Shown here: in pieces, positions 1 through 64,000 of the stretch
Layout of the letters: every line of letters starts with the position of its first letter
Numbering within the stretch: position 1 is the stretch's first letter
Assembly: GCA_012549035.1 (NCBI GenBank)
Contig: GCA_012549035.1_4805.1
Origin: a phage
DNA length: 64,000 bases
Strand: one strand, 5' to 3'
Notes under the pieces: model-generated
Database searches by the model: none
Seen by the model: the letters and a program-made list of their open reading frames with translations, nothing else
What the model was told of the DNA's origin: nothing
Translations under genes and position numbers: made by a program

Positions 1-1490
1 TACGGGTCGCCGCCGATTGAGCCAGAGTATGCAAGTGATGAGCCAGGTTGCATGAATGACTCGCCAACTACACCGTTTCTTGTCGTCAGCGGTCCGTTTG
101 CACAGGAGATGTTATTGAGTGTTCCCGCCGTTACAGACAGGATTGCTGTTCCGTCAGAAGGAGGGTTTTGCGTTCCATAAAAATAAGGCTCAGGTCCATT
201 TGGATTCTGAACAGGGTCGCAGACGCAAATCGAGTATCCAAACAAAAGAGCATCAGACCCTTCAGGCAATTCACGAGTTTGAGTTGATCCAGCGGCAGTC
301 GCCTTCAACTCTATTGAAAAGCTGGTACTTACTCCAGAAGCAGCGGTTGCCGTCTGCTCTACAATCCAGATTCGATACCAATCGCCGCCAATTGCTTTTA
401 TGCCACCACGGTTTGATTCCCTTCTTACTCCATCGAATTTGCCTTTGATGAAATAGCTCAATGACGGGTCCAAGTTGAACTGGCCAGTGACGGGGTCAAA
501 CAGCTTTCCATTACTCGATGCATCACTATTCTCTGTAACAGAAACAGAAGCGACATTTTCAGAAAGCACCTTTATGTAGAAGCTATAGCAAACGTTGACG
601 CCAGCCTGCGAAGGAAGCGAAATTGATTTGGCACTTGGATTATTGGCCAAAGAATACACAGGCTCACCGCTTGAAGCCGTCTTGATGACCCTTACTGCGT
701 TGGCAAAATTCTCTATGGCCTCGCCTGGGTAATCACCACACAACTGCCCATAGTAATCAGGCCCACCATACTGTCTGGTGTCGCCGCCGACAAGCCCTGT
801 GCCGGAACCATTTCCCCATGAGTACCAATCTGGGTGCGCCATCCGTGACACGGTGCCTGACACTCCGCTGATGGTCAACCCGGCGTTGTTGCCATGGCTT
901 AAAAGTATCTGCTTATAATCATGCTGAATCTCAGTCGACCCTTGCCAGTCGTACAGAAGGAATGAGCCATTTGTTGATTCAGATGAAGACACCGCACCTT
1001 GAGTATTGTCGGTCACATATGCGTAGCGTGATGAAGAGTAATCCCAAGCCTCTCCACGGTTAAAAATCCACTTAAGCATGCGGTTGATACTTTCGATGCG
1101 GCCATCACTTGTAAGCGTCAGATAACGAAGCTTAAGAAGTATTCGCGCTTCTTCGATATTCTTTACAACCTTCCCGCCAGCACCAAAGAAGTTGCCGCCG
1201 ATGTTGTCCGCACCTTCAAAGTTGTCGCGCGTCGGTCCAAACGCCCAGTTGTGCTCATAATTGCTTAAGTCCACAAAGTCTCTTGGTATGCAAAGAATGT
1301 CGCACCAAATATAAATGCCCATTGCATCACAAGTGTCAATGTTAAAAATGTTATTGTACCAGTCAGTCCAAAACTGATCTTGGTATCTTTCATACCAGTC
1401 ACTTTTCTTTTGCACCAAAGATGTAATGTTTGGTGCATTGTTCTGCATCCACTTAAGGTTTTGCAACAGGTTTGTGTCAAACTTTTGCAT
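1..1490 (-). CDS. Tail fiber / baseplate wedge-like protein, partial (3' end beyond window start)
   Basis: ATG at 1490-1488 with GAGGAA-like SD upstream; hand-translated open frame (MQKFDTNLLQNLKWMQNNAPNITSL...) toward window edge; follows baseplate J-like gene. Not in ORF track because no stop in window. Confidence 0.5.
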   Translation of the reverse strand, partial: MQKFDTNLLQNLKWMQNNAPNITSLVQKKSDWYERYQDQFWTDWYNNIFNIDTCDAMGIYIWCDILCIPRDFVDLSNYEHNWAFGPTRDNFEGADNIGGNFFGAGGKVVKNIEEARILLKLRYLTLTSDGRIESINRMLKWIFNRGEAWDYSSSRYAYVTDNTQGAVSSSESTNGSFLLYDWQGSTEIQHDYKQILLSHGNNAGLTISGVSGTVSRMAHPDWYSWGNGSGTGLVGGDTRQYGGPDYYGQLCGDYPGEAIENFANAVRVIKTASSGEPVYSLANNPSAKSISLPSQAGVNVCYSFYIKVLSENVASVSVTENSDASSNGKLFDPVTGQFNLDPSLSYFIKGKFDGVRRESNRGGIKAIGGDWYRIWIVEQTATAASGVSTSFSIELKATAAGSTQTRELPEGSDALLFGYSICVCDPVQNPNGPEPYFYGTQNPPSDGTAILSVTAGTLNNISCANGPLTTRNGVVGESFMQPGSSLAYSGSIGGDP

Positions 1491-1496
1491 AGTTCC

Positions 1497-2768
1497 TCAC
1501 ACAAATTTAACGTTGATGAAGCCGCGCATAGTATTCGCCTTATCCCAAGGGTTGGCAATCCACTCGCTGCCGTAATCGGATGGATAATTTGGCGCTGCCT
1601 GTCCGCTTTTTACTGCTGCAATTTTGCAATCTTTAATGTACAGACCTGGATACTCGCAAGACACTGCTGAAGCAATCTCAAAAGAAGATTGAGATTGGCC
1701 CACTGCATATCCTTGCTCGCCGTTAAAATTTCCATTACCGTAATTCAACACAGCGGCAATAATAGATTCGGCATCGGCGGTTGCGGTGCCTCTTACAACA
1801 GTAATATCGACATACAAGTCATATATGACAGCAGTGTTGAACTTTACGAAATAAGACAGTTGCGATTCTTCGTCGACAACTTCTATTCCATCAGGCGAGT
1901 TGACTGGATCACCCTGGTTGGTAGCACCAAAGTCCCACGGCTGGCCGCCCATCTTTGCCTTGAAAATAGTCTCAGCAAAAACTTGCTTATCGAACGTTCC
2001 GCTTGCGCACACCCAGACACCGTTAGGCGTTGAAAAGGTGATGTCGCGCACCGTTCCAGGCAATCCCGTGTCGTTCTCCACGACCATCACCGATTCCACG
2101 CCGTCGACCGACATGGCGCGAGCGCGAATAGCACCAAGCGATGCAATTCCCTGCTGGTAAAGGCGCTTAACGCGAGCGGCCTTTAACGCTCCGTCGCCCA
2201 TGTATTGCGTACCTGGTACGGTCGTCGTTGCTGATGTTGAATACGTTCTTGACCATCCGATGACGTCATATCCTTGCACCACGGTAAACTCTTCATCAGG
2301 TGCAACAGTAAATGAGCCATACTCTTTTGATGCAAGAGTCATATTACTTGTCTTGCCAGTCGAAGTGATTTGAACGTCTTCCAAAACATACCAGTATGTG
2401 CCATTTGAATCCGTCAGCAAACTTCCAGCAGGAATCTCCAACAGCGGCGTTCCTTCTGCGGTAATTCCTTTTAGCATCGTGCTGATGTTTTTAGTTCGCT
2501 CAATCCCAAGCAATGCCGCGATGGCATCAAGGTATACGCCATACGAATAATTTGGGTTGATGAGACTTCCCAGCTCGGCGTTGTTCTTCATCACTGAAGT
2601 TCTTGCCAAAGTCTCCGTTGCGATTAGGGTGCCTTGCGGTGTCGAGGCATCAACGTCAAGCCCGACCCCTAATGACTCAATCCATTCACTTTGAACGTCA
2701 GCCAGCAAATCGGCTGTGTCGATGGTTATTACACCAGTGCTTACTATGTAAGAATATTGTGCACTCAT
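1497..2768 (-). CDS. Baseplate J-like protein (putative)
   Basis: 423-aa ORF immediately downstream of spike gene with 4-nt overlap; size and position fit baseplate J/gp6 family; no search run. Confidence 0.5.
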   Translation of the reverse strand: MSAQYSYIVSTGVITIDTADLLADVQSEWIESLGVGLDVDASTPQGTLIATETLARTSVMKNNAELGSLINPNYSYGVYLDAIAALLGIERTKNISTMLKGITAEGTPLLEIPAGSLLTDSNGTYWYVLEDVQITSTGKTSNMTLASKEYGSFTVAPDEEFTVVQGYDVIGWSRTYSTSATTTVPGTQYMGDGALKAARVKRLYQQGIASLGAIRARAMSVDGVESVMVVENDTGLPGTVRDITFSTPNGVWVCASGTFDKQVFAETIFKAKMGGQPWDFGATNQGDPVNSPDGIEVVDEESQLSYFVKFNTAVIYDLYVDITVVRGTATADAESIIAAVLNYGNGNFNGEQGYAVGQSQSSFEIASAVSCEYPGLYIKDCKIAAVKSGQAAPNYPSDYGSEWIANPWDKANTMRGFINVKFV

Positions 2769-3493
2769 TCTATCATATCCCCAGTTCTGTTTCCAGGTCC
2801 GTTACCTATGTGACCGTGAGTGGATACATTTGTGCCGCCGATTGTTGTGCCAGTCGGAAGCGTTGCCGTCGTTCCTTCTTTCCCTTCTATACCACCATTG
2901 AACGTTGCCTTTCCATTAACTATCAATTGTTGGTCGATAGTGGTTATTGGTGTTTTCACATTTACTCCAGCCGATGCAGTTATGTTTATCGAGTCATCAC
3001 TTAATGCGATTCGTACAGCGCCGCTGAGTGACTGAATTACCATTGAGCCTGCATCCTCTCCGCTTATGGTGTATTTTCGGAATACATCCGGTATGAACAG
3101 TCCATCAGCGAAAGTTTTCGCGCGGCCATTGGTAGGCGCGGTCGGCTTCAATTCTTCAAGGAATGTCGATAACTCGCGGTCGCCAGCGAATATCCAGCCC
3201 AAATCGCCCTCTTTCAAAGGAAAGTTGATCACGAAGCCGCCGCCGCCAATTGCCAATACAGGAATTGACACCAAAGGTTGACGCTCCACTGGTTTATCAT
3301 CAAGACTTACGAAATGAATAACAGGCTTTATGACTGCTAAATTTTGTTTGCGGTCATAAGATATTACTTGTGCAGGAATCATGCCGTCAGTGGTATACTT
3401 GCCACGGTCCAGCATTCCCTGCAGCGCGGCAAACATACTTGATTTGTCAGTTTGGTTGGGGCTTGTAAGTTGGGTTAACTTTTCTGCCATCAT
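2765..3493 (-). CDS. Baseplate central spike protein (gpV / Gp138-N-like, putative)
   Basis: ORF with AAGGAG SD before tandem ATG at 3493/3490; Gly-rich C-terminus with HGH motif as in phage spike tips; context next to J-like gene. Confidence 0.45.
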   Translation of the reverse strand: MMAEKLTQLTSPNQTDKSSMFAALQGMLDRGKYTTDGMIPAQVISYDRKQNLAVIKPVIHFVSLDDKPVERQPLVSIPVLAIGGGGFVINFPLKEGDLGWIFAGDRELSTFLEELKPTAPTNGRAKTFADGLFIPDVFRKYTISGEDAGSMVIQSLSGAVRIALSDDSINITASAGVNVKTPITTIDQQLIVNGKATFNGGIEGKEGTTATLPTGTTIGGTNVSTHGHIGNGPGNRTGDMIE

Positions 3494-3550
3494 AGACTCC
3501 TTAGATCTGATCAACAAATTATAATCTATAAGGAGTCTATAAGCAATATT

Positions 3551-4072
3551 TTAGCGATTTGACTTTGATTCTTTAATGGCAGCTTCGTTTGAGTAGGCTT
3601 CATTAAGTGATTTTGCTATTAGTCCATCAAACATAGCGAATGCATCACGCAATGAATAATATTCTTCCAATTCTTTTAACGAAGCAAGACCATTGTTTAT
3701 TAGGCTTGCAACCATCGGCTCAAGATAATTAGGCTCTACGGTCGGGACGTCAGCCAAGAATCTATTTGGAATCTTAGTGCCTTTCCAATCACTGAGGAAT
3801 CCAAAATTGTGCTTCTTCACCGCTTCCATTAGAACTTTCAATACAAGGTTGGGCGGCAAGTGATTTGGCACACTTTTCACTTCTTCACTTATGGCCTTCT
3901 CAGAGTTTAATCTGACTTTAGTTCCGTCATATTTAATAACATAACATTCACTTAATAATTCAAGTGGAGTTAATATGCTTATCGCATCAACCATTTCAAA
4001 CGCGTCTATTGCGCTGAATTGATGTATTTCATAAGTAACTCCAAACAGCTCAATTACTTTATTCTTTCTCAT
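3551..4072 (-). CDS. Hypothetical tail/baseplate protein
   Basis: 173-aa ORF in baseplate gene block; no motif recognised. Confidence 0.5.
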   Translation of the reverse strand: MRKNKVIELFGVTYEIHQFSAIDAFEMVDAISILTPLELLSECYVIKYDGTKVRLNSEKAISEEVKSVPNHLPPNLVLKVLMEAVKKHNFGFLSDWKGTKIPNRFLADVPTVEPNYLEPMVASLINNGLASLKELEEYYSLRDAFAMFDGLIAKSLNEAYSNEAAIKESKSNR

Positions 4073-4074
4073 AT

Positions 4075-4947
4075 TTAGGCCGATGGTGCAACGCCGCCCG
4101 TCACCGTAAATATATCATCACGACTTGCTAAATCATATTCAAGTTGCATGATGACAAATGTGGTGTCGTTCAAGCTTGGGTTTAAGACTGATTTGAATTT
4201 CACACCTTGGGCAAGCTTCAAATCCGCGTTATACATGCAAGTGAAGTCAGCACCCCACTCGTTCCACATCGGTATTCCGACAAATTCCTCAATCACCGTT
4301 ATCTGTTCTGGATTCAGAATTTTGTCTTTATCCTTGACGATGAGCGTATCATCATCGATATATGCCGCAATAGAGTTCCTTTGATAGTTCTGAATCTCAA
4401 GCAACAAGGCGGCTGCAACATATGTTGTGCGGCCTGGGTTAACAAGGCGCTGATTGTTAATCGAAGTATCGCATATAACAGTATCAATATCCATTTGCTT
4501 TGCCGACCACTCCACAAACTCTTTGAATGTTGGGTTTGACGGTGCAGCTTGAGTGATAAACTTAGTCCTGTTTATCTGGTTGGTGTAGCAAGTGATGCGT
4601 ATGACGATGTTCGGCGGCGGCGCTGTTATCTCGACCGTTGTGACTTGCCCCTTGTAGACTAAGTTGCTACTAACAACGTTGCCTTCTCTATATCCAGCTT
4701 CAATTGTTACGTTGACATAATTCGCCGCCAATTGGCCTTGATCACGCAGACGTTTGTTGAATGCGGTGAAGTTGGAAAGCAGGTACTCTCTCAAGTACCC
4801 TGTCAATCCTGCAACTTCGATTGTGGCCTTATTCTGCACGGAAAGTGCTGCCTTTTTGATTCGGCATCTGAGCATCAATCCTTCATCAAGCACTTGGCTT
4901 GTGCCATCCGGCATAGATAAGGTGACTTTAAGGATTCTCTTTTTCAA
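4075..4947 (-). CDS. Hypothetical baseplate hub / tail protein
   Basis: 290-aa ORF directly downstream of tape measure gene; tightly packed with neighbours. Confidence 0.5.
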   Translation of the reverse strand: MKKRILKVTLSMPDGTSQVLDEGLMLRCRIKKAALSVQNKATIEVAGLTGYLREYLLSNFTAFNKRLRDQGQLAANYVNVTIEAGYREGNVVSSNLVYKGQVTTVEITAPPPNIVIRITCYTNQINRTKFITQAAPSNPTFKEFVEWSAKQMDIDTVICDTSINNQRLVNPGRTTYVAAALLLEIQNYQRNSIAAYIDDDTLIVKDKDKILNPEQITVIEEFVGIPMWNEWGADFTCMYNADLKLAQGVKFKSVLNPSLNDTTFVIMQLEYDLASRDDIFTVTGGVAPSA

Positions 4948-4951
4948 ATTA

Positions 4952-7132
4952 TCACCACTTCAAAGGTGTAGCAGTAAGGTTGTTTATGTCGTTGATATCA
5001 TCTTGTTCAAGCACCCGTTTCGTTTCGAATGCCGTGCTGCGTGGGTCTTGAGCGCCGTTGACGTTGATGACAACGTTTTTCTGACCCATAGTAATATCAC
5101 GCCCACCAGGTCGACTATTCGCGGAAAGGTCGCCGCCATATTTCTGGAATGCTTCAAGCTGGAATGCAGCAAGACGAGCGTTTTTCATCGCTTCGGCTTG
5201 AATGTTCGGTCTTACACCTGGAGTTGAAGCCAGTTGCATGTTTTTAATATAATCCCTTTGCGTGCCAAGCTTAAGGTAAGTTTGAGCAAAGTCAATATCA
5301 CCTTTGTTGACTTGTCCCTGCATCAACTGCTCAACTGGTACGTTCAGGTATCCTGCAATGGCTTCTTGCAATTGCCTGTATTGCACCGTTTGGCGCGATT
5401 GGCCTTGTACTGGTGCATAGCTGCCCTTTGGCGCTTCCGCTCCGCTACCGCTAAGTACTGGAGTAACTGGTGCACCTTGCGGCGCTGCCGTGGCATACTC
5501 ACCATTGGATTGTCGGTCGAGAGCGGCCATGACCTTTCCAGGATAAGCGCGTGTATTCTTGCCCCAGCCGCTGCGGTCGTAGCCACCGTGATACATCGTC
5601 AGCGCAAGATTCCAATCGCCGTTGGCAGCGTTTAAATACTCTTTCAACAGTTGAGCGCCGCCCATAATGTTTTGTCGAGGATCATTGCCATCGGTTATTC
5701 CAAGACCCTTGAAGTTAGAAGGCATTATTTGCATCAAACCAGTCGCGCCTGCTCCGCTCACAGCATTTGGATTGAATCCAGATTCAACTTCAGTCACGGC
5801 CTTCATCATCGCCACAGGTATGCCATAGCGTTTTGAAGCTTCCTCATATATTGAGTCATACGCTGTCGGGTTTCCTGACCCAAGATTATTCCCTATGGTC
5901 GCGCCAGTATTCAATGCAGGCGTTCCAGGCATCGCGGATTGCCCTGCGCTGCGCCCAATTTCACCTGCCCATGCCGCCCAAGCTTGACGCTCATCAATCA
6001 CGCCAGCAAAAGTTGACACGGCGCTTGAAAAAAGATTTATATCACGAGTGAAAAGCGCCTGTGCAGAACGTTGTTCAGCAGCGTTCTGCTCTTGATTCCT
6101 CTGGCGTTTCACATCGCCGTCTGCCATCTGCGTGATCCATCTATCAACGGCACGCTCGTGACGCTCGTTGACAGCGGCCTGCTTGTCGAACGGATGTTTC
6201 AAGTCAGCAATGAAATTGTCGACAAATTCGCTCCATCCGTCAGACATTCTTTGGAACATCATCTGGAATCCTTCGACTGTATCGGCGGTTTTGCTGACAA
6301 GCGTCGAGAATGCAGGCATAACGTTTTCACCGATGACCAGTTCAATACGCCGCCAATCTTCTTGAATTTGCCCCATACTATTTCGTATAGTCTCAAGAGC
6401 AGCTTGCTGTCTTTGCAGCTTCGCGGTTTCTTCGTCACTTATGCGCGTGCTTTCTTTCACAGACTGGTTGCGCTCACGAAGGGCGCGGACTTCATCAGCC
6501 GTGAATCCTGCCAGAGCACCAATGGCACGCGCGGTTTGCTCATTAACACTTCTCAGCTTTGTTCCAATTTCATCAAGCAGCTGATTCGTGTCTTTGATGC
6601 CGCCGTTACTGTTGAAAGGACTTGCCCCCATCTTGTTCAGCAACAAGTTGTCCTTGTTCATCACATCAGGGTTGGTGTATGCATTGAATGCCAAATTAGA
6701 AGCTTTGCTGATTAAATCGCGCGACCCCTGTGCGCCAAGGATGCCCCCTGAACTTTCATTCAACTGTCGTTGTAGTTGTTCGACACCCATTGGAGAGAGT
6801 CCGGCTTCAAAACCAAGCTTTCTTTGCGCTTCGTATTCTTTTCGAACATCAACGATGGATTTGACGACGACGGCCAATCCTGCGACAACAGGAACGAGCG
6901 CGGCAAAACGATATGTCAGCCGCGCAAGGATTCCGTCAATAGACCCCAGTTCAGCTGTGAGAGGCTTCAGCTCACCAAACACATCTTTGAATGCTCCGGT
7001 GAAGTCTTTACCAGCGGCCTTTGCCTTTTTGTTTGTCTGATCAACCTTATCTTGCAATTGCTCAAGACGATTGATGGACTCTTTCAAGTCCACCGTATAT
7101 TGAAGCACAAATTTTTCTAATGAGTCAGACAC
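4952..7132 (-). CDS. Tail tape measure protein with soluble lytic transglycosylase (SLT) domain
   Basis: 726-aa ORF; N-terminal coiled-coil/low-complexity; C-terminal segment AVTEVESGFNPNAVSGAGATGLMQIMPSNF matches SLT family catalytic-Glu motif. Confidence 0.65.
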   Translation of the reverse strand: MSDSLEKFVLQYTVDLKESINRLEQLQDKVDQTNKKAKAAGKDFTGAFKDVFGELKPLTAELGSIDGILARLTYRFAALVPVVAGLAVVVKSIVDVRKEYEAQRKLGFEAGLSPMGVEQLQRQLNESSGGILGAQGSRDLISKASNLAFNAYTNPDVMNKDNLLLNKMGASPFNSNGGIKDTNQLLDEIGTKLRSVNEQTARAIGALAGFTADEVRALRERNQSVKESTRISDEETAKLQRQQAALETIRNSMGQIQEDWRRIELVIGENVMPAFSTLVSKTADTVEGFQMMFQRMSDGWSEFVDNFIADLKHPFDKQAAVNERHERAVDRWITQMADGDVKRQRNQEQNAAEQRSAQALFTRDINLFSSAVSTFAGVIDERQAWAAWAGEIGRSAGQSAMPGTPALNTGATIGNNLGSGNPTAYDSIYEEASKRYGIPVAMMKAVTEVESGFNPNAVSGAGATGLMQIMPSNFKGLGITDGNDPRQNIMGGAQLLKEYLNAANGDWNLALTMYHGGYDRSGWGKNTRAYPGKVMAALDRQSNGEYATAAPQGAPVTPVLSGSGAEAPKGSYAPVQGQSRQTVQYRQLQEAIAGYLNVPVEQLMQGQVNKGDIDFAQTYLKLGTQRDYIKNMQLASTPGVRPNIQAEAMKNARLAAFQLEAFQKYGGDLSANSRPGGRDITMGQKNVVINVNGAQDPRSTAFETKRVLEQDDINDINNLTATPLKW

Positions 7133-7135
7133 AGT

Positions 7136-7552
7136 TTACCCCTTGTTTGGAGTCTCGCCGCTGAGGAATGGCGCGATTAATCGCATCGATTCGCCGATGA
7201 ATGCTGCAGCCATTTCGCCGCCAGCTTGTTCCCAGTAGCCTTCACGCTCGGCGTGAGTATCTGGGTTTATACCGTTCTCCATGAGGACTGCTTCGAAGAC
7301 TTCTTTAAGGTTTTCCCAGTCACCAAGATGGTTGTCAATTAGTGCACCAGTACTTAATGGGATTTCTTGGCCCACATCAAGCTCGACTTTTGCGAAGCTC
7401 AACACTTCCATCGTATACTCTGAACGAAAAGCAGGGTCTTTCGACATTGCAAATTCGACAAAGCGACGCTGAATATTCCAGCCTTCCATCGCAGTCATTT
7501 TGCTGATTTTAATTTCTACTGTACGACCAGTTTGTTTGTTGGTGATCTTCAT
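7136..7552 (-). CDS. Hypothetical protein (possible tail assembly chaperone)
   Basis: 138-aa acidic ORF immediately upstream of tape measure gene. Confidence 0.45.
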   Translation of the reverse strand: MKITNKQTGRTVEIKISKMTAMEGWNIQRRFVEFAMSKDPAFRSEYTMEVLSFAKVELDVGQEIPLSTGALIDNHLGDWENLKEVFEAVLMENGINPDTHAEREGYWEQAGGEMAAAFIGESMRLIAPFLSGETPNKG

Positions 7553-7553
7553 T

Positions 7554-8114
7554 TTATATTCCTACTGTTGATTTTATTTTATTATATAACGAACTCACAG
7601 TTGTAGTCAAACTGACTGGTTCTTTAATAGCAACACCATTTGATGATTCGTCTGCAGATTGTTTAGGGTCGAAGCTTCCTTGAATGCTAAATGACGTTTG
7701 CTCGAAGGTTATTACTATTGAGACTCCATTCAAGTTTTCTTCTGACTGGGTTATTTCAACGTCGGACATCGACATTTTACTGGCAATGATGCTTCGTGAA
7801 GTTATTGAAAATGTGACTTCGTCATCATCAAATGAATTTATGATATTTTCAATTGTAGACTGGTCATTGCAAATTACGTTTAACGCCATATGGGCTGGCA
7901 TTACAACCTTTGTCGCCTGTAAATTGCTTACTGATGACGTGCTTGATACTTCGACAACCTGCATGGCTGTACCAGCAAGAGGGAATTGAGTTGTTTCTGC
8001 TGGGGATGTTATTTCTGCAGAAACAGGTGAAAGCCTTGTCCAGACAGGAAGACCTGTTGACTCATTCGTTATGGTCAAAGATTGACCAGAAAGCAGAATC
8101 GAAACGAAGTCCAT
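7554..8114 (-). CDS. Hypothetical tail protein
   Basis: 186-aa ORF, 1-nt spacing to next gene. Confidence 0.45.
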   Translation of the reverse strand: MDFVSILLSGQSLTITNESTGLPVWTRLSPVSAEITSPAETTQFPLAGTAMQVVEVSSTSSVSNLQATKVVMPAHMALNVICNDQSTIENIINSFDDDEVTFSITSRSIIASKMSMSDVEITQSEENLNGVSIVITFEQTSFSIQGSFDPKQSADESSNGVAIKEPVSLTTTVSSLYNKIKSTVGI

Positions 8115-8647
8115 CAGAACATCCCCTTGATACCATTCATCACCTTTGTAGCGACGCCAGTGACGCTGGCAGAAGTTTCTTTTATGTATGCAATGCCGCG
8201 CTCTATTACTGTTGAGTCGCCTGCCTGCGCTGTTTGAATAGACACATCCTGCTGTGTTAATATCTCATGGAAGACCAATTGTATGGGCTGAGACGTTATA
8301 TTGTCAGCGTCCTGGCTGAAGTTGTTATTTTGCAGCACCATACGTTCGAATATTAGACCACGGGAATTAATTGTGTATATAGTCGACCTGTTTTGCAACA
8401 TCTTGGCTATTGCATCTGATGCGCTTTTCGTCTGAGCTATCACGGTGACAGTGAGTATTCGCGGCATCTTTACTCTGCCATCGACAATATAGCTGCCGTC
8501 TTCCCTTTGGTTTTTGAATATCTTCGCTTGGAGTCTTATTTTGACGTTGACTATGGCCCATCCAAGCGTGGATACTTCTCCAAGGTTGAAGCTCTTTATC
8601 GTGAAGCTTCTGTTTGATAGACTATATGACAGTAAATCGATAGCCAT
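8114..8647 (-). CDS. Hypothetical tail protein
   Basis: 177-aa ORF, start overlaps upstream stop. Confidence 0.5.
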   Translation of the reverse strand: MAIDLLSYSLSNRSFTIKSFNLGEVSTLGWAIVNVKIRLQAKIFKNQREDGSYIVDGRVKMPRILTVTVIAQTKSASDAIAKMLQNRSTIYTINSRGLIFERMVLQNNNFSQDADNITSQPIQLVFHEILTQQDVSIQTAQAGDSTVIERGIAYIKETSASVTGVATKVMNGIKGMF

Positions 8648-9144
8648 TAAATGGACCCCAATATGCTCTGCGCCACGCCCTTGGCAATTTGAGACGTGCT
8701 CTGCGCGCCGCCGTAGCTGGCAAACACAAATGTGTATCGGTTTGTCTTGCGACGGCCTGATTGCTCTATGGAGTCACCAAGCGGACCGCTGATTATTGTT
8801 CCGTTAGAGAATGCCACCCTTCCACCGTCAGGATATGTAATAAGCATTGATGTCACATCCTGAATTGGCAACCACTTGAATCCCCCTTTACGGGCAGATA
8901 ATAAAAGCTTAAGATTTATGTCATCTTCAGTGTTTGGAATGACCGCAATGGATACGCGAACGACGGCGGCTTTGTCGTATATGCAAATGCCGCCGTCGTA
9001 AGTAAGTTGATAACCTACTGATTCAACTTCCTCAATAATTAGCGAATCCTGGTCATCAGACAAAGAACTGATATTCAGCCCAACAGGAAAAGATTGAAGA
9101 GCGACAATTCTAATGCTTGTGCCAAATCCACTAATATTGACCAT
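8647..9144 (-). CDS. Tail tube-like protein, paralog of 10095..10562
   Basis: 165 aa; N-terminus MVNISGFGTSIRIVALQSFPVG parallels MINVSGFGASIRLVASNTFPNG of the other copy. Confidence 0.5.
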   Translation of the reverse strand: MVNISGFGTSIRIVALQSFPVGLNISSLSDDQDSLIIEEVESVGYQLTYDGGICIYDKAAVVRVSIAVIPNTEDDINLKLLLSARKGGFKWLPIQDVTSMLITYPDGGRVAFSNGTIISGPLGDSIEQSGRRKTNRYTFVFASYGGAQSTSQIAKGVAQSILGSI

Positions 9145-9146
9145 GT

Positions 9147-9413
9147 TTACTCCGCAGATGCAGATTTAACTGCAGCAAGAATTTCATCCTTATAAGAAAG
9201 ACCCTTGATGTCGATGCCATTTTCTTTGGCATAAGACTTCAATTCTGAAACGCTCATGGAATCAAAATCGAGTTTTTGTTCAACGGACTTTTCTTCGACC
9301 TGCTCTTTGATTTCTGTAACAGACTCAACCTTCTTATTAAACAGCTCTGATGCGTCTTCAAATTTTTCGCCAAATTTCATGACGCCATTTGCAAAATGAA
9401 TTACTTGTGCCAT
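9147..9413 (-). CDS. Hypothetical protein
   Basis: 88-aa ORF, Lys/Glu-rich with SAP/HeH-like C-terminal motif. Confidence 0.45.
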   Translation of the reverse strand: MAQVIHFANGVMKFGEKFEDASELFNKKVESVTEIKEQVEEKSVEQKLDFDSMSVSELKSYAKENGIDIKGLSYKDEILAAVKSASAE

Positions 9414-9769
9414 TATTGATTACTCACCTTTATACGTTCGCCATAAATAGTCACCACTTCTGCAGTGAATCCAAGGATACCGTTTTGGATGGTGACAGTC
9501 AATGAGTCGATTCCGGCAACGTCTGCTTTCTTCAGAATAGCATCTGCAATCGACTTTCGCGCACCGTCTTCGTCAACGGGCGACTTGAAAACGGTCCCCA
9601 AATAATCGACCCCGTTTTCTATATCGTACAAGTCTTCACCAAGTCGCATCTGATGCGCGGCCTTGATTACTTGCACCATCGCTTTTTCTCCTGAAAGAAT
9701 ATTTAAGTTTCTTCCATCAGGTAGAAAAAGGTCATTATTTTCGTTCACTTCAATGGTTAGAGTTGTCAA
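9413..9769 (-). CDS. Hypothetical protein
   Basis: 118-aa ORF in tail block, overlapping start/stop with neighbours. Confidence 0.5.
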   Translation of the reverse strand: MTTLTIEVNENNDLFLPDGRNLNILSGEKAMVQVIKAAHQMRLGEDLYDIENGVDYLGTVFKSPVDEDGARKSIADAILKKADVAGIDSLTVTIQNGILGFTAEVVTIYGERIKVSNQ

Positions 9770-10095
9770 ATTGCAAACTCCGCTTCAGCAGTGGCCTGGA
9801 ATTCAGCCAACTCAGATTCTGACATGTAATATAGATTACAGCCGCCAGAGTTAAACCTTTCATAATCAGGTACGCTGTCGAAAATGAAATTACCGTACCC
9901 AATCATGAGATACTTATAAGGCACCATTGGGATACCACCAAAACAGCGCACCCCTTGAATCAAAAGTTCACCATTGCGATATACGTCGGCACACATATGC
10001 TCGATAGCGGCAAAAATGTGCAACTGCCAATATGCACCGTCAACGTTAAAGCTGATATTCTGGTTAGGTACGCTGTCAAGTGGTATTTGATACAT
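9766..10095 (-). CDS. Hypothetical protein
   Basis: 109-aa ORF, coupled to neighbours. Confidence 0.5.
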   Translation of the reverse strand: MYQIPLDSVPNQNISFNVDGAYWQLHIFAAIEHMCADVYRNGELLIQGVRCFGGIPMVPYKYLMIGYGNFIFDSVPDYERFNSGGCNLYYMSESELAEFQATAEAEFAI

Positions 10096-10562
10096 TATAA
10101 AATCTCTTGGTTGCTCACGCCAGTTTTGACTACGTTCTCAAACTTGAAGCGATATTGACGTGTTTTCACACGACCTTGAGACTGGATGCCAGGAATTACT
10201 GAACCAGTTGTCAAGGTGCCTTTGTTTAGCGTGATAACCATTCCAGAAGGATAAGTCAGCACAAGTGTGATCACGTCTTTTGCGGAGTTCTTGCGCTTGC
10301 CTACGCGGTTTGCAGCTGCAAGAACGTCCAAGTTGACATCACTTTCAGAAGTAGGGATGATGTTCACACCTACTTCAAGCGGGTTTGCACGGTTCCACAC
10401 TACTAAGTCACCGTTAAGGCCCATTGCAGCCTCAGAGATTTGCAGGTCCGGCGCGTCAATCGGATCAGCATCATCTGCAAAATCAGAAAGGGTCACACCA
10501 TTAGGGAAAGTGTTTGATGCTACCAAACGAATCGAAGCGCCAAAACCGGAAACGTTAATCAT
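10095..10562 (-). CDS. Tail tube protein (putative)
   Basis: 155-aa ORF directly downstream of sheath-like gene; paralog of 8647..9144. Confidence 0.45.
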   Translation of the reverse strand: MINVSGFGASIRLVASNTFPNGVTLSDFADDADPIDAPDLQISEAAMGLNGDLVVWNRANPLEVGVNIIPTSESDVNLDVLAAANRVGKRKNSAKDVITLVLTYPSGMVITLNKGTLTTGSVIPGIQSQGRVKTRQYRFKFENVVKTGVSNQEIL

Positions 10563-10609
10563 TACAGATTCCTCTCAGAGAGATGGCCGCCAGTTACGGC
10601 GGCAATTAT

Positions 10610-12148
10610 TTAAATAAGAACGTCACGACCTTCAACGCGACGCACAGCATCATCTTTAGAGTAGATTAGCGTGTATGTTGCATAGTATTCGGTGCGGTTA
10701 TCGGAAGTGGTTTCAGTGTCAAAATCGACAGTCAACCAATAACCGATAGTCTCAACCTGCCGCCAAGCAGTGTTATCACCGGAAGTTTGCGTGATGTACT
10801 GTTTCTGGATTTCCGTCAGCGCCTTACCGACAGAGATGGTGCCGTTAACCTTCGCATTGTCAACAGCAACTTGAATCATTGCTTGTACAGTCGCTTTGCC
10901 TTCTTCGTTTGCAGGCACGCGACCAAGATTCAAGAACATGCTGAACAGCTGAGAAGTGATAGCAGATTTAAGCCACATCTCGTTGGCATAAGTGTTCATA
11001 TCAACTGCTGCGGTAGACCCGCCCATCAGAACACCACGCTGGAAGAACGCGAGAGTTTGACCAGCTTGCTGAGTCGCACCGATATAGTTTGCACGGTTTT
11101 GATCAGCAGTATCTGCGCGTGAATCAGTCGATACGGTTACATTTCGCGTTTCAAACTGATAATACATGTAGTTTTGAGTTGCATTTACAGTGTTATAGTT
11201 TGTCGCCGCGAGAATTTCAGCAGGTGCCTGGTCGATGTAATCATTCGCGAGGTTAGTTGCACGGATCATCATACCAACGCCTGAATAACCTTTCAACGCG
11301 GTATAGTATGAGCCGATGTTGGCGAATGCAGTCGAGAACAGATACATGTACATGTTGTTCTGCGAGTGAGTCCAAGCTGCAACGGCTGTGATTTCTTCCA
11401 GCGTTCGGTCTGCTCCAGCGAAAAGGAATGAGCCAAAGTTGTTGGAAATCTCCACAGATGCCGCGATGGCTTCTACCGGACTTGCTACACCCTGGCCAGC
11501 AACCGTAACGGTGCCAGTAGTCGTCCAACCAAGCGCCTGAGATGGGTCTGTAGGTTGGCCTGTGACGTTAATCGAAAGGTTTCCAGCGCCAGCGGTCGAC
11601 GTAGCGGCTTCCAAAGTGAACTGCTGGGTGTTGGCATTCCAATACACTTCTGCATCAGCAAGTGCAGGCACCGACGTGCCACCTTCTGCTGCAAACTTGG
11701 TGTTGATTGCCGTTTCCAAAAGTTCCGCTACGTTGGCAAGGCTTGTTGCCGCTGAAAGGTTGATGGCGTCAGTCAGGTAGTCTGTGCCGTCATAAGTGAT
11801 GCTTAAGATAGCGCCAGTGAATGCCTGGAAAGTGGCAAGTGTTTTAGGCTCAGTGTCGCCGATAACCATTGCAGGAATCGCCGTGGATACAACGCGAGAA
11901 AAGCTGATTGAATCAGGCGAGTTGATTTGCTTGCTGATGAATCCGAAATACAGTGCTGCACGCTTGTATTCTTCGGAAGAAAAACCGAAATATGATCCAA
12001 CGGCATCAGCAGTTGAAAATTCTGCTACAACGCCTGGCGGCAGAACTGTATTGGAAGTCATGATGCGAAGCGACAGTTTGCGAACTGCAACAGCCGCGCC
12101 TGCTCCGACCCCTGATACAATTTTAATATAACGAGATTGACTGATCAC
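10610..12148 (-). CDS. Tail sheath-like protein (putative)
   Basis: 512-aa ORF upstream of tube-like gene; size and position fit contractile-tail sheath; uncertain without search. Confidence 0.4.
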   Translation of the reverse strand: MISQSRYIKIVSGVGAGAAVAVRKLSLRIMTSNTVLPPGVVAEFSTADAVGSYFGFSSEEYKRAALYFGFISKQINSPDSISFSRVVSTAIPAMVIGDTEPKTLATFQAFTGAILSITYDGTDYLTDAINLSAATSLANVAELLETAINTKFAAEGGTSVPALADAEVYWNANTQQFTLEAATSTAGAGNLSINVTGQPTDPSQALGWTTTGTVTVAGQGVASPVEAIAASVEISNNFGSFLFAGADRTLEEITAVAAWTHSQNNMYMYLFSTAFANIGSYYTALKGYSGVGMMIRATNLANDYIDQAPAEILAATNYNTVNATQNYMYYQFETRNVTVSTDSRADTADQNRANYIGATQQAGQTLAFFQRGVLMGGSTAAVDMNTYANEMWLKSAITSQLFSMFLNLGRVPANEEGKATVQAMIQVAVDNAKVNGTISVGKALTEIQKQYITQTSGDNTAWRQVETIGYWLTVDFDTETTSDNRTEYYATYTLIYSKDDAVRRVEGRDVLI

Positions 12149-12160
12149 GTCGGTGTCCTC

Positions 12161-12646
12161 TTATTTAATGACTTGGCTGTTGACAGATTGCCACATAAGG
12201 CTGCTGTGAATTAAAGGTTTGTCGAATCCTTTCACACGCACGGTATATCTGGCGTTTCTTTGCCAAGGTCCGTTTTTAATTGATTCGACAATCTTTGCTT
12301 CCATCGCAAGCCCAATCTGACCTAATGCCTGTCTAGCGTCTATTTTACCGGAAAAAATCTTTTTAGCAATTTTATTCTCTATTTCACTGCGATCACTAAC
12401 GAATAATTCATAGGCATATCTCATGAATGGTCTGGGTGGCACTTCTACCCTGACTGGGCCTTGTCCAAAGTTCAAAACGGCTATGTGACCAAATTCATTA
12501 AGCCGCGCGACTTCTGACACCAACATCCCTTCTCCACCAGTTTCTGAAGGGTATCTGGTAGAATCAAACCATCCTGCCTCTACAGTAAGACCCTTCATCG
12601 ATTGAAGCGCCTTTATCTGTTTTTCTATCATTTTTGATTTTGTCAT
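12161..12646 (-). CDS. Head-tail connector / tail completion protein (putative)
   Basis: 161-aa ORF between capsid and tail blocks. Confidence 0.45.
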   Translation of the reverse strand: MTKSKMIEKQIKALQSMKGLTVEAGWFDSTRYPSETGGEGMLVSEVARLNEFGHIAVLNFGQGPVRVEVPPRPFMRYAYELFVSDRSEIENKIAKKIFSGKIDARQALGQIGLAMEAKIVESIKNGPWQRNARYTVRVKGFDKPLIHSSLMWQSVNSQVIK

Positions 12647-12647
12647 A

Positions 12648-13229
12648 TCACACCGGAATATCGCCTAAATCGTTATTAACAGCTCTTGCAACAGCAGGCG
12701 TGTCAATTGAAATTGCGTTTCTGTGAAGGATTACCAAATCAAAAGAAGGAAACGATTCAAATTGCGACATGTCGTCATAGAACTTTTCATTGTTGTTCAT
12801 GTCGACTCTATATACTGAAGCTTGATGCTTTTTAAACCAATCTCTCAAATTAGCCTTGTGGGTTATGAATCTTGCTAAATAAGTCAAAACGTCATTAGCC
12901 GTAGGCTTTTCTGGATTGCCAGGGACTTCTGGAAATAAACCGCTAATTTGAAGACGTGTTGCGTATATCTGATCTTCAATATCTTTGAATTTTCCATTAA
13001 CGAATTGAGATTCATCATTGACAAATTCATTCTTTCTCATCGACCAACCGAATGGAACTGAGAATAAAAGGTTAAACCAAATCTGATCACCAGTCGGAAT
13101 GCCCTGTTGAGTCGGTTGGTATTTTTTCTGGACCGGAACAGCAGAAAGGTCTGCACGACTATACGCCGCCAGACCTTCTTCAATTCGCGTTGCCAGCATG
13201 TCAATCAGGTCGACATCTGTCATATACAC
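12648..13229 (-). CDS. Hypothetical head-tail joining protein
   Basis: 193-aa ORF, tight spacing. Confidence 0.45.
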   Translation of the reverse strand: MYMTDVDLIDMLATRIEEGLAAYSRADLSAVPVQKKYQPTQQGIPTGDQIWFNLLFSVPFGWSMRKNEFVNDESQFVNGKFKDIEDQIYATRLQISGLFPEVPGNPEKPTANDVLTYLARFITHKANLRDWFKKHQASVYRVDMNNNEKFYDDMSQFESFPSFDLVILHRNAISIDTPAVARAVNNDLGDIPV

Positions 13230-13230
13230 C

Positions 13231-13617
13231 TCAAGTAGACACTGGAAAGCTTTGTTTTACTTCCACGGCAAGGCAAGACGTCCAACCATCTTGGTCAAAC
13301 CATGTCGTTTCATCTTCCATCTTGTACGTTTTGCCACCAAACACAAAATAGTCGCCGGAAGCGTCGCGGTCAAGGTCAACAATGTCTTTGTCCACCCAGA
13401 TTTTGACATAGTTCTTTTGAAGCTCTAAACCAAGCTCAACGTATTGGTTTCGAAGTACAGCCTGCACCGAAGCAAGTAAGGTGATTGGTTCTTCATATGT
13501 AGTGACATAGTTGCGCATTTTATCAAGGGTGCGCCCCTTGTACATGTAATATTGAATCGGTTGGCGACCGATAACCTTTGTCGCAACTCGATATAAGTTT
13601 ACGCCAGGAATCCTCAC
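13231..13617 (-). CDS. Hypothetical head-tail joining protein
   Basis: 128-aa ORF. Confidence 0.45.
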   Translation of the reverse strand: MRIPGVNLYRVATKVIGRQPIQYYMYKGRTLDKMRNYVTTYEEPITLLASVQAVLRNQYVELGLELQKNYVKIWVDKDIVDLDRDASGDYFVFGGKTYKMEDETTWFDQDGWTSCLAVEVKQSFPVST

Positions 13618-14078
13618 CAGAATACCCCACCAATTTTACGAAATCCTTCGCGCTCTGGAAGACCACCGAATGACAAGCCACCAACGGCCAATGCTTGAAG
13701 AAGCGCCCACAACGCCATGCCATATGGAGTGCTTGATAGCCAGTATTCCCAGCCATCACTCGCAGGCGGCGCGACTTTGTTCACTGTGATGTCACCAATT
13801 GTTGCGCCAGTCACGAAGCCGCCTTGTTCAACTCCGTCACCAGAAGACACAGACACTTGTTGGTCTGCGGCTATGCATAAAAGATGAGCCGTCATATATT
13901 CCAATGCCAGCTCCAATTTACTGCCATTTAAAACACGACAAGGACTGTCTTGTGATTCAATAAATTCACATGCCATGTCATAGAATACTTGAAGTGTTGT
14001 GTCAGGGAATTTAACCTGATCAGCAAACTGTGGAAATTTAATTCTGAACTTTTCGTAATCTAATGACATGGCATTCAC
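13614..14078 (-). CDS. Hypothetical head completion protein
   Basis: 154-aa ORF overlapping downstream start. Confidence 0.45.
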   Translation of the reverse strand: MNAMSLDYEKFRIKFPQFADQVKFPDTTLQVFYDMACEFIESQDSPCRVLNGSKLELALEYMTAHLLCIAADQQVSVSSGDGVEQGGFVTGATIGDITVNKVAPPASDGWEYWLSSTPYGMALWALLQALAVGGLSFGGLPEREGFRKIGGVFW

Positions 14079-14083
14079 CTTAT

Positions 14084-14548
14084 TTAAACGCGGAATAAAT
14101 CATCTTCTTGGTCGCCGCTCAACTTTACCTTGATGCGCTTGTCAGCAGTTTCGCGCGTCATAGGCGCAAACGGGTCGTCTGACATGCTGCGAACTTCTTT
14201 AGCGACGGCTTTGTGATTGCCAACAATGTCGTGATTTACGACTTTCACCAAACCTTTTTCAAGATGCTGCTTAAACACGTGATGATCTTTCAGATGCTCA
14301 AAATCTGCATCGCTTACAACGGTGACGATTCCTTCAGGAGTCCACAAAGGTGCACCGTCAGCGCCTTTTGCCATTTCACCAAAGCCGGAAGTTGCTGAAG
14401 TAAGACCAGCGCCACCCTTGATCAGAATCTGTTTGCGGATGTTTGGAAGAGCGCCTGAACCAGCTTTTGCATTCGGGTTTTCTTTCACTTCCGTATAGAA
14501 GGTGTAGTTAACTGACATAGACATAGTTGAAACGATGTATTTTGACAT
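14084..14548 (-). CDS. Hypothetical virion protein (possible decoration protein)
   Basis: 154-aa ORF immediately downstream of major capsid gene. Confidence 0.45.
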   Translation of the reverse strand: MSKYIVSTMSMSVNYTFYTEVKENPNAKAGSGALPNIRKQILIKGGAGLTSATSGFGEMAKGADGAPLWTPEGIVTVVSDADFEHLKDHHVFKQHLEKGLVKVVNHDIVGNHKAVAKEVRSMSDDPFAPMTRETADKRIKVKLSGDQEDDLFRV

Positions 14549-14663
14549 TTTGTAGTCCTATTTATATAAGCCTCAGATAAGCCCCTACAGCCCTTGAGGT
14601 CTATTGATATGGGGCGAAGCCTTTCGACCACGCCCCATGTGTTTTACTGTGTAATCACAGCAA

Positions 14664-15803
14664 TTAAATACCAGTCATACGGACGACTGCGAAAGGACGC
14701 TTGAGCAAAACGCCTGCTGTTGCGTTTGCGTAGTCTTCAACGTAGCTCTTAGCACGCTTTTCAACGCCCAGAGTCATGAACTTGGTCTGAACCAGCTGAC
14801 TGAATACGGAACCATCATCGCTTGAGCCATCGATTGAGGAATCAATGTGATCAGCGTACAGGTATGCCACGTTCAAGAAAGTCGGGTCACTGCCAAGTGC
14901 GCCGTTGAGTTCCGGTGCAGACTTGATCTTCATCTTCGGATAAGTCTGGGTGATCCAGTCACGTACAGAAATACCGAAGTCAGTGGTGTTGGACAGCCAA
15001 TCGATAGAGTTTGTCGGCAGCGCCAGAGTCATGTCAACCTTCTCTGGATCAATCTGGTCCTGAGAGTTCACACGAATTTGACGAACCATCAAACGGATGT
15101 CTGCAGTCACCTGTTGGAAGGTCGCAGTAGCCCAGCCGGAAGTGGTGTTGGAAGTCATCGCCGCTGGCAGGTTTGGATCATTCAGGAAGCCGAACGTGCG
15201 GTTGTTCCCGTTGTACCAACCATAGAAGCCGATTGCGTTACGCATGATTTCCAGAGATACAGCGGCCTGCTGGCGTTTGGTTTCTGCGGAGTTCAGACGC
15301 ATCGCAGACGCGCGGCCTTCTTCCAGCATACCAACTGCCATGCCCATTTCACCGCGAACGATAGAGCGACGTTCAAAGTTTACGTTCCAGCTTGCCAGAG
15401 GAATAGAGGTGAAATCACCATATTCAACTGCGGTGCCAGCTGGTTCAACGATGCCCTGAACGATTTCTGCATCTTCCCACTGACCAACGGTATCAATACC
15501 AACCAGCTCGTCGATTTTACGAGCAGCCGTCATGATTTTGACGAAGCCAGGCAGCCACTGCTGCAGGAATTGCAACGGGGTCGGGATTGACGGAGTAGTC
15601 TGCGGCGCAGTAAACGCGGCGTCACCTACGCGAAAAGCGCCTGCACGGTTTAAGTGCTCAATCTGATCACGCACAATCGCGGAATCAAACACAATACCGA
15701 TACGAGCAAGCTGGGAAACAGCCGCGTCAGTAACGGATTGCATATCAAAAGGGCGCACCTTGCTCGCTGGGAGGCGAGAGTGTGTTTGGCTAATGCGAGT
15801 CAT
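14664..15803 (-). CDS. Major capsid protein (putative)
   Basis: 379-aa ORF after scaffold/protease genes; size and position typical of HK97-fold capsid proteins. Confidence 0.55.
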
Positions 15804-15817
15804 TATTCACCTGCCTA

Positions 15818-16435
15818 TTAACGAGTCAATTGTACAATGGTATAAGTGGAAGACTGGACGCTTGGGCCGGAAAGGGCAATAGCAGTCGGGTCAATCACGA
15901 TACCGCCTGGAATGGCAACCATGCCAGTTGGCAGTGAGCCAGTGTAGGCGATAATTGCACCGATAGGCAAGTTGTTCGGGTTGTTACCGCTGGAAATGCC
16001 TTTAGGTACATAAGCGAGCAGGTCGCCGTAGTTCAGCGTCTGCGGACTGGTGCTTGGGTTGAATACTTCAACTACGAGGCCCGTGCACATATCGTAGAAC
16101 TCGCCTTCGCTATATTGAGGCAGAACCATGCTGGCGCCCAAAGGACCAGTAGAGTTGCCATACAGAGCGTAACGCTTGCTGTTGCCAAGGATGCCATAGT
16201 AATTGGTGCCGCCCAGTTCAACTTCAAAGTCCTGCGCGCCCAAGGTTTTGGTTTGACCAGTACCCATTAAAGATACGTCATCTTTAAAACCAAACACACG
16301 GCTAATGGCGTTTACGTTTGCACCGTCGTTGGCGCTAACGATTCGGCCTGGCTTCCCACGCTGTGGGCCGTCGCGAACGATGTCGCCAGGAAAGCCAGTT
16401 GTATATTGACGGCCTACACTAGTTTGGAAAGTCAT
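15818..16435 (-). CDS. Hypothetical head protein (scaffold or decoration)
   Basis: ATG at 16435 overlaps upstream stop and has AAGGGG SD; track ORF starts at non-ATG 16456. Confidence 0.5.
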   Translation of the reverse strand: MTFQTSVGRQYTTGFPGDIVRDGPQRGKPGRIVSANDGANVNAISRVFGFKDDVSLMGTGQTKTLGAQDFEVELGGTNYYGILGNSKRYALYGNSTGPLGASMVLPQYSEGEFYDMCTGLVVEVFNPSTSPQTLNYGDLLAYVPKGISSGNNPNNLPIGAIIAYTGSLPTGMVAIPGGIVIDPTAIALSGPSVQSSTYTIVQLTR

Positions 16436-16437
16436 GT

Positions 16438-17856
16438 TTATTCCCCTTTCAACCAAGCTTCAAATGCTTCGTCAGTTGCTGCAGAATCCGCAGCGGCCTT
16501 TTGTTTTGCGACTACACGCTGTTTTTGACCGTGTTCAACGCCGCGCAGATAATTATCCACAACGTCAAACTCAGCACCATCAACGCACTTCAAGCCTAAC
16601 TTTTTAGCGCCATATTTCGCTACGGACTTGGAGTCCATAGTTGCATGATCAAAGGCACCAACAACTTTAGACAGGCGCTGGTAGAGGCTATTCTTACGAG
16701 CAGAATCAGCGTAGAAAGCAGCAACTGCTGAATCAGATGCCATTGAGTGTTCCCCTTTTGCTGGACCTGGCGACGCTTTCGCCGCTTTTGTCGGTTTGTC
16801 ATCTTTTTCGACCGAAGCCCCCTTTACGTTGCTGTTTTGCAGGCCGCTAACCACATCTTCAGCTTTGTCGCAAGGTGATACATCTTCAGCCTTGACTTCA
16901 ACTTCTTCGTCTTTGACTTCGGCTTCAACTTCTTCTTCATCACCTACCGCGCCACCTTTCAGTTTTGCAATAAGTGCTTCGATTTGGCTGATCAATTGCG
17001 GAAGTTCGCCGCCAGCGTGAGATTCAGTTTCAACTTCAAACTTCTCTTCACCTTCTGGGGTTTCTTCTGCTTCTGCCTTGACTTCTGGATCAACCATTAC
17101 TTCTTCACGATTTTCGGTTGAGTCCTTCTCTTCTGCTTTCACTTCAACTTCATCCTGATGAGCAGCTTCAGCACTCTCTTCGTTCAGAAATTGTTCGAGC
17201 GCAGGGATCAGTGATTTCAGCTGTTCAACAGCATTATCACGCGCTTTACCTTTTAACGGTTTTGGCATGTCTAAATCCTCGTTGGATGGTGTTACAGTCG
17301 TCAAACAAAGATGGTCAAAGCAACGACCATCCAGCACCCGTGCACCTGGTACTCGACCAACGTCCACGAGAGCAATGTGGTTGCCGCGAAGAGTTGTCTG
17401 CACCACTTCATACGGCTGCCCGTCAAACTCTCCAGACTGTATGATGAATTCACAGTCATAGCCCAAAGACAAGTCAACCTTTCCAGAATCAATGGCCTTC
17501 TTCAGACGACGGCTAAACACTTTAAGGTCGCCGCGCATCCATGGCTTGTCATAATAAACATTGCCAGTCAGAACGCCATCAACTCCATACTCTTCGGGTG
17601 CTGTGTTATCCTCATCACCTTCAAATCCAGAAAGCATTTCGTGATTGTCGATGAAAGGGATATTTTTGAATGAATCTATCGCTTCGGGGTCTTTCACCGC
17701 TGACTCAGGGCGATAGACTTTTACGATGCGATTCGGATCACCATCAAGACCAACTTGACCAGCAGAATAATCAAAAATGCCAAATGACGAAATTGGACAA
17801 CCCATAATCGTCAAGAATCCATTTTTGTCAATTTCGCGTGCCGTTTGCATTCGCAT
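16438..17856 (-). CDS. Prohead protease / scaffolding-like protein with acidic coiled-coil region
   Basis: 472-aa ORF; Glu/Lys/Ala-rich central region typical of scaffolds; GAGGGTGG SD; alternative ATG at 17850. Confidence 0.45.
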   Translation of the reverse strand: MRMQTAREIDKNGFLTIMGCPISSFGIFDYSAGQVGLDGDPNRIVKVYRPESAVKDPEAIDSFKNIPFIDNHEMLSGFEGDEDNTAPEEYGVDGVLTGNVYYDKPWMRGDLKVFSRRLKKAIDSGKVDLSLGYDCEFIIQSGEFDGQPYEVVQTTLRGNHIALVDVGRVPGARVLDGRCFDHLCLTTVTPSNEDLDMPKPLKGKARDNAVEQLKSLIPALEQFLNEESAEAAHQDEVEVKAEEKDSTENREEVMVDPEVKAEAEETPEGEEKFEVETESHAGGELPQLISQIEALIAKLKGGAVGDEEEVEAEVKDEEVEVKAEDVSPCDKAEDVVSGLQNSNVKGASVEKDDKPTKAAKASPGPAKGEHSMASDSAVAAFYADSARKNSLYQRLSKVVGAFDHATMDSKSVAKYGAKKLGLKCVDGAEFDVVDNYLRGVEHGQKQRVVAKQKAAADSAATDEAFEAWLKGE

Positions 17857-17968
17857 CCACCCTCAAATAAGTATTGTGTATTATATCTAATGAAAAAAAC
17901 TTAGGCAAACAATAATTATGGTTTGAATATGTATAACAACCGATATAGCCGCGCCTTTATTAGTGTGA

Positions 17969-18193
17969 TACGGATGATACGGATAAAATGAGGCGTATTT
18001 TTATCCGTATCGGTGTATAAGCCGCGCTATCACTGGTGTGCTACGGATGATACGGATGATACGGATACTTTTCATATATAAGAGTTTATAAAAAAAAATA
18101 AAATTAAATTATATATATAATTTTAAATTAATTTATTTGAATTCCTATATAGTACGGCGGCAACGCGTATCATCCGTATCATCCGTAAGATTC
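17969..18193. repeat. Iteron cluster R1 (GATACGGAT-type 9-bp units) flanking extreme AT-rich tract
   Basis: GATACGGATGATACGGATA (x2), inverted TATCCGTATC, CTACGGATGATACGGATGATACGGATAC (x3), AT-rich 18075-18150, then 29-bp GCGTATCATCCGTATCATCCGTAAGATTC (18165-18193) identical to 34419-34447. Confidence 0.6.
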
Positions 18194-18273
18194 TTTTGAA
18201 AACAATAACTTACTTGATACGTATGATACGTCATTATACGTATAAAACTCGCGGCAATCCTTTGCCGATGAAT

Positions 18274-18411
18274 TCAGTGGATATTAAATAGCACTCCTGC
18301 AACTAAAACGCCAATCAGCATTGAGTCATAAACAGCCCATTTCCAAGAAAGCAAAGAGTTGCAATTAATATTTCGCACTTTAACATAATGTGACTGAATA
18401 ATCTTTTGCAT
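18274..18411 (-). CDS. Small membrane protein (45 aa)
   Basis: Hand-translated MQKIIQSHYVKVRNINCNSLLSWKWAVYDSMLIGVLVAGVLFNIH; GAGGAAG SD before ATG; hydrophobic C-terminus; below ORF-track size cut-off. Confidence 0.4.
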   Translation of the reverse strand: MQKIIQSHYVKVRNINCNSLLSWKWAVYDSMLIGVLVAGVLFNIH

Positions 18412-18421
18412 AACTTCCTCT

Positions 18422-19342
18422 TTAGTTCAGCTTGATTGCGGTGATCTGTCCGTAAACGGTAGATGTCAATGCCTCTGTGCATTGATAGTTTAGATACACG
18501 TTGCCAGGCGCGGCAAGAGTGATTATCTTTGTTGGAATATTGCCGCCGAAACGACCTGCAGCCCGAATGCCAGCTGACATCGTAAATGCATCATCCGTAA
18601 TATCTGAATCGCTTGTTGACAATTTGGCTGTAATTCCGGTATTCGCTTGAATTCCTGCTGTCGCGACAGTCAACTGACTTGCCGTCACAAGCCACTTTCC
18701 TGCAGGAAGGTTTAAGGTCGCCAGATTAACCAAAGTGGTTGGAGGATTGCTAACACTGTTCGTGGCACTCTGGACGGTGCTTTCCGCTGCGTTAAGCACA
18801 CCGGAACCATCAATTGATAGAGTTGTACCGACCTTTACGCCGCCTAAAGTAGATGCTGACGCAATCGGCAATGAGTATTGAGTAACGCTAATTGTACCGT
18901 CACCTGCGACGCTTATTCCGCTTCCTATTTTGACGCCGCCGAGAACAGAAGCCGTTGCCGCTGGTAACGTGTATTGGTTGCCGCTTGATTTGACCACTTT
19001 AACGGCGACAGCATTCTTTGACCCTCCAGACTCCATTCCTATAATCACTGCTTCTCCAAAAGCGATGGTGATTGTAGATGCAGTTAAACCAGTCTGCACG
19101 TCTGTTATGTTCATTTTGGGAACTGAAAGTGTCAGATTCGGCTTGCTGGTAGAATCGCCATCATTACCGATCATAAAGAATTGACCAACTGAATTGTATC
19201 CAGACGCCAATGGCGGACTCAATGGAACAATCAGGTTTTTATCGGATGTAAATTCTGAAACAATCGCCAAACCGTTAGCATATACAGCAGGCAATACTGG
19301 CGTTTGTCCAGATAGAGGAAACGTGCTGATTGGTATCGTCAT
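18422..19342 (-). CDS. Virion protein with Ig-like/fiber repeats (head fiber or decoration, putative)
   Basis: Repeats LPAATASVLGGVKIGSGISV / LPIASASTLGGVKVGTTLSI; ATG at 19342 with GAGGT SD avoids overlap with MuF-like gene. Confidence 0.5.
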   Translation of the reverse strand: MTIPISTFPLSGQTPVLPAVYANGLAIVSEFTSDKNLIVPLSPPLASGYNSVGQFFMIGNDGDSTSKPNLTLSVPKMNITDVQTGLTASTITIAFGEAVIIGMESGGSKNAVAVKVVKSSGNQYTLPAATASVLGGVKIGSGISVAGDGTISVTQYSLPIASASTLGGVKVGTTLSIDGSGVLNAAESTVQSATNSVSNPPTTLVNLATLNLPAGKWLVTASQLTVATAGIQANTGITAKLSTSDSDITDDAFTMSAGIRAAGRFGGNIPTKIITLAAPGNVYLNYQCTEALTSTVYGQITAIKLN

Positions 19343-19349
19343 AATGACC

Positions 19350-20201
19350 TCAAATGATTGGTATTTTTCTGCACTTGCAGTGTATTGCCCATCCAGGAGG
19401 ACCGATGTCACCCTTTTTGAACTTCAATTCGCCGCCAACTTCCCATAGGCGCTTGTCATCAAGTTTGAATCTCATTCCGTCGACGTGTTCATGAGAGATT
19501 CGCGGCTCCTTTCCTGCTCCTGAGTGCGCCCACTCAAATTCTTCGACTCCATTCTGGCGCATCCTTTCATCGCTTAGAACGCAATACAATTTGCTTGTCT
19601 GGTCTTTAGCGATCAAGTCGACTCTCTTTGCAGAGAAGTGTTTTACGTTTCGCAATGCCGCCTGAATGCCTGACGTGCCTTGCTGGGCTGGGTCGGGAGA
19701 AGTCAGCGAAAGCATGACTGCTTCGTACACTCTGTTGTGAATATCCTCGCCGACCTTAGTCACTAGAGTCGTGTTAAACTTCTCGCTTGTTCTAAGAGTG
19801 TTCTCAACGAATTTGTTATATGTGGCCTTTGGCGCTTCTATGCCTGCGGACTTAAGGCTTGCGAATGTAGCAGAAGTGGCACCCTTTTCGACCGATTTGA
19901 TAAAATCAGCGGCAATCTTCGACCCAACACGTGCAAACGCCTTTGCCCATTTCAGTTGCAGCCGTTTCATAAGGGTCTGGAATGTCGAATCAGCAGAGTC
20001 TTGCGCAAAAAACTTCTGCACCTGCTTCTTGTCAAGCCATTCTGAAATGCCTGCCTGATAGTCATCAATCATCGCATAGCAAAGACCTTTCATCTCACGA
20101 CGATAGGCCATCGCGATTGCGTTGGATGGGATTATCGGACTGCCGCGCCCGACTCTATCGGGTAAGCGGCGTTCACGTTTTTTCGAAGCTTTAAAAGCCA
20201 T
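19350..20201 (-). CDS. Head morphogenesis protein (Mu F / SPP1 gp7-like)
   Basis: C-terminal HVDG...PPGWAIHCKCRKIPII resembles conserved MuF-family motif; directly downstream of portal; ATG at 20201. Confidence 0.6.
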   Translation of the reverse strand: MAFKASKKRERRLPDRVGRGSPIIPSNAIAMAYRREMKGLCYAMIDDYQAGISEWLDKKQVQKFFAQDSADSTFQTLMKRLQLKWAKAFARVGSKIAADFIKSVEKGATSATFASLKSAGIEAPKATYNKFVENTLRTSEKFNTTLVTKVGEDIHNRVYEAVMLSLTSPDPAQQGTSGIQAALRNVKHFSAKRVDLIAKDQTSKLYCVLSDERMRQNGVEEFEWAHSGAGKEPRISHEHVDGMRFKLDDKRLWEVGGELKFKKGDIGPPGWAIHCKCRKIPII

Positions 20202-20202
20202 A

Positions 20203-22578
20203 TCAACCTTGCTTCGGTGAATTAGTAGGATTGTTGAGTGCTCCATATGCTTGAGAGCAATCACCCTTCAACCACTCCTTGAATGAGTTTACATCCAATT
20301 CGTGGATTGAGTCAAATCCATTCCAACCGTTACCAAATGATGCTTGATAAGCTTCTTTCGCTTCTTCTGCTGAATCGAATCCAAGCATACATTTGTGTTC
20401 ATCAAACTCGCCAGAGTAGTTATCGTTTTGGTTCACGATAAAAACTTTCGGTGACTTCAGATTTGGACCCACAAAGCAGTCGACTTCATCGCCGTCCGCG
20501 CCCTTGGTGCCCTTGATGAATCCGTAGTGGTGCGGCATCTTGACTGCCCATTCACCGTCAAGGCTGTTTCCTCTACGGATGCTGTTGCGAGGATTCTCAA
20601 TCCCAAGAATCAGTCCATGCAACTTCATCTTAGGTAATGATGCTGCGTCCATCTTTCCAACGTTGTGTCGTAAGTTTACGACATTACCTTTGACGCTTGG
20701 AAGGGTAGACGGTTGCACCGACCGTGAATCTTTTTGAGGGTCAAAATCCACATCCTGACCTTCTTTCAGGTAGTAATCCGCAATACCCTCCAGACCTTCT
20801 TTCAACTGCGTTAGGACATCAACCTGATGGCTTGATTCGTCATCGGTATCGTCCATGTTGATTTCAACAGGTGCTCTGTCAGGGTTTTCCGCCAACTCAC
20901 CACGCGCGGCACCCTCTGGCATAATACCTGTTTCGCTATAGAACTGGCCGCCCATCTTAACGACATCAGCTTTCGCCTGTTCAATATCGGCCTTACCTTG
21001 CAAGACTTCACCAGCAGACTTGCCAAGCAATGCCATATTCTCTGGAGACATCCCTGGGGTTTCTTCTGCTGCGTCTTCCGGCAGACGGTTGTAGCCGCTG
21101 TTTTTGTCGTCTTTGATGCGGTCGCGCTCTTCATCAGGAGAAATGACGCCAGCATCAATAAGAGTTTTGCCAGTGTTGGCTCGCTTATCATTGATTTCTG
21201 CAAGTTGAGTAGCAGTAAGTGAGCCAACTGGTTCCCATGCAACCTTAACATCGACATCCACCCCTTCTGATTTGAGAAGGATTTTGTAATGGCGGTCGAG
21301 AATTTTTGTCAGGTCATGCTGCTGGCACGTTTCCAACTCTTCGTGATAGCTGACCATCTCGAATTCACCAGTGGCATTAAAGCCTTTTGGCGAAGTCCCA
21401 AGCAGTTTGGTCGACGGAACTTTTGCGATTGCGGCCACCAGCTGGTACTGGTTCATGATGATGCTGTCGAAGTCTGACAAGTTGATGTCGAACTGGTCCA
21501 TCTCTTCTTTTTGGCCAAGCACTTTGACTGCATAGTTGTCGCGATACTTGATCCACATCATCAGACGTTCTGCAAAAGACCGCTCATTGGCAATCGCCTT
21601 GTCAACGTCGGTCCGCAGCGTGGTTGTACGCTTGGACATCGCCAGCAATGGCGCTTCGTTAGCGGTACGTTCAGCGGCATAGATGCGTTCATAAATCTGC
21701 TGAGTCAGAGGAATGCCGCCGTAAATATAAGTTGGCTTGAGAATATCAGCTGGCTCATCATTGCGCAAGATGATGAGGTGACTGCGATGATAACGTTGTC
21801 CGCTGATCACCCAGTATTCTGGATCATAGAAGTGCTGTGATGCAGGGTCTGCGGTATTTTCAGACGTCAAAAATGGCATCATCCAATAAGGGTCAACCTG
21901 AATGATTCCCTTGTAAGACCCCTTTGTCACACCATCAATGTTAAAAGGCTTGCTGTAATATTCTGGGTCATCGCTACGCACATCAAATATGATGACGCGG
22001 ATACCAAAAATATTTTTGAATCGTTCGGCTTCAACTAAGTGCTCTTTGATATTAAATTCTTTATCAATTTGCTTTAGGCGTTCGCTTGCCTGCACTGACA
22101 ATTCTGACTCAGAACTGGATTTGACTTCCCAACCTTTACGGACCGCATCGCGGCCTACCATGGAACACGCCTTGTTCACCAGCCAATGCTGTGCGATGAT
22201 GGCACAAGCTTGATAGCCGATGAATGACTGTGACAAATACCAGTTTTGAAGTTGAATAGGTACTGTGTATGGGTTGACCTGCCCTTCTGAACTGATGTTC
22301 TTCAAGGCATTATCCATAACTTTTTTGGATACTGTTGCGGAATCGACTGAACGACCTTTTATGATAGCAACACCGTCGCCATTAATATCAGGCTCATATA
22401 AAGGGAAGTCATCAACCGTTTTAAAGGTCGGTCGATTGCTTTCAGTCTTTTCCCAGCGTTGACCGCTGCCGCGCCTTTCAAGGCGTTCAAACGGTGCCAA
22501 TGGGTCGCCTGGCGGCATCTCCGCTGGTTCGGCTTCTGGTTGCGTCTTCTCCCAGAGTTTTATGCCAAGAATTTTCAT
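20203..22578 (-). CDS. Portal protein with C-terminal inorganic-pyrophosphatase-like extension
   Basis: About 790-aa ORF between terminase and MuF genes; AGGTGG SD before ATG at 22578; C-terminal HHYGFIKGTKGADGDEVDCFVG fits family I PPase signature D-[SGDN]-D-[PE]-[LIVMF]-D-[LIVMGAC]. Confidence 0.6.
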   Translation of the reverse strand: MKILGIKLWEKTQPEAEPAEMPPGDPLAPFERLERRGSGQRWEKTESNRPTFKTVDDFPLYEPDINGDGVAIIKGRSVDSATVSKKVMDNALKNISSEGQVNPYTVPIQLQNWYLSQSFIGYQACAIIAQHWLVNKACSMVGRDAVRKGWEVKSSSESELSVQASERLKQIDKEFNIKEHLVEAERFKNIFGIRVIIFDVRSDDPEYYSKPFNIDGVTKGSYKGIIQVDPYWMMPFLTSENTADPASQHFYDPEYWVISGQRYHRSHLIILRNDEPADILKPTYIYGGIPLTQQIYERIYAAERTANEAPLLAMSKRTTTLRTDVDKAIANERSFAERLMMWIKYRDNYAVKVLGQKEEMDQFDINLSDFDSIIMNQYQLVAAIAKVPSTKLLGTSPKGFNATGEFEMVSYHEELETCQQHDLTKILDRHYKILLKSEGVDVDVKVAWEPVGSLTATQLAEINDKRANTGKTLIDAGVISPDEERDRIKDDKNSGYNRLPEDAAEETPGMSPENMALLGKSAGEVLQGKADIEQAKADVVKMGGQFYSETGIMPEGAARGELAENPDRAPVEINMDDTDDESSHQVDVLTQLKEGLEGIADYYLKEGQDVDFDPQKDSRSVQPSTLPSVKGNVVNLRHNVGKMDAASLPKMKLHGLILGIENPRNSIRRGNSLDGEWAVKMPHHYGFIKGTKGADGDEVDCFVGPNLKSPKVFIVNQNDNYSGEFDEHKCMLGFDSAEEAKEAYQASFGNGWNGFDSIHELDVNSFKEWLKGDCSQAYGALNNPTNSPKQG

Positions 22579-22740
22579 TGTTAACGCCACCTGACAGTGA
22601 AAGGGAATCAATCTATATTATAAATATTCATGTGTTTGTAAGCAAATGATATGTATGGTGATCATAAATAGTTCATAAAATATTTTGCTTTTGTATCATT
22701 TTGAGTTATATTTTAGTTAACCAAACGAAAGGAGATTGAA

Positions 22741-23157
22741 ATGAGCACAACAATTGTATTTGTCGTCTTGCACAACGGCGAAGTCGTTAACGTATGCGAA
22801 TATGAAGAACTGGCAAAGGCCACTGCTGCGCGATACGAAGGTGCTACTATTGACCCGTGGATTTTAGATGCGCGAAACGTCTTGCAGGCGACTTTGGATG
22901 AGTGGTTGTTGGGTCGCAAAGTCTATCCAGTAGACAACATCGACTCAATTCAAGGTGAAACAGTATATTTTGAAGATGAATGCGTTCGCGGCATCGGCAA
23001 ATTTATGGGATTGTGCCCATCTTCATCCAAAAATAAATTTTATCGTATTCAAGTTGAAGAAAACGATATGTTTGACAAAGTTACGCGCTCGATTGTTCCT
23101 GGCGGCGGCACTCCAATATTTATGGCAGAATCAGACATCAAAGGGATTATCAAATGA
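22741..23157 (+). CDS. Hypothetical protein
   Basis: 138-aa ORF with AAAGGAG SD; opposite strand to flanking portal and terminase genes. Confidence 0.55.
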   Translation: MSTTIVFVVLHNGEVVNVCEYEELAKATAARYEGATIDPWILDARNVLQATLDEWLLGRKVYPVDNIDSIQGETVYFEDECVRGIGKFMGLCPSSSKNKFYRIQVEENDMFDKVTRSIVPGGGTPIFMAESDIKGIIK

Positions 23158-23393
23158 GAACTTTAACCGAACTCGATGTTTTGAAAGATGTTGCAGCCGC
23201 GCTGGGCGTTGAAGTCTCCGAAAAGTCGACACTGGGTGCACTGCGTCGTGATTTACTCGAAGCCGTCGACCGCAACGATTTTGATCGTAAGTGTTTGCAA
23301 AAGAAGATTCGACAGGCAGTAAGGGCGGGTAAGCGATTCCGTGCCAGGTCGTTTGCCGCAAGAAAACTCGACCTTCAGCACGGAATGCTTTAG
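23154..23393 (+). CDS. Hypothetical basic protein
   Basis: 79-aa ORF with ATGA overlap to upstream gene. Confidence 0.5.
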   Translation: MRTLTELDVLKDVAAALGVEVSEKSTLGALRRDLLEAVDRNDFDRKCLQKKIRQAVRAGKRFRARSFAARKLDLQHGML

Positions 23394-23396
23394 TTG

Positions 23397-24857
23397 TTAA
23401 AGGTTAGAGAAGAAGCCGGATGCTGCAACAATTGGTTTCATCAATGCCATGATTGCGGCGTCCGCTTTGTTAGGCGATTTAACTCCACGCTTTGCCATAT
23501 CCTTTTTCGATTCAACTTTGAACTTACCAAGAACAGACGTGTCTTTGCGCGGCGCTGACATCTCAAAAAGAAACGTCTCAATTTCTTCCGCAGACCAAGC
23601 AGGAATCCCAAGTTCTGGAATGCCGTCTGTGTCGATGGAAATCAACTCATCGGTCGGATATACGGCTTGCCCTGTCGCATACTCATATGTCTTTCTGAAT
23701 CGTTCGGCAATCTCAGTCCATTTTTGCGCTTTTATGTTTGCGAAATGGTCTTTATTGAGTATTTCAACGTGTGGTAACTCAAGGAAAACGTCATCAGGAT
23801 CATCAACAGCACCTTGCGCGTTGAACGCATTAAATTCGATTCTTGGGAATGTTGGATTTTCATGTATTGCATACTCATTGAGCTCATCAAATTTTGAACC
23901 AGCAAATGCACCGACACCGATGGCGTCATAGGTAATTGACGCGCCGAATGTCAATGCGTCTTTCCAAACTCCGCTTGCGGACTTAAGCAATTCATCTTCC
24001 AGACCTTCCCATGTCTTGATGCCACGTAATACGTTGCCTGTGACGAATGCAGTGGCGTTAAGGTCGTCGCCATCGTCCGCTACGTCAAAGCCTATACGGT
24101 TAGACCCTGACAAACTCCATCCCAGCGTAGGGTGCTTGTGGAGGTTAAGCGCAGCCTTAACGAATGCGCGGTTGATTACAGATTTGTCGCCGCCAGTCTT
24201 CGGCACGCCGCCATAAACGTGCTCTGCCTTTTTCGGGTCACGCTCGTACATGCCTGCAATAACGTCCAGCATTGTTTGCGACAAAAATGGATTGTCTTGC
24301 CAGTTTATCTTTTTAACAATGGCATTCTTCGGCGGTCGCATAACAAAGTTTTGGTAGACGAAATCGGCCTCTTCATCAGGGTTAAAGATGATCCATATTT
24401 CGGACCCTTCTTTACGGATTGTCGGCTCAATAATGTCCCACTGTTCTTCAGTAAGCGCGTGCGCTTCTTCCAGCCAAAGGACGTCAACACCTTCTGTTGA
24501 TTTAATTTCATCAACGTTACGTGCGATACCGTAAAATAGAAATTCAGATTTAGTTCTTTTATGTTCAATAGAGTTCTTTAATAAATTGAACTCATCTTTG
24601 AAATCAGAAATCTCTATTTTGTCTTTTAATAGAGTATATACAGATTCAGAAATCTTGTTCTGGAATTGTCGAACGCAAAGGAATTTTAATTTGAAGTTTG
24701 CCGCCAAATAAATAGCAAAACCAGCGGCATCGTGCGATTTGGAAGATGCACGACCGCCGTATATTACTTTGTATCGCGCTTTTGTCTTCCAGACTTCTTT
24801 TAAAGCAGGATTCAACTGGTACATGACTTTCCAATTATGTGTTAATATTTTATTCAT
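23397..24857 (-). CDS. terL: Terminase large subunit
   Basis: 486-aa ORF; Walker A-like YGGRASSKS near N-terminus; acidic nuclease-like C-terminal half; adjacent to portal. Confidence 0.8.
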   Translation of the reverse strand: MNKILTHNWKVMYQLNPALKEVWKTKARYKVIYGGRASSKSHDAAGFAIYLAANFKLKFLCVRQFQNKISESVYTLLKDKIEISDFKDEFNLLKNSIEHKRTKSEFLFYGIARNVDEIKSTEGVDVLWLEEAHALTEEQWDIIEPTIRKEGSEIWIIFNPDEEADFVYQNFVMRPPKNAIVKKINWQDNPFLSQTMLDVIAGMYERDPKKAEHVYGGVPKTGGDKSVINRAFVKAALNLHKHPTLGWSLSGSNRIGFDVADDGDDLNATAFVTGNVLRGIKTWEGLEDELLKSASGVWKDALTFGASITYDAIGVGAFAGSKFDELNEYAIHENPTFPRIEFNAFNAQGAVDDPDDVFLELPHVEILNKDHFANIKAQKWTEIAERFRKTYEYATGQAVYPTDELISIDTDGIPELGIPAWSAEEIETFLFEMSAPRKDTSVLGKFKVESKKDMAKRGVKSPNKADAAIMALMKPIVAASGFFSNL

Positions 24858-24933
24858 ATTATAGTTTGCTTGTGCAAGCTATATCAAGTAAAATTATGAT
24901 TCCAGCTTAGTAGTGGATAAAGGGTGATCTTTC

Positions 24934-24960
24934 GGCCAGATTCTTTCTGGCCATTTTTTT
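24934..24960 (+). terminator. Intrinsic terminator-like hairpin
   Basis: Stem ggccag/ctggcc, 7-nt loop, then TTTTTTT. Confidence 0.4.
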
Positions 24961-24974
24961 ATCAGGAGTAAACC

Positions 24975-25205
24975 ATGGCCCTAGTCAACATTCAACTCAC
25001 TCCCTCTTATACTTCCGTAATCTCTGTTGCTGAAAACGTATCAGGAGCACTTATTCAAGTTCGCGGCGGTGCCGCTGAGATTTGTTTTGGGGAAAAGGCC
25101 GATGACAATTTGATCGGAATCGCAGTTGTTGGTACAGTCACAATCCCGCCAGGCGTTGAGATTTTCGCAAAGGGAAGTGGCACATTAATTGCGTCTTCAC
25201 ACTAA
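24975..25205 (+). CDS. Hypothetical protein
   Basis: 76-aa ORF, AGGAG SD 5 nt upstream. Confidence 0.5.
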   Translation: MALVNIQLTPSYTSVISVAENVSGALIQVRGGAAEICFGEKADDNLIGIAVVGTVTIPPGVEIFAKGSGTLIASSH

Positions 25206-25293
25206 TACGATGCCATGGACGGCATAATTCACAAAAAGTTTGCCTTTCTGAAACTCTGCGTTATAATCATATTAACTCAAAACCGGAGGTAAT

Positions 25294-25509
25294 ATGAAAC
25301 TCATCGACCGTGCCATCAAAGCCATAGATAACCATTCCACAGCTATTGCATTTGTAATGGGATTCTGTTTTACTGCTGCGTTTGGCGACGTTCAAACATT
25401 CAAGTCTGTCATCTTGTGCTGGTCTATCTGGTCCCTCATTTCTCTGGTTTTGATTCTTCCGATGACGTGGCTTGTCCTTACTTGTCTGGAATCTCAAGGT
25501 GAAGACTGA
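25294..25509 (+). CDS. Small membrane protein (2 predicted TM; holin candidate)
   Basis: 71 aa; GGAGG SD; two hydrophobic stretches. Confidence 0.5.
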   Translation: MKLIDRAIKAIDNHSTAIAFVMGFCFTAAFGDVQTFKSVILCWSIWSLISLVLILPMTWLVLTCLESQGED

Positions 25510-25730
25510 TGAGACTATCAATCAAAGAGCGGGCAAAACGTCCCAAAAGGAGTGAGCCAAAAGCGAAATATACATGCGTAGGCGGTCCATTCGACGGTCA
25601 AGCGATGTGGCTTTCAAAATCTAATCCATCGACGGTTGAGTTTAGCCTTCATGGAATGCGCGGCAGATACCTGCTAAACAGAGAAACAATCGGCAGCACA
25701 TTTGTGGAGTGGAAAGAAAATGGCAAGTGA
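25509..25730 (+). CDS. Hypothetical protein
   Basis: 73-aa basic ORF, start overlaps upstream stop. Confidence 0.45.
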   Translation: MRLSIKERAKRPKRSEPKAKYTCVGGPFDGQAMWLSKSNPSTVEFSLHGMRGRYLLNRETIGSTFVEWKENGK

Positions 25731-25953
25731 ATTAACTTTAAAAGTACCAAAAGAAGTGCTAGATAAGGCATATGCAGATTCTGTAAAAGAATTGGCCGTG
25801 GTGCTTGGGATTGAAAATGAATTTAACGTTCAATTGCAATTCCTTAAGGACACGCTTCAAATTAAAGAGAATAGAGAGGCTGGAAGCGGTGCGCCTTTAG
25901 CTCTGGCAATCCTCTATACAGGTCTGATTTTGCAATCTGGAGACGAACTGTGA
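25720..25953 (+). CDS. Hypothetical protein
   Basis: ORF in track frame 25702..25953; likely start at MASELTL. Confidence 0.4.
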   Translation: MASELTLKVPKEVLDKAYADSVKELAVVLGIENEFNVQLQFLKDTLQIKENREAGSGAPLALAILYTGLILQSGDEL

Positions 25954-26149
25954 ATCGTTGGTGCAGTTGGAAGTTGAAACGACTCGCATGGGCCAATGCC
26001 GCCAATTCTGCTGGCCCAATCACCGCTGGTGTTGGGTCGATATGGGATGGCGAAGGCCGTTGGGACTCTCTGTGTGGCACGCGCCTATTCTTTCGCGTAA
26101 AATAATTATCACCCTTCCCGCTTCGGGAAGGGAATTTAAAGAGGTTATC

Positions 26150-26491
26150 ATGAACAACACTTTATCACAACTGTTAATCTGGACTATCGCCGCTATCATC
26201 GGCACCGTTATTATGATGTCAAGTGCAAAGGCTGAAACGGATATTTGCGGCAGGCTGATTTCTGAAAACGGCGAAATCTATTATGGCAACTCAAAAGGTG
26301 ATTATATATCGCCTGAAGTTTGCGCTCAGAAGAAAGCAGAAATGCAAAAGCAGTATCATGAAGATCAATCTATATCTCAAGCCGCTCTGATTGAATTAAG
26401 TATATCAGCCATCATCTTTCTAATCGTTTTTATGCTCATTATTAAACCAAATAATGGCAGCCACCGTCATATTCCTCTCAAAAGAAATTAA
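26150..26491 (+). CDS. Membrane protein with N-terminal signal/TM and C-terminal TM
   Basis: AAAGAGG SD before ATG at 26150 (MNNTLSQLLIWTIAAIIGTVIMMSSAKA); track N-terminal extension is Trp/Cys/Arg-rich and unlikely coding. Confidence 0.5.
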   Translation: MNNTLSQLLIWTIAAIIGTVIMMSSAKAETDICGRLISENGEIYYGNSKGDYISPEVCAQKKAEMQKQYHEDQSISQAALIELSISAIIFLIVFMLIIKPNNGSHRHIPLKRN

Positions 26492-26529
26492 GGTTATAAT
26501 ACGGTTGTCGACAAAACGAGGACCGTAAA

Positions 26530-28881
26530 ATGCCAAGGCTAATATTCAAAAACAACTTTGAGGTCGCGCTCGCTCAGCCAACGACGACTTCAGACACCAC
26601 AATCACAATCCGCTCAGGGTCGGGCTTTCCGGCCTTGGGCGCAAACGAGAGTGTAGTGGCGACAATCGTCGACGCTGCAACAGGCCTCCAATTCGAAATC
26701 ATCACAGTAACAGCCGTCGTTGGTGATGTCCTGACCGTTCAGCGTGCACAGGAAGGGACTGCAGCGCGTGCATGGGCTGCTGGTGACATGCTTTCCATTC
26801 GAACAACTGCTGCGACTTTGACGGGTACTGTCCGAAACTTTGGCGTAATTCCTAATGGAGTAAACCTTAACGCGCTGAACGGAAGCTGGTTCGGGCAGTA
26901 TTACCAACTGGCTGATTCTGGGGCATCAATATCACTCAACTATCCTGTCGCACAAGCGGGAATACTTGAAGTTTTACAAACGGGAGTTTCAACGAACGGA
27001 TGTGTTCAGCGATACACACCTTACAACACTAACACTGTATACCAGAGGCTGTATAATGCCATCACATCAACTTGGTCTGATTGGGTTCAAGTTTATAATA
27101 CGCAAAGCGTTATACCAGTCGCAAATGGCGGTACAGGACAAACGACCATCCAAGGGATGAAGTCTGCTTTTGGATTCGGAACGGTCGCTGATCAAAACAT
27201 TGTTCCCACTTCAATGGGCGGTACGGGATCAGCAGACAATGCGCAGGCATGGCTTAACATTCGTCCACAAGGGTCGACTCCGCTGGCTGGCGACCCTGTG
27301 AATGATTATGATGCCGCAACTAAGCGTTGGGTTGAGAACTTAGTAAATACTGGCACCGTTGGCCCAAGCATGAACGGTGTTATGAACTATGGCGTCGGTG
27401 ACTTCCACTTACGCGACAGTCGTGCTTATATTCAACCGTATGAAGTCGTTGCTGATGGGCAGTTGTTAAACCGCGCTGACTGGCCTGAACTTTGGGCGTA
27501 TGCGCAAATGCTTTCTCCTATTGCTGATGCCGACTGGCTTGCCGACCCAGCGAAACGCGGCAAGTATTCACTTGGTAATGGCACAACGACATTCCGTGTG
27601 CCAGACCGTAACGGTATTCAGACGGGATCAATAGATTCTCTTTACGGTCGAGGCGATGGTGGCAATTCAAGTCTCGACGGAACAGTGATTGAATCAGGTG
27701 CACCAGATATTCAAGGTTCCATCCGAACGGTTTCGGCAGCAGCTGTATTTGAAAACTCAGGGCAGAGCGGCGCATTTTACAATCAAGAGGCGACTTATCC
27801 TTATGCAGACCTTGGCAGCATAACTGCGCCAGGCGCTACAACAAATTATCCAAGGCGTGTGAGTTTTTCAGCCAATCGATCAAATTCCGTGTATGGCAGA
27901 ACGACAACCGAAATCCGACCGAAGTCATTCATCGGCGTTTGGGTAATCCGTGCATCTGGTGGGTTCGTGGCGGCGAATACGACTTGGAGCGTTATTAATG
28001 GTGACGCAGTAAAACCTGCAACCGGAACGCTTGTCAGAGGCGGCAGTGTAAAATCTGAATATAAAATTGGCACCAACATTGCGTATCAAGCATTCTTGCA
28101 AGCATACGGTAAGATTGATGGATTAACGTCTGAACAAGGTGCTGTGATATCTAATGGGGTGCAAGAATGGAAGTTTGCGCAAGACGGTACATTTTATTTC
28201 CCTGACTCCATAAATCAAATTGGCACGGAAAGGTCAGACGGGGCGTTGAATGTTAATGCATATCTCAGACCAAAAGACCTTGTTGCGAAACCGTTGAACT
28301 CAGTAGGCGTTTCAGCGTATGAAAGCAACGGCATGAGGATGATAAACTTCAACCAGTCAACACCTGGGTATGTATCATATTTTTCAGGGGATTGGTATGC
28401 TGGCAGTTATACATTCGGAGGCGTTCGAGGCACCGGAGTTGATTTGATGCACGCGCAAATATCCATAAACAATGGGCAAGGCGCTGCAGCAGACTTCAAA
28501 TTTCTACCTGATGGTACTGCTACTGCAGGGAACTGGGTAAGCACGTCTGATGAAAGGGTAAAAACAAATATTCAAAGGATTTCCGACCCGTTAGGAAAGA
28601 TGAGGTTGATCAAGGGTGTGACTTGGGAGCGCCTTGATAAGTCAGAGAAACCGAATGGCATCGGCTTTATAGCTCAAGATGTAGAAGGTGTATTCCCTGA
28701 CGCAGTAAGAACTTTGAAATATTCAAACACGGAACTTAAGGATGGCACGGTTGTAGAGAATATCAAGTCAGTCGACACTTACGGAGTGGCAGCGGCACTG
28801 CACCACGAGGCTATTCTCGCATTGATGGATCAAATAGATGAACTCAAGGCAGAGATAGCCGCGCTGAAAGAAGCGAAATAA
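26530..28881 (+). CDS. Tail fiber/spike with C-terminal intramolecular chaperone (peptidase S74-like) domain
   Basis: 783 aa; GAGGA SD; C-terminal SDERVKTNIQRISDPLGKMRLIKGVTWERLDKSEKPNGIGFIAQDVEGVFPDAV matches auto-cleaving chaperone domain of endosialidase-type fibers. Confidence 0.75.
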   Translation: MPRLIFKNNFEVALAQPTTTSDTTITIRSGSGFPALGANESVVATIVDAATGLQFEIITVTAVVGDVLTVQRAQEGTAARAWAAGDMLSIRTTAATLTGTVRNFGVIPNGVNLNALNGSWFGQYYQLADSGASISLNYPVAQAGILEVLQTGVSTNGCVQRYTPYNTNTVYQRLYNAITSTWSDWVQVYNTQSVIPVANGGTGQTTIQGMKSAFGFGTVADQNIVPTSMGGTGSADNAQAWLNIRPQGSTPLAGDPVNDYDAATKRWVENLVNTGTVGPSMNGVMNYGVGDFHLRDSRAYIQPYEVVADGQLLNRADWPELWAYAQMLSPIADADWLADPAKRGKYSLGNGTTTFRVPDRNGIQTGSIDSLYGRGDGGNSSLDGTVIESGAPDIQGSIRTVSAAAVFENSGQSGAFYNQEATYPYADLGSITAPGATTNYPRRVSFSANRSNSVYGRTTTEIRPKSFIGVWVIRASGGFVAANTTWSVINGDAVKPATGTLVRGGSVKSEYKIGTNIAYQAFLQAYGKIDGLTSEQGAVISNGVQEWKFAQDGTFYFPDSINQIGTERSDGALNVNAYLRPKDLVAKPLNSVGVSAYESNGMRMINFNQSTPGYVSYFSGDWYAGSYTFGGVRGTGVDLMHAQISINNGQGAAADFKFLPDGTATAGNWVSTSDERVKTNIQRISDPLGKMRLIKGVTWERLDKSEKPNGIGFIAQDVEGVFPDAVRTLKYSNTELKDGTVVENIKSVDTYGVAAALHHEAILALMDQIDELKAEIAALKEAK

Positions 28882-28889
28882 TTCACTCA

Positions 28890-28916
28890 AGGCGCTGAAA
28901 AGCGCCTTTACTTTAT
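28890..28916 (+). terminator. Intrinsic terminator after tail fiber gene
   Basis: Stem aggcgct/agcgcct, GAAA loop, T-rich tail. Confidence 0.5.
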
Positions 28917-28964
28917 GCGCTATTAAGTTATACTCATTATACGTTAACAAGTGAGGTGAATGAA

Positions 28965-29246
28965 ATGAAATTTGAATACATCGATAAGGCCCAAAAAGCA
29001 AAGGCGCTGCCTAAATATGTCATCTGTGGTATTGATCCTGAAGATAACCGCTTGGTCTTCTTAAAGCAAGTTGATAGCAATGAATCTGGCGATGCAGTTA
29101 ATTGGTGCATTCCTTTGTTTGAGACAGCAGAAGAAGCCCAGAAAGTATTGTCAGAAAGCAATCTGCCTAAACACTACAACGTGATTTCACAAGATGACAT
29201 GGCAAAATTAGTGTTTAATTTTATGGATATTGGAGAAAGGTTCTAA
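28965..29246 (+). CDS. Hypothetical protein
   Basis: ATG at 28965 after GAGGTGA SD. Confidence 0.5.
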   Translation: MKFEYIDKAQKAKALPKYVICGIDPEDNRLVFLKQVDSNESGDAVNWCIPLFETAEEAQKVLSESNLPKHYNVISQDDMAKLVFNFMDIGERF

Positions 29247-29455
29247 TGGAAATTAAATTATTGTCCGATTTCGTAAAAAGTATTGAATCCAAAGGAATGA
29301 CAATAAAGGCAAAGAAAGGTGGCCTTGTCTGCATCGATAAGCAACAAAGTGATCAGAGTATATCTCTTGATGATATCAAAACTATGCAAAAGCTTAACAA
29401 GAAGGGCGACTTGCACAAGTTCTTAATTGATATTGGGGCGGTGGACAATGGATAA
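29246..29455 (+). CDS. Hypothetical protein
   Basis: 69-aa ORF, start overlaps upstream stop. Confidence 0.5.
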   Translation: MEIKLLSDFVKSIESKGMTIKAKKGGLVCIDKQQSDQSISLDDIKTMQKLNKKGDLHKFLIDIGAVDNG

Positions 29456-29546
29456 AGAATCACGACGCTTTGCATTTTGGGGCACGGTATGCATCGCCGC
29501 GCTGTTTGGAATCGCTTATGCAATTGTTTACGCTGCAGCGGCATAA
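29448..29546 (+). CDS. Tiny hydrophobic peptide (32 aa)
   Basis: MDKESRRFAFWGTVCIAALFGIAYAIVYAAAA; ATG overlaps upstream stop; single TM-like segment. Confidence 0.35.
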   Translation: MDKESRRFAFWGTVCIAALFGIAYAIVYAAAA

Positions 29547-29548
29547 TT

Positions 29549-29944
29549 ATGATCATCGATATTGAAAAGGCTCTCAAGCGCGAATTGACACCAGGTGCGA
29601 CTCCTGGAGAAGAAGCCTACTACCGACCGAAAGCGCAACGCACCAATGAGATTCCGGTTGTGAAGCGGACAGTGAATAAGAACGGTCAGCGGTCGCGACC
29701 ACGCTCTATCCGGTCCGGTGAAAGGCTGAAAACGATTCGCCAGTGTCTACAACGTCTCGAAATAATGGGTTGTCGCGCTTATATCGACCCTGATGGAAAG
29801 GTCATGGTGAGAATTGGCAATAGTACACAGCTACAAGACGGATTGCCCTGCGGCGAATCCAGACCCATAGCCAAGACCGACCGTGTGGCTACTGGTCGCG
29901 AGGTTGAGGAAAGTTGGTTGGGTGCTTTCTTATTAAAATATTGA
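29549..29944 (+). CDS. Hypothetical basic protein
   Basis: ATG at 29549 (MIIDIEKALKR) just after tiny ORF stop. Confidence 0.45.
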   Translation: MIIDIEKALKRELTPGATPGEEAYYRPKAQRTNEIPVVKRTVNKNGQRSRPRSIRSGERLKTIRQCLQRLEIMGCRAYIDPDGKVMVRIGNSTQLQDGLPCGESRPIAKTDRVATGREVEESWLGAFLLKY

Positions 29945-29951
29945 GGTTAAT

Positions 29952-30146
29952 ATGAATAAAAATGAATCAGTAGCGTTCTTGCAATGGCTGGAAGGCGTGG
30001 TGGAGTATTACGCACCAAAAGACCGCTTCATCTTTCAAGGTAAAAGCTTCAAGCGCAAAGGACAAGCCCAGAAAGCAGCGCGTAAGTACTGGAAGGAAGT
30101 TTATTCAGATTTCTTTCAGCACATCGGCTCAGTTGGTATCGATTGA
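29952..30146 (+). CDS. Hypothetical protein
   Basis: 64-aa ORF. Confidence 0.45.
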   Translation: MNKNESVAFLQWLEGVVEYYAPKDRFIFQGKSFKRKGQAQKAARKYWKEVYSDFFQHIGSVGID

Positions 30147-30241
30147 TGAATCCAATCGTTACAATTAACAAACCGATTTGAATGCCGCGCTATGCGGCTT
30201 TATTATAATTCAAGTTAATCACCCTCATGAAAGGTAATGAT

Positions 30242-30622
30242 ATGTCAAATAAGAATGATTCTATTCACAATACATATACTAAAGGCAGCGGCACTGCTTT
30301 TGGTTCAAGTATCAAACTTGACGCTCCATCTTGCGATTCTGATGGATTGGAAGTCGGCAACCGCGACTTAACATGGGTTTTACGTCGCCAATCCGATTTA
30401 GAAGAGAAGCTGGAAAATATTGAGCGTTCTCTCGAAAGTTTGCGCGACCAGCTTTTTGGCTGTTCTGGAGATGAGTCAAAACCTGGACCATATGCAGCCA
30501 ATCGTGGTTTGATTGATAATATGCTTGCTATTACCGCTCGATCAATTGGTAAGACTGTGTCCATTGAATCATTGATCAGCCAGATTGCGGATGGCTTTGG
30601 TGATGCCCATAAGAGTGAATAG
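30242..30622 (+). CDS. Hypothetical protein
   Basis: Likely start at MSNKND within track ORF 30227..30622. Confidence 0.5.
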   Translation: MSNKNDSIHNTYTKGSGTAFGSSIKLDAPSCDSDGLEVGNRDLTWVLRRQSDLEEKLENIERSLESLRDQLFGCSGDESKPGPYAANRGLIDNMLAITARSIGKTVSIESLISQIADGFGDAHKSE

Positions 30623-30651
30623 TGGGTGTTGCTGATTTAACCGTGAATCGT

Positions 30652-30677
30652 GGGTCGCTGTTGCGGCCCTTTCTTTT
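30652..30677 (+). terminator. Intrinsic terminator closing plus-strand cassette
   Basis: Stem gggtcgc/gcggccc (one G-U), loop tgtt, tail tttctttt. Confidence 0.55.
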
Positions 30678-30893
30678 GCCTGCCGCGCAGGAGTGTACTG
30701 CAAAATTCCTGTGGGTACAAAATAGTACGGTACTGTCTAGGGCTTTTTCTTTGAAAAGTTAGTGGACCAAATGTGTCGTATTTTGATTAGTGTACCGCAA
30801 ATTTCATCAAGTACCAAAACGCACCAAAAGACCCATGCCATAAAAACCACACGAACGCAATAATCAATCGCCGTTACAGTTTCCAGCGTTACA

Positions 30894-30956
30894 ATTCGAA
30901 AGCGAATGATTCGACGCATAATAATATGAAGCACAATGATTCGAAAGCGAATGATT
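30894..30956. repeat. Direct repeat TTCGAAAGCGAATGATT x2 (46-bp spacing) in untranslated gap
   Basis: Identical 17-mers at 30894-30910 and 30940-30956; each contains cgaat-N-attcg inverted motif. Confidence 0.6.
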
Positions 30957-31274
30957 GTGTGTAGGATAATATCGGTGGGGATTATTCGAGATGCATGTAA
31001 TTTCGCATGCGTACTATTTTCGGGCGAAGGGTCGGCATATTCCTCGTTTTAGTTCGGAACGAAGGGAAAGTTTTGCGCCTTTATAAAACAACGACTTACG
31101 CGACCCGCCCTAACGGTCCGATATAGGTGTCTATATAAAACAAGGACTTACTCGATGTTCTCCATTTAACGTAATACCTGTTATGCGAACTAAGGCGCAT
31201 CTCGATGAAGATTATGCGACGAAGAAGGGAAGGATAAAGGAGTTTTTTGCGGAGAAGCGCATCGAGATAGGGAC

Positions 31275-31300
31275 GAAGAAAAGCCGCGACTAAGCGCGGC
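31275..31300 (-). terminator. Intrinsic terminator closing minus-strand island operon
   Basis: On minus strand GCCGCG-CTTAGT-CGCGGC followed by TTTTCTTC. Confidence 0.5.
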
Positions 31301-31326
31301 CTATTAGTAACGGTGGGTGATTATAA

Positions 31327-31536
31327 TTAAAGGAATAATCCGGCGCGTTTAATTTGCCCAAGGACGTTATCGCGACGGCGACGCATAACCGCGTATTTAA
31401 CTTCTTCTTCGTATCCCCAGCCGCCGATGGATAACATCGCGTTCATATTATCGCATAATTCCTTAAGCTCGCGAAACATATCGATTACGGCGGTGCGATG
31501 GGCGCGCGCGTTAAGAGAGTTATTCATATTAGTCAT
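31327..31536 (-). CDS. Hypothetical protein (CpG-rich island)
   Basis: 69-aa ORF with AAGGAG SD; CpG-rich codon usage unlike flanking genes. Confidence 0.5.
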   Translation of the reverse strand: MTNMNNSLNARAHRTAVIDMFRELKELCDNMNAMLSIGGWGYEEEVKYAVMRRRRDNVLGQIKRAGLFL

Positions 31537-31546
31537 TTTCTTCTCC

Positions 31547-31837
31547 TTAAAGGCTTACGATTTTAAAGTAAGTTACTTCGCCGCCGAGTTGCGGTACAGC
31601 GATATATTCGCCGCCGATTTCGGTGATCGTATAAACGAATCCGTTAATCGTTACGCGGTAGGATACGATGTCCTCGTCGCGATACTTGTAAAGGTCGAGG
31701 AAGTTGATCGGCTCATAAATAGACTCGATAATCGCGTCGACGTTAGAGAGATAAACGCTCTCTAAGGTTTCGCCAAATACGTTAGAGTTTTCGGAAGTTT
31801 CGACGCGAGCGGCGCGGATAGCGGATAAAGTAATCAT
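31547..31837 (-). CDS. Hypothetical protein (island; paralog of 31944..32246)
   Basis: 96 aa; AGGAGA SD; preceded by conserved promoter/5'UTR cassette A. Confidence 0.55.
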   Translation of the reverse strand: MITLSAIRAARVETSENSNVFGETLESVYLSNVDAIIESIYEPINFLDLYKYRDEDIVSYRVTINGFVYTITEIGGEYIAVPQLGGEVTYFKIVSL

Positions 31838-31940
31838 AATATTCTCCTAGTTAGTCGGGAGGGTAGCGACCTATTCGCTACCTCATCCCCTCTCGATATA
31901 AAACATTATAGCCTTAGTGTACGAATAAGTAAAGCACTTT
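31838..31940 (-). promoter_or_regulatory. Promoter + 5'UTR cassette A (sigma70-like -35 TTTACT / -10 TATAAT, UTR hairpin)
   Basis: Minus-strand TTTACTTATTCGTACACTAAGGCTATAATGTTTTATATCGAG; UTR hairpin ggtagcg...cgctacc; homologous to cassettes B and C. Confidence 0.5.
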
Positions 31941-31943
31941 TCG

Positions 31944-32246
31944 TTATTTTGCGATAAAATATTTGTAAGCCTTATCGCCTTCTACGTCGATATACTCGAC
32001 GATAATTAATGCTTCGCCGCGCGGCGTAACCGTCTCGATAAGGGTAACGGCTTCGTCGTCGGTCTTCGCGAAGCGGATGGCGCTACGTTCGGCGTACTTG
32101 ATATCGTCGAAGGAAAGACCGACGAAGGCGACCGCGCGGACCTTAATGGCGCTAGATTCTAGTTCGGCGTTAACGGCGGCGATAAGAGAGCGAACGGTTA
32201 AACGGTCTTCGTCGTAAGTAAGGATGGAAGAGATTAAAGTGGTCAT
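31944..32246 (-). CDS. Hypothetical protein (island; paralog of 31547..31837)
   Basis: Start at MTTLISS (ATG 32246) after GGGAG SD; about 100 aa; track N-terminal extension lies in promoter cassette. Confidence 0.5.
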   Translation of the reverse strand: MTTLISSILTYDEDRLTVRSLIAAVNAELESSAIKVRAVAFVGLSFDDIKYAERSAIRFAKTDDEAVTLIETVTPRGEALIIVEYIDVEGDKAYKYFIAK

Positions 32247-32336
32247 AATAAAACTCCCGATGCTAGTGGAAGGAAGGGCCATCGCCCGTCTCGATATAAA
32301 CAAGTATACGTGAGTGTACGAAGAAGTAAAGAAAAA
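32247..32336 (-). promoter_or_regulatory. Promoter + 5'UTR cassette B
   Basis: Minus-strand TTTACTTCTTCGTACACTCACGTATACTTGTTTATATCGAG; same architecture as cassette A. Confidence 0.5.
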
Positions 32337-32371
32337 GATAAATAATTTATCTCATTTTTATCGAAAAAGTG

Positions 32372-32469
32372 CTTTACTTTTTTCTACACTATATTATAAT
32401 GTACTCATATCGGGACGGGATGAGTTGACGAATAGGTCGTTAACACTGCTCCCAAACTAGGAGTTTATT
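32372..32469 (+). promoter_or_regulatory. Promoter + 5'UTR cassette C (inverted copy of cassette A)
   Basis: Plus-strand TTTACTTTTTCTACACTATATTATAATGTACTCATATCGGG then GGGATGAGTTGACGAATAGGTCG...ACTAGGAG; divergent from cassette B. Confidence 0.5.
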
Positions 32470-33108
32470 ATGGCCAGTTTGAATCGTTTCTCCACCAGCG
32501 GCGACGTAATCGCAACCAAGACAGCCGACCTCGTTGCATTCTATAACGAAAATTCAGGCTCAAAGCCGATTAAAAAATTCGCGGACCGCCGGACCGCCGA
32601 GACTCGCGTAATCGCGTTAATCGAGTCCTTAAACGCGCTCGATGAGCCGTCCAACGAATCGCCCATCCCAGACGTGAAGGCGCGTGAGGAAGTGTCCAGC
32701 GATGTAAAAACGCATAAGGCGCGTGCGGTCGTTAAAAAGGCTGAGCCGACCCAGGAAGAACTCGACGCGATGAGTGATGAAGAGTATGAAGCCTTCGTTA
32801 AGAGCAGCCTTAATAGCGCTCCGGTTGGCGCTCCGGTTGGCGCGGATAAAATTGCCAGCCCTTCCCATCGCCGTTCGAATAGCGAAGGTATTGCAAAAAG
32901 TTGGGATAACAAGGAAGTGGCGCAAAAGCGTCTCACCCGTAACGGCGTTATGGTCGAGGGTGTAGGCGAGTTCAAATCGGTCCGCGTAGCGTTCGCCGCG
33001 CTGGGATTACCGGATAGCAAGCACATTCGCTTCCGCATGAAGCTTAAAGAAGCTGGACGCTTGAACTTCGAGTTCGGCAACAAGTCCTACACCTTCCAGA
33101 TTATCTAA
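32470..33108 (+). CDS. Hypothetical protein (island)
   Basis: 212-aa ORF, CpG-rich codons; driven by cassette C. Confidence 0.55.
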   Translation: MASLNRFSTSGDVIATKTADLVAFYNENSGSKPIKKFADRRTAETRVIALIESLNALDEPSNESPIPDVKAREEVSSDVKTHKARAVVKKAEPTQEELDAMSDEEYEAFVKSSLNSAPVGAPVGADKIASPSHRRSNSEGIAKSWDNKEVAQKRLTRNGVMVEGVGEFKSVRVAFAALGLPDSKHIRFRMKLKEAGRLNFEFGNKSYTFQII

Positions 33109-33115
33109 TCGAATG

Positions 33116-33137
33116 GCGGCCCTTCGGGGTCGCTTTT
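33116..33137 (+). terminator. Intrinsic terminator (UUCG tetraloop hairpin + T-run)
   Basis: gcggccc-ttcg-gggtcgc followed by tttt. Confidence 0.55.
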
Positions 33138-33158
33138 CATAGTGCAAATTGGTGGCTT

Positions 33159-33422
33159 ATGAATACGCTTATTCTCATCGCTACGTTGTCCATCGGAAGT
33201 GGTCGCACCTTATCCCTTTATGATCATAGTGCAAATTGCGCTTACCCAACGCGCGTTGCGGCGATAGTTAATAGTGCAAATCGAATGCTATTCGAGACTT
33301 GTTGGCGGGTCGATAACGAGAAAGGGCGCATCGTCTTAGGTTATAGTGCAAATCTGCTGGTGGAGTCGTTCGACTGGACGGCGGAAGGTCGTAAATTGTT
33401 ACGTAAAGTGACTAAAAGATGA
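33159..33422 (+). CDS. Questionable small ORF encoding SAN tripeptide repeats
   Basis: 87-aa ORF; GGTGG SD; three in-frame motif copies give H/N/Y-S-A-N; nucleotide-level conservation suggests the DNA motif is the selected feature. Confidence 0.25.
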   Translation: MNTLILIATLSIGSGRTLSLYDHSANCAYPTRVAAIVNSANRMLFETCWRVDNEKGRIVLGYSANLLVESFDWTAEGRKLLRKVTKR

Positions 33423-33536
33423 CTTATAATAATACACTTTCTAACGCGTTTATGGCTGCAGCCTTCCCCGTCGTATTACCGATGGCCCTAGAAGTGGAGA
33501 AAATGTGTTCTAGGGCCGTTTTATAGTGCAAATTGG

Positions 33537-34010
33537 CTAGTGGCGGGAGAATTGCTCACCCTCTTTGGCCGCCTCTCCAAAATCCTTGTAGAAATCGTCC
33601 ATGGAACGGCCCATTTTACTATTGCCATTCTCATCAATCATCGTGATGCCGTAGATGATATTCAGTTCACGAATGGCATTAAGCTTGGCTGATGCCGCGA
33701 CTTCTGGATCACGCACAAGCTTCACTAAATTGTGAATGGAACTCTTTACACTCCACAATTCCTTCAATGGCATCTCTTCCATACGCTTTTTGTAGCGCAT
33801 CTTGTAGTACGGATTGCGTTGCGTGCAGAGGATTCGCTGGCCAGTGTAGTTATCGGTCGCAACCTCCATGCCAAATACTAGTGCAAAAGCTGCGCGCATG
33901 TCATGGCCCTGAATAACAAGGTCAATGAACTCATCGAATAATGCCTGATTATGCTCTGCAAATCGCGGGTCTTCAAAGTCTTCAGGCATTGCTACATAAT
34001 CTTGACTCAT
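33537..34010 (-). CDS. terS: Terminase small subunit-like protein (putative)
   Basis: About 157 aa from ATG 34010 (MSQDYVAMPEDFEDPRFAEHNQALFDEFIDLV...); N-terminal HTH-like segment and ..AKLNAIRELN.. recall Terminase_2-type small subunits by memory; track N-terminal extension rejected. Confidence 0.45.
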   Translation of the reverse strand: MSQDYVAMPEDFEDPRFAEHNQALFDEFIDLVIQGHDMRAAFALVFGMEVATDNYTGQRILCTQRNPYYKMRYKKRMEEMPLKELWSVKSSIHNLVKLVRDPEVAASAKLNAIRELNIIYGITMIDENGNSKMGRSMDDFYKDFGEAAKEGEQFSRH

Positions 34011-34062
34011 AGTGCAAATCCCATAGTGCAAATTAATAGTGTGAATTATACAATGATTGAAC

Positions 34063-34091
34063 ATTATATTCAAGTGCAGATTGATGTTCAA
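34063..34091 (-). promoter_or_regulatory. Sigma70-like promoter for terS-like gene
   Basis: Minus-strand TTGAAC, 17-nt spacer, TATAAT; 5'UTR carries the tandem ATTTGCACTAT motifs. Confidence 0.45.
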
Positions 34092-34237
34092 ATTGGCTGT
34101 AAACGTACATAAATCATAGTGCTGAATGAATATCGGACCGTGGTGCGTGGTGTACTGTTTGATACGTATAAAAGAAATCCATCCCTTTCGCCGCTTGTTA
34201 TGCAAATCAATGACTTAGCCGCTGCTGGCTGGTTGAA

Positions 34238-34513
34238 GCGTATCATGACGTATCATCCGTATTGCCGCAAGTCTTTGTTTTTACTTATATCTTACGGATA
34301 ATACGTTAAATATATAAATTAACATAAGTATGAGGATGTAGAAAAAAATTAATTTAAATTAATTCAAAATGGAGTTAATTAATTTTTGAAATAATTCTGG
34401 TTACAATAAGGAAAAATGGCGTATCATCCGTATCATCCGTAAGATTCAGTGTACAAATCCAGGCGCGGCGCACCCTAGCGCCATGATACGGATAAAAACC
34501 TATCCGTAAGAGT
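34238..34513. repeat. Iteron cluster R2 (GATACGGAT / ATCCGTATC 9-bp units) flanking AT-rich tract
   Basis: GTATCATGACGTATCATCCGTAT, TTACGGATAATACG, 29-bp GCGTATCATCCGTATCATCCGTAAGATTC (34419-34447), inverted pair TACGGATA-N6-TATCCGTA; AT-rich block 34305-34410. Confidence 0.6.
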
Positions 34514-34741
34514 GTACGCTTCAAGCAAAGAATCCAGGCGCGGCGCGGCTTTCGCCACCACACACCACGGTTCACTCTCCAAAATCCGCACACTAAATTC
34601 CAAAATCCAATGCTCATACTCCAAAAATAAATCAAAATTTCCATTTTATTTATTATTTTCATCCACAATATCCTAAATTCTATCCGTATCAACCATGCCT
34701 CAACCCACCACTATTCACGCCACTCACTTCAAAATTTCCAT

Positions 34742-34772
34742 CGAAAACAACAAAAGGTCGCATAAAGCGACC
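34742..34772 (-). terminator. Intrinsic terminator ending minus-strand early operon
   Basis: Minus-strand GGTCGC-TTTAT-GCGACC followed by TTTTGTTGTTTTCG. Confidence 0.55.
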
Positions 34773-34824
34773 CATTGCACACATTCCATTATTCAAAACA
34801 CGTAAACGAGTGTTCTTTTATCCA

Positions 34825-35364
34825 CTATAATTTAGGCATCAATCCCTTTTCCGTTCTCCTTTTTATCTCGTCTTCTATCATTTTATTGGTTACTCTATAC
34901 CCAATCCTCTCCAATTCCAGCAATACTTCCTTTTGGTATTTTCTTATTTTTACGATGTCGACCGTATCCCTCCAATAAGATAATACCTTCTTAATGACTG
35001 ACTTTTCCATTTTATATCTGGCTGTCGTCATATATTTCATTTTGAAAATAGAGTTGATGGCATCCGTCTTTAACCATTCCTTTCTTAATTCAGGATGATC
35101 ATCCCAAAGAGCAATGGCGAACTCCTGCGGACTTTTGCACCTGCTTTGAAGCTCCTTTATGTAGTCGACCGTTTTCACTTTTCTATCTAAACGCTCGCGG
35201 CAAACGGTGCACTCTTCCTTGAGCAACCAATCGGCCTTCTTGTCAATTTGCAAAGTTGAATTACCATCCCTTTTATACCTGCCGCAAATGCTTATGCCTT
35301 CATCTTTTAAGAAGTAATGCAACTCTTTAGAGTATTTCGCTTTACGCCAAAAGCCTCCCATCAC
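34825..35364 (-). CDS. Hypothetical protein
   Basis: 179-aa ORF, Cys-containing basic protein. Confidence 0.5.
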   Translation of the reverse strand: MMGGFWRKAKYSKELHYFLKDEGISICGRYKRDGNSTLQIDKKADWLLKEECTVCRERLDRKVKTVDYIKELQSRCKSPQEFAIALWDDHPELRKEWLKTDAINSIFKMKYMTTARYKMEKSVIKKVLSYWRDTVDIVKIRKYQKEVLLELERIGYRVTNKMIEDEIKRRTEKGLMPKL

Positions 35365-35783
35365 CCCTCCTTAACGACCCGATAAGCAACAATCTTTGCG
35401 CCAGTCGGGCTTGCCACTGCACCCCAGTTCAAATTATCCGAAGGGACGGCCTCTTTTGATTTATAACCGTTGAGTAATTCAAACATGACCATCTTCCCAG
35501 GCACCGGATTATCGCCACCAAACCACACGGTCCACGCTTCTTCCTTTTGTGCGACAGTCTTCTTGCTTTGTTCGATGATGTCACTAAAATTCTTCACTAC
35601 CAGCTCAGCGGCTTTGATGCACTCGTGGTATTGTTCAATCTCTTTTGTTAGAGAATCATTAAGCTTGAGTAGTGATTCATAGTCCTCATATGCAACAAAA
35701 CGTCCTTCGTGACTTTCTGGAACAGGAGTGATGTCGAAATCTTCTGTCGCCACATCGTATGTCAGATCATAACGTTGTATCAT
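35361..35783 (-). CDS. Hypothetical protein sharing C-terminal domain with 36934..37434
   Basis: C-terminal WTVWFGGDNPVPGK...AYRVVKEG parallels WIEWAGGENPVPGK...AYRVVEE. Confidence 0.5.
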   Translation of the reverse strand: MIQRYDLTYDVATEDFDITPVPESHEGRFVAYEDYESLLKLNDSLTKEIEQYHECIKAAELVVKNFSDIIEQSKKTVAQKEEAWTVWFGGDNPVPGKMVMFELLNGYKSKEAVPSDNLNWGAVASPTGAKIVAYRVVKEG

Positions 35784-36267
35784 TTAACTTCTCCAAAATT
35801 TCAATAGCGATTTGCGTTTGCTTCTCAAGAGCGATACGCAACATGTCAATTTGCAAGTCACGGTGAGCCAGTTCAGCGGCGATGTCCGACTTGCTGTAAA
35901 GTCCTTCGTGAGTCATGGCATAAATGTGGCGCGTATAATAGCCGCCCTCGTCGAGTTGCTCGATGTCACGTTGCCCGACTGCGTATTGTTTATCGGTTGA
36001 TGGCGCTTGGATTTTGATTGATTCGACTTCTTGAAGAGAATAAATTGATGCTGGTCGGTTCTCTTCAAACGTCTTTACTTGGTCAATGCGCTGACACCAA
36101 GATGATTCACCGATTTCAAATCCCCACTGTCCGTGTGTGCTTACCCATGAAGGTTTCTTCTCATACACCCAAATGCTGCCATTAGAATCGCGCGCAACGA
36201 ATCGTGCACGAGCGTCTATTTCGTATTCTTTACCTTCGAACTTGATGCGCTGTCTATTGTTAGTCAT
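35767..36267 (-). CDS. Hypothetical protein
   Basis: 166-aa ORF. Confidence 0.5.
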   Translation of the reverse strand: MTNNRQRIKFEGKEYEIDARARFVARDSNGSIWVYEKKPSWVSTHGQWGFEIGESSWCQRIDQVKTFEENRPASIYSLQEVESIKIQAPSTDKQYAVGQRDIEQLDEGGYYTRHIYAMTHEGLYSKSDIAAELAHRDLQIDMLRIALEKQTQIAIEILEKLNDTTL

Positions 36268-36596
36268 GATGCATCCTTAGTTGGATAGAATTTAGGGTTG
36301 TTCTTATAGAATGCCTTGAGCCATGCCTTTGCTTCTGCGATGCTGCTGAACTCTTCCTTGGAGAGTCCGGTGCGGTCCTCGCCTGCGACCTTGAAATGGA
36401 TGCGCACCTTGAGCCGAAGGTTGGTTGCTCTCGCGTAGTGGCCTTCATAGCCGTGATGGTCGAGGCTTACGATTGCGGCAAGCAGCTCGCAGTCTTCTTT
36501 ATCGGGATTGCCGCTGTAACAAGTCGGCCAGCCGCGACGTTGGAATGACCTGTATTGGCCTGTTGGCTCAGGGTCCACGTACCATTTCAATTTCAT
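36264..36596 (-). CDS. Hypothetical protein
   Basis: 110-aa ORF, ATGA-type overlap. Confidence 0.5.
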   Translation of the reverse strand: MKLKWYVDPEPTGQYRSFQRRGWPTCYSGNPDKEDCELLAAIVSLDHHGYEGHYARATNLRLKVRIHFKVAGEDRTGLSKEEFSSIAEAKAWLKAFYKNNPKFYPTKDAS

Positions 36597-36934
36597 TTAA
36601 CCTTCTCCAATTGGAATCTTGTTTCTGGAAAGCCTGCGACAAACATGTCACGACCCTCGACATCACGCTTCACGAACCAACGCATGCCGTTGACTACCGT
36701 GAAGACAATTTGCCTTCCATCAATAATAAGTCCTTTTGCCTCATAAAGCAAATAAGTCTGACCGACTTTGAAGCTCAATATGTCCTTGCTTGTGCTGGTG
36801 CACTTGAGCCGCCACTGGGTGAGATTGGATTCACTCGCCTCGATGTCAACAACCTTACCGCGCAGCGGCGATGTGCGTTGAATCTCTTTCATTTGCTCGT
36901 CGAACGTTAGCTCACGGCCTTCTTGCTCTTCCAT
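36593..36934 (-). CDS. Hypothetical protein
   Basis: 113-aa ORF. Confidence 0.5.
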   Translation of the reverse strand: MEEQEGRELTFDEQMKEIQRTSPLRGKVVDIEASESNLTQWRLKCTSTSKDILSFKVGQTYLLYEAKGLIIDGRQIVFTVVNGMRWFVKRDVEGRDMFVAGFPETRFQLEKVK

Positions 36935-37434
36935 TATTCCTCCACGACGCGATAAGCGATGATGTCATCGCCGCTTCCAACGTGCTTCCATCTTACTGAT
37001 TGTGAGCCGTAACACCCGACGGACTTTATCCCGCTTCTCATTTTGTACTTGATAATCTTCCCAGGCACCGGATTCTCGCCTCCAGCCCATTCAATCCAAC
37101 CTTCATGAGACTCTTCGGACTTCTTCAATTGCTCATGCTTCTCACCAATGTGGGCAATTGGTTGGTTGCTGTTGTAAAAGAATCCAAGCGCAACATCGTA
37201 GCACGGATGACTATGAGAAAGACAGATGTCATCACACCAAAGCTCCATGGTGCGCGACTTAAGCGTCATGATATTGGTATACCACTCGATGGTGTAGTGG
37301 TCGTTAAGGTTGCCGACGATGTAGAAGTTGCGACAAAAGTGCGAAGCATCGTCAGACTTCTCGCGGCGATAGCTTTTGATTGCGCCAGCCTTTACAGCCA
37401 TTTCCAGTACTGCTTCGAGTTGTTTGATTTTCAT
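36934..37434 (-). CDS. Hypothetical protein (paralogous C-terminal domain)
   Basis: 166 aa; see 35361..35783. Confidence 0.5.
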   Translation of the reverse strand: MKIKQLEAVLEMAVKAGAIKSYRREKSDDASHFCRNFYIVGNLNDHYTIEWYTNIMTLKSRTMELWCDDICLSHSHPCYDVALGFFYNSNQPIAHIGEKHEQLKKSEESHEGWIEWAGGENPVPGKIIKYKMRSGIKSVGCYGSQSVRWKHVGSGDDIIAYRVVEE

Positions 37435-37667
37435 TTCTTTACTCCGAGTTCAATTTGATAGCCGATTGACAATTCATTTTCGCCGATGGTAAATGCATCG
37501 ACGGGCTGCGACATCACCGCTTTTAAATATACCTTCTTGCGCCGCTTCGCCTTGTACAAGCAACGGTCGCCGCTGCGGTTGTAAATATTAAGCCAGGTGC
37601 GCTTACTAATCTTATACGGCACATGCGGCTTGATGAATAATAAACGGGCCTTAAGATTTGATGTCAT
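37431..37667 (-). CDS. Hypothetical basic protein
   Basis: 78-aa ORF. Confidence 0.45.
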   Translation of the reverse strand: MTSNLKARLLFIKPHVPYKISKRTWLNIYNRSGDRCLYKAKRRKKVYLKAVMSQPVDAFTIGENELSIGYQIELGVKK

Positions 37668-37944
37668 AATATTTACCTCCAGCCATATTCTCTTTAATTT
37701 CTTTTAATGCTGCACGACCTGCTTTTGTCATCACCACGGATGAATAGCGCGTCGTGTCTTTCTCACCTGGCATTGCCCAATCAACAAGGCCCAGGCGGAA
37801 TAAGACAGGGATTGATGGCGCATTGATGTCGTGAAATAGTGATGGCCGCTTTTCATAAGCCTTCTTGCGGTCGCCGCGCAGCATGTATGGCGTTCCGTCT
37901 TCCATCCGGTACAATGTTTGAATTTGCGCTAGGCTTAGTCTCAT
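37651..37944 (-). CDS. Hypothetical protein
   Basis: ATG at 37944 (MRLSLAQ) after GGAGAAG SD. Confidence 0.5.
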   Translation of the reverse strand: MRLSLAQIQTLYRMEDGTPYMLRGDRKKAYEKRPSLFHDINAPSIPVLFRLGLVDWAMPGEKDTTRYSSVVMTKAGRAALKEIKENMAGGKYYDIKS

Positions 37945-38125
37945 TGTTGTCTTCTCCAAACTGCGTGTAATGTTTTCTGGTCGAACTTGGACAGCGTTTC
38001 ACGCTCCGATGCCTTAAGGAATCGCGTGCCAAAGAATAACATACCTTGCGGCGTTTTAACGAGCGACACGCCTTTGTTACGGTAAAGCTTACCAAGGCTG
38101 ATGCGTTGTGGACTTCGGTACTCAT
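37853..38125 (-). CDS. Questionable ORF (overlaps 37651..37944 by 92 nt)
   Basis: Strong AAGGAG SD and ATG at 38125 but Arg/Ser/Cys-rich product and large overlap; may terminate earlier in reality. Confidence 0.3.
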   Translation of the reverse strand: MSTEVHNASALVSFTVTKACRSLKRRKVCYSLARDSLRHRSVKRCPSSTRKHYTQFGEDNNETKPSANSNIVPDGRRNAIHAARRPQEGL

Positions 38126-38153
38126 AATCAGTTCTCCTTTGCTTGATGAACTA

Positions 38154-38201
38154 AGTATAATACAGGCAAATAAAAAGGCAAGCATCTAGCTCACCTTTTT
38201 G
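38154..38201 (-). promoter_or_regulatory. Terminator-promoter cassette, copy 1
   Basis: Hairpin aggcaagc/gcttgcct with flanking A/T runs; minus-strand TTGCCT, 16-nt spacer, TATACT; about 60 bp near-identical to copy at 39414-39461. Confidence 0.45.
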
Positions 38202-38203
38202 AA

Positions 38204-38464
38204 TTAAATATTCTTCGCCTCTTCGTGGAGGCCGACTGACCTTAGTTTGCGTCGCAAGTAAGCTTTCTTCTCGCTCTCCCGTCCTGCTGGGGTGACTCGC
38301 CAACGTAATGTGTTCTCCAGATTCTTGCGTCGGTTGTGCTCGTCGAGTAGCTCTACCAGTGCCTTTGCATCGTCGAGTGTTAACACCACGGGCCGCGACC
38401 CATTAACGGCTTGTCGAAGCTTCCGCGCGGCAACGGCCAGCTTAGTCATCGGACCCTTGTTCAC
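38204..38464 (-). CDS. Hypothetical protein
   Basis: 86-aa ORF; GTG start with AAGGAG SD, or ATG at 38449. Confidence 0.45.
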   Translation of the reverse strand: MNKGPMTKLAVAARKLRQAVNGSRPVVLTLDDAKALVELLDEHNRRKNLENTLRWRVTPAGRESEKKAYLRRKLRSVGLHEEAKNI

Positions 38465-38853
38465 GGCAACTCCTTATTCATCGGCGTTATGGAAAGCACC
38501 TTCACTTCAGTGATGTCACGGTTGTATTCGCGCTTGATTTGTAGAATCTGGGATTGGATGCGCGCGATAAAATGCGGCGTGATTCCTTCCTTAACGTTAA
38601 TCCAGGCCGCAAGCTGCATCGAGTCGATGTCACTTCTCAATGTCGTTGGGCAGTTAATAGCACTTGGTGCACCACTAGCACCGTAAGCAAGTTGCGCGTC
38701 ATAAGCTGAATACTTGAATGACACCAGGAACATTCTTTCTTCAAGCTGACTCTCGCTCTTAGGATTCTTATCACAATTAGTCATGTGCTGCACAAACTCT
38801 TCGTGTGGAAGATGCATCACATCGTGGCAATACGGACAACGTTTCATTCTCAT
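38461..38853 (-). CDS. Hypothetical zinc-finger protein
   Basis: N-terminal CPYCHDVMHLPHEEFVQHMTNC cysteine/histidine cluster. Confidence 0.5.
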   Translation of the reverse strand: MRMKRCPYCHDVMHLPHEEFVQHMTNCDKNPKSESQLEERMFLVSFKYSAYDAQLAYGASGAPSAINCPTTLRSDIDSMQLAAWINVKEGITPHFIARIQSQILQIKREYNRDITEVKVLSITPMNKELP

Positions 38854-39086
38854 TTTGCATACTCCATAGCATATTGCTGCAGCTTAAACGCAGCCTTTTG
38901 TAATTGTTTGTGGCGTTCAAATAACGTCTCACGCTTTTCAGCAGGGCAATCGGCGCGAAGCATTGTTATGGCAACGCTTGACATAGCATTCAATAAAAAC
39001 TGAAAACAAGACACCATTCTCAGCTCATTGCGCTTGTTGAAAGACAACTTACCCAGCGCGGCATTCATAATTGCACCTCGACACAC
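38850..39086 (-). CDS. Hypothetical protein
   Basis: 78-aa ORF. Confidence 0.45.
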   Translation of the reverse strand: MCRGAIMNAALGKLSFNKRNELRMVSCFQFLLNAMSSVAITMLRADCPAEKRETLFERHKQLQKAAFKLQQYAMEYAK

Positions 39087-39382
39087 GATTCACTAGCCGA
39101 GAATCCCCAGCCTTCCAGACCGACTTCGCCGCAACAGCGCACCTTTGCCCAACCAGTCATGAGCCATTGGCGATACTTTTCGAAGTATGTTGGCTTTTCT
39201 GAATAACAATGAACAAGGCCGTCGTCATCAATGGCCACGTAACGCGTCCAAGGCGCAACGGGTACAACTACGTCGGGGTGCGACTCTGGCCAAGGCTTGA
39301 TGTGTACAGCTGTGTTCAAGTCTACGTTTAACACGCTGCCTAACCGCTCGTCTTGCTCCTGGTCGATGCCTAAGTAAATCAT
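39065..39382 (-). CDS. Hypothetical protein
   Basis: ATG at 39382 (MIYLGIDQEQ) after GAGGTGA SD; track extension lies in promoter cassette. Confidence 0.5.
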   Translation of the reverse strand: MIYLGIDQEQDERLGSVLNVDLNTAVHIKPWPESHPDVVVPVAPWTRYVAIDDDGLVHCYSEKPTYFEKYRQWLMTGWAKVRCCGEVGLEGWGFSASESCVEVQL

Positions 39383-39413
39383 AATCACCTCGCTTGTTTG
39401 TCTTGATGAAAAG

Positions 39414-39461
39414 AGTATAAGTATTGATAAAAGAAAAGGCAAGCATTTAGCTCACCTTTTT
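39414..39461 (-). promoter_or_regulatory. Terminator-promoter cassette, copy 2
   Basis: Same hairpin and -35/-10 arrangement as 38154-38201. Confidence 0.45.
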
Positions 39462-39466
39462 GATAT

Positions 39467-39799
39467 TCATTTTACATAGTGAAGTAGGTCAATCTCTATC
39501 TGTTCACGTGTCCTTGTTATCTTTGTATCACCCGTCCGGTGAGAGAATCGATAGATGGTCAACTCTCCGTCACCTCCTCTATCGAACTTCATGTTGGCTA
39601 GTCGACAAGCATATATTGCATTAAGCTTATTACCATAAGACAAAATGTTAAATGTCAAAACGGTATCGCCCATCCTCACATTCTCTTTTATGCACCTCTT
39701 TAAGAAGTAATAGGACTCGGCAAAGGCGTTGTGCCTTTTCCAGATTTCGTTCACCTTCCTACGCTCATGCGCGGCAAGTATCTGATCACGGGTCATCAC
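39467..39799 (-). CDS. Hypothetical protein
   Basis: 110-aa ORF. Confidence 0.5.
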   Translation of the reverse strand: MMTRDQILAAHERRKVNEIWKRHNAFAESYYFLKRCIKENVRMGDTVLTFNILSYGNKLNAIYACRLANMKFDRGGDGELTIYRFSHRTGDTKITRTREQIEIDLLHYVK

Positions 39800-40035
39800 T
39801 GCACCTCTGTTATTCCGGTAATTCGAACGATGACGGTGTCATCCAAATTGAACTGCTGCCGCGCGACGCGTTTGATGTCGTCCTTAAGGTCAGAAATCAA
39901 CTCCCTTGTTAACACTGTACGCTCTGAGACGCCATATTGAACGTCAAAGGTATACTCGCCATAAAATACCGCGCCATTGGGAAGTTGAACGACATAGAAT
40001 GCCATATACATGGCGTTAATATAATCTTCCATCAC
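39796..40035 (-). CDS. Hypothetical protein
   Basis: Start at MEDYINAMYMAF (ATG 40035) gives ATGA-type coupling to upstream gene. Confidence 0.45.
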   Translation of the reverse strand: MMEDYINAMYMAFYVVQLPNGAVFYGEYTFDVQYGVSERTVLTRELISDLKDDIKRVARQQFNLDDTVIVRITGITEVQ

Positions 40036-40379
40036 ACATTCTCCACGGGTCGACGAATGAGTTTGCGTAATCCTTCGGGCCAGACCTTCTTGATGACGGC
40101 CTTTGCTGGGCTGGATGAAAGCTTCTTCAGCTTCAATAGGACACATCCTTCATCACCGTTCGGTTGCACCTGGATAACGACTCGCGCTTGTCGGTCGATG
40201 ACCATGACATCGCCAATGCGAATGTCTTTTACCAACACGCCCATCTCCTTCGTGCCGGATACGCCATTGATGTGATCAAAACCTTTTCGCAGCGGCTTCA
40301 TCCTTTCTTCTCCTGCCATTTCTCTGACACGTTTCTTAATCTCTGCGCCAAACAACACTTCGTCTTTAACATGAGCCAT
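40032..40379 (-). CDS. Hypothetical protein
   Basis: 115-aa ORF. Confidence 0.5.
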   Translation of the reverse strand: MAHVKDEVLFGAEIKKRVREMAGEERMKPLRKGFDHINGVSGTKEMGVLVKDIRIGDVMVIDRQARVVIQVQPNGDEGCVLLKLKKLSSSPAKAVIKKVWPEGLRKLIRRPVENV

Positions 40380-40860
40380 GGTCGAGCACCTTATAAAGAA
40401 TGCAAGAAGGACTGCTGAACTCCCTTAATGCATAAGCCACGTTCAAGCTGCCAGGTTCTTTCTTTGCGTTTGTCACTTCCATGTATTGGCAACCGTTTAT
40501 GCTGTATCGCCTTACTACAACAGCATTGAAAATCTGACTGCCGTAATATACGCAAACAATAACGTCACCAACTTCTATCTTATCAGCCGGAACAGGCTTA
40601 AGGCGCGGCTTTTTATCAACATAAGTTTGAATAGGAACTCTTACGCAACGTGATTGATGGTGAATAGGTCTTGTTGCACCCTTGACGTTTCGCTTCAGTA
40701 ATTCATCGATGGCATAGTCGACATCATCACTTTTAAACTCATTCATGATAAAGTTTCTTACCTTTACACGAATGTTGACATCTGCCTCTGCACGTCTCAA
40801 TGCGTGTAAAATTTCTTCACACTCTTCTTTGTTTAACATTAAAGGGCGATGAATGATCAT
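40366..40860 (-). CDS. Hypothetical protein
   Basis: 164-aa ORF; AGAGGT SD. Confidence 0.5.
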   Translation of the reverse strand: MIIHRPLMLNKEECEEILHALRRAEADVNIRVKVRNFIMNEFKSDDVDYAIDELLKRNVKGATRPIHHQSRCVRVPIQTYVDKKPRLKPVPADKIEVGDVIVCVYYGSQIFNAVVVRRYSINGCQYMEVTNAKKEPGSLNVAYALREFSSPSCILYKVLDHGSC

Positions 40861-40865
40861 AATTA

Positions 40866-41018
40866 ACCTCTGATTTGTGACACAAAACGTTTATAGTGTT
40901 CTTTGGCCAGGACGCGTGCGCGCTCTTTCGTATGGCCGCTGGCTTCAAGTACGCGGCGAAGCTGCTTGATTGCGTCTGCCTTACTGATTTTATTATCGCT
41001 AAATTGATATTTATTCAT
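40866..41018 (-). CDS. Small hypothetical protein (50 aa)
   Basis: MNKYQFSDNKISKADAIKQLRRVLEASGHTKERARVLAKEHYKRFVSQIRG; ATG overlaps upstream TGA (ATGA coupling); below track cut-off. Confidence 0.4.
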
Positions 41019-41236
41019 GCTTCACAAGCCGCCTTAATTTGACGTGTAGTAACGATGACCACTTCACCAACCAGTGACTTGTCATCTTCTTTTACCGTAT
41101 CGATTCGAACGCGGTAGTGATTGCGACCGCGCAAATCGGTAAGGTATTCATCCAGCTCAAGGATGGTGCCTGCTCGCATATGTTGTCCTGATACCCAACG
41201 GATACGGTCGCCAGCCTTAAGGGTTTTCTTGCTCAT
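41015..41236 (-). CDS. Hypothetical protein
   Basis: Start at MSKKTLKAGDRIRW (ATG 41236); track N-terminus is Arg/Cys-rich and unlikely. Confidence 0.45.
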   Translation of the reverse strand: MSKKTLKAGDRIRWVSGQHMRAGTILELDEYLTDLRGRNHYRVRIDTVKEDDKSLVGEVVIVTTRQIKAACEA

Positions 41237-41243
41237 CTTCAAC

Positions 41244-41522
41244 TCACTTATAATATTTAAACATAGCCGCGCAAAAGTCTTGCATGGCATTCTTAATTTG
41301 CTTCTTGAACAACGGATCATGCATCGTTTCAACATTCGTCTTAATCCGAACGTGACCGATAACATCAAACGCAGTCGCTGGCATCGGCTCATAGATTTCA
41401 TGATCGTTCAAGATTATGTCTAGCTTTGACTCAGAAATCACGGGATAATTCTTGCCAGCAGTAAATTGGTCATCAATAGATGATATGCACTTGACAAAGA
41501 ATACTTTGTATGTAGTAATCAT
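41244..41522 (-). CDS. Hypothetical protein
   Basis: 92-aa ORF. Confidence 0.5.
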   Translation of the reverse strand: MITTYKVFFVKCISSIDDQFTAGKNYPVISESKLDIILNDHEIYEPMPATAFDVIGHVRIKTNVETMHDPLFKKQIKNAMQDFCAAMFKYYK

Positions 41523-41728
41523 AGAGAATCCTTCGGGCCGCAGTAGCGCCCGTCCAGGTAGCGGTCGTATTGGATTAAAGCGAATGTTTTCAATGAAAGG
41601 TTACGGCGCTTAAACAGGTGACCCGTTGATGGATTCCGCTCGTGCGCCGTTGGATAAAGGCGTGTCAGGTAGTGGATGAGGACTTGTAAAGCCCTACGTT
41701 GCTTTGTTATTCTCCCTTGTGTATTCAT
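41519..41728 (-). CDS. Questionable small ORF
   Basis: 69 aa; ATGA coupling to downstream gene but GC-rich, possibly structured non-coding region. Confidence 0.3.
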   Translation of the reverse strand: MNTQGRITKQRRALQVLIHYLTRLYPTAHERNPSTGHLFKRRNLSLKTFALIQYDRYLDGRYCGPKDSL

Positions 41729-41918
41729 GGCTGAATCTACCCTCTGTCAATATCCGGTCATGGATAACTATACCAGTACAGCGCAGGCGGTTGGCATTGC
41801 TTCTCGCCTTTGCTGCTTGATGAGGATTGAACAAGCCAAACAAACTAGCCTTAAACGCAAACTGGTAATATTTGATTAAGGTACTAAGTGCTAACTCAAT
41901 CCTGTCTAAATTAATCAT
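41694..41918 (-). CDS. Hypothetical protein
   Basis: 74-aa ORF with strong GAGGTGA SD before ATG 41918. Confidence 0.4.
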   Translation of the reverse strand: MINLDRIELALSTLIKYYQFAFKASLFGLFNPHQAAKARSNANRLRCTGIVIHDRILTEGRFSHEYTRENNKAT

Positions 41919-41957
41919 AATATCACCTCGTCAGAAAAGCAAATATTTTGATGATAA

Positions 41958-42605
41958 TTATCCTGTGGCCTGCATATTGCGTACATACTTCTGCTCTAAT
42001 GAATAGATGAAGTCGGCGACAGTCAATCCCTTCGTGTGCCATTCATACATGGTGAAGCCTGTATTCAGGAAATAGCCGCGCACCTTGTCCATCGCTTCAG
42101 CTTCCTCCATTGAAGCCATCAGCGCGGCGACGTTGTCATAAGAAGGCACAAATCCCTTCTTGCGTAGCGCATTGCGCAAATCTTTAGTTCTGAAGCCAAT
42201 CTTGCAAGGGTCATCGCGGCCCGTGGATGATGCAACCTTTGGAAGAGCAAGGAACTCTTTGAGGAACATTGCAATGTTCAAGTCGCCTGCATCATCAAGC
42301 TTCTGGATTCGGTTGCGACCGCGACCCTTGAATTCACTCGCACGAGGGTGAGCGCCAAAACAGTGCGCCCCTTCCAGTTTAGGGTCAATGATCATCACAT
42401 CTTTCCCAATGCGCAGCTCTACGTAGTAAAGATAAGACTCATCGACAAGCTTTGTGCGCTTGCAAGTGATTGAGTCCTTATCATAACCAAAGCCGCGCAA
42501 CACGGTTGAGATCATTCGGTTCATTTCTTCGCCGTGAACGTCACTTTCTTTGTTCAGTTCACCAAGATGTTGAAAGAATTTAGCGATGTTGATTGCTTTA
42601 TTCAT
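41958..42605 (-). CDS. Hypothetical protein
   Basis: 215-aa ORF overlapping primase-helicase stop. Confidence 0.55.
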   Translation of the reverse strand: MNKAINIAKFFQHLGELNKESDVHGEEMNRMISTVLRGFGYDKDSITCKRTKLVDESYLYYVELRIGKDVMIIDPKLEGAHCFGAHPRASEFKGRGRNRIQKLDDAGDLNIAMFLKEFLALPKVASSTGRDDPCKIGFRTKDLRNALRKKGFVPSYDNVAALMASMEEAEAMDKVRGYFLNTGFTMYEWHTKGLTVADFIYSLEQKYVRNMQATG

Positions 42606-44275
42606 CAGAATTCATCCTTATCTCTTCCCAAAGAACGTTTACGCTCAATAACCTTCTTCAAGAATTCAATATCTTCAGGGTCAGACTCATCGCGGATAAG
42701 ATACGCTAAGATGGTCATCAAATCAGAAATGTATTCTCCTGCTTCATTCTTAATCAGCGGCGTAAAGTACCCGCGCTGGTTGCGATAGGTTGCAGGCTCA
42801 AAACCAAGCTTCGACATGTGCGGCGCAAGGGTACGAGAGAAAGGCGACTTGCCACACTTCGCTCTGAATCCCATAGCAATAGCGCCACTGGTGATGTGCC
42901 AGCGTCCGCTGTGATGTCGGTCATAAGGCGCGGTGATGACGACTTCAACAAGGTCGTTGTCGACCATCTCATCACGGATAACGCCGCGCGCACGTTCCAT
43001 TTCGTTCTTGCTGAACTCAGTAAGCATGCGAGATGTTTCACCAACAAACGCGTTATAGCCTGCTTCGCCGTGCTTCTCCATCCACGCAGCGCACTCAGCC
43101 ATAAGCTGCCAAACGTCTTCTTTCAAAGTGGAAAGGTCGGCTTGGAAGTCCTTAGACCAGTTCGGTTGCCCGTCCTTGTCAGCGAGTTGGCCAACAAAGA
43201 TAGGGTACACACGACGGTTGCCCGTGTCGTCACGCTGCATGCCTGCGTATTCGTTGCCGTCCATGATCGCAATCCACTGGCGTGGTTTAACCTGCGTATC
43301 TTCAAATTTGAAGTCCAGGTCATCTTCCGTCTTAGTCAGGAATGCTTTCATGTTTTCGATGTCGGCCTTTTTAAAGCCTGTCATCTCGCCAACGTTCGCG
43401 ATAATTGAGCGACCCGTGATAGCTCGCAAGAACGGGTTGAAGTTTTGCGCGGCTAAGTTCAACGGAATCGGTGTTGCGTGGCGGTCGTTCATAATAGCTT
43501 CGCAAAGCAGCTTGCTAAAATAACTCTTCCCTGCGTTCTGGCCGCCGATGAGCGCAATGGAGATTGGCGCTTGACAGCCAGGGTTGGTCAGGCGGTTGTA
43601 GAGCGATAGCCAAAAATACACACCGATTTGTCGGTTTAACTCTGTATCGAACGGTCGGAATAGCTCGATAAGGTATTTCTCGATGCGCGCAGTACCGTCC
43701 CATTCAGGCAGCTTCTTGTAGAAGAAGTCCATCAGGTCGTCGCGCTGATAACGCATGGCCCATTCCTTATAGGATTGAGCGACCTGACGTGAGTTTGGGT
43801 TGGACAACCCTGCTGCGTCGACAGCGGCAACTATCTCTGTGACTTCCAAGGTACGGTCAGTGAATGTTTCGCCGCGATGGTCGACTAAGCGCCCACGAAA
43901 AGTATCTTTGTGAGGGAATGGAACAACGCCACTTCCCTTATCAAACAACGCGTCGAACACCGCATAACGGTTCATGTCACTCGTCCGGTCTGCCTGTAGA
44001 ACGAAGTCATCTTTAGTCGGCTTGTAGTGAGGGAACTTGATTACCTGAAGTGAGGCGAGCAAGCGTGCTCTTTCAACCAAGTCTTCTTCACCGTAGCATT
44101 CCATGCGCTCTGAATCTTTTTCAACGGCTTTATGTTGAAGGCTGATTTTAGCTCTGGTGCCTTGCTGCTCTGCTGCCTGCATTTCTTCCGAAACACCTGC
44201 ATCTTGAATTTCGTCAAAGATTGCACCAAATTCATCACCTGTATCCTCTGGAAGATTGTCATTATTAATTGACAT
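42605..44275 (-). CDS. SF3 primase-helicase (D5 / P4 alpha C-terminal type, putative)
   Basis: 556 aa; Walker A GGQNAGKSYFSKLL; acidic N-terminus; size and motifs fit phage/plasmid primase-associated SF3 helicases. Confidence 0.6.
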   Translation of the reverse strand: MSINNDNLPEDTGDEFGAIFDEIQDAGVSEEMQAAEQQGTRAKISLQHKAVEKDSERMECYGEEDLVERARLLASLQVIKFPHYKPTKDDFVLQADRTSDMNRYAVFDALFDKGSGVVPFPHKDTFRGRLVDHRGETFTDRTLEVTEIVAAVDAAGLSNPNSRQVAQSYKEWAMRYQRDDLMDFFYKKLPEWDGTARIEKYLIELFRPFDTELNRQIGVYFWLSLYNRLTNPGCQAPISIALIGGQNAGKSYFSKLLCEAIMNDRHATPIPLNLAAQNFNPFLRAITGRSIIANVGEMTGFKKADIENMKAFLTKTEDDLDFKFEDTQVKPRQWIAIMDGNEYAGMQRDDTGNRRVYPIFVGQLADKDGQPNWSKDFQADLSTLKEDVWQLMAECAAWMEKHGEAGYNAFVGETSRMLTEFSKNEMERARGVIRDEMVDNDLVEVVITAPYDRHHSGRWHITSGAIAMGFRAKCGKSPFSRTLAPHMSKLGFEPATYRNQRGYFTPLIKNEAGEYISDLMTILAYLIRDESDPEDIEFLKKVIERKRSLGRDKDEF

Positions 44276-44341
44276 TTAATCCTCCTGATACGGCTTTGTT
44301 ATATTGTTGCATGGATATATCCTTTCAGGGTGCGGTAAATA

Positions 44342-44361
44342 AACGCCAGAAATCTGGCGTT
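44342..44361 (-). terminator. Hairpin terminator (possibly bidirectional)
   Basis: aacgccag-aaat-ctggcgtt with T-rich flanks on both strands. Confidence 0.4.
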
Positions 44362-44411
44362 GTATATTAATATAGTAAAACTCAATTTAAAGCAATATAA
44401 CTGGTGAACTA

Positions 44412-44702
44412 TCAGCAAGGAAATTGGTTGGCGTATGCCTTTCTCAATTTGTTTACTGATTGAACAGCATGAAGGTATTGGCAATCGGTGAAGATGCGGC
44501 GCAAATGATCCATAGAAGACAGGTCATCGTTAGTAACCACCAGAATCTCTTCCGAAGGACAGCCAGCCTCTTTGGCAATCTCATTGAGATTTGCGCCACT
44601 AATTTCTTCAACACGTTTCACCTCATCGATACCGTAAACATCAACGGCAACTTCGATGTCGTCATCGCTGATATTTTCACCATAAAGAATTACAATATTC
44701 AT
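44412..44702 (-). CDS. Hypothetical acidic protein
   Basis: 96-aa ORF. Confidence 0.5.
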   Translation of the reverse strand: MNIVILYGENISDDDIEVAVDVYGIDEVKRVEEISGANLNEIAKEAGCPSEEILVVTNDDLSSMDHLRRIFTDCQYLHAVQSVNKLRKAYANQFPC

Positions 44703-44803
44703 CCGCTCACCCCTGCCAAATAATATGCCATATCCAATACATATAATAGCCCCAGGATGATGACAAGGGAAATGATTAATGTGTATTTCTTTACGGCTTT
44801 CAT
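44699..44803 (-). CDS. Tiny membrane peptide (34 aa)
   Basis: MKAVKKYTLIISLVIILGLLYVLDMAYYLAGVSG; stop overlaps next ATG (ATGA). Confidence 0.35.
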   Translation of the reverse strand: MKAVKKYTLIISLVIILGLLYVLDMAYYLAGVSG

Positions 44804-44821
44804 AAGTATCTATACCTAAAT

Positions 44822-45085
44822 TTACTGTTGAGGATCACCAATGGAGTCTGTTGCATCCCATTCAACGCGTGCTGTACGTTCTGCTGGTGGACAACCTTCG
44901 CCAGCGTAAAGTTCCACAACACCTTCATGAGAGCGGCACTGGCACTCTACAAGGTCGCCATCCTCCCAGGCGCCTTCCTCCGCGTTGCGATGTTGCCGCA
45001 CCTTGATAACATCGCTCGCACAGTTAGGACAAGTCGAGAGATTGCTGGTAACGTTCCAGATGAACTCGTTACGGAAAGCACCCAT
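44822..45085 (-). CDS. Hypothetical zinc-ribbon protein
   Basis: CPNC...CQC cysteine pairs; start at MGAFRNEF. Confidence 0.45.
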   Translation of the reverse strand: MGAFRNEFIWNVTSNLSTCPNCASDVIKVRQHRNAEEGAWEDGDLVECQCRSHEGVVELYAGEGCPPAERTARVEWDATDSIGDPQQ

Positions 45086-45086
45086 G

Positions 45087-45377
45087 CTACACCTCTTGAT
45101 CTCTTTGCTGTTGAATCGCGACTGAAGCTTCGTCAAAATTGACTGGCTCAACAGTGAACGTTGCGCTGACGGTAAGGTCTTTAATAGTCAGAAGTGTGTT
45201 GAATCGCTCGGCCTGAAGATTCATAGCGACATGCGTTGATACGTTAAGGATTGCACCAACAACTTCCTCCACTGCGTAGCCTGCAAACAAGGGGAGAATC
45301 TGGTTGACAAGCTTAAGCTCGTTTTCAACACGAAGCTTTTGTGCTTCTTCAACGGTCATCATTTTTGGTTCGTTCAT
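45087..45377 (-). CDS. Hypothetical protein
   Basis: Start at MNEPKMMTVEE (ATG 45377) with AAGGA SD. Confidence 0.45.
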   Translation of the reverse strand: MNEPKMMTVEEAQKLRVENELKLVNQILPLFAGYAVEEVVGAILNVSTHVAMNLQAERFNTLLTIKDLTVSATFTVEPVNFDEASVAIQQQRDQEV

Positions 45378-45381
45378 TTTT

Positions 45382-45528
45382 TTATTCCTTAACAAATTCA
45401 GAGTAGTGTTTGGCCGCAGCCGCTTGATGGTGAGCCATGACTCCTTGAAGGGTCGGAAGCTCTGCTGGTTTAGGTTCTAACGACTTTAACAGACATTCAA
45501 CCTCGATGTTCAATTCTTCGCTTTGCAT
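45382..45528 (-). CDS. Small hypothetical protein (48 aa)
   Basis: MQSEELNIEVECLLKSLEPKPAELPTLQGVMAHHQAAAAKHYSEFVKE; AGAGGTGA SD; below track cut-off. Confidence 0.4.
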   Translation of the reverse strand: MQSEELNIEVECLLKSLEPKPAELPTLQGVMAHHQAAAAKHYSEFVKE

Positions 45529-45586
45529 GAATCACCTCTGCTTCAGTTCATAAAATGATTATAGTTGCTATGAAAATAAAAGCAAA

Positions 45587-46669
45587 CTATTTTATGCCAC
45601 CTGCACGACGATTTATCATGTCAAGTTGATTCTCAATATAAGGCATGACGATTGCTTCAACAAAAGCAGTCCAACCTTTCTTGCCTTCCCCTTTCCGGTG
45701 ACAGTCGTGGGCGCAACCGAACACAAATTCATGTTCTGCACCAGGGATAGGGCCGCGAAAGTAAGCGCCATACGGGTCGCCGTTGGTGTGCTCTTCACCC
45801 CAAGGACAGATTATGCGGCACTTGCCTGACATATTCTCGATGACGTCGCCATCAGACCCTTCACCCATCTTGTTGCGCGCTAGAATTTGCTGGGCTATTT
45901 TATACCAAACGGCATCATACTTGTATTCATCGACGTCAATTTGAATCTCACGCTTTTGCGGCATGACGACGTGAAAGCCAAATGCCTGACAAATGTCTTC
46001 GATGGTGTAGCGCAAGGAGTAGTCTGCATGGACAAGTCGGCAGCGGAACGGGTCGCCGTTCTCATCGACATATTTATAGGGGCCGTCGTGAGTCACACGC
46101 TTGTTATTGATGCACCCAGGAACACGGCCCACGCGCGTTACGTCTTTAATCGTGTTGTCGCCGCCCTTCTTGAGTACCATGTTAACGAAAGACCCAAGGA
46201 ACGCTTTGAACTGAATAAGATGGTCAATCGGTTCTTTAAAGAAGTACCAAAGCTGGTGGTTGTTCGGTGAAGTCTCGACGATGACAGTCGGCTTCAGTCG
46301 CTCAAAAAAGAATTCCAAATCTAAATCGCCTTTGGACCCTTTACCGTGACCGATGTCGTCGACCATCATCGCCATACCGTGACCAAAGGCCGACTCTGTA
46401 CGCCAGTATCGCATCTCACCCGTCTTTGGGTTGGGAGACTTACGCATTGAACTGATGCAAGCATAGCCGTTTTGGTGCTGCATGAGCGGCTTGCCCAACT
46501 TCCAAGGCTTAGGCCAGAAGCTGCTGTTAATCTTCTTGCCGCGCTCGTCAGTCTGCACCGTTGCTTCAGGAGCAAACACCGTCATGACGCGCTCATCTTC
46601 TGGGATGCCTCTTTGGAGTTCTGTTAAAAACTCTTCAATTATTTTTGCTTCTTCTCTTAAACTAGCCAT
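45587..46669 (-). CDS. Primase/replication-initiation-like protein with Cys/His zinc cluster (putative)
   Basis: 360 aa; first gene of minus-strand early operon; CPWGEEH...FGCAHDCH motif; family assignment tentative. Confidence 0.4.
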   Translation of the reverse strand: MASLREEAKIIEEFLTELQRGIPEDERVMTVFAPEATVQTDERGKKINSSFWPKPWKLGKPLMQHQNGYACISSMRKSPNPKTGEMRYWRTESAFGHGMAMMVDDIGHGKGSKGDLDLEFFFERLKPTVIVETSPNNHQLWYFFKEPIDHLIQFKAFLGSFVNMVLKKGGDNTIKDVTRVGRVPGCINNKRVTHDGPYKYVDENGDPFRCRLVHADYSLRYTIEDICQAFGFHVVMPQKREIQIDVDEYKYDAVWYKIAQQILARNKMGEGSDGDVIENMSGKCRIICPWGEEHTNGDPYGAYFRGPIPGAEHEFVFGCAHDCHRKGEGKKGWTAFVEAIVMPYIENQLDMINRRAGGIK

Positions 46670-46829
46670 CTTTCTTTCCTTTGGTGATCAATACCTGCAG
46701 TATAATATTGAGTGATACAAAGTCAACAATATTTACCATTTAGTTCACAATTTCGATTTACTTTGCTTTATACTATATCTGCAATTATACTATCAGAAAA
46801 TATTTCCGCACTAACAAAGGTCGCCTGAA
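46670..46829. promoter_or_regulatory. Divergent promoter region between early minus operon and plus replication module
   Basis: 160-bp AT-rich gap with several TATAAT/TATACT-like hexamers between oppositely oriented genes. Confidence 0.45.
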
Positions 46830-47156
46830 ATGAACGAAAAAGAGACGAAGCAACGCGAACGTGCAACACACGTCGGAATCGTTGAGTCCTTCCTTAATAC
46901 AAGATTGAATTCAAGCCTAACAATCATGCGATTCCTGGGTCAACCAGACAGAATCAAATTTATTTTTGCCGCAAATCCGGTATCGCTGTACATCCCTGTT
47001 GAATCCATGGCGTACTTAGTGCGCGACGAGAAAGGATGGAAGATACCAAACACAACTGTTTTCTTCAGCCATGTTGATGGTGAGATGTTTGAACGAAAAG
47101 AAGATTGCCATTTTATTCCAGTATATCTGGACCTTGAAAGCGTAGTGGAGTTATAA
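46830..47156 (+). CDS. Hypothetical protein
   Basis: 108-aa ORF. Confidence 0.5.
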   Translation: MNEKETKQRERATHVGIVESFLNTRLNSSLTIMRFLGQPDRIKFIFAANPVSLYIPVESMAYLVRDEKGWKIPNTTVFFSHVDGEMFERKEDCHFIPVYLDLESVVEL

Positions 47157-48340
47157 TGAACATTCCAGAATTTAATGATGAGCCAGTGATTCAGTTTAAC
47201 GCGCAACAAATCGACGCCATCGAGAAAGCCGTTGCATGGTACAAGCGATTGCAGGACGGTAAAACGACGAAGCGCGTGTTTTTCATCGCTGGCTATGCAG
47301 GAACTGGTAAAACCTCTATTGCTCGCGAGATTGTGCGCCGTTGTGTCGGTGAGTATGGAGCTATCTATATTGCGCCGACCGGAAAGGCTGCAAGCCGATT
47401 AAAGCAAAAAGGCTGTCGTGGCGCTAAGACCCTTCACCAGTTCATCTATAACGTGCGCGGCGTAAATGACGACAATGAGCCAATCTTTTCGAGAAAGTCA
47501 AAGCTGGATGAAAGGCCGCACCTTGTTGTACTCGATGAAGCGTCGATGGTTGGCGAGTGGGACACAGAGCGCCTTCTTGATCACCGCATCCCTGTCCTGG
47601 CATTAGGCGACATTGGACAAGTCCCTCCGGTAAAAGCCGCCGCCTACTTTACTGAAGATGCCGTTGACGTACTGTTAACAGAAATCATGCGGCAAGGGAA
47701 AGAGTCCAATATAATCCGCGCCTCCTTCTTCGTGCGCCAAGGCAACCGCCTTCCTCCGCGTGAATACGATGACGTCAAAGTATTGGCAGAATCGCCGCGC
47801 GTTACTGCATTGAAGAAATTCATGGGCGAAGATGATCAAATTATTTGCTCCTATAATAGCACCAAAGATAAATGGAATTCATTATTACGGCAAGTGAGCG
47901 GACGTATAACGCCAATGCCAGGAATCGGCGAGAAAGTTATTTGCACCTTCAACCAGCACGGGCCAGGATTCTGTAATGGCGAGCAAGGGATTGTTATTAG
48001 CTATGAGCCAGTGCCGGACTTTGAAAGGGATGAAGATGAGTCGAATGAAATAATGTATGTCAACTTGCGTTCATTGACTGATGGTAAAGATATAAAGGTA
48101 AAGATTAATCCTCTTTCCTTCTCTACTGATCAGGAAGTGCGCAAAGAAGCGCAACGTGCTGTTGGCGGGATGGACTACGGCTATGTCATCACGGTGCACA
48201 AATCGCAAGGCAGCGAGTGGGACAATGTGTGCGTGCTGGAAGAAATCTTGCGCGGCGTTCCGTACTCCAAGATGATGTACACCGCTATCACCCGTGCTAA
48301 GAAGAATCTGACCGTGTACCGTGATTTGAAAGCGCGTTAA
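47156..48340 (+). CDS. SF1 DNA helicase (Dda / RecD-like)
   Basis: Walker A AGYAGTGKTS, motif II VVLDEASMV, C-terminal VITVHKSQGSEWDNV. Confidence 0.75.
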   Translation: MNIPEFNDEPVIQFNAQQIDAIEKAVAWYKRLQDGKTTKRVFFIAGYAGTGKTSIAREIVRRCVGEYGAIYIAPTGKAASRLKQKGCRGAKTLHQFIYNVRGVNDDNEPIFSRKSKLDERPHLVVLDEASMVGEWDTERLLDHRIPVLALGDIGQVPPVKAAAYFTEDAVDVLLTEIMRQGKESNIIRASFFVRQGNRLPPREYDDVKVLAESPRVTALKKFMGEDDQIICSYNSTKDKWNSLLRQVSGRITPMPGIGEKVICTFNQHGPGFCNGEQGIVISYEPVPDFERDEDESNEIMYVNLRSLTDGKDIKVKINPLSFSTDQEVRKEAQRAVGGMDYGYVITVHKSQGSEWDNVCVLEEILRGVPYSKMMYTAITRAKKNLTVYRDLKAR

Positions 48341-48493
48341 TGTTGACGTAAATTTACGAAAAATAAAACTGAAAATCAGTTTAATTAAAGTGGCATTGCC
48401 GCCATAGTTTTTAGTTGCTACTGGCGGCAACTGAAGGCATAATTAAGTTATCCCAAACGGGGAATATAAAATAAACTAATTTATTTAAGGACT

Positions 48494-49339
48494 GTGAATA
48501 TGGCCGAAGCAATCAAAGTATTATCTAAAGAAGAAAAACAAGCAGCCGCAGCAGAACGTCGTCGCGTGGCTGAAGAAAAACGCCTGGCTAAAAAGAAAGA
48601 AGCCGAAGAGAAACGCCAGAAGCGTGAGCAGGAAAAACAAGCCAAGCGTGAAGAAGCTGCGCTGAAACGCAAGCAGGCTGCTGATGAGAAGGCTCAGAAG
48701 CGTGCTGAAGAAGCAGCTAAGAAAGCTAAAGAGCGTGCAGAAAAGGCTGCTGCTAAGAAAGCAGAGCGTGAAGCCGCTAAAGCAGCAAAAGAAATCGAAA
48801 AGGCAAAGGCTAAAGAAGAAGCCAAGCGCCTGAAAGCTGAGCAGGCTGCGGCCAAGAAAGCAGAGCGTGATCAAGCCCGTGCTGCAGCGAAGGCCGAAAA
48901 AGAGAAGGCCAAAGAAGAAGCTAAAGCGAAACGCAAGGCAGAGCGTGAAGCTGCTAAGATTGCGGCGAAAGAAGCTGCAGAACAGCAGAAAGAACAGCGT
49001 AAGAAAGAAGCTGAAGAACGTCGCAAAGCCATCGCAGAACGTAAGGCTGCTAAAAAGGCAAACGGTCAGCGTCGTGCAAAAGCCACTCACTTCATCTACA
49101 CTGGCAATGGCCTGAGCCAGCCGCAAGAGCATTCCACTCGTGGACGCGTTCTGGCGGCGATCAAAGAAGGCGAAGTTGGCGTGGCGCAGTCTATCGATGA
49201 GCTGGGCGAAAAAGTTAAAGATCAACTGTTTGGCGCTTCCGTTCGCTCCTACCTGAGCAAGCTGGAAGAGATGGGCCACATCGAGTTTGTCGATGTTGAA
49301 TCCAACGACGATGCTGAAGACGGTGATCAAGCGGAATAA
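48494..49339 (+). CDS. Lys/Ala/Glu-rich low-complexity protein with globular C-terminal domain (histone H1 / TolA-like)
   Basis: About 190 aa of KAKE/AAKK repeats followed by non-repetitive 90-aa C-terminus. Confidence 0.55.
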   Translation: MNMAEAIKVLSKEEKQAAAAERRRVAEEKRLAKKKEAEEKRQKREQEKQAKREEAALKRKQAADEKAQKRAEEAAKKAKERAEKAAAKKAEREAAKAAKEIEKAKAKEEAKRLKAEQAAAKKAERDQARAAAKAEKEKAKEEAKAKRKAEREAAKIAAKEAAEQQKEQRKKEAEERRKAIAERKAAKKANGQRRAKATHFIYTGNGLSQPQEHSTRGRVLAAIKEGEVGVAQSIDELGEKVKDQLFGASVRSYLSKLEEMGHIEFVDVESNDDAEDGDQAE

Positions 49340-49367
49340 CCTGTAGGACGGTTATATAGCGGTAATT

Positions 49368-49394
49368 GACCCACACTTGTTGTGGGTCTTTTTT
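49368..49394 (+). terminator. Intrinsic terminator
   Basis: gacccaca-cttgt-tgtgggtc followed by tttttt. Confidence 0.6.
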
Positions 49395-49473
49395 CGTCTG
49401 TACTAAATAGAAATGACTTGTTGCTGTAAAATAATTTAGCTATTATACTTCTCATATCACCCACAAAGGACAA

Positions 49474-50469
49474 ATGAACATGAAACAACATGTAATGATT
49501 ATCGGCGGCGGTTTGGCAGGACTTATTACCGCGTGTCACTTCCCGAACTCTATTGTGTACGAAGCAGGGGAGCGAGCGCAGCAGCACAAGGCGTTGCTAC
49601 GCTTTCGCGGCGAAGAAGTAAGCCGTATTACCGGAATCCCTTTTAAGGCCGTGACAGTTGACAAGGCTGTGTATTTTCGCGGCAACTACTACCACGACCA
49701 TTGCCCAATCAACCTTGCCAATATGTATTCCATGAAGGTCACCAATCAATTCGGTAGCCGCTCAATTATGAAGCTTAAAACTGCAACGCGTTATATTGCG
49801 CCTGATGACTTTTATGATCAGCTTGTCGACAAACTGGGTGACCGCATATTCTTTAACACTCCTGTTGATACGCTTTGCGGCTATAGCGAGACGCCAATCA
49901 TCAACACGTCGCCGCTGCCAGTCATGATGAAGCTTGCTGGGATTGATCAAAAGATTGATTTCTCATTCGATAAGGCGAACATTCGTGTTTACCGCTTTAA
50001 GATTAAACGCAAGTGTGAACTGTATCAAACCATTTACTTCCCTGACTACTCCGTCAGAACTTACCGCGCATCAATCACTGGCGACACATTGATCATCGAA
50101 ACAATTCCTTTGGTTAGCGTAAGTGAAGCTGCAGTTGAAGCCGCTGGCGGCATTACTCGTTACCGTGACATTAAGTTGCGTGCAGAAGTTGACGAAGTGT
50201 TGACAGCCTTTGGCCTCTCATGGAGTGACATTACTCTTGAAGAAGTTGAAAAGGTCGACCAGAAATATGGCAAGATTGTCGACATTCCGAAGGACTTGCG
50301 ACACGCCCTACTCCTGCAGCTGACTATGGATTTGAACGTGTTTAGTGTCGGTCGATTTGCTACCTGGCGCAACATTTTGCTTGATGATGTCGCTCATGAC
50401 CTTGTTGAAGTTGAAAAACTCATCAAAGCAAATAACTATCAAAAATTTGCTTATATTGCTAATAAATAA
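49474..50469 (+). CDS. FAD/NAD(P)-binding oxidoreductase (putative)
   Basis: N-terminal Rossmann dinucleotide motif MIIGGGLAGL; 331 aa. Confidence 0.5.
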   Translation: MNMKQHVMIIGGGLAGLITACHFPNSIVYEAGERAQQHKALLRFRGEEVSRITGIPFKAVTVDKAVYFRGNYYHDHCPINLANMYSMKVTNQFGSRSIMKLKTATRYIAPDDFYDQLVDKLGDRIFFNTPVDTLCGYSETPIINTSPLPVMMKLAGIDQKIDFSFDKANIRVYRFKIKRKCELYQTIYFPDYSVRTYRASITGDTLIIETIPLVSVSEAAVEAAGGITRYRDIKLRAEVDEVLTAFGLSWSDITLEEVEKVDQKYGKIVDIPKDLRHALLLQLTMDLNVFSVGRFATWRNILLDDVAHDLVEVEKLIKANNYQKFAYIANK

Positions 50470-50477
50470 TTTGCTTT

Positions 50478-50514
50478 CTGCTTCAATGGGCGTATACTTT
50501 AATCATTGAAGCAG
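50478..50514. repeat. 11-bp perfect inverted repeat (ctgcttcaatg / cattgaagcag)
   Basis: 15-nt loop, no T-run; between FAD gene and secreted-protein gene. Confidence 0.5.
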
Positions 50515-50534
50515 AACTCATAGAGGAAACGAAA

Positions 50535-50981
50535 ATGAAACGAATCACTGGAATCGCGCTTGCCGCAACCGCTATTCTCGGCACCATGTATATGGAAGCT
50601 ACTGAAGCGGCTGTCCGCACTTCCGATTCAGTAGCTGTGTATGATTGCGAAGCGATGGACGGTAAAACCGCAGCAGCCACTGGCGCAACTATCACGGCTT
50701 ACATCGGCGTGAACGAGCAAGAAGGTCTGAATATTCAGATTCAAGGATTCACAGGCAAAGGTGCCAACCGCACTCCTTGGATGCAACGTTTCACTTTCGT
50801 TCAGCCTCGTTCAACTGGCGGCTTTATCAACCTGATTGGTGAAAATCGTTCTGGTGCAGAAATCTTTACATCAATGAGTTCTAATAATGAACCAAAGAAA
50901 AGTTTTCAGTTGCTTTATAACGCACAATTCGTTTATCATTGCACCTTCTCTGGTGATCAGCAACTAGTAAATTACCGTTAA
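50535..50981 (+). CDS. Secreted hypothetical protein (signal peptide)
   Basis: N-terminal MKRITGIALAATAILGTMYMEATEAA; 148 aa. Confidence 0.5.
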   Translation: MKRITGIALAATAILGTMYMEATEAAVRTSDSVAVYDCEAMDGKTAAATGATITAYIGVNEQEGLNIQIQGFTGKGANRTPWMQRFTFVQPRSTGGFINLIGENRSGAEIFTSMSSNNEPKKSFQLLYNAQFVYHCTFSGDQQLVNYR

Positions 50982-50994
50982 TAGGATAATTAAA

Positions 50995-51804
50995 ATGAAA
51001 GTTGAATTAATTCGATACACCCAAGATGCACTTGACCTTTTGCTGGAAACAAAGAACACGCGCATGACTGGTAAGCCTGTCTCTGAGATGACGGAATCAG
51101 AGAAGCAAGAGCATTGGCGCTACATGCTTGACACCATCAAGTCGCCTTTTGACTTTGTGGACTATATCTTTGACATCACCGCTGTATCAAAGAATATGAC
51201 TCATCAGATGGTACGCACACGCACAGGTGCATATCAAGAACGCACCAGCCGCGCTCAGGAATCTTCTGCATTTGATGCGATTCGTCCGAAGGCATTCGAG
51301 CACCCTTCTGACTGCAATGATGAAAATGCATTTGATGATGTGCACATAAGACATCACTCATTGGCAGAGAAATGGGATGATGCAATGGCGACTATCGATG
51401 CTTTGTATCAAGAACTTCGCGCGGCTGGCGCAGAGATTCAAGATGCACGTGCCGTGTTGCCTTCTAATATGCAAACGCATATCATGGCAAAGTTCAACTT
51501 GCGCACCCTGCAACAAATGGCTTCCAACCGCTTGTGTACGCGCACCCAAGGCGAGTATCAGGAAGTTTTCCGTGCGATGGTAGCGGAAGTCCTCAAGGTG
51601 CACCCGTGGGCTAATCCTTTACTACAGCCGCAATGCATCGGTATGGGCAAGTGCGCATTCCCTCGCCATGGCAAGGCCCATTGCCCTTGGTATCGTGATT
51701 GGATGGATACCACTGCACAGCAAGAAGAGTTGCGCATCCAGTTTTGGGATGCCGCGCCAATCACCAATAATCCAGTTGCTAAAGATGGAGTATCAAAAGG
51801 ATGA
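50995..51804 (+). CDS. ThyX-like (flavin-dependent thymidylate synthase family) protein, divergent
   Basis: ThyX-like pattern (MKVELI.., SPFDF, HQMVRTRTGAYQERTSR, ARAVLP) but canonical RHR-x7-S reads RTR-x7-TS; C-terminal CIGMGKCAFPRHGKAHCPW Cys cluster. Confidence 0.4.
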   Translation: MKVELIRYTQDALDLLLETKNTRMTGKPVSEMTESEKQEHWRYMLDTIKSPFDFVDYIFDITAVSKNMTHQMVRTRTGAYQERTSRAQESSAFDAIRPKAFEHPSDCNDENAFDDVHIRHHSLAEKWDDAMATIDALYQELRAAGAEIQDARAVLPSNMQTHIMAKFNLRTLQQMASNRLCTRTQGEYQEVFRAMVAEVLKVHPWANPLLQPQCIGMGKCAFPRHGKAHCPWYRDWMDTTAQQEELRIQFWDAAPITNNPVAKDGVSKG

Positions 51805-52673
51805 GCATTAAAAACAGCGAAATCTTAAACGTATTCGACCTTGACGGAACGCTGTTTGATGACCGTTGGCGCTTAGACCGCATCAAGGTGGCAGGTCCGT
51901 TGTCAGACTATGATGACTATCACAGCGGTATTGGTTATGATCAGTTCTATCCTCACATTGCATCAGCAGTAGAGTCGGCATCTCTTCGCGGTGAGGCGGT
52001 TGAATATTGGACTGCAAGGCCAGAAAAATACAGACAAGTGACTTTTGAACGTCTGGACAATGTTTTCCCTTTTGATGAATTTACAATCAAGATGAGAGAC
52101 TATGGCGACAAACGTCCATCAACTATTATGAAATCTGCATGGCTATCGCACGCTTTGCGGCACGGCGATTATCGAATCATCAATGTATTCGACGACCGAC
52201 AAGACGTACTCGCGCGGATGCAAGATGAAGCATTGTATTATAACTCCGTTGCTCAAAATAAAATCGCTTTTACATTTAATCTTTGCAAAGCAGGTGAAGT
52301 GGTGCAACAATTAGCAATTGATCCAAGCGCAACAGGGCAAGAAGAGACTAAGGCTGTGGAAGTTGAACAATCTCCGGCAACTGCCGCCGATATTCTTGAT
52401 GCGATGGCCGCGACCTTCCGTGAGCGCAATGCCGTTTATGGCGATAACGCTGTGATGGTAGGTCAGGTTATGCAGGTGTTGTTCCCTAATGGCGTAACTT
52501 TGAAGACACCGGAAGACTACCACATGTGGCATCTGTTCGAGCTTAAGATTGTCAAGCTTACACGCTTCGCAATCAGCGGCCTGAAGCACGAAGACTCAAT
52601 ACGCGACGATGGTGTTTATAGCGCCATGTGTGAACGTCTTGTAAACACCCATAATATTAATTTCAATAAATAG
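51801..52673 (+). CDS. HAD-superfamily phosphatase-like protein with unknown C-terminal domain
   Basis: HAD motif I FDLDGTL near N-terminus, later VFDDRQDV; 290 aa. Confidence 0.45.
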   Translation: MSIKNSEILNVFDLDGTLFDDRWRLDRIKVAGPLSDYDDYHSGIGYDQFYPHIASAVESASLRGEAVEYWTARPEKYRQVTFERLDNVFPFDEFTIKMRDYGDKRPSTIMKSAWLSHALRHGDYRIINVFDDRQDVLARMQDEALYYNSVAQNKIAFTFNLCKAGEVVQQLAIDPSATGQEETKAVEVEQSPATAADILDAMAATFRERNAVYGDNAVMVGQVMQVLFPNGVTLKTPEDYHMWHLFELKIVKLTRFAISGLKHEDSIRDDGVYSAMCERLVNTHNINFNK

Positions 52674-52717
52674 TTTACTTGTGCGTTTCGATGAGTTATA
52701 TTTACCTCATCGAAACG
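52674..52717 (+). promoter_or_regulatory. Promoter-like element with 12-bp perfect inverted repeat CGTTTCGATGAG-N10-CTCATCGAAACG
   Basis: TTTACT, 17-nt spacer, TATATT; right half-site CTCATCGAAACGAA recurs at 59538-59550. Confidence 0.45.
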
Positions 52718-52738
52718 AAGTCCAAAAAGGATAAATAA

Positions 52739-53422
52739 ATGAAAAAAGTAATTGTTGTAACAGGTTCCAATTCCGGTCTTGGTAAATCTATTTTTGACAC
52801 CCTTGGCGCTTACGGTCATAACGTGCTTGGCATCGATTCAGCATACGGATATGACGTCCGCGATGCTAAACAGATGAAAGAAATTTTAAGCCCATGTGAT
52901 GTTGAAGGCTTGATCAACTGTGCTGGTGTCAACTCTAACAATTGGTTTGAAGATGTAAACTATGAAGAGTTTAACCGCGTTATGCACACCAACGCATTCT
53001 CTTTCGTTAACACGACTCAGGCTGCGCTGAAAAGTCTTATCGACAACAAAGGCTTTGTGATCAACATCGTTTCCAACGCTGCGCATATTCCTATGACGTC
53101 CAGCTTGTGTTATAATGCATCCAAGGCCGCTGCGCTTATGATCAGCAAGCAGATGGCTCACGAACTTACGCCTAAGTACGGCATCACGGTATTCTCTATT
53201 AGTCCTAACAAGTTGCGCGGCACTGGCATGTCTAAACAGATTGAAGATGCCGTTTGCGCGACTCGCGGCTGGACTCCTGAATACGCTGCTGAATACCAGA
53301 AAAAGGCATTGATGAATGGATTGGAAACTGAGCCGCAAGTAATTGCTGACTTCATTCGCCATATCTTAATTACGGGCGCATGGCGCTTTATGTCTGGCAC
53401 TGATATTCCATTTGGTAAATAA
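52739..53422 (+). CDS. Short-chain dehydrogenase/reductase (SDR)
   Basis: TGSNSGLGKS cofactor motif, NCAG, catalytic YNASK. Confidence 0.7.
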   Translation: MKKVIVVTGSNSGLGKSIFDTLGAYGHNVLGIDSAYGYDVRDAKQMKEILSPCDVEGLINCAGVNSNNWFEDVNYEEFNRVMHTNAFSFVNTTQAALKSLIDNKGFVINIVSNAAHIPMTSSLCYNASKAAALMISKQMAHELTPKYGITVFSISPNKLRGTGMSKQIEDAVCATRGWTPEYAAEYQKKALMNGLETEPQVIADFIRHILITGAWRFMSGTDIPFGK

Positions 53423-53514
53423 CAAACATTTGAAGTTGTCACACCCGCTCCTGAAAAGAAACAGGACGAAGACAACACAGTAATTAATCAATAATATTTA
53501 ATTAAGGAAACAAA

Positions 53515-54066
53515 ATGCCACATTTTAAAATTGAACAAATCGCCCTGTCAATTCCAGATGCTCAGCGCGCACAGGATTTCTTGGCTAAAATCGGCCTGAC
53601 AGAATGGTTCCATGATCATGTTGTTGCTACTGGTCGCGTATTTGAAGCTGATGACTTTAAAGGTCGTCGCGACGATTGCACCAATGAAGCTGACTTGCGC
53701 TTCAACTATCAGGCTGGCAACGGTACTGATGGTGGCGCTGGTAAGCCTCTTGAGCTTGAAATCCTTGACTACACAATGGGCTGCAACTGGATTAACGAAA
53801 ACATCGAATATATCGATGCGCATGACAATCAGGTCAGCCATCTTGGCATGCACGTAACTGCCGCTGAACTTGCTGAATGGCGTAAGTTCTTTAGCGAAGA
53901 AGGCATTCAGGTTGCACAGGAAGTTGTAACTGACTCTCATACCAACCCGAACATTGCTGGTCAACGTCGTTACAACTATGTGATCTTTGATACGCGTGAA
54001 ATCATCGGTGTTGATTTGAAGTTTATCGTGCGCTTGAATCAAGACGGTACTCCGTACACTGTATAA
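53515..54066 (+). CDS. Hypothetical protein (possible VOC/glyoxalase-like)
   Basis: 183-aa ORF; weak His/Glu pattern only; tentative. Confidence 0.4.
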   Translation: MPHFKIEQIALSIPDAQRAQDFLAKIGLTEWFHDHVVATGRVFEADDFKGRRDDCTNEADLRFNYQAGNGTDGGAGKPLELEILDYTMGCNWINENIEYIDAHDNQVSHLGMHVTAAELAEWRKFFSEEGIQVAQEVVTDSHTNPNIAGQRRYNYVIFDTREIIGVDLKFIVRLNQDGTPYTV

Positions 54067-54082
54067 CGAATCGTGAATCTGT

Positions 54083-54107
54083 GGCCGTCCTAATGGGCGG
54101 CCTTTTT
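54083..54107 (+). terminator. Intrinsic terminator
   Basis: ggccgtcc-taat-gggcggcc followed by ttttt. Confidence 0.6.
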
Positions 54108-54120
54108 GTAGGAGGCCAAT

Positions 54121-54663
54121 GTGTTATTTCTCCCTTATGACTTCGAAACAACCGGATTAACCGTGCACCCGAAAGCGCCGCTTGGAATGCAGCCGCGCCC
54201 TATTGAATTTGCAGGCTTGCTGACAGACGGCAAAGAGATTCTTGAAACGTTTGAATTCATAATTAATCCTGAAATCGTGATCGAAGAAATCATCACAAAG
54301 ATTACCGGATTAACAAATGAAGACCTTGAGTGCAATCCACCGTTCATCAATTTCGTCCCGCAGCTAAAAGAAATCCTCAAGAAGACTGATGCAACTATCG
54401 CGCACAACCATGCGTTCGATAAAAACATTCTTGATTATGCACTACAGCGCGAAGGACTTACGCTTGATGATGTTAATTTTCCAGAAATAAACATATGTAC
54501 AGTTGAGCAAACCTTGCCTATTTTTGGCCGAAGAGTTAAGCTTCAAGAGCTGTATGAATTATATTTCGGAAAATATGAACAGAAGCACCGTGCATTAGAC
54601 GACGTAATATTACTGCACAAAGTCTGCCAACAAATTGGCGTATATGACATCTGGAGTAAATAA
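54121..54663 (+). CDS. DEDD-family 3'-5' exonuclease (DnaQ / epsilon-like)
   Basis: GTG start after AGGAGG SD; Exo I DFETTGL, Exo II AHNHAFD, Exo III HRALDDV. Confidence 0.75.
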   Translation: MLFLPYDFETTGLTVHPKAPLGMQPRPIEFAGLLTDGKEILETFEFIINPEIVIEEIITKITGLTNEDLECNPPFINFVPQLKEILKKTDATIAHNHAFDKNILDYALQREGLTLDDVNFPEINICTVEQTLPIFGRRVKLQELYELYFGKYEQKHRALDDVILLHKVCQQIGVYDIWSK

Positions 54664-57560
54664 TGTTTCCACAATTGAGAGTTCGCAGCGGTTACACGTT
54701 CAAAGAAGTTTATGGACGGCATCCTGAAATTATAGCACGGCTCAAAGAGTTGGGCTGCGAAGTCGCGGCATTAGTTGATAACAACACATGGGGTCACGTT
54801 CGCTGGGAAAAGGAATGCCAGAAAAATGATATTAAGCCTATGTTTGGAATGGAGATTCCAATCATCGACCCTGATGCGGACCCTAAAAAGGGATTCAAAC
54901 CGAAGGCTTGGATATTGGCCCTTGACTTAAAATCTTTTTACAACGCTACAACACTTTCAACGCAGCGCGGTGGACTTACCCGTTCAGAGTTCGGTGCGCT
55001 CGATGGCGTCGTTAAATTCTGTGGCGGTGCCGTGGAGTTGCTGCGGCCAGAGGACTACGACTATATAGACGTCAACCCATCATCGTTCCTTTTGGCAAAG
55101 CGCCAGGCATTGGCTCATCGTAGCAGTGGAAGGCCGCTGGTTTTAACCGGATACAACCACATGCCTTCACCTGAGCACGTTGACTTTGCTTATGCGTGGG
55201 AAGTGCGCGACACGGTCAAGCCGCACTGCATCGTTGACGCGGAAGACTTGCGCAAACAGCTTAAAGGCATCTTGACTGAAGATGAGCTCAATCAGGCAAC
55301 GGCCAATGCTGTTGACATAGCAAACGGCATAGTCGGACTTGACCTGAAATTACGCAAGGCACCGATTATTCACCTTGCTGGTGACATGGTAAAGCTTGCT
55401 CGCGAGGGTATGGAGTACCGTCTAAAAGCAGGTCACATCAAAGAATGGACTCAGGAATACGAGGACCGCTTCAACGAAGAAATTCACCAGATTCAGCTGA
55501 AAGATTTCGACTCATACTTTCTGGTGGTAGCGGACCTTGTACGATTCGCAAAAACAAAAATGCTCGTCGGTCCTGCGCGCGGCTCATCGGCTGGTTCACT
55601 TGTTTGCTATTGCCTCGGCATCACGGAAGTGGACCCAATCCCGTATAAGCTGCTGTTTGCCCGATTCATCGACGTAAGCCGCGCCGACCTTCCTGACATC
55701 GACATCGACTTTGAAGATACCAAACGCTATATGGTGTTTGATTATCTTAAAGAGAAATACGGCGAAATGAACGTTGCAAAGCTTGGCAACATCAACACGC
55801 TTAAGGCCAACTCAGTAATGGCTCAAGTTGGTAAGAAGTTCAACATTGGATACCACGAAACAGCCAACATTAAAAACGCACTGCTTGAATACTCATCCGG
55901 TGACGCCCGTTATGGTCACGGCCTGGAGGATACCTTTGCAACAACGACCACGGGTCAAGAGTTCGTGGCTAAATATCCCGATGCCGCGCGATGCATGGGT
56001 GACCTTGAGATTCACCCTTCCCACACTGGCGTTCACGCAGCGGGAATCATCGTGTGTAATGACCCAATCTCTGATTACTGTACTGTAACTGCAGAAGGGA
56101 TTGCGCAAATCGATAAGCCTGACAGCGAATACCTCAACCTTTTGAAGCTTGATGCACTGGGCCTTCGTACTCTCGGCATCATTTCTGATACAGGCGTCAT
56201 TGATGCTGAAACGCTGTACGGAATCAAGCTTGATGATCAAAGTGTCCTTGACATTCTTAATGAAAACAAAATGTCAGGCATCTTCCAGTTTGAAGGTGAT
56301 GCTGTACGCTCAGTAACAAACTTTGTGCACGTCGATAACTTTAACAAAATCGACAACCTGACGGCGTTGGGTCGACCTGGACCATTGTCATCCGGTATGG
56401 CCCAGAAATACATTGAACGCGCGGCAGGGCGTGCGCCGATTGAGTACGACGTGCCGCAGCTTGAGCCGTACTTGAAAGAGACTTACGGCGTGTTTCTTTA
56501 CCAAGAGCAAATCATGGCCGTGGTTAAAGAGATTGGTTCATTTGACTGGGCGAAAACATCCGCTGTACGTAAGGCGATGTCAGGCCGTAAGGGTGAGGAA
56601 TACTTTAACAAGCTTGGCGAAGACTTCGTTGCAGGCGCAATAAATAATGGCGTGCCGGAAGCGGATGCAAGAAAGCTTTGGCAGGCGATGGCGACGTTCG
56701 GGTCATGGGGCTTTAACAAGTCACACTCCGTGTCATACGCGGTCGTGACCTACTGGACCTTGTGGCTTAAACGACACTACCCGTTGGAATTTGCCGCTGC
56801 TTGCTTACGCGCTGCTAAGGACGAAGACCAGACGATTGCGATATTACGTGAACTTGCGAAGGAAGGCGTGGATTATGTGCCAATCGATCCTGATCACTCT
56901 TCAATGAACTGGACCATCGCTAACGGAAAGCTAATCGGCGGCATCATGAACGCTAAAGGGTACGGAATGGTGAAGGCGATGAAGTACATCGAAGCACGTG
57001 AAGCCGGAACCTTAACGCAAAAGCAGAAGGATGCATTGGCCAATGCTGAAGTCAAATACGGCGACCTTACAGAGATGCACACCAAGTTCGGCTGGGCATA
57101 TAATGACCCATATCTTATTGGCGTCACTTCCGGCGCTTCAATACGCCAGATGAAGGAAGTAGGCGATGATGAGCGTGCAATAGTAATCGGCAAGTTGACA
57201 AAGAAAGTGCTTGCGGACGAGAATGAAGCAACACGCATCCGTAAACGACTTGAGCGCGGCATCTATACAAAGCACGGCAAGCTTAAAAAGGGTCTTCAAG
57301 CTGATGGCCGCTACGCAGAGTTTGACCAGTACGGGAACAAGCTTGAGACTCAGTTCATCGACCTTATGTGCAAAGACGACTCGACCGACTCGCCAATGCG
57401 ATTCAGGATTCGTCCAGAGAAGTTCCAGAAGTACGGGAAGTACATCGCTGAAAACGTCGGGAACGGCGCATTCTTCCTGATGAAAGGTCGTAAGCTTGAA
57501 GGCATTGACATGTTCATTGTTGACGTGATCAAACAGGTGTACCCAGATGGCAACAAATAA
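54663..57560 (+). CDS. DNA polymerase III alpha-like (DnaE-family) replicative polymerase
   Basis: 965 aa; GSSAGSLVCYCLGITEVDPIPYKLLFARFIDVSRADLPDIDIDFE matches DnaE palm region; N-terminal PHP-like region lacks the usual His-rich motifs. Confidence 0.7.
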   Translation: MFPQLRVRSGYTFKEVYGRHPEIIARLKELGCEVAALVDNNTWGHVRWEKECQKNDIKPMFGMEIPIIDPDADPKKGFKPKAWILALDLKSFYNATTLSTQRGGLTRSEFGALDGVVKFCGGAVELLRPEDYDYIDVNPSSFLLAKRQALAHRSSGRPLVLTGYNHMPSPEHVDFAYAWEVRDTVKPHCIVDAEDLRKQLKGILTEDELNQATANAVDIANGIVGLDLKLRKAPIIHLAGDMVKLAREGMEYRLKAGHIKEWTQEYEDRFNEEIHQIQLKDFDSYFLVVADLVRFAKTKMLVGPARGSSAGSLVCYCLGITEVDPIPYKLLFARFIDVSRADLPDIDIDFEDTKRYMVFDYLKEKYGEMNVAKLGNINTLKANSVMAQVGKKFNIGYHETANIKNALLEYSSGDARYGHGLEDTFATTTTGQEFVAKYPDAARCMGDLEIHPSHTGVHAAGIIVCNDPISDYCTVTAEGIAQIDKPDSEYLNLLKLDALGLRTLGIISDTGVIDAETLYGIKLDDQSVLDILNENKMSGIFQFEGDAVRSVTNFVHVDNFNKIDNLTALGRPGPLSSGMAQKYIERAAGRAPIEYDVPQLEPYLKETYGVFLYQEQIMAVVKEIGSFDWAKTSAVRKAMSGRKGEEYFNKLGEDFVAGAINNGVPEADARKLWQAMATFGSWGFNKSHSVSYAVVTYWTLWLKRHYPLEFAAACLRAAKDEDQTIAILRELAKEGVDYVPIDPDHSSMNWTIANGKLIGGIMNAKGYGMVKAMKYIEAREAGTLTQKQKDALANAEVKYGDLTEMHTKFGWAYNDPYLIGVTSGASIRQMKEVGDDERAIVIGKLTKKVLADENEATRIRKRLERGIYTKHGKLKKGLQADGRYAEFDQYGNKLETQFIDLMCKDDSTDSPMRFRIRPEKFQKYGKYIAENVGNGAFFLMKGRKLEGIDMFIVDVIKQVYPDGNK

Positions 57561-57969
57561 CCGTGAGCAGAAATACATATTCGTCCCATTGAAGAAGCAT
57601 TCGGAATCAATATTGAAGCTTCAACGAATCGAGTCAATGACGGGCGATGGCGTGCCGGACGTAATCGGCACCAACCGGAAAGGGCGCGGCTTTTGGCTTG
57701 AAATGAAGTTCTTTGAATCGTGGCCTGCAAGGGCCACCACTGCACCTTTCAGAAATGCATTTGAGAAAGGCCAATGCAGCTTTCTTTCTTCGTGGAATGA
57801 TTGGAAATACCCATCATTTGTTCTGCTTAAGGTTGATTCTGAGAAGATGTTTTATTTAGTCCACCCTTCTATTGAATTAAAGCGTTATAATACTGCAGAC
57901 GTTCAACGTGAGATAATCGTGAAGGGAACTATTCATCACATCATCAAGTATTTAGAGGAATTGTCATGA
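57547..57969 (+). CDS. VRR-NUC-like nuclease (PD-(D/E)xK)
   Basis: GVPDVIGTNRKGRGFWLEMK fits PD...E-x-K; lies directly upstream of SNF2 helicase. Confidence 0.5.
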   Translation: MATNNREQKYIFVPLKKHSESILKLQRIESMTGDGVPDVIGTNRKGRGFWLEMKFFESWPARATTAPFRNAFEKGQCSFLSSWNDWKYPSFVLLKVDSEKMFYLVHPSIELKRYNTADVQREIIVKGTIHHIIKYLEELS

Positions 57970-59489
57970 AAACACAAGGAATGCGCCACCAATTATTGGC
58001 GCTTGATAAAGCAGGCCGCAGAAAATACTTTGCTTATTTCATGGAGCAGGGTCTTGGTAAAACCTGGACTGCTTTGGCAGAGTTTGAAAAGCATTTCACC
58101 GCTGGCGCATTTGACGCCATGGTTGTCATCGCTCCTAATGGTGTACACTCAAACTGGATTCGTCGTGAAGCGCCAGAGCACCTTTCCATCAAGTGGATTG
58201 GGCATTACTGGCGCGGCAATGACAAGATGAAAACTAAAAAGGGCAAAGCAATTTGGGAGAAGATGTTTGCTGATCACTATCCTGAAGGTGAAGTGCCTGC
58301 GCGCATCTTCTCATTCAACATTGACACGGTGAATACGCCAGTCGGTTATCAACACATTGAGTCCGTACTGAAGAAGTACCGCTGTTTGATGATCATTGAT
58401 GAATCGACGCGTATCAAAAATAACACAGCCAAGCGTTCCATCAAGGTTGTGGAATTGGGACGGCTGGCAAAGGCCCGTCGAATCCTTTCCGGTACGCCGC
58501 TGCCGCGCTCGCCTGCTGATATTTACATGCAGTATCACTTCCTTGAAGCTGGCTTGCTTGGCACCAAATCGTTCCGTGCATTCAATTCTGAATTCACGGT
58601 GCTGCTTGAAGCGCACGACCCAGAGATGCAGGCCATTCTCAAGAAAATCGGCGGCAACGGTTATGGCATTCCGCAAGTGCCGCGCAAAGACCAGTTTGGC
58701 CGACCGATGTATAAAAACCTTGACAAGCTTATCCGGCTGATGGAGCCGCACTATTTCCGCGCGACAAAAGCGGAATACCTGCCGGAACTTCCAGAGAAGG
58801 TGTACAAGTTTATCGACTTCGAGTTGTCGCCTAAGCAGCGCGATGTCTATGATGAACTCAAGAATGAGTACAACTATCTGATGGAGTATAAAGGCGAAGA
58901 AGAAAACGTTAAGTTTGAGATGATCGCATCTCGCACTAAGATGAAGCAGGTGACATCAGGCTTTGTTAAGGTGTATGATGAGATGGTCTACATGGAAGAT
59001 AACCCACGATTCACGGCCTTTAAGGACTATGTTGAAGGGGTGTTGGAAGATGACCCAGAGCGCAAATTCATTGTGTGGGCAATCTTTAAGGAAGAGATGA
59101 ACCAGATTAAGGATTGGCTTGAGTCTGAAGGCGTGGTCACTGGTGTGTACAACGGTGAAACGTCAAAAGAGCAGCGCGAGTTCTTGATTGATGACTTCCA
59201 GAAAAACACAGTCGAGAACGGTGGGACGCAAGTCTTAGTTTGTCACGCTGCAGCGGCAGGCATCGGAATCACGCTTACCGCCGCCGACTTGGCAATCTAT
59301 TATTCTTGCAACTATGACAACGAGTTGCGCAAGCAATCCGAAGACCGAAATCACCGCATCGGCACCAAATCAAGCGTGTTGTATGTTGATTTTATTGGGG
59401 TTGATACCATCGACGAAGAAATTCAGCGTTCATTGAGTATGAAGTCTATGCTTGCTGATCACATCCTCGACGGCAAAAAGATGAATTAA
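57966..59489 (+). CDS. SNF2-family (SF2) helicase
   Basis: Motif I GLGKT, motif II MIIDESTRIKN, C-terminal helicase motifs. Confidence 0.75.
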   Translation: MKTQGMRHQLLALDKAGRRKYFAYFMEQGLGKTWTALAEFEKHFTAGAFDAMVVIAPNGVHSNWIRREAPEHLSIKWIGHYWRGNDKMKTKKGKAIWEKMFADHYPEGEVPARIFSFNIDTVNTPVGYQHIESVLKKYRCLMIIDESTRIKNNTAKRSIKVVELGRLAKARRILSGTPLPRSPADIYMQYHFLEAGLLGTKSFRAFNSEFTVLLEAHDPEMQAILKKIGGNGYGIPQVPRKDQFGRPMYKNLDKLIRLMEPHYFRATKAEYLPELPEKVYKFIDFELSPKQRDVYDELKNEYNYLMEYKGEEENVKFEMIASRTKMKQVTSGFVKVYDEMVYMEDNPRFTAFKDYVEGVLEDDPERKFIVWAIFKEEMNQIKDWLESEGVVTGVYNGETSKEQREFLIDDFQKNTVENGGTQVLVCHAAAAGIGITLTAADLAIYYSCNYDNELRKQSEDRNHRIGTKSSVLYVDFIGVDTIDEEIQRSLSMKSMLADHILDGKKMN

Positions 59490-59502
59490 TATCAAAAATA
59501 AT

Positions 59503-59550
59503 TTGACTTGTCACGGAAGATGAGTCATAATTACTTCATCGAAACGAAAC
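59503..59550 (+). promoter_or_regulatory. Promoter-like element homologous to 52674-52717
   Basis: TTGACT, 17-nt spacer, CATAAT, then TTCATCGAAACGAA; AGAGGA SD before ATG 59564. Confidence 0.45.
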
Positions 59551-59563
59551 AGAGGAATACAAA

Positions 59564-59827
59564 ATGGTACGCATCCTTGAACGTTACAAAAATGAAGCTA
59601 CTGGAGTAATCGCTTTCAAACGTCTTTTGGTCAAAGAAATTGACGGAATGTTCCGCGTTGTTAAAGAGTTTGATTATGGCAACGGTGCTGGGGTGAATAC
59701 CGTTATTATGCCTGGCATCAAGGCATATAAAACCTTAAAAGGCGCTGAGAAGGCTTTGGCGGCTTGGAAACCTGAACGTTATCAAATGACCCGTGTTGAA
59801 GGGCTAATGCAAGAAGGTAAAATATGA
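59564..59827 (+). CDS. Hypothetical protein
   Basis: 87-aa ORF. Confidence 0.5.
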   Translation: MVRILERYKNEATGVIAFKRLLVKEIDGMFRVVKEFDYGNGAGVNTVIMPGIKAYKTLKGAEKALAAWKPERYQMTRVEGLMQEGKI

Positions 59828-60381
59828 GCAATATTAATTGGGAAGATGATTTGCCGCAGGTTGCTCCTGAGAGCATTCAAGAGCGCCTTGCGCGCTTAGT
59901 ATCTGAACTGGCAGAACGCCAAGAAGCTTTGACGGAGCTTGAAGATGAAGCTGATATGCAAAAGCAGCGCATCAGTGAAATCAAAACTGTTCTGCTTCCT
60001 GGCGTTATGGATGAGCTTGGTGTGTCTGAAATCAAGCTTGAGGACAAGACCAAAATCAAGGTCGAGTCAAAGGTGAATGCTTCAATCAAGAAAGAAAACG
60101 AATTAAAAGTTTTCGATTGGCTTGTCAACAACGGTTACGGCGGCTTGATCAAGTCCAGCGTCACGGCTGAGTTCGGTCGCGAAGAAATCGAACAGGCGCA
60201 AGAGATTGTTGCCGCGCTGCGTGAAGATGGTGTTGAAGCCACGTTGAAACAAGGCGTTCACTCTGCTACACTGAAGTCGTTTGTAAAAGAACAGCTGGAA
60301 GCGGGCAATCCAGTTAGTGAAGATATTAGCGTTTTTGAATACAAAGAAGCTAAAATAACCTTGCCTAAAAGCAAAAAGTAA
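59824..60381 (+). CDS. Hypothetical acidic coiled-coil protein
   Basis: 185-aa ORF upstream of SSB-like gene. Confidence 0.5.
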   Translation: MSNINWEDDLPQVAPESIQERLARLVSELAERQEALTELEDEADMQKQRISEIKTVLLPGVMDELGVSEIKLEDKTKIKVESKVNASIKKENELKVFDWLVNNGYGGLIKSSVTAEFGREEIEQAQEIVAALREDGVEATLKQGVHSATLKSFVKEQLEAGNPVSEDISVFEYKEAKITLPKSKK

Positions 60382-60440
60382 TTTAACCTTTATCTTGAAA
60401 TCAGGTTGCCACGAAACTTGATACTATAGGAAAATATCAA

Positions 60441-61301
60441 ATGTCTAAGAAAGAAACTACCGAAGTTGCAGTGAAAAACACCCAGATGTCCGCTATGGCT
60501 GATTTTGTCGACATGACCGATTTTGGCGCTGGTTTTGAAGGTGCCGATGCCGATGCGTATGCCATTCCTTTTATCGTCGTACTGCAGAAGATGTCTCCTA
60601 TGGTCGACGAAGATGATCCAAAACACGTTCCTGGCGCAAAAGCTGGCATGCTTTACAACACCGTTACTGGTGAGTTGTATGACGGCAAGAAAGGCGTGCA
60701 GATCATCCCTTGCGCATTCAAACGCACCTTCATTCTTTGGGGCGGTCGCGAGTCCGACGATAAAGGCTTTAAAGGTGAATTCACCAAAGAGCACGTTGAT
60801 GCAGAAGTCGCGGCAGGCCGCGCTGTTGAGATCAACGGTAAGGTATTCGTGCCGGACGAAAACGGCAAGGTGCACGAGAAGAAATCTCCTTACTACGCAG
60901 ATACACGCAACCACTTCGTAATTCTGTTGAACGAAGAAACTGGTGAATTTGGTAGCGCAATGCTGTCTCTGACTTCTTCCATGATCAAGCCGTCTCGCAT
61001 GCTGATGACCGCTCTGCAGCAGAAGAAAGTTCAGACTCCGCAGGGTCTGAAAACGCCGCCGACCTTTATGAACATCGTTCGCATGGGTACTGCATCCCAG
61101 TCCAAAGACGGCAACACCTGGTCTGTTCTGAAGTTTGAGCTGGAAGGTCTGGTGCAGGACAAAGGCCTGTACGAAGTCGCCAAGGCATTCCACAACGACG
61201 TAGTTGGCGGTAACGTTAACATCGACCGCAGCAAGCAGGAAGAAGCAAGCGGTGCCGCTGGTCCTGTCAATGAAACTCCGACCGACGCAGAAGAGTTTTA
61301 A
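60441..61301 (+). CDS. ssDNA-binding / annealing-like protein (putative) with acidic C-terminal tail
   Basis: 286 aa ending ...ETPTDAEEF, like acidic aromatic-terminated SSB tails; in replication module. Confidence 0.4.
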   Translation: MSKKETTEVAVKNTQMSAMADFVDMTDFGAGFEGADADAYAIPFIVVLQKMSPMVDEDDPKHVPGAKAGMLYNTVTGELYDGKKGVQIIPCAFKRTFILWGGRESDDKGFKGEFTKEHVDAEVAAGRAVEINGKVFVPDENGKVHEKKSPYYADTRNHFVILLNEETGEFGSAMLSLTSSMIKPSRMLMTALQQKKVQTPQGLKTPPTFMNIVRMGTASQSKDGNTWSVLKFELEGLVQDKGLYEVAKAFHNDVVGGNVNIDRSKQEEASGAAGPVNETPTDAEEF

Positions 61302-61320
61302 TCGACAATCAAATCAACAA

Positions 61321-61349
61321 GGCTGCCGATTGGCGGCCTTTTATTTATC
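61321..61349 (+). terminator. Intrinsic terminator
   Basis: aggctgcc-gatt-ggcggcct followed by tttatttat. Confidence 0.55.
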
Positions 61350-61358
61350 TGGTGCATC

Positions 61359-61877
61359 ATGATAGAAAGAATTGTACCGCTCCTGAAGATTCTGGCCCTT
61401 GTTGGCGCGTTTGCCGCTGGATCATACGTTGAAGAACTGCAGCAAACCAACGCATCACTGGCCAAGGATAACCAATATCTGACATCGCTGAATGAGCGTA
61501 AGGACAAGATAAATGCACTCGAAGAGCAAATTGCATCTTTACAGGTTGAATCGGCATCGGCATATGAGAAAGGTCGCCAGGAAGCGCAACTGGTTGCTGA
61601 TGACACTATTGCTCGTTACAAGTCTGGGAATATCAAGCTGCGCGCGCAACTCAGCTGCTCCCGTGAGTTACTCAGGAGTGTGCCCGACTCTGCGACCACT
61701 GGACGCCTCTCTGTCCCAGAAGGAAACTGTGGACTATCAGAAGAGGATGTCAGATTTCTTGTTCAGTTCGCCGCAGAAACAAATCGATTAAAAGAGAAAG
61801 TTAATAGCTTGATTGATACTTATAATCAGGCTAAAATAAAAATCGATCAATTCAATGCATCAAAGGAAAATAAATGA
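61359..61877 (+). CDS. i-spanin (Rz-like)
   Basis: N-terminal TM (IVPLLKILALVGAFAAGSYV) then coiled-coil periplasmic domain. Confidence 0.55.
   Translation: MIERIVPLLKILALVGAFAAGSYVEELQQTNASLAKDNQYLTSLNERKDKINALEEQIASLQVESASAYEKGRQEAQLVADDTIARYKSGNIKLRAQLSCSRELLRSVPDSATTGRLSVPEGNCGLSEEDVRFLVQFAAETNRLKEKVNSLIDTYNQAKIKIDQFNASKENK
61564..61791 (+). CDS. o-spanin (Rz1-like lipoprotein) embedded in +1 frame within Rz-like gene
   Basis: MRKVARKRNWLLMTLLLVTSLGISSCARNSAAPVSY...: basic n-region, hydrophobic core, lipobox-like ISSC, Pro-rich mature part. Confidence 0.5.
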   Translation: MRKVARKRNWLLMTLLLVTSLGISSCARNSAAPVSYSGVCPTLRPLDASLSQKETVDYQKRMSDFLFSSPQKQID

Positions 61878-62497
61878 AACAGATTTATGCAAACATTCGC
61901 CAGTGGGCTTCTGACCGTAACATCATCCAAGGTTGCGACCTTAAGGACCAATACCCGAAGCTTATCAGCGAGTTCGGGGAGTTAACCGACCACGTTGATC
62001 AACTCCATGACCTTGTGTTCTTCGACCCTGAAATTGGATATACAGAGCAAGCCATCTGTGACTTGCAGGCAGCAATTAAGGACGACATCGGCGATTGCCT
62101 TGTTGTGTTGACCATCCTGGCAGCGCAAAACGGTACTGAAATCGAAAACATTAATGGCGGCGGTTGCGCTGATAAAGGTGCTCACCCTCATTCATTTATC
62201 CTTCGCCTGGCAAAGACCCTTGGACGACTTGGTGATGCAATCGCTAAGAATCAGACCATGGATATTGACGTGACCATCATGGCCGCAGCCGATTACCTTT
62301 CCGGCGTAGCTCATGATTATGGCCTTCGCTTATCCGACTGTGCGCAAGCGGCCTACGAAGACATTAAAGACCGAAAAGGTGTCATGTACAACGGCACATT
62401 CATCAAATCGACTGATCCAGCTTATGAGCACTCCTGCAAAATGGTAAAGAAGCTGGAACTTGAAGACCGTGTGATCAGAGAAGTTACAGGACAATAA
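61874..62497 (+). CDS. MazG-like nucleotide pyrophosphohydrolase (putative)
   Basis: 207-aa acidic helical protein with EFGELTDHVDQ and DDIGD segments; tentative. Confidence 0.4.
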   Translation: MKQIYANIRQWASDRNIIQGCDLKDQYPKLISEFGELTDHVDQLHDLVFFDPEIGYTEQAICDLQAAIKDDIGDCLVVLTILAAQNGTEIENINGGGCADKGAHPHSFILRLAKTLGRLGDAIAKNQTMDIDVTIMAAADYLSGVAHDYGLRLSDCAQAAYEDIKDRKGVMYNGTFIKSTDPAYEHSCKMVKKLELEDRVIREVTGQ

Positions 62498-62499
62498 TT

Positions 62500-63462
62500 A
62501 TGACAGCATTAAAACCAATGAAGGGTTGCCAACGTAAGCAAATAATCGAGCGCGGCGAGGACGTGCCGCTGCCTTGCGGACTGTCATTCAAGGTCGATGG
62601 CATACGTGCAATGGCGTATGACAACTTGCCAATGGGCACTTCCGGCATGCCGTTGCGCAACGTTCAAATCAAAAAAGAGTTCCTCTTCTTGGGTGAATTA
62701 ATTCACGGACTTGATGGAGAGCTAATCGACGGCAATCCGAATGACAAGAACGTCATGCAACAGGCCTATACTGCATGCATGAATACTGATGCAATCACTA
62801 ACTTTACATGGTGGGTGTTTGATGACTTCAGTGACCCTGATTTGCCTTTTGAAAAGCGTTATGCAAACTATCGAGCTAGAGTTGCTGAGGTCAATCAGCA
62901 TCTCATCAACCATGGTCGACGCCCATTCCTTCGCGCTCTCGAATATCGAAACATCGAAAATATGGAACAGTACGCGGCGATGCAAATCGAAGCAGACCAG
63001 CTTGGATATGAAGGCTTGTATGGCAAGTCTTGGACGGGCAAATACAAGCATGGCCGCGCAACGCCAAAGTCACGTGATGTATGGAAGGATAAGCCGTGGA
63101 CGGATGAAGAAGGATTGATCATAGACTTCGTTGAGATGATGGAGAACAACAACGAAGCATTCATTGACGAATTGGGTCGCACCAAGCGTTCAAAAGAGGC
63201 TGAAGGTTTAGTTGCGAAAGGATACCTTGGCTCATTTGTAGTCGTCAATCCAAAATATGTTGATGAGAAAGGTGAAATGATTCCTTTCCGCGTTTCAGCT
63301 GGTTCGATGCCTATGGCAGAGCGTAAAATGCTTTGGGAGAATCGCGAGAACTATCGCGATAAATATCTAACGTATAAATTCTTTAACTTTGGCATCGTTG
63401 ATGTGCCGCGCTCTGCTTTGTATAAATGCTTCCGTGATATTACCGATATGGAGTATTTTTAA
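62500..63462 (+). CDS. ATP-dependent DNA ligase
   Basis: Motif I KVDGIR (FKVDGIRAMAY); length and Lys-rich downstream motifs fit small phage ligases. Confidence 0.7.
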   Translation: MTALKPMKGCQRKQIIERGEDVPLPCGLSFKVDGIRAMAYDNLPMGTSGMPLRNVQIKKEFLFLGELIHGLDGELIDGNPNDKNVMQQAYTACMNTDAITNFTWWVFDDFSDPDLPFEKRYANYRARVAEVNQHLINHGRRPFLRALEYRNIENMEQYAAMQIEADQLGYEGLYGKSWTGKYKHGRATPKSRDVWKDKPWTDEEGLIIDFVEMMENNNEAFIDELGRTKRSKEAEGLVAKGYLGSFVVVNPKYVDEKGEMIPFRVSAGSMPMAERKMLWENRENYRDKYLTYKFFNFGIVDVPRSALYKCFRDITDMEYF

Positions 63463-63536
63463 GACACTAGATAAATAATTGGTGCGGATAATCTATCGCG
63501 TCGTTTTATAGAATTTAATATACAGTGTATACATAA

Positions 63537-63565
63537 AGCCGGAAATCTCCGGCTTTTCTTTTATT
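63537..63565 (+). terminator. Intrinsic terminator after ligase gene
   Basis: agccgga-aatc-tccggct followed by tttcttttattt. Confidence 0.6.
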
Positions 63566-63638
63566 TACCTTTCGCCTTATTTACTTTCAAAACCTTCGGC
63601 CTATACTATTAATATTCGTAATCAAAAGGTGAATTATA

Positions 63639-64000
63639 ATGAAATCGAAAACTTTAAAGATTGTTTTGATCACCATCATGGCTATGCTGACAGTCTTGTT
63701 CTTCACCAAAAGTGCAGCGGCTGAAAGTATGTTTACGCCGCCAAATAGTAATGCCAAAGTGTTAACGAGATATTTTAACAACGGCCAATCGTTCGAATTT
63801 TGCTGGAACAAATATGATGTGATAAAGGAAAGGTTTGATAAGGAAAAGATGTGCGTAATGAATGATCGCGGTCGCCAAGTCGTTTCGTTTGTGTTCGGAA
63901 TGTCAATTGCAAAAGTTGATGCCGCTGAAATCGTTGTCAGGTATAATACATTGGACAGCGGCCTTGTCGACAAGACATACCCTGTTGCAGTAGACAGCAG
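63639..64000 (+). CDS. Secreted hypothetical protein, partial (3' end beyond window)
   Basis: AAGGTGA SD; signal-peptide-like MKSKTLKIVLITIMAMLTVLFFTKSAAA; open to window end; preferred over antisense track ORF 63587..63973. Confidence 0.45.
   Translation, partial: MKSKTLKIVLITIMAMLTVLFFTKSAAAESMFTPPNSNAKVLTRYFNNGQSFEFCWNKYDVIKERFDKEKMCVMNDRGRQVVSFVFGMSIAKVDAAEIVVRYNTLDSGLVDKTYPVAVDS

Follow-up and report, generated by a model that had tools for sequence, protein, structure and literature searches.

Flavin-dependent thymidylate synthase (ThyX) is an antibiotic target and the textbook example of flavin-N5 methylene transfer, and the locus described here raises the question of what a ThyX-like enzyme does once its signature motif has been replaced. 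The gene lies on the plus strand at positions 50995 to 51804 of a 64,000-nucleotide stretch of phage DNA, referred to here as the window, which is the nearly complete genome of Escherichia phage ManiWeber_Bas99 (Wifcevirus). It encodes 269 amino acids from an ATG start with AGGA upstream, and its product is identical (100% amino acid identity) to Bas99_0050, publicly annotated as "thymidylate synthase." About 30 Escherichia and Shigella phage records share a 4.7-kb stretch around the gene at 93 to 96% identity, and the open reading frame is real. In the Bas99 annotation this is the sole thymidylate synthase-like gene of the genome; no second thymidylate synthase, dUTPase, or dCMP deaminase is listed there. 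The initial annotation, made from the DNA alone, described a ThyX-like protein with a substituted catalytic motif and a C-terminal cysteine cluster, features that it took to point to altered substrate or chemistry or to a metal site.

Several independent comparisons bear out the ThyX-like identity. Pfam Thy1 (PF02511) aligns to amino acids 5 to 205 over profile positions 2 to 191 of 191 (103.9 bits against a gathering cutoff of 24.8; E = 1e-29), and the protein matches the thymidylate synthase family PHROG 85 (5e-37). An AlphaFold2 model built with 69 homologs as input has a mean pLDDT of 89.5, and the top 50 matches listed in a Foldseek comparison of this model with the PDB are all ThyX (E of approximately 1e-10; TM scores of 0.58 to 0.76, normalized to the target), including the enzymes of Thermotoga maritima, Mycobacterium tuberculosis, Thermus, and PBCV-1. 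Therefore, the suggestion that there might be no ThyX fold here at all does not hold, given an end-to-end family match, a modeled fold, and ThyX-only structural matches among those listed. The relationship is a distant one: identity to the solved structures in the Foldseek comparison is only about 20%, by sequence, no solved ThyX matches better than E = 2.5e-4, and the NCBIfam thyX equivalog TIGR02170 scores 80.3 bits, below its cutoff of 87.9 bits. In place of the signature RHR(X)7S, the protein has RTR(X)7T followed by S. By sequence and predicted structure, then, this is a real but non-canonical enzyme of the flavin-dependent thymidylate synthase fold. With canonical ThyX proteins (T. maritima TM0449, M. 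tuberculosis ThyX, and PBCV-1 A674R), it has in common the fold, the Pfam family, the dUMP-binding Gln/Arg set, the ARxxLP and RxxxxxQxE elements, and a position as the only thymidylate synthase-like gene in a replication module; it differs from them in reading RTR rather than RHR, in carrying a Cys4 extension of approximately 65 residues, and in having a neighbor that resembles UDP-galactopyranose mutase (UGM).

The variant motif RTRTGAYQERTSR occupies amino acids 74 to 86 (positions 51214 to 51252, plus strand) in the alignment to T. maritima (Tm) ThyX and reads R74-T75-R76-T-G-A-Y-Q-E-R-T84-S85-R86, where the Tm enzyme has R78-H79-R80...S88-G89-R90. MAFFT and HMM alignments agree on this register, and the PDB alignment served to check the Tm numbering: R78-H79-R80 pairs with R74-T75-R76, and S88-G89-R90 pairs with T84-S85-R86. 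The replacement of the motif His by Thr, as first proposed, is confirmed, with Thr75 in the His79 column and RTR invariant in 120 of the 120 closest homologs. The accompanying proposal that the Ser had shifted by one position is not: T84 stands in the Ser88 column (Thr in 107, Ser in 11, and Ala in 2 of the 120 homologs), a conservative Ser-to-Thr change, and S85 falls in the Gly89 column. For both His79 and His53, we also rejected the possibility that the canonical residue is present at a shifted position, since the HMM and MAFFT alignments agree and the two columns are invariant Thr and Ile, respectively.

The substitutions extend well beyond the motif. Relative to the Tm enzyme, His53 is replaced by Ile48, His59 by Phe54, Arg74 by His70, Tyr91 by Ala87, Glu144 by Gln149, His178 by Arg183, and Trp181 by Gly186, each replacement being invariant or nearly so among the 120 homologs. 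A helix/loop of the active site, R179-L-C181-T-R183-T-Q-G-E-Y-Q (positions 51529 to 51561, plus strand, from the alignment), retains the equivalent of Tm R174, has Arg in place of Tm His178, and bears the first of the conserved cysteines discussed below. The nucleotide-binding set is kept: Gln71, Arg74, Arg76, Arg86, Arg152, and Arg179 correspond to Tm Q75, R78, R80, R90, R147, and R174, and the dUMP-binding members Q71, R74, R86, R152, and R179 are invariant in the 120 homologs and present in nearly all of 150 more distant representatives.

Because Tm His79 and His178 both, as we understand it, contact the FAD phosphates, the changes to Thr75 and Arg183 may be a compensatory pair. In canonical ThyX, His53, His79, and Tyr91 matter for catalysis, and His53 presumably stacks on the folate/NADPH site. 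The canonical residues of this side, His53 and Glu144, are absent, as is Tyr91; Ile48, Gln149, and Ala87 stand in their places. The PDB holds mutant structures for His53 (4gtf, H53A), Tyr91 (8rep, Y91F), Glu144 (4gte), Ser88 (3g4a), Arg90 (5ios), and Arg174 (4kat), all of them listed among the Foldseek entries. We read the pattern as that of a pocket with an intact nucleotide side and a remodeled co-substrate side. An altered substrate is unlikely, because every residue that contacts dUMP is retained in the alignment. An alteration of chemistry or of co-substrate handling, the other half of the original suggestion, is possible, the residues lost being the counterparts of Tm His53 and Tyr91.

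Beyond the Thy1 match lies a C-terminal extension of approximately 65 residues (amino acids 206 to 269; positions 51610 to 51801, plus strand) that has no counterpart in solved ThyX structures. It is confidently modeled (pLDDT of 94 to 96 over amino acids 200 to 250 of the AlphaFold2 model) and ends in a conserved tail, NNPVAKDGxS; a Pfam scan of the extension alone found no domain. The cysteine cluster first noted, CIGMGKCAFPRHGKAHCPW, is indeed present at amino acids 214 to 232 and contributes C214, C220, and C230 (positions 51634 to 51684), but that set was incomplete, having missed C181, a fourth ligand candidate located two residues past the conserved Arg179. C181, C214, C220, and C230 are invariant in 120 of 120 homologs at 53 to 100% identity; C107 varies among the same homologs and is not conserved. 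We scored cysteine co-occurrence among the best 150 of 5,479 database matches, taken as representatives at 50% identity. Where Cys is present at position 181, three further cysteines follow at approximately +33, +39, and +47 to +49 in 78 of 81 proteins, versus 0 of 58 proteins lacking Cys181, a contrast well outside chance expectation; in these 58, the residue there is Ser, Gly, Asn, or Thr, and the C-terminal helix is different and Cys-free. The spacing, C-X32-C-X5-C-X7-9-C and often then Pro, matches neither a classical zinc knuckle nor a ferredoxin motif. This all-or-none co-occurrence of the four cysteines points to one structural unit, most simply a metal site (Zn or Fe-S), consistent with the metal-site idea of the initial annotation. 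Such a putative site would tie the extension to the helix bearing Arg179 and Arg183.

These features are not confined to one protein; the ThyX homologs that share them, from phages and metagenomes, number in the hundreds. A search of 1.8 billion representatives returned 5,479 proteins at E < 1e-3. The 120 nearest homologs, all RTR, include proteins of Pbunavirus, Myosmarvirus, and Xanthomonas, Pantoea, and Burkholderia phages, and the subfamily traits are also found in Vibrio and Rhizobium phages. Conservation across the homologs of 53 to 100% identity is strongly purifying. The Pbunavirus homologs (PB1 and F8) are approximately 49% identical to the Bas99 protein and carry a 36-amino-acid insert between the third and fourth cysteines. 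Among the 150 representatives, most read RTR, RSR, RNR, or RQR, and most have Ile, Leu, or Val in the His53 column and Phe in the His59 column; the 10 that we looked up are all metagenomic, on contigs of 1 to 56 kb. With a public annotation and features found throughout its subfamily, the gene is no isolated curiosity.

We considered whether RTR and the cysteine cluster form one linked innovation, as the initial annotation implied, and rejected this: Cys4 occurs with RHR, RTR, RSR, RNR, or RQR, and RTR occurs also without Cys4. Because each is found without the other, the two are independent subfamily traits. Judged from these alignments, RTR and Cys4 mark a large, uncharacterized, mostly phage and metagenomic ThyX subfamily. 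Literature searches on ThyX paralogs, Fe-S, hypermodified DNA, and phage complementation turned up no study in which an RTR-type or Cys-type member was assayed. Mycobacteriophage L5 gp48, which we take to be an experimentally studied phage ThyX, is likewise encoded in a nucleotide metabolism cluster; we discarded it as a characterized RTR relative because it has the canonical ERHRHLSFSVVSQRY motif, with RHR, and GHESVFEH. Lacking the Cys module and the partner gene as well, it is uninformative about the RTR subfamily. A natural subfamily that lacks Tyr91 and both the signature and the folate-stacking His, and that has a probable metal center next to the active site, would test which residues are essential to ThyX and could reveal a different route of flavin reduction or loading.

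The gene has two neighbors of particular interest. The first, Bas99_0052, lies upstream at positions 49474 to 50469 (plus strand; 331 amino acids) and encodes a predicted FAD/NAD(P)-binding flavoprotein with a UGM/protoporphyrinogen oxidase-like fold. Its N terminus has the GxGxxG...E pattern of a dinucleotide fold; neither Pfam nor NCBIfam has a family for it, and its PHROG, 4828, is listed as "unknown." PDB sequence searches with the single sequence and with a profile were of no use for identity, matching only the GxGxxG motif. The AlphaFold2 model (pLDDT of 89.8) was closest to UGM in Foldseek (E = 2e-11), UGM accounting for 22 of the 23 top matches, a likeness only modestly above that to protoporphyrinogen and amine oxidases. 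Homologs of this partner in unrelated phage contigs from metagenomes lie directly upstream of ThyX-like genes or within about 1 kb of them; in the loci L006/L007, L008, and L009, it adjoins a ThyX-like gene with or without the Cys module, and homology was confirmed. A cultured-phage collection contains 362 records of the partner, by host 292 from Pseudomonas, 27 from Escherichia, 9 from Serratia, 6 from Xanthomonas, and 8 from Rhizobium, nearly equal to the host counts of the close ThyX-like clade. The partner and the ThyX-like gene co-occur almost perfectly.

The second neighbor (positions 51801 to 52673, plus strand; 290 amino acids) encodes a HAD_PNKP-type phosphatase (Pfam HAD_PNKP at amino acids 11 to 142) fused to a DUF6378-like domain, and its start overlaps the ThyX-like stop codon by 4 nucleotides (ATGA, positions 51801 to 51804). 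Its C-terminal region shares 40% identity with a DUF6378 protein that stands alone in L006, where HAD and DUF6378 are separate genes, and 37% identity with the C terminus of PB1 ORF57, where they are fused.

With about even confidence, we favor the explanation that the gene product is a flavin-dependent enzyme of the ThyX fold whose target is C5 of dUMP and which, though non-canonical, makes dTMP. Like ThyX, the protein would be a homotetramer with FAD, and a one-carbon unit would pass from N5 of the reduced flavin to C5 of dUMP, the most probable product being dTMP for phage DNA synthesis. The Cys4 module would bind a structural Zn or an Fe-S cluster, pinning the extension to the Arg179/Arg183 helix. 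The lost residues line the folate/NADPH side of the pocket, and for this reason the reductant, the carbon donor, or both are probably delivered differently than in canonical ThyX; the UGM-like flavoprotein next door may take part. Points for dTMP synthesis are the intact dUMP pocket, the status of sole thymidylate synthase-like gene, the wide subfamily, and the genome of Rhizobium phage RHph_TM2_3B, in which the homolog sits with a dUTPase and a ribonucleotide reductase (RNR), a classical dTMP supply context. Counted on the other side are the score below the TIGR02170 cutoff, the match of only about E = 1e-4 to solved ThyX, the loss of His53, His79, and Tyr91, and the thymidine hypermodification apparent in the lineage, which makes a product other than dTMP plausible.

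That hypermodification underlies the main competing explanation, which we consider appreciably less probable: a neofunctionalized ThyX would make a C5-substituted dUMP other than dTMP as the entry step to thymidine hypermodification in a TG context. Few Pseudomonas phages see as much therapeutic use as the pbunaviruses. According to a 2025 preprint, two thymidine derivatives in DNA of the Pbunavirus phages F8 and 14-1, with masses of 362 and 390 Da and described as a tetrose sugar-alcohol derivative and a cyclized aldopentose derivative, replace approximately one-quarter of T, in the TG context, the other three-quarters being ordinary T; the authors stress that these phages lack known hypermodification genes (PMC12191111). 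By mass arithmetic, the two values fit 5-hydroxymethyldeoxyuridine (5-hmdU) plus a tetritol or a pentose, respectively, minus H2O; they also equal dU plus a pentose minus H2O plus 2H and dU plus a hexose minus H2O. The product of such an enzyme could be 5-hydroxymethyl-dUMP, by water capture of the exocyclic-methylene intermediate, or a C5 adduct derived from a sugar and formed jointly with the UGM-like flavoprotein. In UGM, N5 of the reduced flavin attacks the anomeric carbon of the sugar, a nucleophilic-flavin logic common to UGM and ThyX, and PDB entry 5hhf is listed as a covalent FAD-galactopyranose complex.

Wifcevirus phages resist nearly all restriction systems tested, with no known mechanism, and our literature searches found no restriction digest data for them. 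The sequence of the window itself carries a TG-dependent signature. Strong avoidance affects 18 of the 46 testable palindromic hexamers that lack TG/CA (CGATCG, 0 observed versus 18 expected; CTCGAG, 0 versus 12; GGATCC, 0 versus 10), compared with 0 of 16 that contain TG/CA (Fisher P = 0.003), whereas unmodified T7 avoids both classes equally (8 of 16 with TG/CA versus 22 of 44 without). The tetramer GATC is depleted, with 116 occurrences against approximately 284 expected, and 114 of the 116 are TG-flanked: 54 are TGATCA, 60 have TG on one flank, and 2 have it on neither. Counted strand-wise, T precedes GATC in 72% of cases versus 34% for GAT[A/G/T] (P = 7e-29). This signature fits protection of T in TG, because only TG-free sites would then be purged by selection. 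The F8 genome shows the same direction, avoiding 1 of 15 hexamers with TG/CA versus 10 of 36 without. The distant Vibrio phage PVA7, which carries a module of the partner, a ThyX-like gene (RNR motif, no Cys), and the HAD gene, has a similar T-before-GATC bias (70% versus 47%; P = 2.5e-5). For F8 and PVA7, the palindrome test agrees with the window in direction and is not significant for either genome alone. Wifcevirus DNA appears to share the thymidine modification of Pbunavirus, the restriction resistance and the TG signatures being indirect evidence of it; the signature supports the presence of a Pbunavirus-like modification and does not say which genes make it. Flanking of GATC by TG, together with a lack of avoidance of TG/CA palindromes, offers a cheap predictor of phages that share the modification.

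If such a pathway is encoded here, the first genes to consider are plainly the ThyX-like gene, the UGM-like partner, and the HAD/DUF6378 gene. Apart from the ThyX-like protein, these genomes have no pyrimidine-C5 enzyme; the protein lacks the three catalytic residues of canonical ThyX listed above, its neighbor resembles an enzyme that forms flavin-N5-sugar adducts, and the HAD phosphatase with DUF6378, together with a MazG-like gene, suggests editing of the nucleotide pool. Against this reading, replacement of one-quarter of T specifically in TG, with the remainder ordinary, calls for a sequence-reading enzyme that works on DNA, not one that works on mononucleotides. The Bas99 annotation, together with Pfam scans of the neighbors and 10 further unknown open reading frames, yielded no homolog of a dNMP kinase, 5-HMUDK, glycosyltransferase, or aGPT-Pplase. 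Furthermore, the subfamily and the partner also occur in phages with a dUTPase/RNR context and in contigs without the TG signature, and the resemblance of the partner to UGM exceeds that to the oxidases by a small measure. Phages SPO1, phiW-14, M6, and ViI offer an analogy for this reading only: their ThyA-family dUMP hydroxymethylases, thymidylate synthase relatives of an unrelated fold (ThyA, not ThyX), feed 5-hmdU hypermodification (PMC8989533), and the phages also carry 5-HMUDK and downstream enzymes, none of which turned up in the Bas99 annotation or scans. The more specific proposition, that the UGM-like and RTR-type ThyX-like pair, with the HAD/DUF6378 gene, is the biosynthetic origin of the sugar-bearing TG thymidine hypermodification of Pbunavirus, apparently shared by Wifcevirus, is one we regard as doubtful. 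Under it, flavin-N5 iminium chemistry would not simply give dTMP; it would yield 5-hydroxymethyl-dUMP or would join a carbon from a sugar directly to C5 of dUMP. If true, DNA hypermodification would gain its first enzyme of the ThyX fold, and flavin chemistry a new route to C-C or C-O bonds.

A change of nucleotide specificity, such that UMP, dCMP, or CMP is methylated instead of dUMP, is improbable. There is a precedent in PolB, a neofunctionalized ThyX paralog that modifies UMP in polyoxin biosynthesis (PMC5954106) and shows the fold being used to modify C5 for purposes other than dTMP supply, and the divergence of the Bas99 protein, to below the equivalog cutoff, would be in keeping with one. 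PolB is only a weak match to this protein (4p5a; E = 0.31), is not phage-borne, and has no known Cys module or UGM-like partner. More directly, all Tm contacts to dUMP are kept, including Gln71 and Arg179, which read or polarize the uracil, and the modification in related phages sits on thymidine rather than cytidine. Least probable of all is that the protein is catalytically inactive and serves structure or regulation, perhaps within a nucleotide metabolism or replication complex. The loss of several residues understood to be important in canonical ThyX might suggest this, but more than 120 homologs and approximately 150 distant representatives show no variation in the arginines that bind substrate and FAD or in the pocket as a whole, as is typical of an active enzyme.

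Two further genes downstream were considered as conserved members of a shared pathway and set aside, neither being present in the stretch of PB1 examined. One encodes an SDR (FabG-like) reductase (positions 52739 to 53422, plus strand; Pfam adh_short, 9e-32) and the other a weakly glyoxalase/VOC-like protein of 183 amino acids (positions 53515 to 54066, plus strand; Pfam Glyoxalase_4, E = 0.004, below the cutoff). The PB1 slot equivalent to the VOC-like gene is occupied by ORF56, an RNase_T exonuclease.

Across the whole window, palindromic hexamers are avoided according to whether they contain the dinucleotide TG/CA. Of the 46 testable hexamers lacking TG/CA, 18 are strongly avoided, compared with none of the 16 that contain it (Fisher P = 0.003), and many of the avoided hexamers have no copies at all (e.g., CGATCG, CTCGAG, GGATCC, TCTAGA, and GCCGGC). 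Pbunavirus F8, whose DNA carries thymidine hypermodification in a TG context, shows the same trend; in the unmodified T7 control, TG/CA-containing and TG/CA-lacking hexamers are avoided equally. This sequence pattern is consistent with protection of the phage DNA in a TG context.

The tetranucleotide GATC is depleted in the 64-kb window (116 sites versus about 284 expected). At 114 of the 116 sites, a flanking T creates TGATC on one or both strands, with TGATCA at 54 of them; only the sites at positions 3504 and 56886 lack a TG flank. Counted strand by strand, a T comes before GATC 72% of the time versus 34% for GAT[AGT] (P = 7 × 10−29). The T-flank bias is likewise present in Vibrio phage PVA7, which carries the same gene module, and is absent from T7 and mycobacteriophage L5.

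Modification at TG alone would not, however, account for the reported insensitivity of Wifcevirus to the restriction-modification systems tested in the BASEL paper, because the window contains 15 EcoRI sites (GAATTC), which have no TG within them; a second protection mechanism or a wider modification context is therefore implied. Among other sites, the nonpalindromic BsaI/Eco31I site (GGTCTC/GAGACC) is missing from the window (0 versus 17.2 ± 4.2 expected from dinucleotide shuffles), as is TCTAGA (0 versus 9.3 ± 3.0), and AAGCTT (52 versus 18 to 31) and CAGCAG (66 versus 26) are overrepresented.

The neighbors of the ThyX-like gene described here lie on the plus strand. Upstream of its flavoprotein partner gene, positions 48494 to 49339 encode a 281-amino-acid protein (PHROG 4765, unknown) with a long, low-complexity, Lys/Glu/Ala-rich N-terminal half and a globular C terminus; PB1 ORF66 occupies the corresponding position. 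Between the partner and ThyX-like genes, a 148-amino-acid protein (50535 to 50981) with an N terminus resembling a signal peptide (MKRITGIALAATAILG...) had no family match, and the small ORFs in the corresponding PB1 slot are unrelated to it. Overlapping the ThyX stop codon, the downstream gene (51801 to 52673) encodes a HAD_PNKP-type phosphatase fused to a DUF6378-like domain; on metagenomic contig L006, these domains are two adjacent genes. Because the fusion lacks a P-loop kinase, its GenBank name, "polynucleotide kinase/phosphorylase," looks wrong. The interval from the ThyX module to the DNA polymerase includes genes for an SDR (FabG-like) reductase (52739 to 53422) and a weak glyoxalase/VOC-like protein (53515 to 54066). 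The PB1 stretch examined showed neither of them, and they are possibly lineage-specific tailoring enzymes or morons.

In the deposited PVA7 genome (PQ582223.1), the "phosphoheptose isomerase" adjoining thyX is merely a weak HAD_PNKP match. Many genes in this deposit are split, including the DNA polymerase (three pieces), ligase, pyrophosphatase, partner, and tail genes, a pattern suggesting that indel errors are frequent in the assembled sequence.

Follow-up and report, generated by a model that had tools for sequence, protein, structure and literature searches.

Putative PeSL-like promoter/stem-loop cassettes in a Wifcevirus genome

Locus and shared promoter pattern

The window, i.e., the whole 64,000-nt stretch of phage DNA that was analysed, is a Wifcevirus sequence (96.7% identity to SP13 and F13); the host of the elements studied here is a Lindbergviridae-type myovirus infecting E. 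coli. Two intergenic gaps of 65 and 74 nt hold the elements E1 (52674-52719), located between a PNK gene and an SDR/FabG-like gene, and E2 (59503-59548), located upstream of an 87-aa ORF. All features are listed in Table 1. A first-pass annotation had described a pattern common to both elements, and both are indeed found where it placed them and read as it gave them: a -35 TTKACT, a 17-nt spacer, a -10 (T/C)ATAWT and TACYT-CATCGAAACGAA, the latter referred to as start module in the following.

Table 1. Positions of the promoter and stem-loop features within the window.
Feature	Position	Strand	Details
E1 A/T-rich tract	about 52655-52673	+	includes stop codon of upstream PNK gene
E1 core promoter	52674-52702	+	-35 TTTACT 52674-52679, 17-nt spacer, -10 TATATT 52697-52702
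E1 stem-loop	52684-52717	+	perfect 12 bp, 10-nt loop enclosing -10 TATATT
E1 start module	52703-52719	+	TACCT-CATCGAAACGAA
E2 core promoter	59503-59531	+	-35 TTGACT 59503-59508, 17-nt spacer, -10 CATAAT 59526-59531
E2 stem-loop	59504-59527	+	TGACTTGTC 59504-59512 / GATGAGTCA 59519-59527, between -35 and -10
E2 start module	59532-59548	+	TACTT-CATCGAAACGAA; leader to 59563
87-aa ORF	59564-59827	+	phrog_27467; behind predicted promoter E2
E3	50470-50516	+	TTTGCT-17-TATACT; geometry as E1, arm sequences unrelated
3492-3546 cassette	3492-3546	-	upstream of baseplate-spike gene; E1-like geometry

The proposal that E1 and E2 are promoters holds up: both are well supported as sigma-70-type phage promoters, judged from their near-consensus hexamers (compared with TTGACA and TATAAT at 16-18 nt spacing, 9/12 matches for E1 and 10/12 for E2), the 17-nt spacer, the A/T-rich upstream tract and the conserved site in front of SD and ATG. 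Transcription is predicted to start at A52709 for E1, i.e., 7 nt past the -10, and at A59538 for E2, such that 26-30 nt remain to the ATG. The 5'UTR of E1 (about 30 nt) contains the SD AAGGA (52727-52731) followed by the ATG of the SDR/FabG-like gene at 52739. The E2 leader, which is similar to leaders of T1-like, Yersinia and Klebsiella phages, contains the SD GAGGA (59552-59556) and ends at the ATG of the 87-aa gene at 59564. A literature search for Wifcevirus promoters or transcripts found no paper and no transcript data, and text queries using the motif strings found nothing relevant. Over the whole window, no Rfam family was detected at gathering score; the only weak Rfam match near the region is a chance miRNA match at 50596.

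Both elements are nearly invariant across 13-20 genomes. The E1 core promoter is unchanged in 20 Wifcevirus genomes save one flank change. The gene unit behind it shows indels among Wifcevirus genomes. Two element sites are detectable by BLAST in most complete Wifcevirus genomes and one site in 3/29 listed. The promoter positions are also kept in other genera. In Kylevirus, Myosmarvirus and Carpasinavirus, the orthologue of E2 is the promoter located behind the SNF2-type helicase gene. Among the sampled loci upstream of SDR genes (13 from IMG/VR and 68 from a metagenome scan), the promoter is found only in Wifcevirus and Myosmarvirus members; in more distant phages the PNK and SDR genes abut, without an intervening promoter.

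We scanned the window for TTKACTTGT-N7-GATGAGTNATAWTTAC with at most 3 mismatches, which matches only at 52674-52705 and 59503-59534 and has no match in 100 shuffles. The exact word TCATCGAAACGAA occurs in the window at 52707 and 59536 and nowhere else. In an ungapped 78-nt alignment anchored on the -10, E1 and E2 share 50 identical positions, compared with a mean of 27.2 +/- 4.9 for the 153 pairs formed by 18 predicted promoters of the window. The first-pass annotation had stated that its promoter/operator element would be refuted by a mere two matches genome-wide with no associated transcript starts. The two matches are literally what the scan returns, but this is not decisive, since E1 and E2 belong to a far larger family beyond this genome.

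The start module in other phages

Within IMG/VR loci, we find 123 distinct copies of the start module, in the form [-10]-YAYYY-CATCGAAACGA, in unrelated phages. All of these copies (123/123) show an nAnnnT hexamer exactly 5 nt upstream of CATCGAAACGA. SD and start codon follow at 25-35 nt for 68/123 copies, and nut/put-like leaders of lambdoid phages follow for 45/123. T1-like phages have several copies per genome; e.g., the T1-like phage CJ19 has 5 exact copies, where length alone would predict about 0.006. In the phi80 immunity region (GenBank M11919), the module is located just upstream of the annotated nutL, which is the position expected for pL; the promoter is taken to be pL from this position, the record annotating nutL and N, not a promoter. 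Jumbo phages also carry the module, and its downstream contexts comprise mRNAs, nut/put leaders and at least one tRNA. A stem-loop that pairs with the start module is present in about 17% of the non-lambdoid copies.

Because the module is distributed over virulent T1-like phages, Wifcevirus, jumbo phages and heteroimmune lambdoid promoters at the presumed pL position, it may be an undescribed functional element in its own right, with RNAs that would begin AUCGAAACGAA; we regard this as possible, if rather doubtful. The varied downstream contexts would suggest that it acts during initiation or promoter escape of the enterobacterial RNA polymerase or on what becomes of the RNA 5' end, rather than in translation. 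If the module is functional, stem-loops pairing with it, as in E1, would hide CATCGAAACGAA specifically in read-through RNA. AAACGAA was considered as a general leader motif and dropped, given that it shows no enrichment. Neither a sigma-dependent pause element (AACGAA vs. AACGAT of lambda pR') nor a site of the host factors Cra, PurR or NarL seems to fit well.

Stem-loops at E1, E2 and further promoters

The perfect 12-bp inverted repeat that had been noted in E1 is confirmed (CGTTTCGATGAG at 52684-52695 and CTCATCGAAACG at 52706-52717), and its helix can be extended by pairing ACTT (52677-52680) with AAGT (52718-52721). Its sole stem change among 20 genomes is C52716T in Bas101, which results in a G.U pair; the common C/T polymorphism at 52705 falls into the loop, outside the stem. 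As the stem is nearly invariant inside Wifcevirus, it has no covariation of its own. At the E1-orthologous site, the hairpins of Kyle and PA1 differ by three compensatory pairs.

With regard to E2, the repeat around the -10 is only partially present, i.e., just GATGA/TCATC is found while the 12-bp dyad of E1 is absent. The E2 stem-loop between the hexamers has 9 bp, two of them G.U, and the loop ACGGAA. We compared this stem among Wifcevirus, Kyle, PA1, the Myosmarvirus group and Carpasina. Over these four genera, 92% of the cells are paired, whereas sliding the partner as a control reduces the value to 27-54%. Double changes are found at 5/9 stem pairs. The register relative to the hexamers is fixed in all four genera, i.e., position i pairs with position 27 - i, counted from the first base of the -35.

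Two further promoters show the E1 geometry. E3 has a perfect 13-bp repeat straddling its -10 (TTCTGCTTCAATG at 50476-50488 and CATTGAAGCAGAA at 50504-50516) and is invariant in 13 genomes. The 3492-3546 cassette, which stands before a core baseplate gene, consists of TTGCTT (3546-3541), a 17-nt spacer and TATAAT (3523-3518), with arms at 3540-3529 and 3503-3492. Its 3' arm contains the SD TAAGGAG and adjoins the ATG at 3493, and the orthologous site of Serratia phage MyoSmar shows the same arrangement with a different sequence. In total, the window contains nine perfect repeats of at least 10 bp vs. 2.2 expected. Of those with at least 12 bp, 3/4 are E1, E3 and the 3492-3546 cassette, each straddling a -10. 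About 6 of the 18 predicted promoters in the window bear a hairpin; over the 64 kb, about 6-7 hairpin-bearing promoters are counted, of which only E1 and E2 share sequence.

For T1-like promoters, the evidence for covariation of -10-straddling repeats is suggestive: the inner 6 bp are conserved, pair counts do not exceed those of shuffles, and the covariation is significant only in a permutation test that ignores relatedness.

Folding and transcript geometry

Read-through RNA of E1 folds with -25.2 kcal/mol (z -4.9), while RNA starting at A52709 is unstructured. The RNA of the 3492-3546 cassette folds with -23.4 kcal/mol (z -3.9), and E3 reaches a z-score of -3.5 in the read-through folding. 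When the hexamers are held fixed, the z-scores are -4.9 for E1, -5.0 for E3 and -2.2 for E2. An RNA hairpin at the 5' end of the transcript, one of the earlier suggestions for E1, does not agree with this geometry: the 5' arm is part of the spacer between the hexamers and lies before A52709, where transcription is predicted to begin. In all cassettes the 5' arm precedes the predicted start, such that the hairpin could fold only in RNA that is read through from upstream.

The stems accept G.U pairs, as would suit a sense-strand RNA. In addition, hairpins are found at internal promoters that receive upstream transcription, and none at promoters that lie in divergent regions or follow strong terminators. 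We consider the stem-loops to be real features that would act in read-through sense-strand RNA.

None of E1, E2 and E3 shows the G+C-rich stem followed by a U-tract that characterizes intrinsic terminators, and a terminator scan made no call at any of the three. Directly 3' of the stems we find AAGTCCAAAAAGG (E1), CTCATAGAGG (E3) and TAATTACTTC (E2, weakly U-rich). Because no U-tract follows, the E1 and E3 hairpins would be poor canonical intrinsic terminators.

Gene content at the E2 slot

At the DNA level, the 87-aa gene is about 80% identical to genes found in Seuratvirus and in further unrelated phages. In Kyle, PA1, the Myosmarvirus group and Carpasina, the orthologous 18-kb loci do not contain it, and the DUF7307 gene directly follows the promoter there. 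Judged from these comparisons, the gene is a horizontally acquired, Wifcevirus-specific insertion at the E2 slot, and the slot is, on the same grounds, an insertion hot spot, i.e., a site of gene flux.

Interpretation

We assign a probability of roughly 60% to the reading that E1 and E2 are sigma-70-type promoters built as composite promoter/stem-loop cassettes of the PeSL (promoter-early stem-loop) kind. Such a cassette would combine an A/T-rich tract, hexamers 17 nt apart, the start module and a short SD leader. The start module comprises 5 pyrimidine-rich nt and then CATCGAAACGAA, and the transcript probably begins with the start proposed above. The stem-loop would be encoded by the spacer and those early transcribed bases that are free of promoter constraint. 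In E2 the stem joins the -35 to the -10; in E1 the spacer may have become complementary to the start module, which would yield the 12-bp repeat around the -10. The stem-loop would form only in RNA from upstream promoters, where it most likely attenuates or ends the upstream transcript or marks it for processing; RNA begun at the cassette itself would be unstructured and translatable. The resemblance of E1 and E2 comes from the start module and the mutually pairing boxes ACTTGT and GATGAGT, which are common to both, and it probably stems from copying or gene conversion between the two cassettes. Repeated cassettes might double as recombination points, with the 87-aa gene behind E2 as a horizontally acquired example.

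The dimeric regulator site suggested by the first-pass annotation would have a phage or host regulator bind the E1 dyad and the E2 half-site, cover the -10 and co-repress both promoters. The E1 repeat is perfect, centred on the -10 and conserved genus-wide, and its 3' half-site is common to both promoters. This half-site is nevertheless the start module, unchanged at more than 100 unrelated promoters, and a module with that many copies in unrelated phages is not a Wifcevirus-specific operator. E2 has no 5' half-site, and E1 alone has the dyad, with no further copy in the window, such that no recurrence at co-regulated promoters is seen. E3 and the 3492-3546 cassette have the same geometry with unrelated arms, each of which would need a separate regulator. 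Specificity for a phage or immunity group is not found either: T1-like, lambdoid and other phages also have the 3' arm, and among the heteroimmune lambdoid promoters with the start module the spacers and -35s (presumably operators) all differ. Given, furthermore, that the half-site centres are 22 bp apart, that other promoters of the window show no enrichment of the heptamer CGAAACG and that the single natural stem variant keeps RNA pairing as G.U, we consider an operator very improbable. Equally improbable is extrusion of the repeats as cruciforms or hairpins in supercoiled DNA, which would alter promoter strength, e.g., by rendering the -10 single-stranded or by destroying the promoter. The strictly kept register of the E2 stem in four genera and the location of the -10 within the loop in E1, E3 and the 3492-3546 cassette would suit it, but extrusion is poor for arms of 7-13 bp with loops of 6-25 nt, G.T pairs of the stems would be A.C mismatches on the opposite strand, and hairpins occur only at promoters receiving upstream transcription.

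Gating as known for T4 gene e is an unlikely explanation for E1. Here, the folded read-through mRNA would leave SDR poorly translated and only E1-started RNA would be translated. In T4, the mechanism is established for the genes e, soc, 49 and I-TevI (PMC3014915), E1 has a like promoter-in-hairpin geometry, and SD and AUG are located within the 3' arm at 3492-3546 and at the orthologous MyoSmar site. At E1, however, the hairpin ends at 52717-52721, which leaves 6-10 nt to the SD and about 18-22 nt to the AUG, and the SD region folds alike in read-through and E1-started RNAs, as it likewise does at E3. SD and AUG are outside the stem at E1, E2 and E3, i.e., the RBS would be sequestered at 3492-3546 but not at these three. 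That E1 and E2 are merely duplicated or converted copies of one promoter, with the repeat as a by-product, seems quite improbable as well. Their similarity spans about 70 nt including non-essential positions, and the ancestral promoter found in Kylevirus at the respective site is matched by E2 in its upstream half and by E1 in its downstream half, which suggests patchwork copying. On the other hand, chance would not be expected to yield a perfect 12-bp repeat, which of the stems forms is decided by precisely the seven spacer bases in which E1 and E2 differ, and one genome contains three independent perfect repeats of one geometry.

If the PeSL-like reading is right, the PeSL idea of a 50-70 bp unit combining promoter, attenuator and recombination joint would no longer be confined to T4-like phages but also cover an unrelated myovirus family and, as it appears, T1-like phages. 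It would account for the movement of small accessory genes, e.g., the 87-aa ORF, among unrelated coliphages along with the signals for their expression. In phage engineering, the cassettes would mark natural insertion slots and compact expression units; the Wifcevirus vB_Eco4M-7 has already been synthetically rebuilt (PMC11074155). Finally, the 12-nt transcript start common with phi80-type promoters is a candidate determinant of promoter strength or of RNA 5'-end behaviour.

Comparison with known systems

A DNA repeat also forms part of the hairpin promoters of the N4 virion RNA polymerase. These have 5-7-bp stems and 3-nt loops, serve a phage polymerase and have no -35/-10 hexamers; no N4-type virion RNA polymerase is annotated in the inspected parts of Wifcevirus records. 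Operators overlapping the -10 and MerR dyads likewise place dyad symmetry over core promoter elements. MerR promoters have 19-20-nt spacers, and operator dyads are sequence-specific and common to all sites of one regulator; in contrast, the cassettes have a 17-nt spacer and arms that differ among them, and orthologous sites covary. The presumed pL of the phi80 type shows the same sequence after the -10, i.e., TAC(T/C)C-CATCGAAACGAAAC. Unlike E1 and E2, it has a spacer and -35 with presumed immunity-specific operators, no hairpin and a leader into nut/put instead of an SD.

In T4 e, soc, 49 and I-TevI, a late promoter is located inside an RBS-sequestering hairpin, such that read-through RNA folds, whereas RNA started at this promoter does not contain the 5' arm (PMC3014915). 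The 3492-3546 cassette, with SD and AUG in the 3' arm, matches this type fully. The promoters of E1, E2 and E3 differ from it in that they look sigma-70 and not T4 late (TATAAATA).

PeSL cassettes are described for the T4-type phages RB49/phi1, PST and nt-1 (Arbiol et al. 2010, PMC2839356; Comeau et al. 2014, PMC4122927). In these reports, the stem-loops have G-T pairs, are placed between the two hexamers or over the -10, flank ORFans and end upstream transcription in a lacZ assay. Compared with PeSLs, the elements studied here share the sigma-70-like promoter, the 17-nt spacer, the A/T-rich tract with the upstream stop codon, the SD/start at the 3' end, G-T pairs in the stem-loop, and the stem between -35 and -10 (E2) or overlapping the -10 (E1, E3). 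Repetition in the genome near ORFans or accessory genes, at insertion or replacement sites, may be a further parallel: E2 is found at an insertion hot spot and the unit behind E1 shows indels, but the 3492-3546 cassette stands before a core baseplate gene. Differences are that the stems are not polyG/polyC, that the stems of E1 and E3 are long and perfect (12-13 bp) and enclose the entire -10 in their loop, that the start module CATCGAAACGAA is not among the PeSL features in the passages compared, and that about 6-7 copies per genome are far fewer than in the hyperplastic regions of T4-like phages. Given that their host is a Lindbergviridae-type myovirus and not T4-like, E1 and E2 would be PeSL-like elements in another family and not members of the T4 set.

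Setting and promoter elements

The window represents about 93% of the genome of a Wifcevirus, i.e., an E. coli myovirus of ~68-72 kb, and shares 96.7% identity with phages SP13 and F13 across 12 kb. The record of phage kaset gives the taxonomy as Lindbergviridae; Wifcevirus. Both elements studied here, E1 (upstream of an SDR gene) and E2 (upstream of an 87-aa ORF), lie within the plus-strand replication/nucleotide-metabolism module at 46.8-63.5 kb. Respective coordinates are collected in the table together with a third cassette (E3) and a minus-strand one at 3492-3546.

Promoter cassettes, hairpins and repeats of the window (SD, Shine-Dalgarno sequence)
Feature	Position (strand)	Sequence	Hairpin or repeat	Setting
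E1	52674-52719 (+)	TTTACT-TGTGCGTTTCGATGAGT-TATATT-TACCT-CATCGAAACGAA	perfect 12 bp, 52684-52695 / 52706-52717	65-nt gap, polynucleotide kinase/phosphatase gene to FabG-like SDR gene
E2	59503-59548 (+)	TTGACT-TGTCACGGAAGATGAGT-CATAAT-TACTT-CATCGAAACGAA	TGACTTGTC paired with GATGAGTCA	74-nt gap, SNF2-type helicase gene to 87-aa ORF (59564-59827)
E3	50470-50516 (+)		perfect 13 bp straddling the -10, 50476-50488 / 50504-50516	upstream of 148-aa ORF without family match
Baseplate-spike cassette	3492-3546 (-)	TTGCTT-17-TATAAT	promoter inside 12-13-bp perfect hairpin	3' arm holds SD TAAGGAG and abuts the baseplate-spike ATG
Hairpin promoter	48396-48443	TTGCTA-17-CATAAT	9 bp straddling the -35, 48396-48404 / 48422-48430	
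Terminator/promoter overlap	28891-28934	-35 TTTACT	GGCGCT-GAAA-AGCGCC	U-tract doubles as -35
Terminator/promoter overlap	30178-30206	TTGAAT-17-TATTAT	GCCGC-GCTAT-GCGGC (at 30184)	hairpin within spacer
Gap past SDR gene	53423-53514			variable
Repeat stretch	17857-18421	ATCCGTATC/GATACGGAT units	perfect 13 bp (17976-18011); A/T-only palindrome (~18088-18138)	long, non-coding
Similar units	34206-34374 (near 34250)	ACGGATGATACG units		

The first-pass annotation had claimed a promoter element common to E1 and E2, and this is borne out. The degenerate E1/E2 pattern occurs at 2 sites of the window and in none of 100 shuffles. In an alignment anchored on the -10, 50/78 positions are identical, compared to a mean of 27.2 +/- 4.9 over the 153 pairs of 18 predicted promoters from the window. 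BLAST detects the element at two places in most complete Wifcevirus genomes.

Judged by sequence, E1 and E2 are good sigma-70-type promoters, in line with the promoter reading of the first-pass annotation: they match 9/12 (E1) and 10/12 (E2) positions of the consensus hexamers, share the 17-nt spacer and follow similar A/T-rich tracts. An A is found exactly 7 nt past each -10, such that we infer A52709 (E1) and A59538 (E2) as the predicted transcription starts, with SD-containing leaders of 30 and 26 nt, respectively. Host-type promoters are expected in this phage group, since mapping in the related Pbunavirus 14-1 yielded 26 sigma-70-like promoters, several of them active in E. coli (PMC10914365).

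A start module common to many phages

With E2 as query, BLAST matched 439 phage records, reaching well outside Wifcevirus. What recurs is the sequence following the -10, i.e., the start module [-10]-YAYYY-CATCGAAACGA(A), found in T1-like phages, phi80-type and other lambdoid phages and jumbo-phage contigs (loci L115-L274, L112-L114, L155). By direct inspection, the same sequence follows the -10 in the T1-like Citrobacter phage Stevie and Yersinia phage YP10S2, while Klebsiella phage KP13-27 and coliphage MM01 carry an altered version. The phi80 immunity region reads TTGACC-17-TTTAAT-TACTC-CATCGAAACGAAAC, with the annotated nutL 8 nt further on. The T1-like phage CJ19 holds 5 exact and several near copies, each behind a -10, most of them with a second box ATAGCAC-N4-TTGCTAAA further upstream.

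IMG/VR pattern scans returned 40 loci at first and at least 120 with a looser second pattern. Among the matches listed, there are at least 123 distinct instances of CATCGAAACGA, and 123/123 of those listed are preceded by an nAnnnT hexamer at exactly 5 nt. The downstream context varies: 68/123 listed instances lead into an SD and start codon (5'UTR mostly 25-35 nt), 45/123 into lambdoid nut- or put-like leaders and one into a tRNA gene (L270). The lambdoid sites occupy the position expected for pL; their spacer and -35 sequences (presumably operators) all differ. The fixed distance to the -10 combined with such varied contexts suggests that the module plays its part during transcription initiation or at the 5' end of the RNA. 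We found no description of the module in the searchable literature.

In T1-like phages (CJ19, Stevie, YP10S2, MM01), the second box takes the form ATAGCAC-N4-TTG(C/T)TAAA about 20-25 nt before the -10, which is too distant to act as a standard -35; Stevie has it annotated merely as 'repeat_region'. It may be a factor-binding site or else denote a class of phage-specific promoters.

Stem-loops of the cassettes

The 12-bp inverted repeat reported for E1 is real and perfect. Perfect repeats with arms of 12 bp or more (loop up to 30 nt) number 4 in the window, where ~0.1 are expected; at 10 bp or more, there are 9 compared to an expected 2.2. Three of the four longer ones, namely those of E1, E3 and 3492-3546, have one arm on either side of a predicted promoter's -10, and their arm sequences are unrelated. 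With the hexamers fixed and the rest shuffled, fold z-scores are -4.9 (E1), -5.0 (E3) and -2.2 (E2).

Among 20 Wifcevirus sequences, the sole change in the E1 stem is a C-to-T in Bas101 that gives G.U; the common C/T polymorphism at 52705 is a loop position. The orthologous Kylevirus stems are ACGCCTCT/AGGGGCGT (Kyle) and ACGCCGTA/TACGGCGT (PA1), which are three compensatory pairs apart, and Myosmarvirus has GGCCA-AGGA-TGGCC at this site. That is, a hairpin is always present at the E1 site in the three genera while its position depends on the genus. E3 is invariant in 13 Wifcevirus genomes; at the orthologous site, Kyle and the Myosmarvirus group show the short spacer hairpins GCTCA-AGGA-TGAGC and ATGGCGCT-ATTA-AGCGCCAT.

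E2 folds unlike E1, i.e., its stem links the -35 to the -10. The post-helicase promoters of Kyle, PA1, the Myosmarvirus group and Xanthomonas phage Carpasina retain the stem register with other bases. In a gapless alignment of E2 and these orthologous promoters, 92% of cells pair compared to 27-54% when the partner is slid, 5/9 stem pairs are changed on both sides, and no shuffle reaches the observed covariation score. The stem accounts for the two shared boxes ACTTGT and GATGAGT of the first-pass annotation, which are its arms. Which stem forms is decided by 7 spacer bases that differ between both elements: those of E1 lengthen the pairing with the start module, those of E2 close the -35/-10 stem.

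For the -10-straddling repeats of T1-like promoters, covariation is only suggestive: pair counts are not significant, and the swap test, which ignores relatedness, yields an own-discriminator complementarity of 4.98 vs. 4.50 +/- 0.09.

Further repeats are found in the non-coding stretch 17857-18421, which could be an origin or packaging region; similar units occur near 34250.

Operator, 5'-end hairpin or read-through RNA

The E1 dyad had also been interpreted as the site of a dimeric regulator or as a hairpin at the transcript 5' end. The operator reading finds no support and is disfavoured. The box shared by E1 and E2 is the start module, which stays constant behind promoters of heteroimmune temperate as well as virulent phages and thus is not the operator of a Wifcevirus regulator. 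Furthermore, the stems contain G.U pairs, for which the opposite strand would hold A.C mismatches; this favours action in the sense-strand RNA over a cruciform or protein site.

The 5'-end hairpin reading is not supported either. In every cassette the predicted start comes after the 5' arm, so the stem-loops can act on read-through RNA only. Folded in silico, E1 read-through RNA reaches -25.2 kcal/mol (z -4.9), while RNA from A52709 is predicted to be unstructured. The hairpin promoters (3492, 48396-48443, E3, E1, E2) are all internal; co-directional genes immediately precede them, and a separate terminator is absent. Hairpins were not found at promoters of the divergent regions (22.6 kb, 46.7 kb) or past strong terminators (49441). 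The E1 and E3 stems lack a U-tract and are not called by a terminator scan; they could serve attenuation, or else processing, RNA-end stabilisation or some other purpose. The window also holds two terminator/promoter overlaps (28891-28934, 30178-30206).

Gene flux and proposed origin of the cassettes

Homologues of the 87-aa gene that follows E2 occur in Seuratvirus, Drexlerviridae and Klebsiella phages; against genes from Seuratvirus and further unrelated phages, its DNA identity is ~80%. It is missing in Kyle, PA1 and the Myosmarvirus group, where a DUF7307 gene directly follows the orthologous promoter, and in Carpasina, which has a different 113-aa ORF in this slot. By this gene content, the site immediately after the post-helicase promoter is an insertion hot spot. 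E2 itself looks chimeric, with an upstream half orthologous to the ancestral post-helicase promoter and a start module, leader and gene that resemble those of T1-like phages.

The downstream half of E1 matches the ancestral promoter found at this site in Kylevirus (TTATCTCATCTTAAACGAAC), whereas the -35 and 3' spacer of E1 agree with those of E2. This would probably reflect sequence transfer between both cassettes, by copying or by gene conversion. The gap past the SDR gene carries an extra 56-71-aa ORF in kaset, Mansfield and RCIP0319 and ~100 additional bases in FEC19, which indicates indel activity within the E1-driven unit.

Comparison with known systems

In T4, the e/soc/49/I-TevI promoters lie within a hairpin that sequesters the ribosome binding site (PMC3014915). 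The 3492-3546 cassette fits the gene-e type fully: its read-through RNA is predicted to fold at -23.4 kcal/mol and its internal-promoter RNA to be open, and the orthologous baseplate-spike gene of Serratia phage MyoSmar shows the same design with a different sequence (CGCCATTATAATA / TATTATAATGGCG). By analogy, we regard it as translational gating of the T4 gene e/soc type. E1, E2 and E3 do not fit, since their SD and AUG are outside the stems.

E1 and E2 share their architecture with the promoter-early stem-loop (PeSL) cassettes of T4-type phages. These combine (PMC2839356, PMC4122927) an A/T-rich upstream region containing the previous stop codon, a strong sigma-70-like early promoter, a stem-loop that lowers lacZ expression to the same extent as a strong terminator does, and an SD plus start codon at the 3' end; they flank ORFans and mediate indels, and the gene flux behind E2 fits this as well. 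This analogy makes the E1/E2 element a composite promoter/stem-loop cassette of PeSL-like type, i.e., a known kind in a new phage family; the element carries a transcript-start module that many enterobacterial phages have in common.
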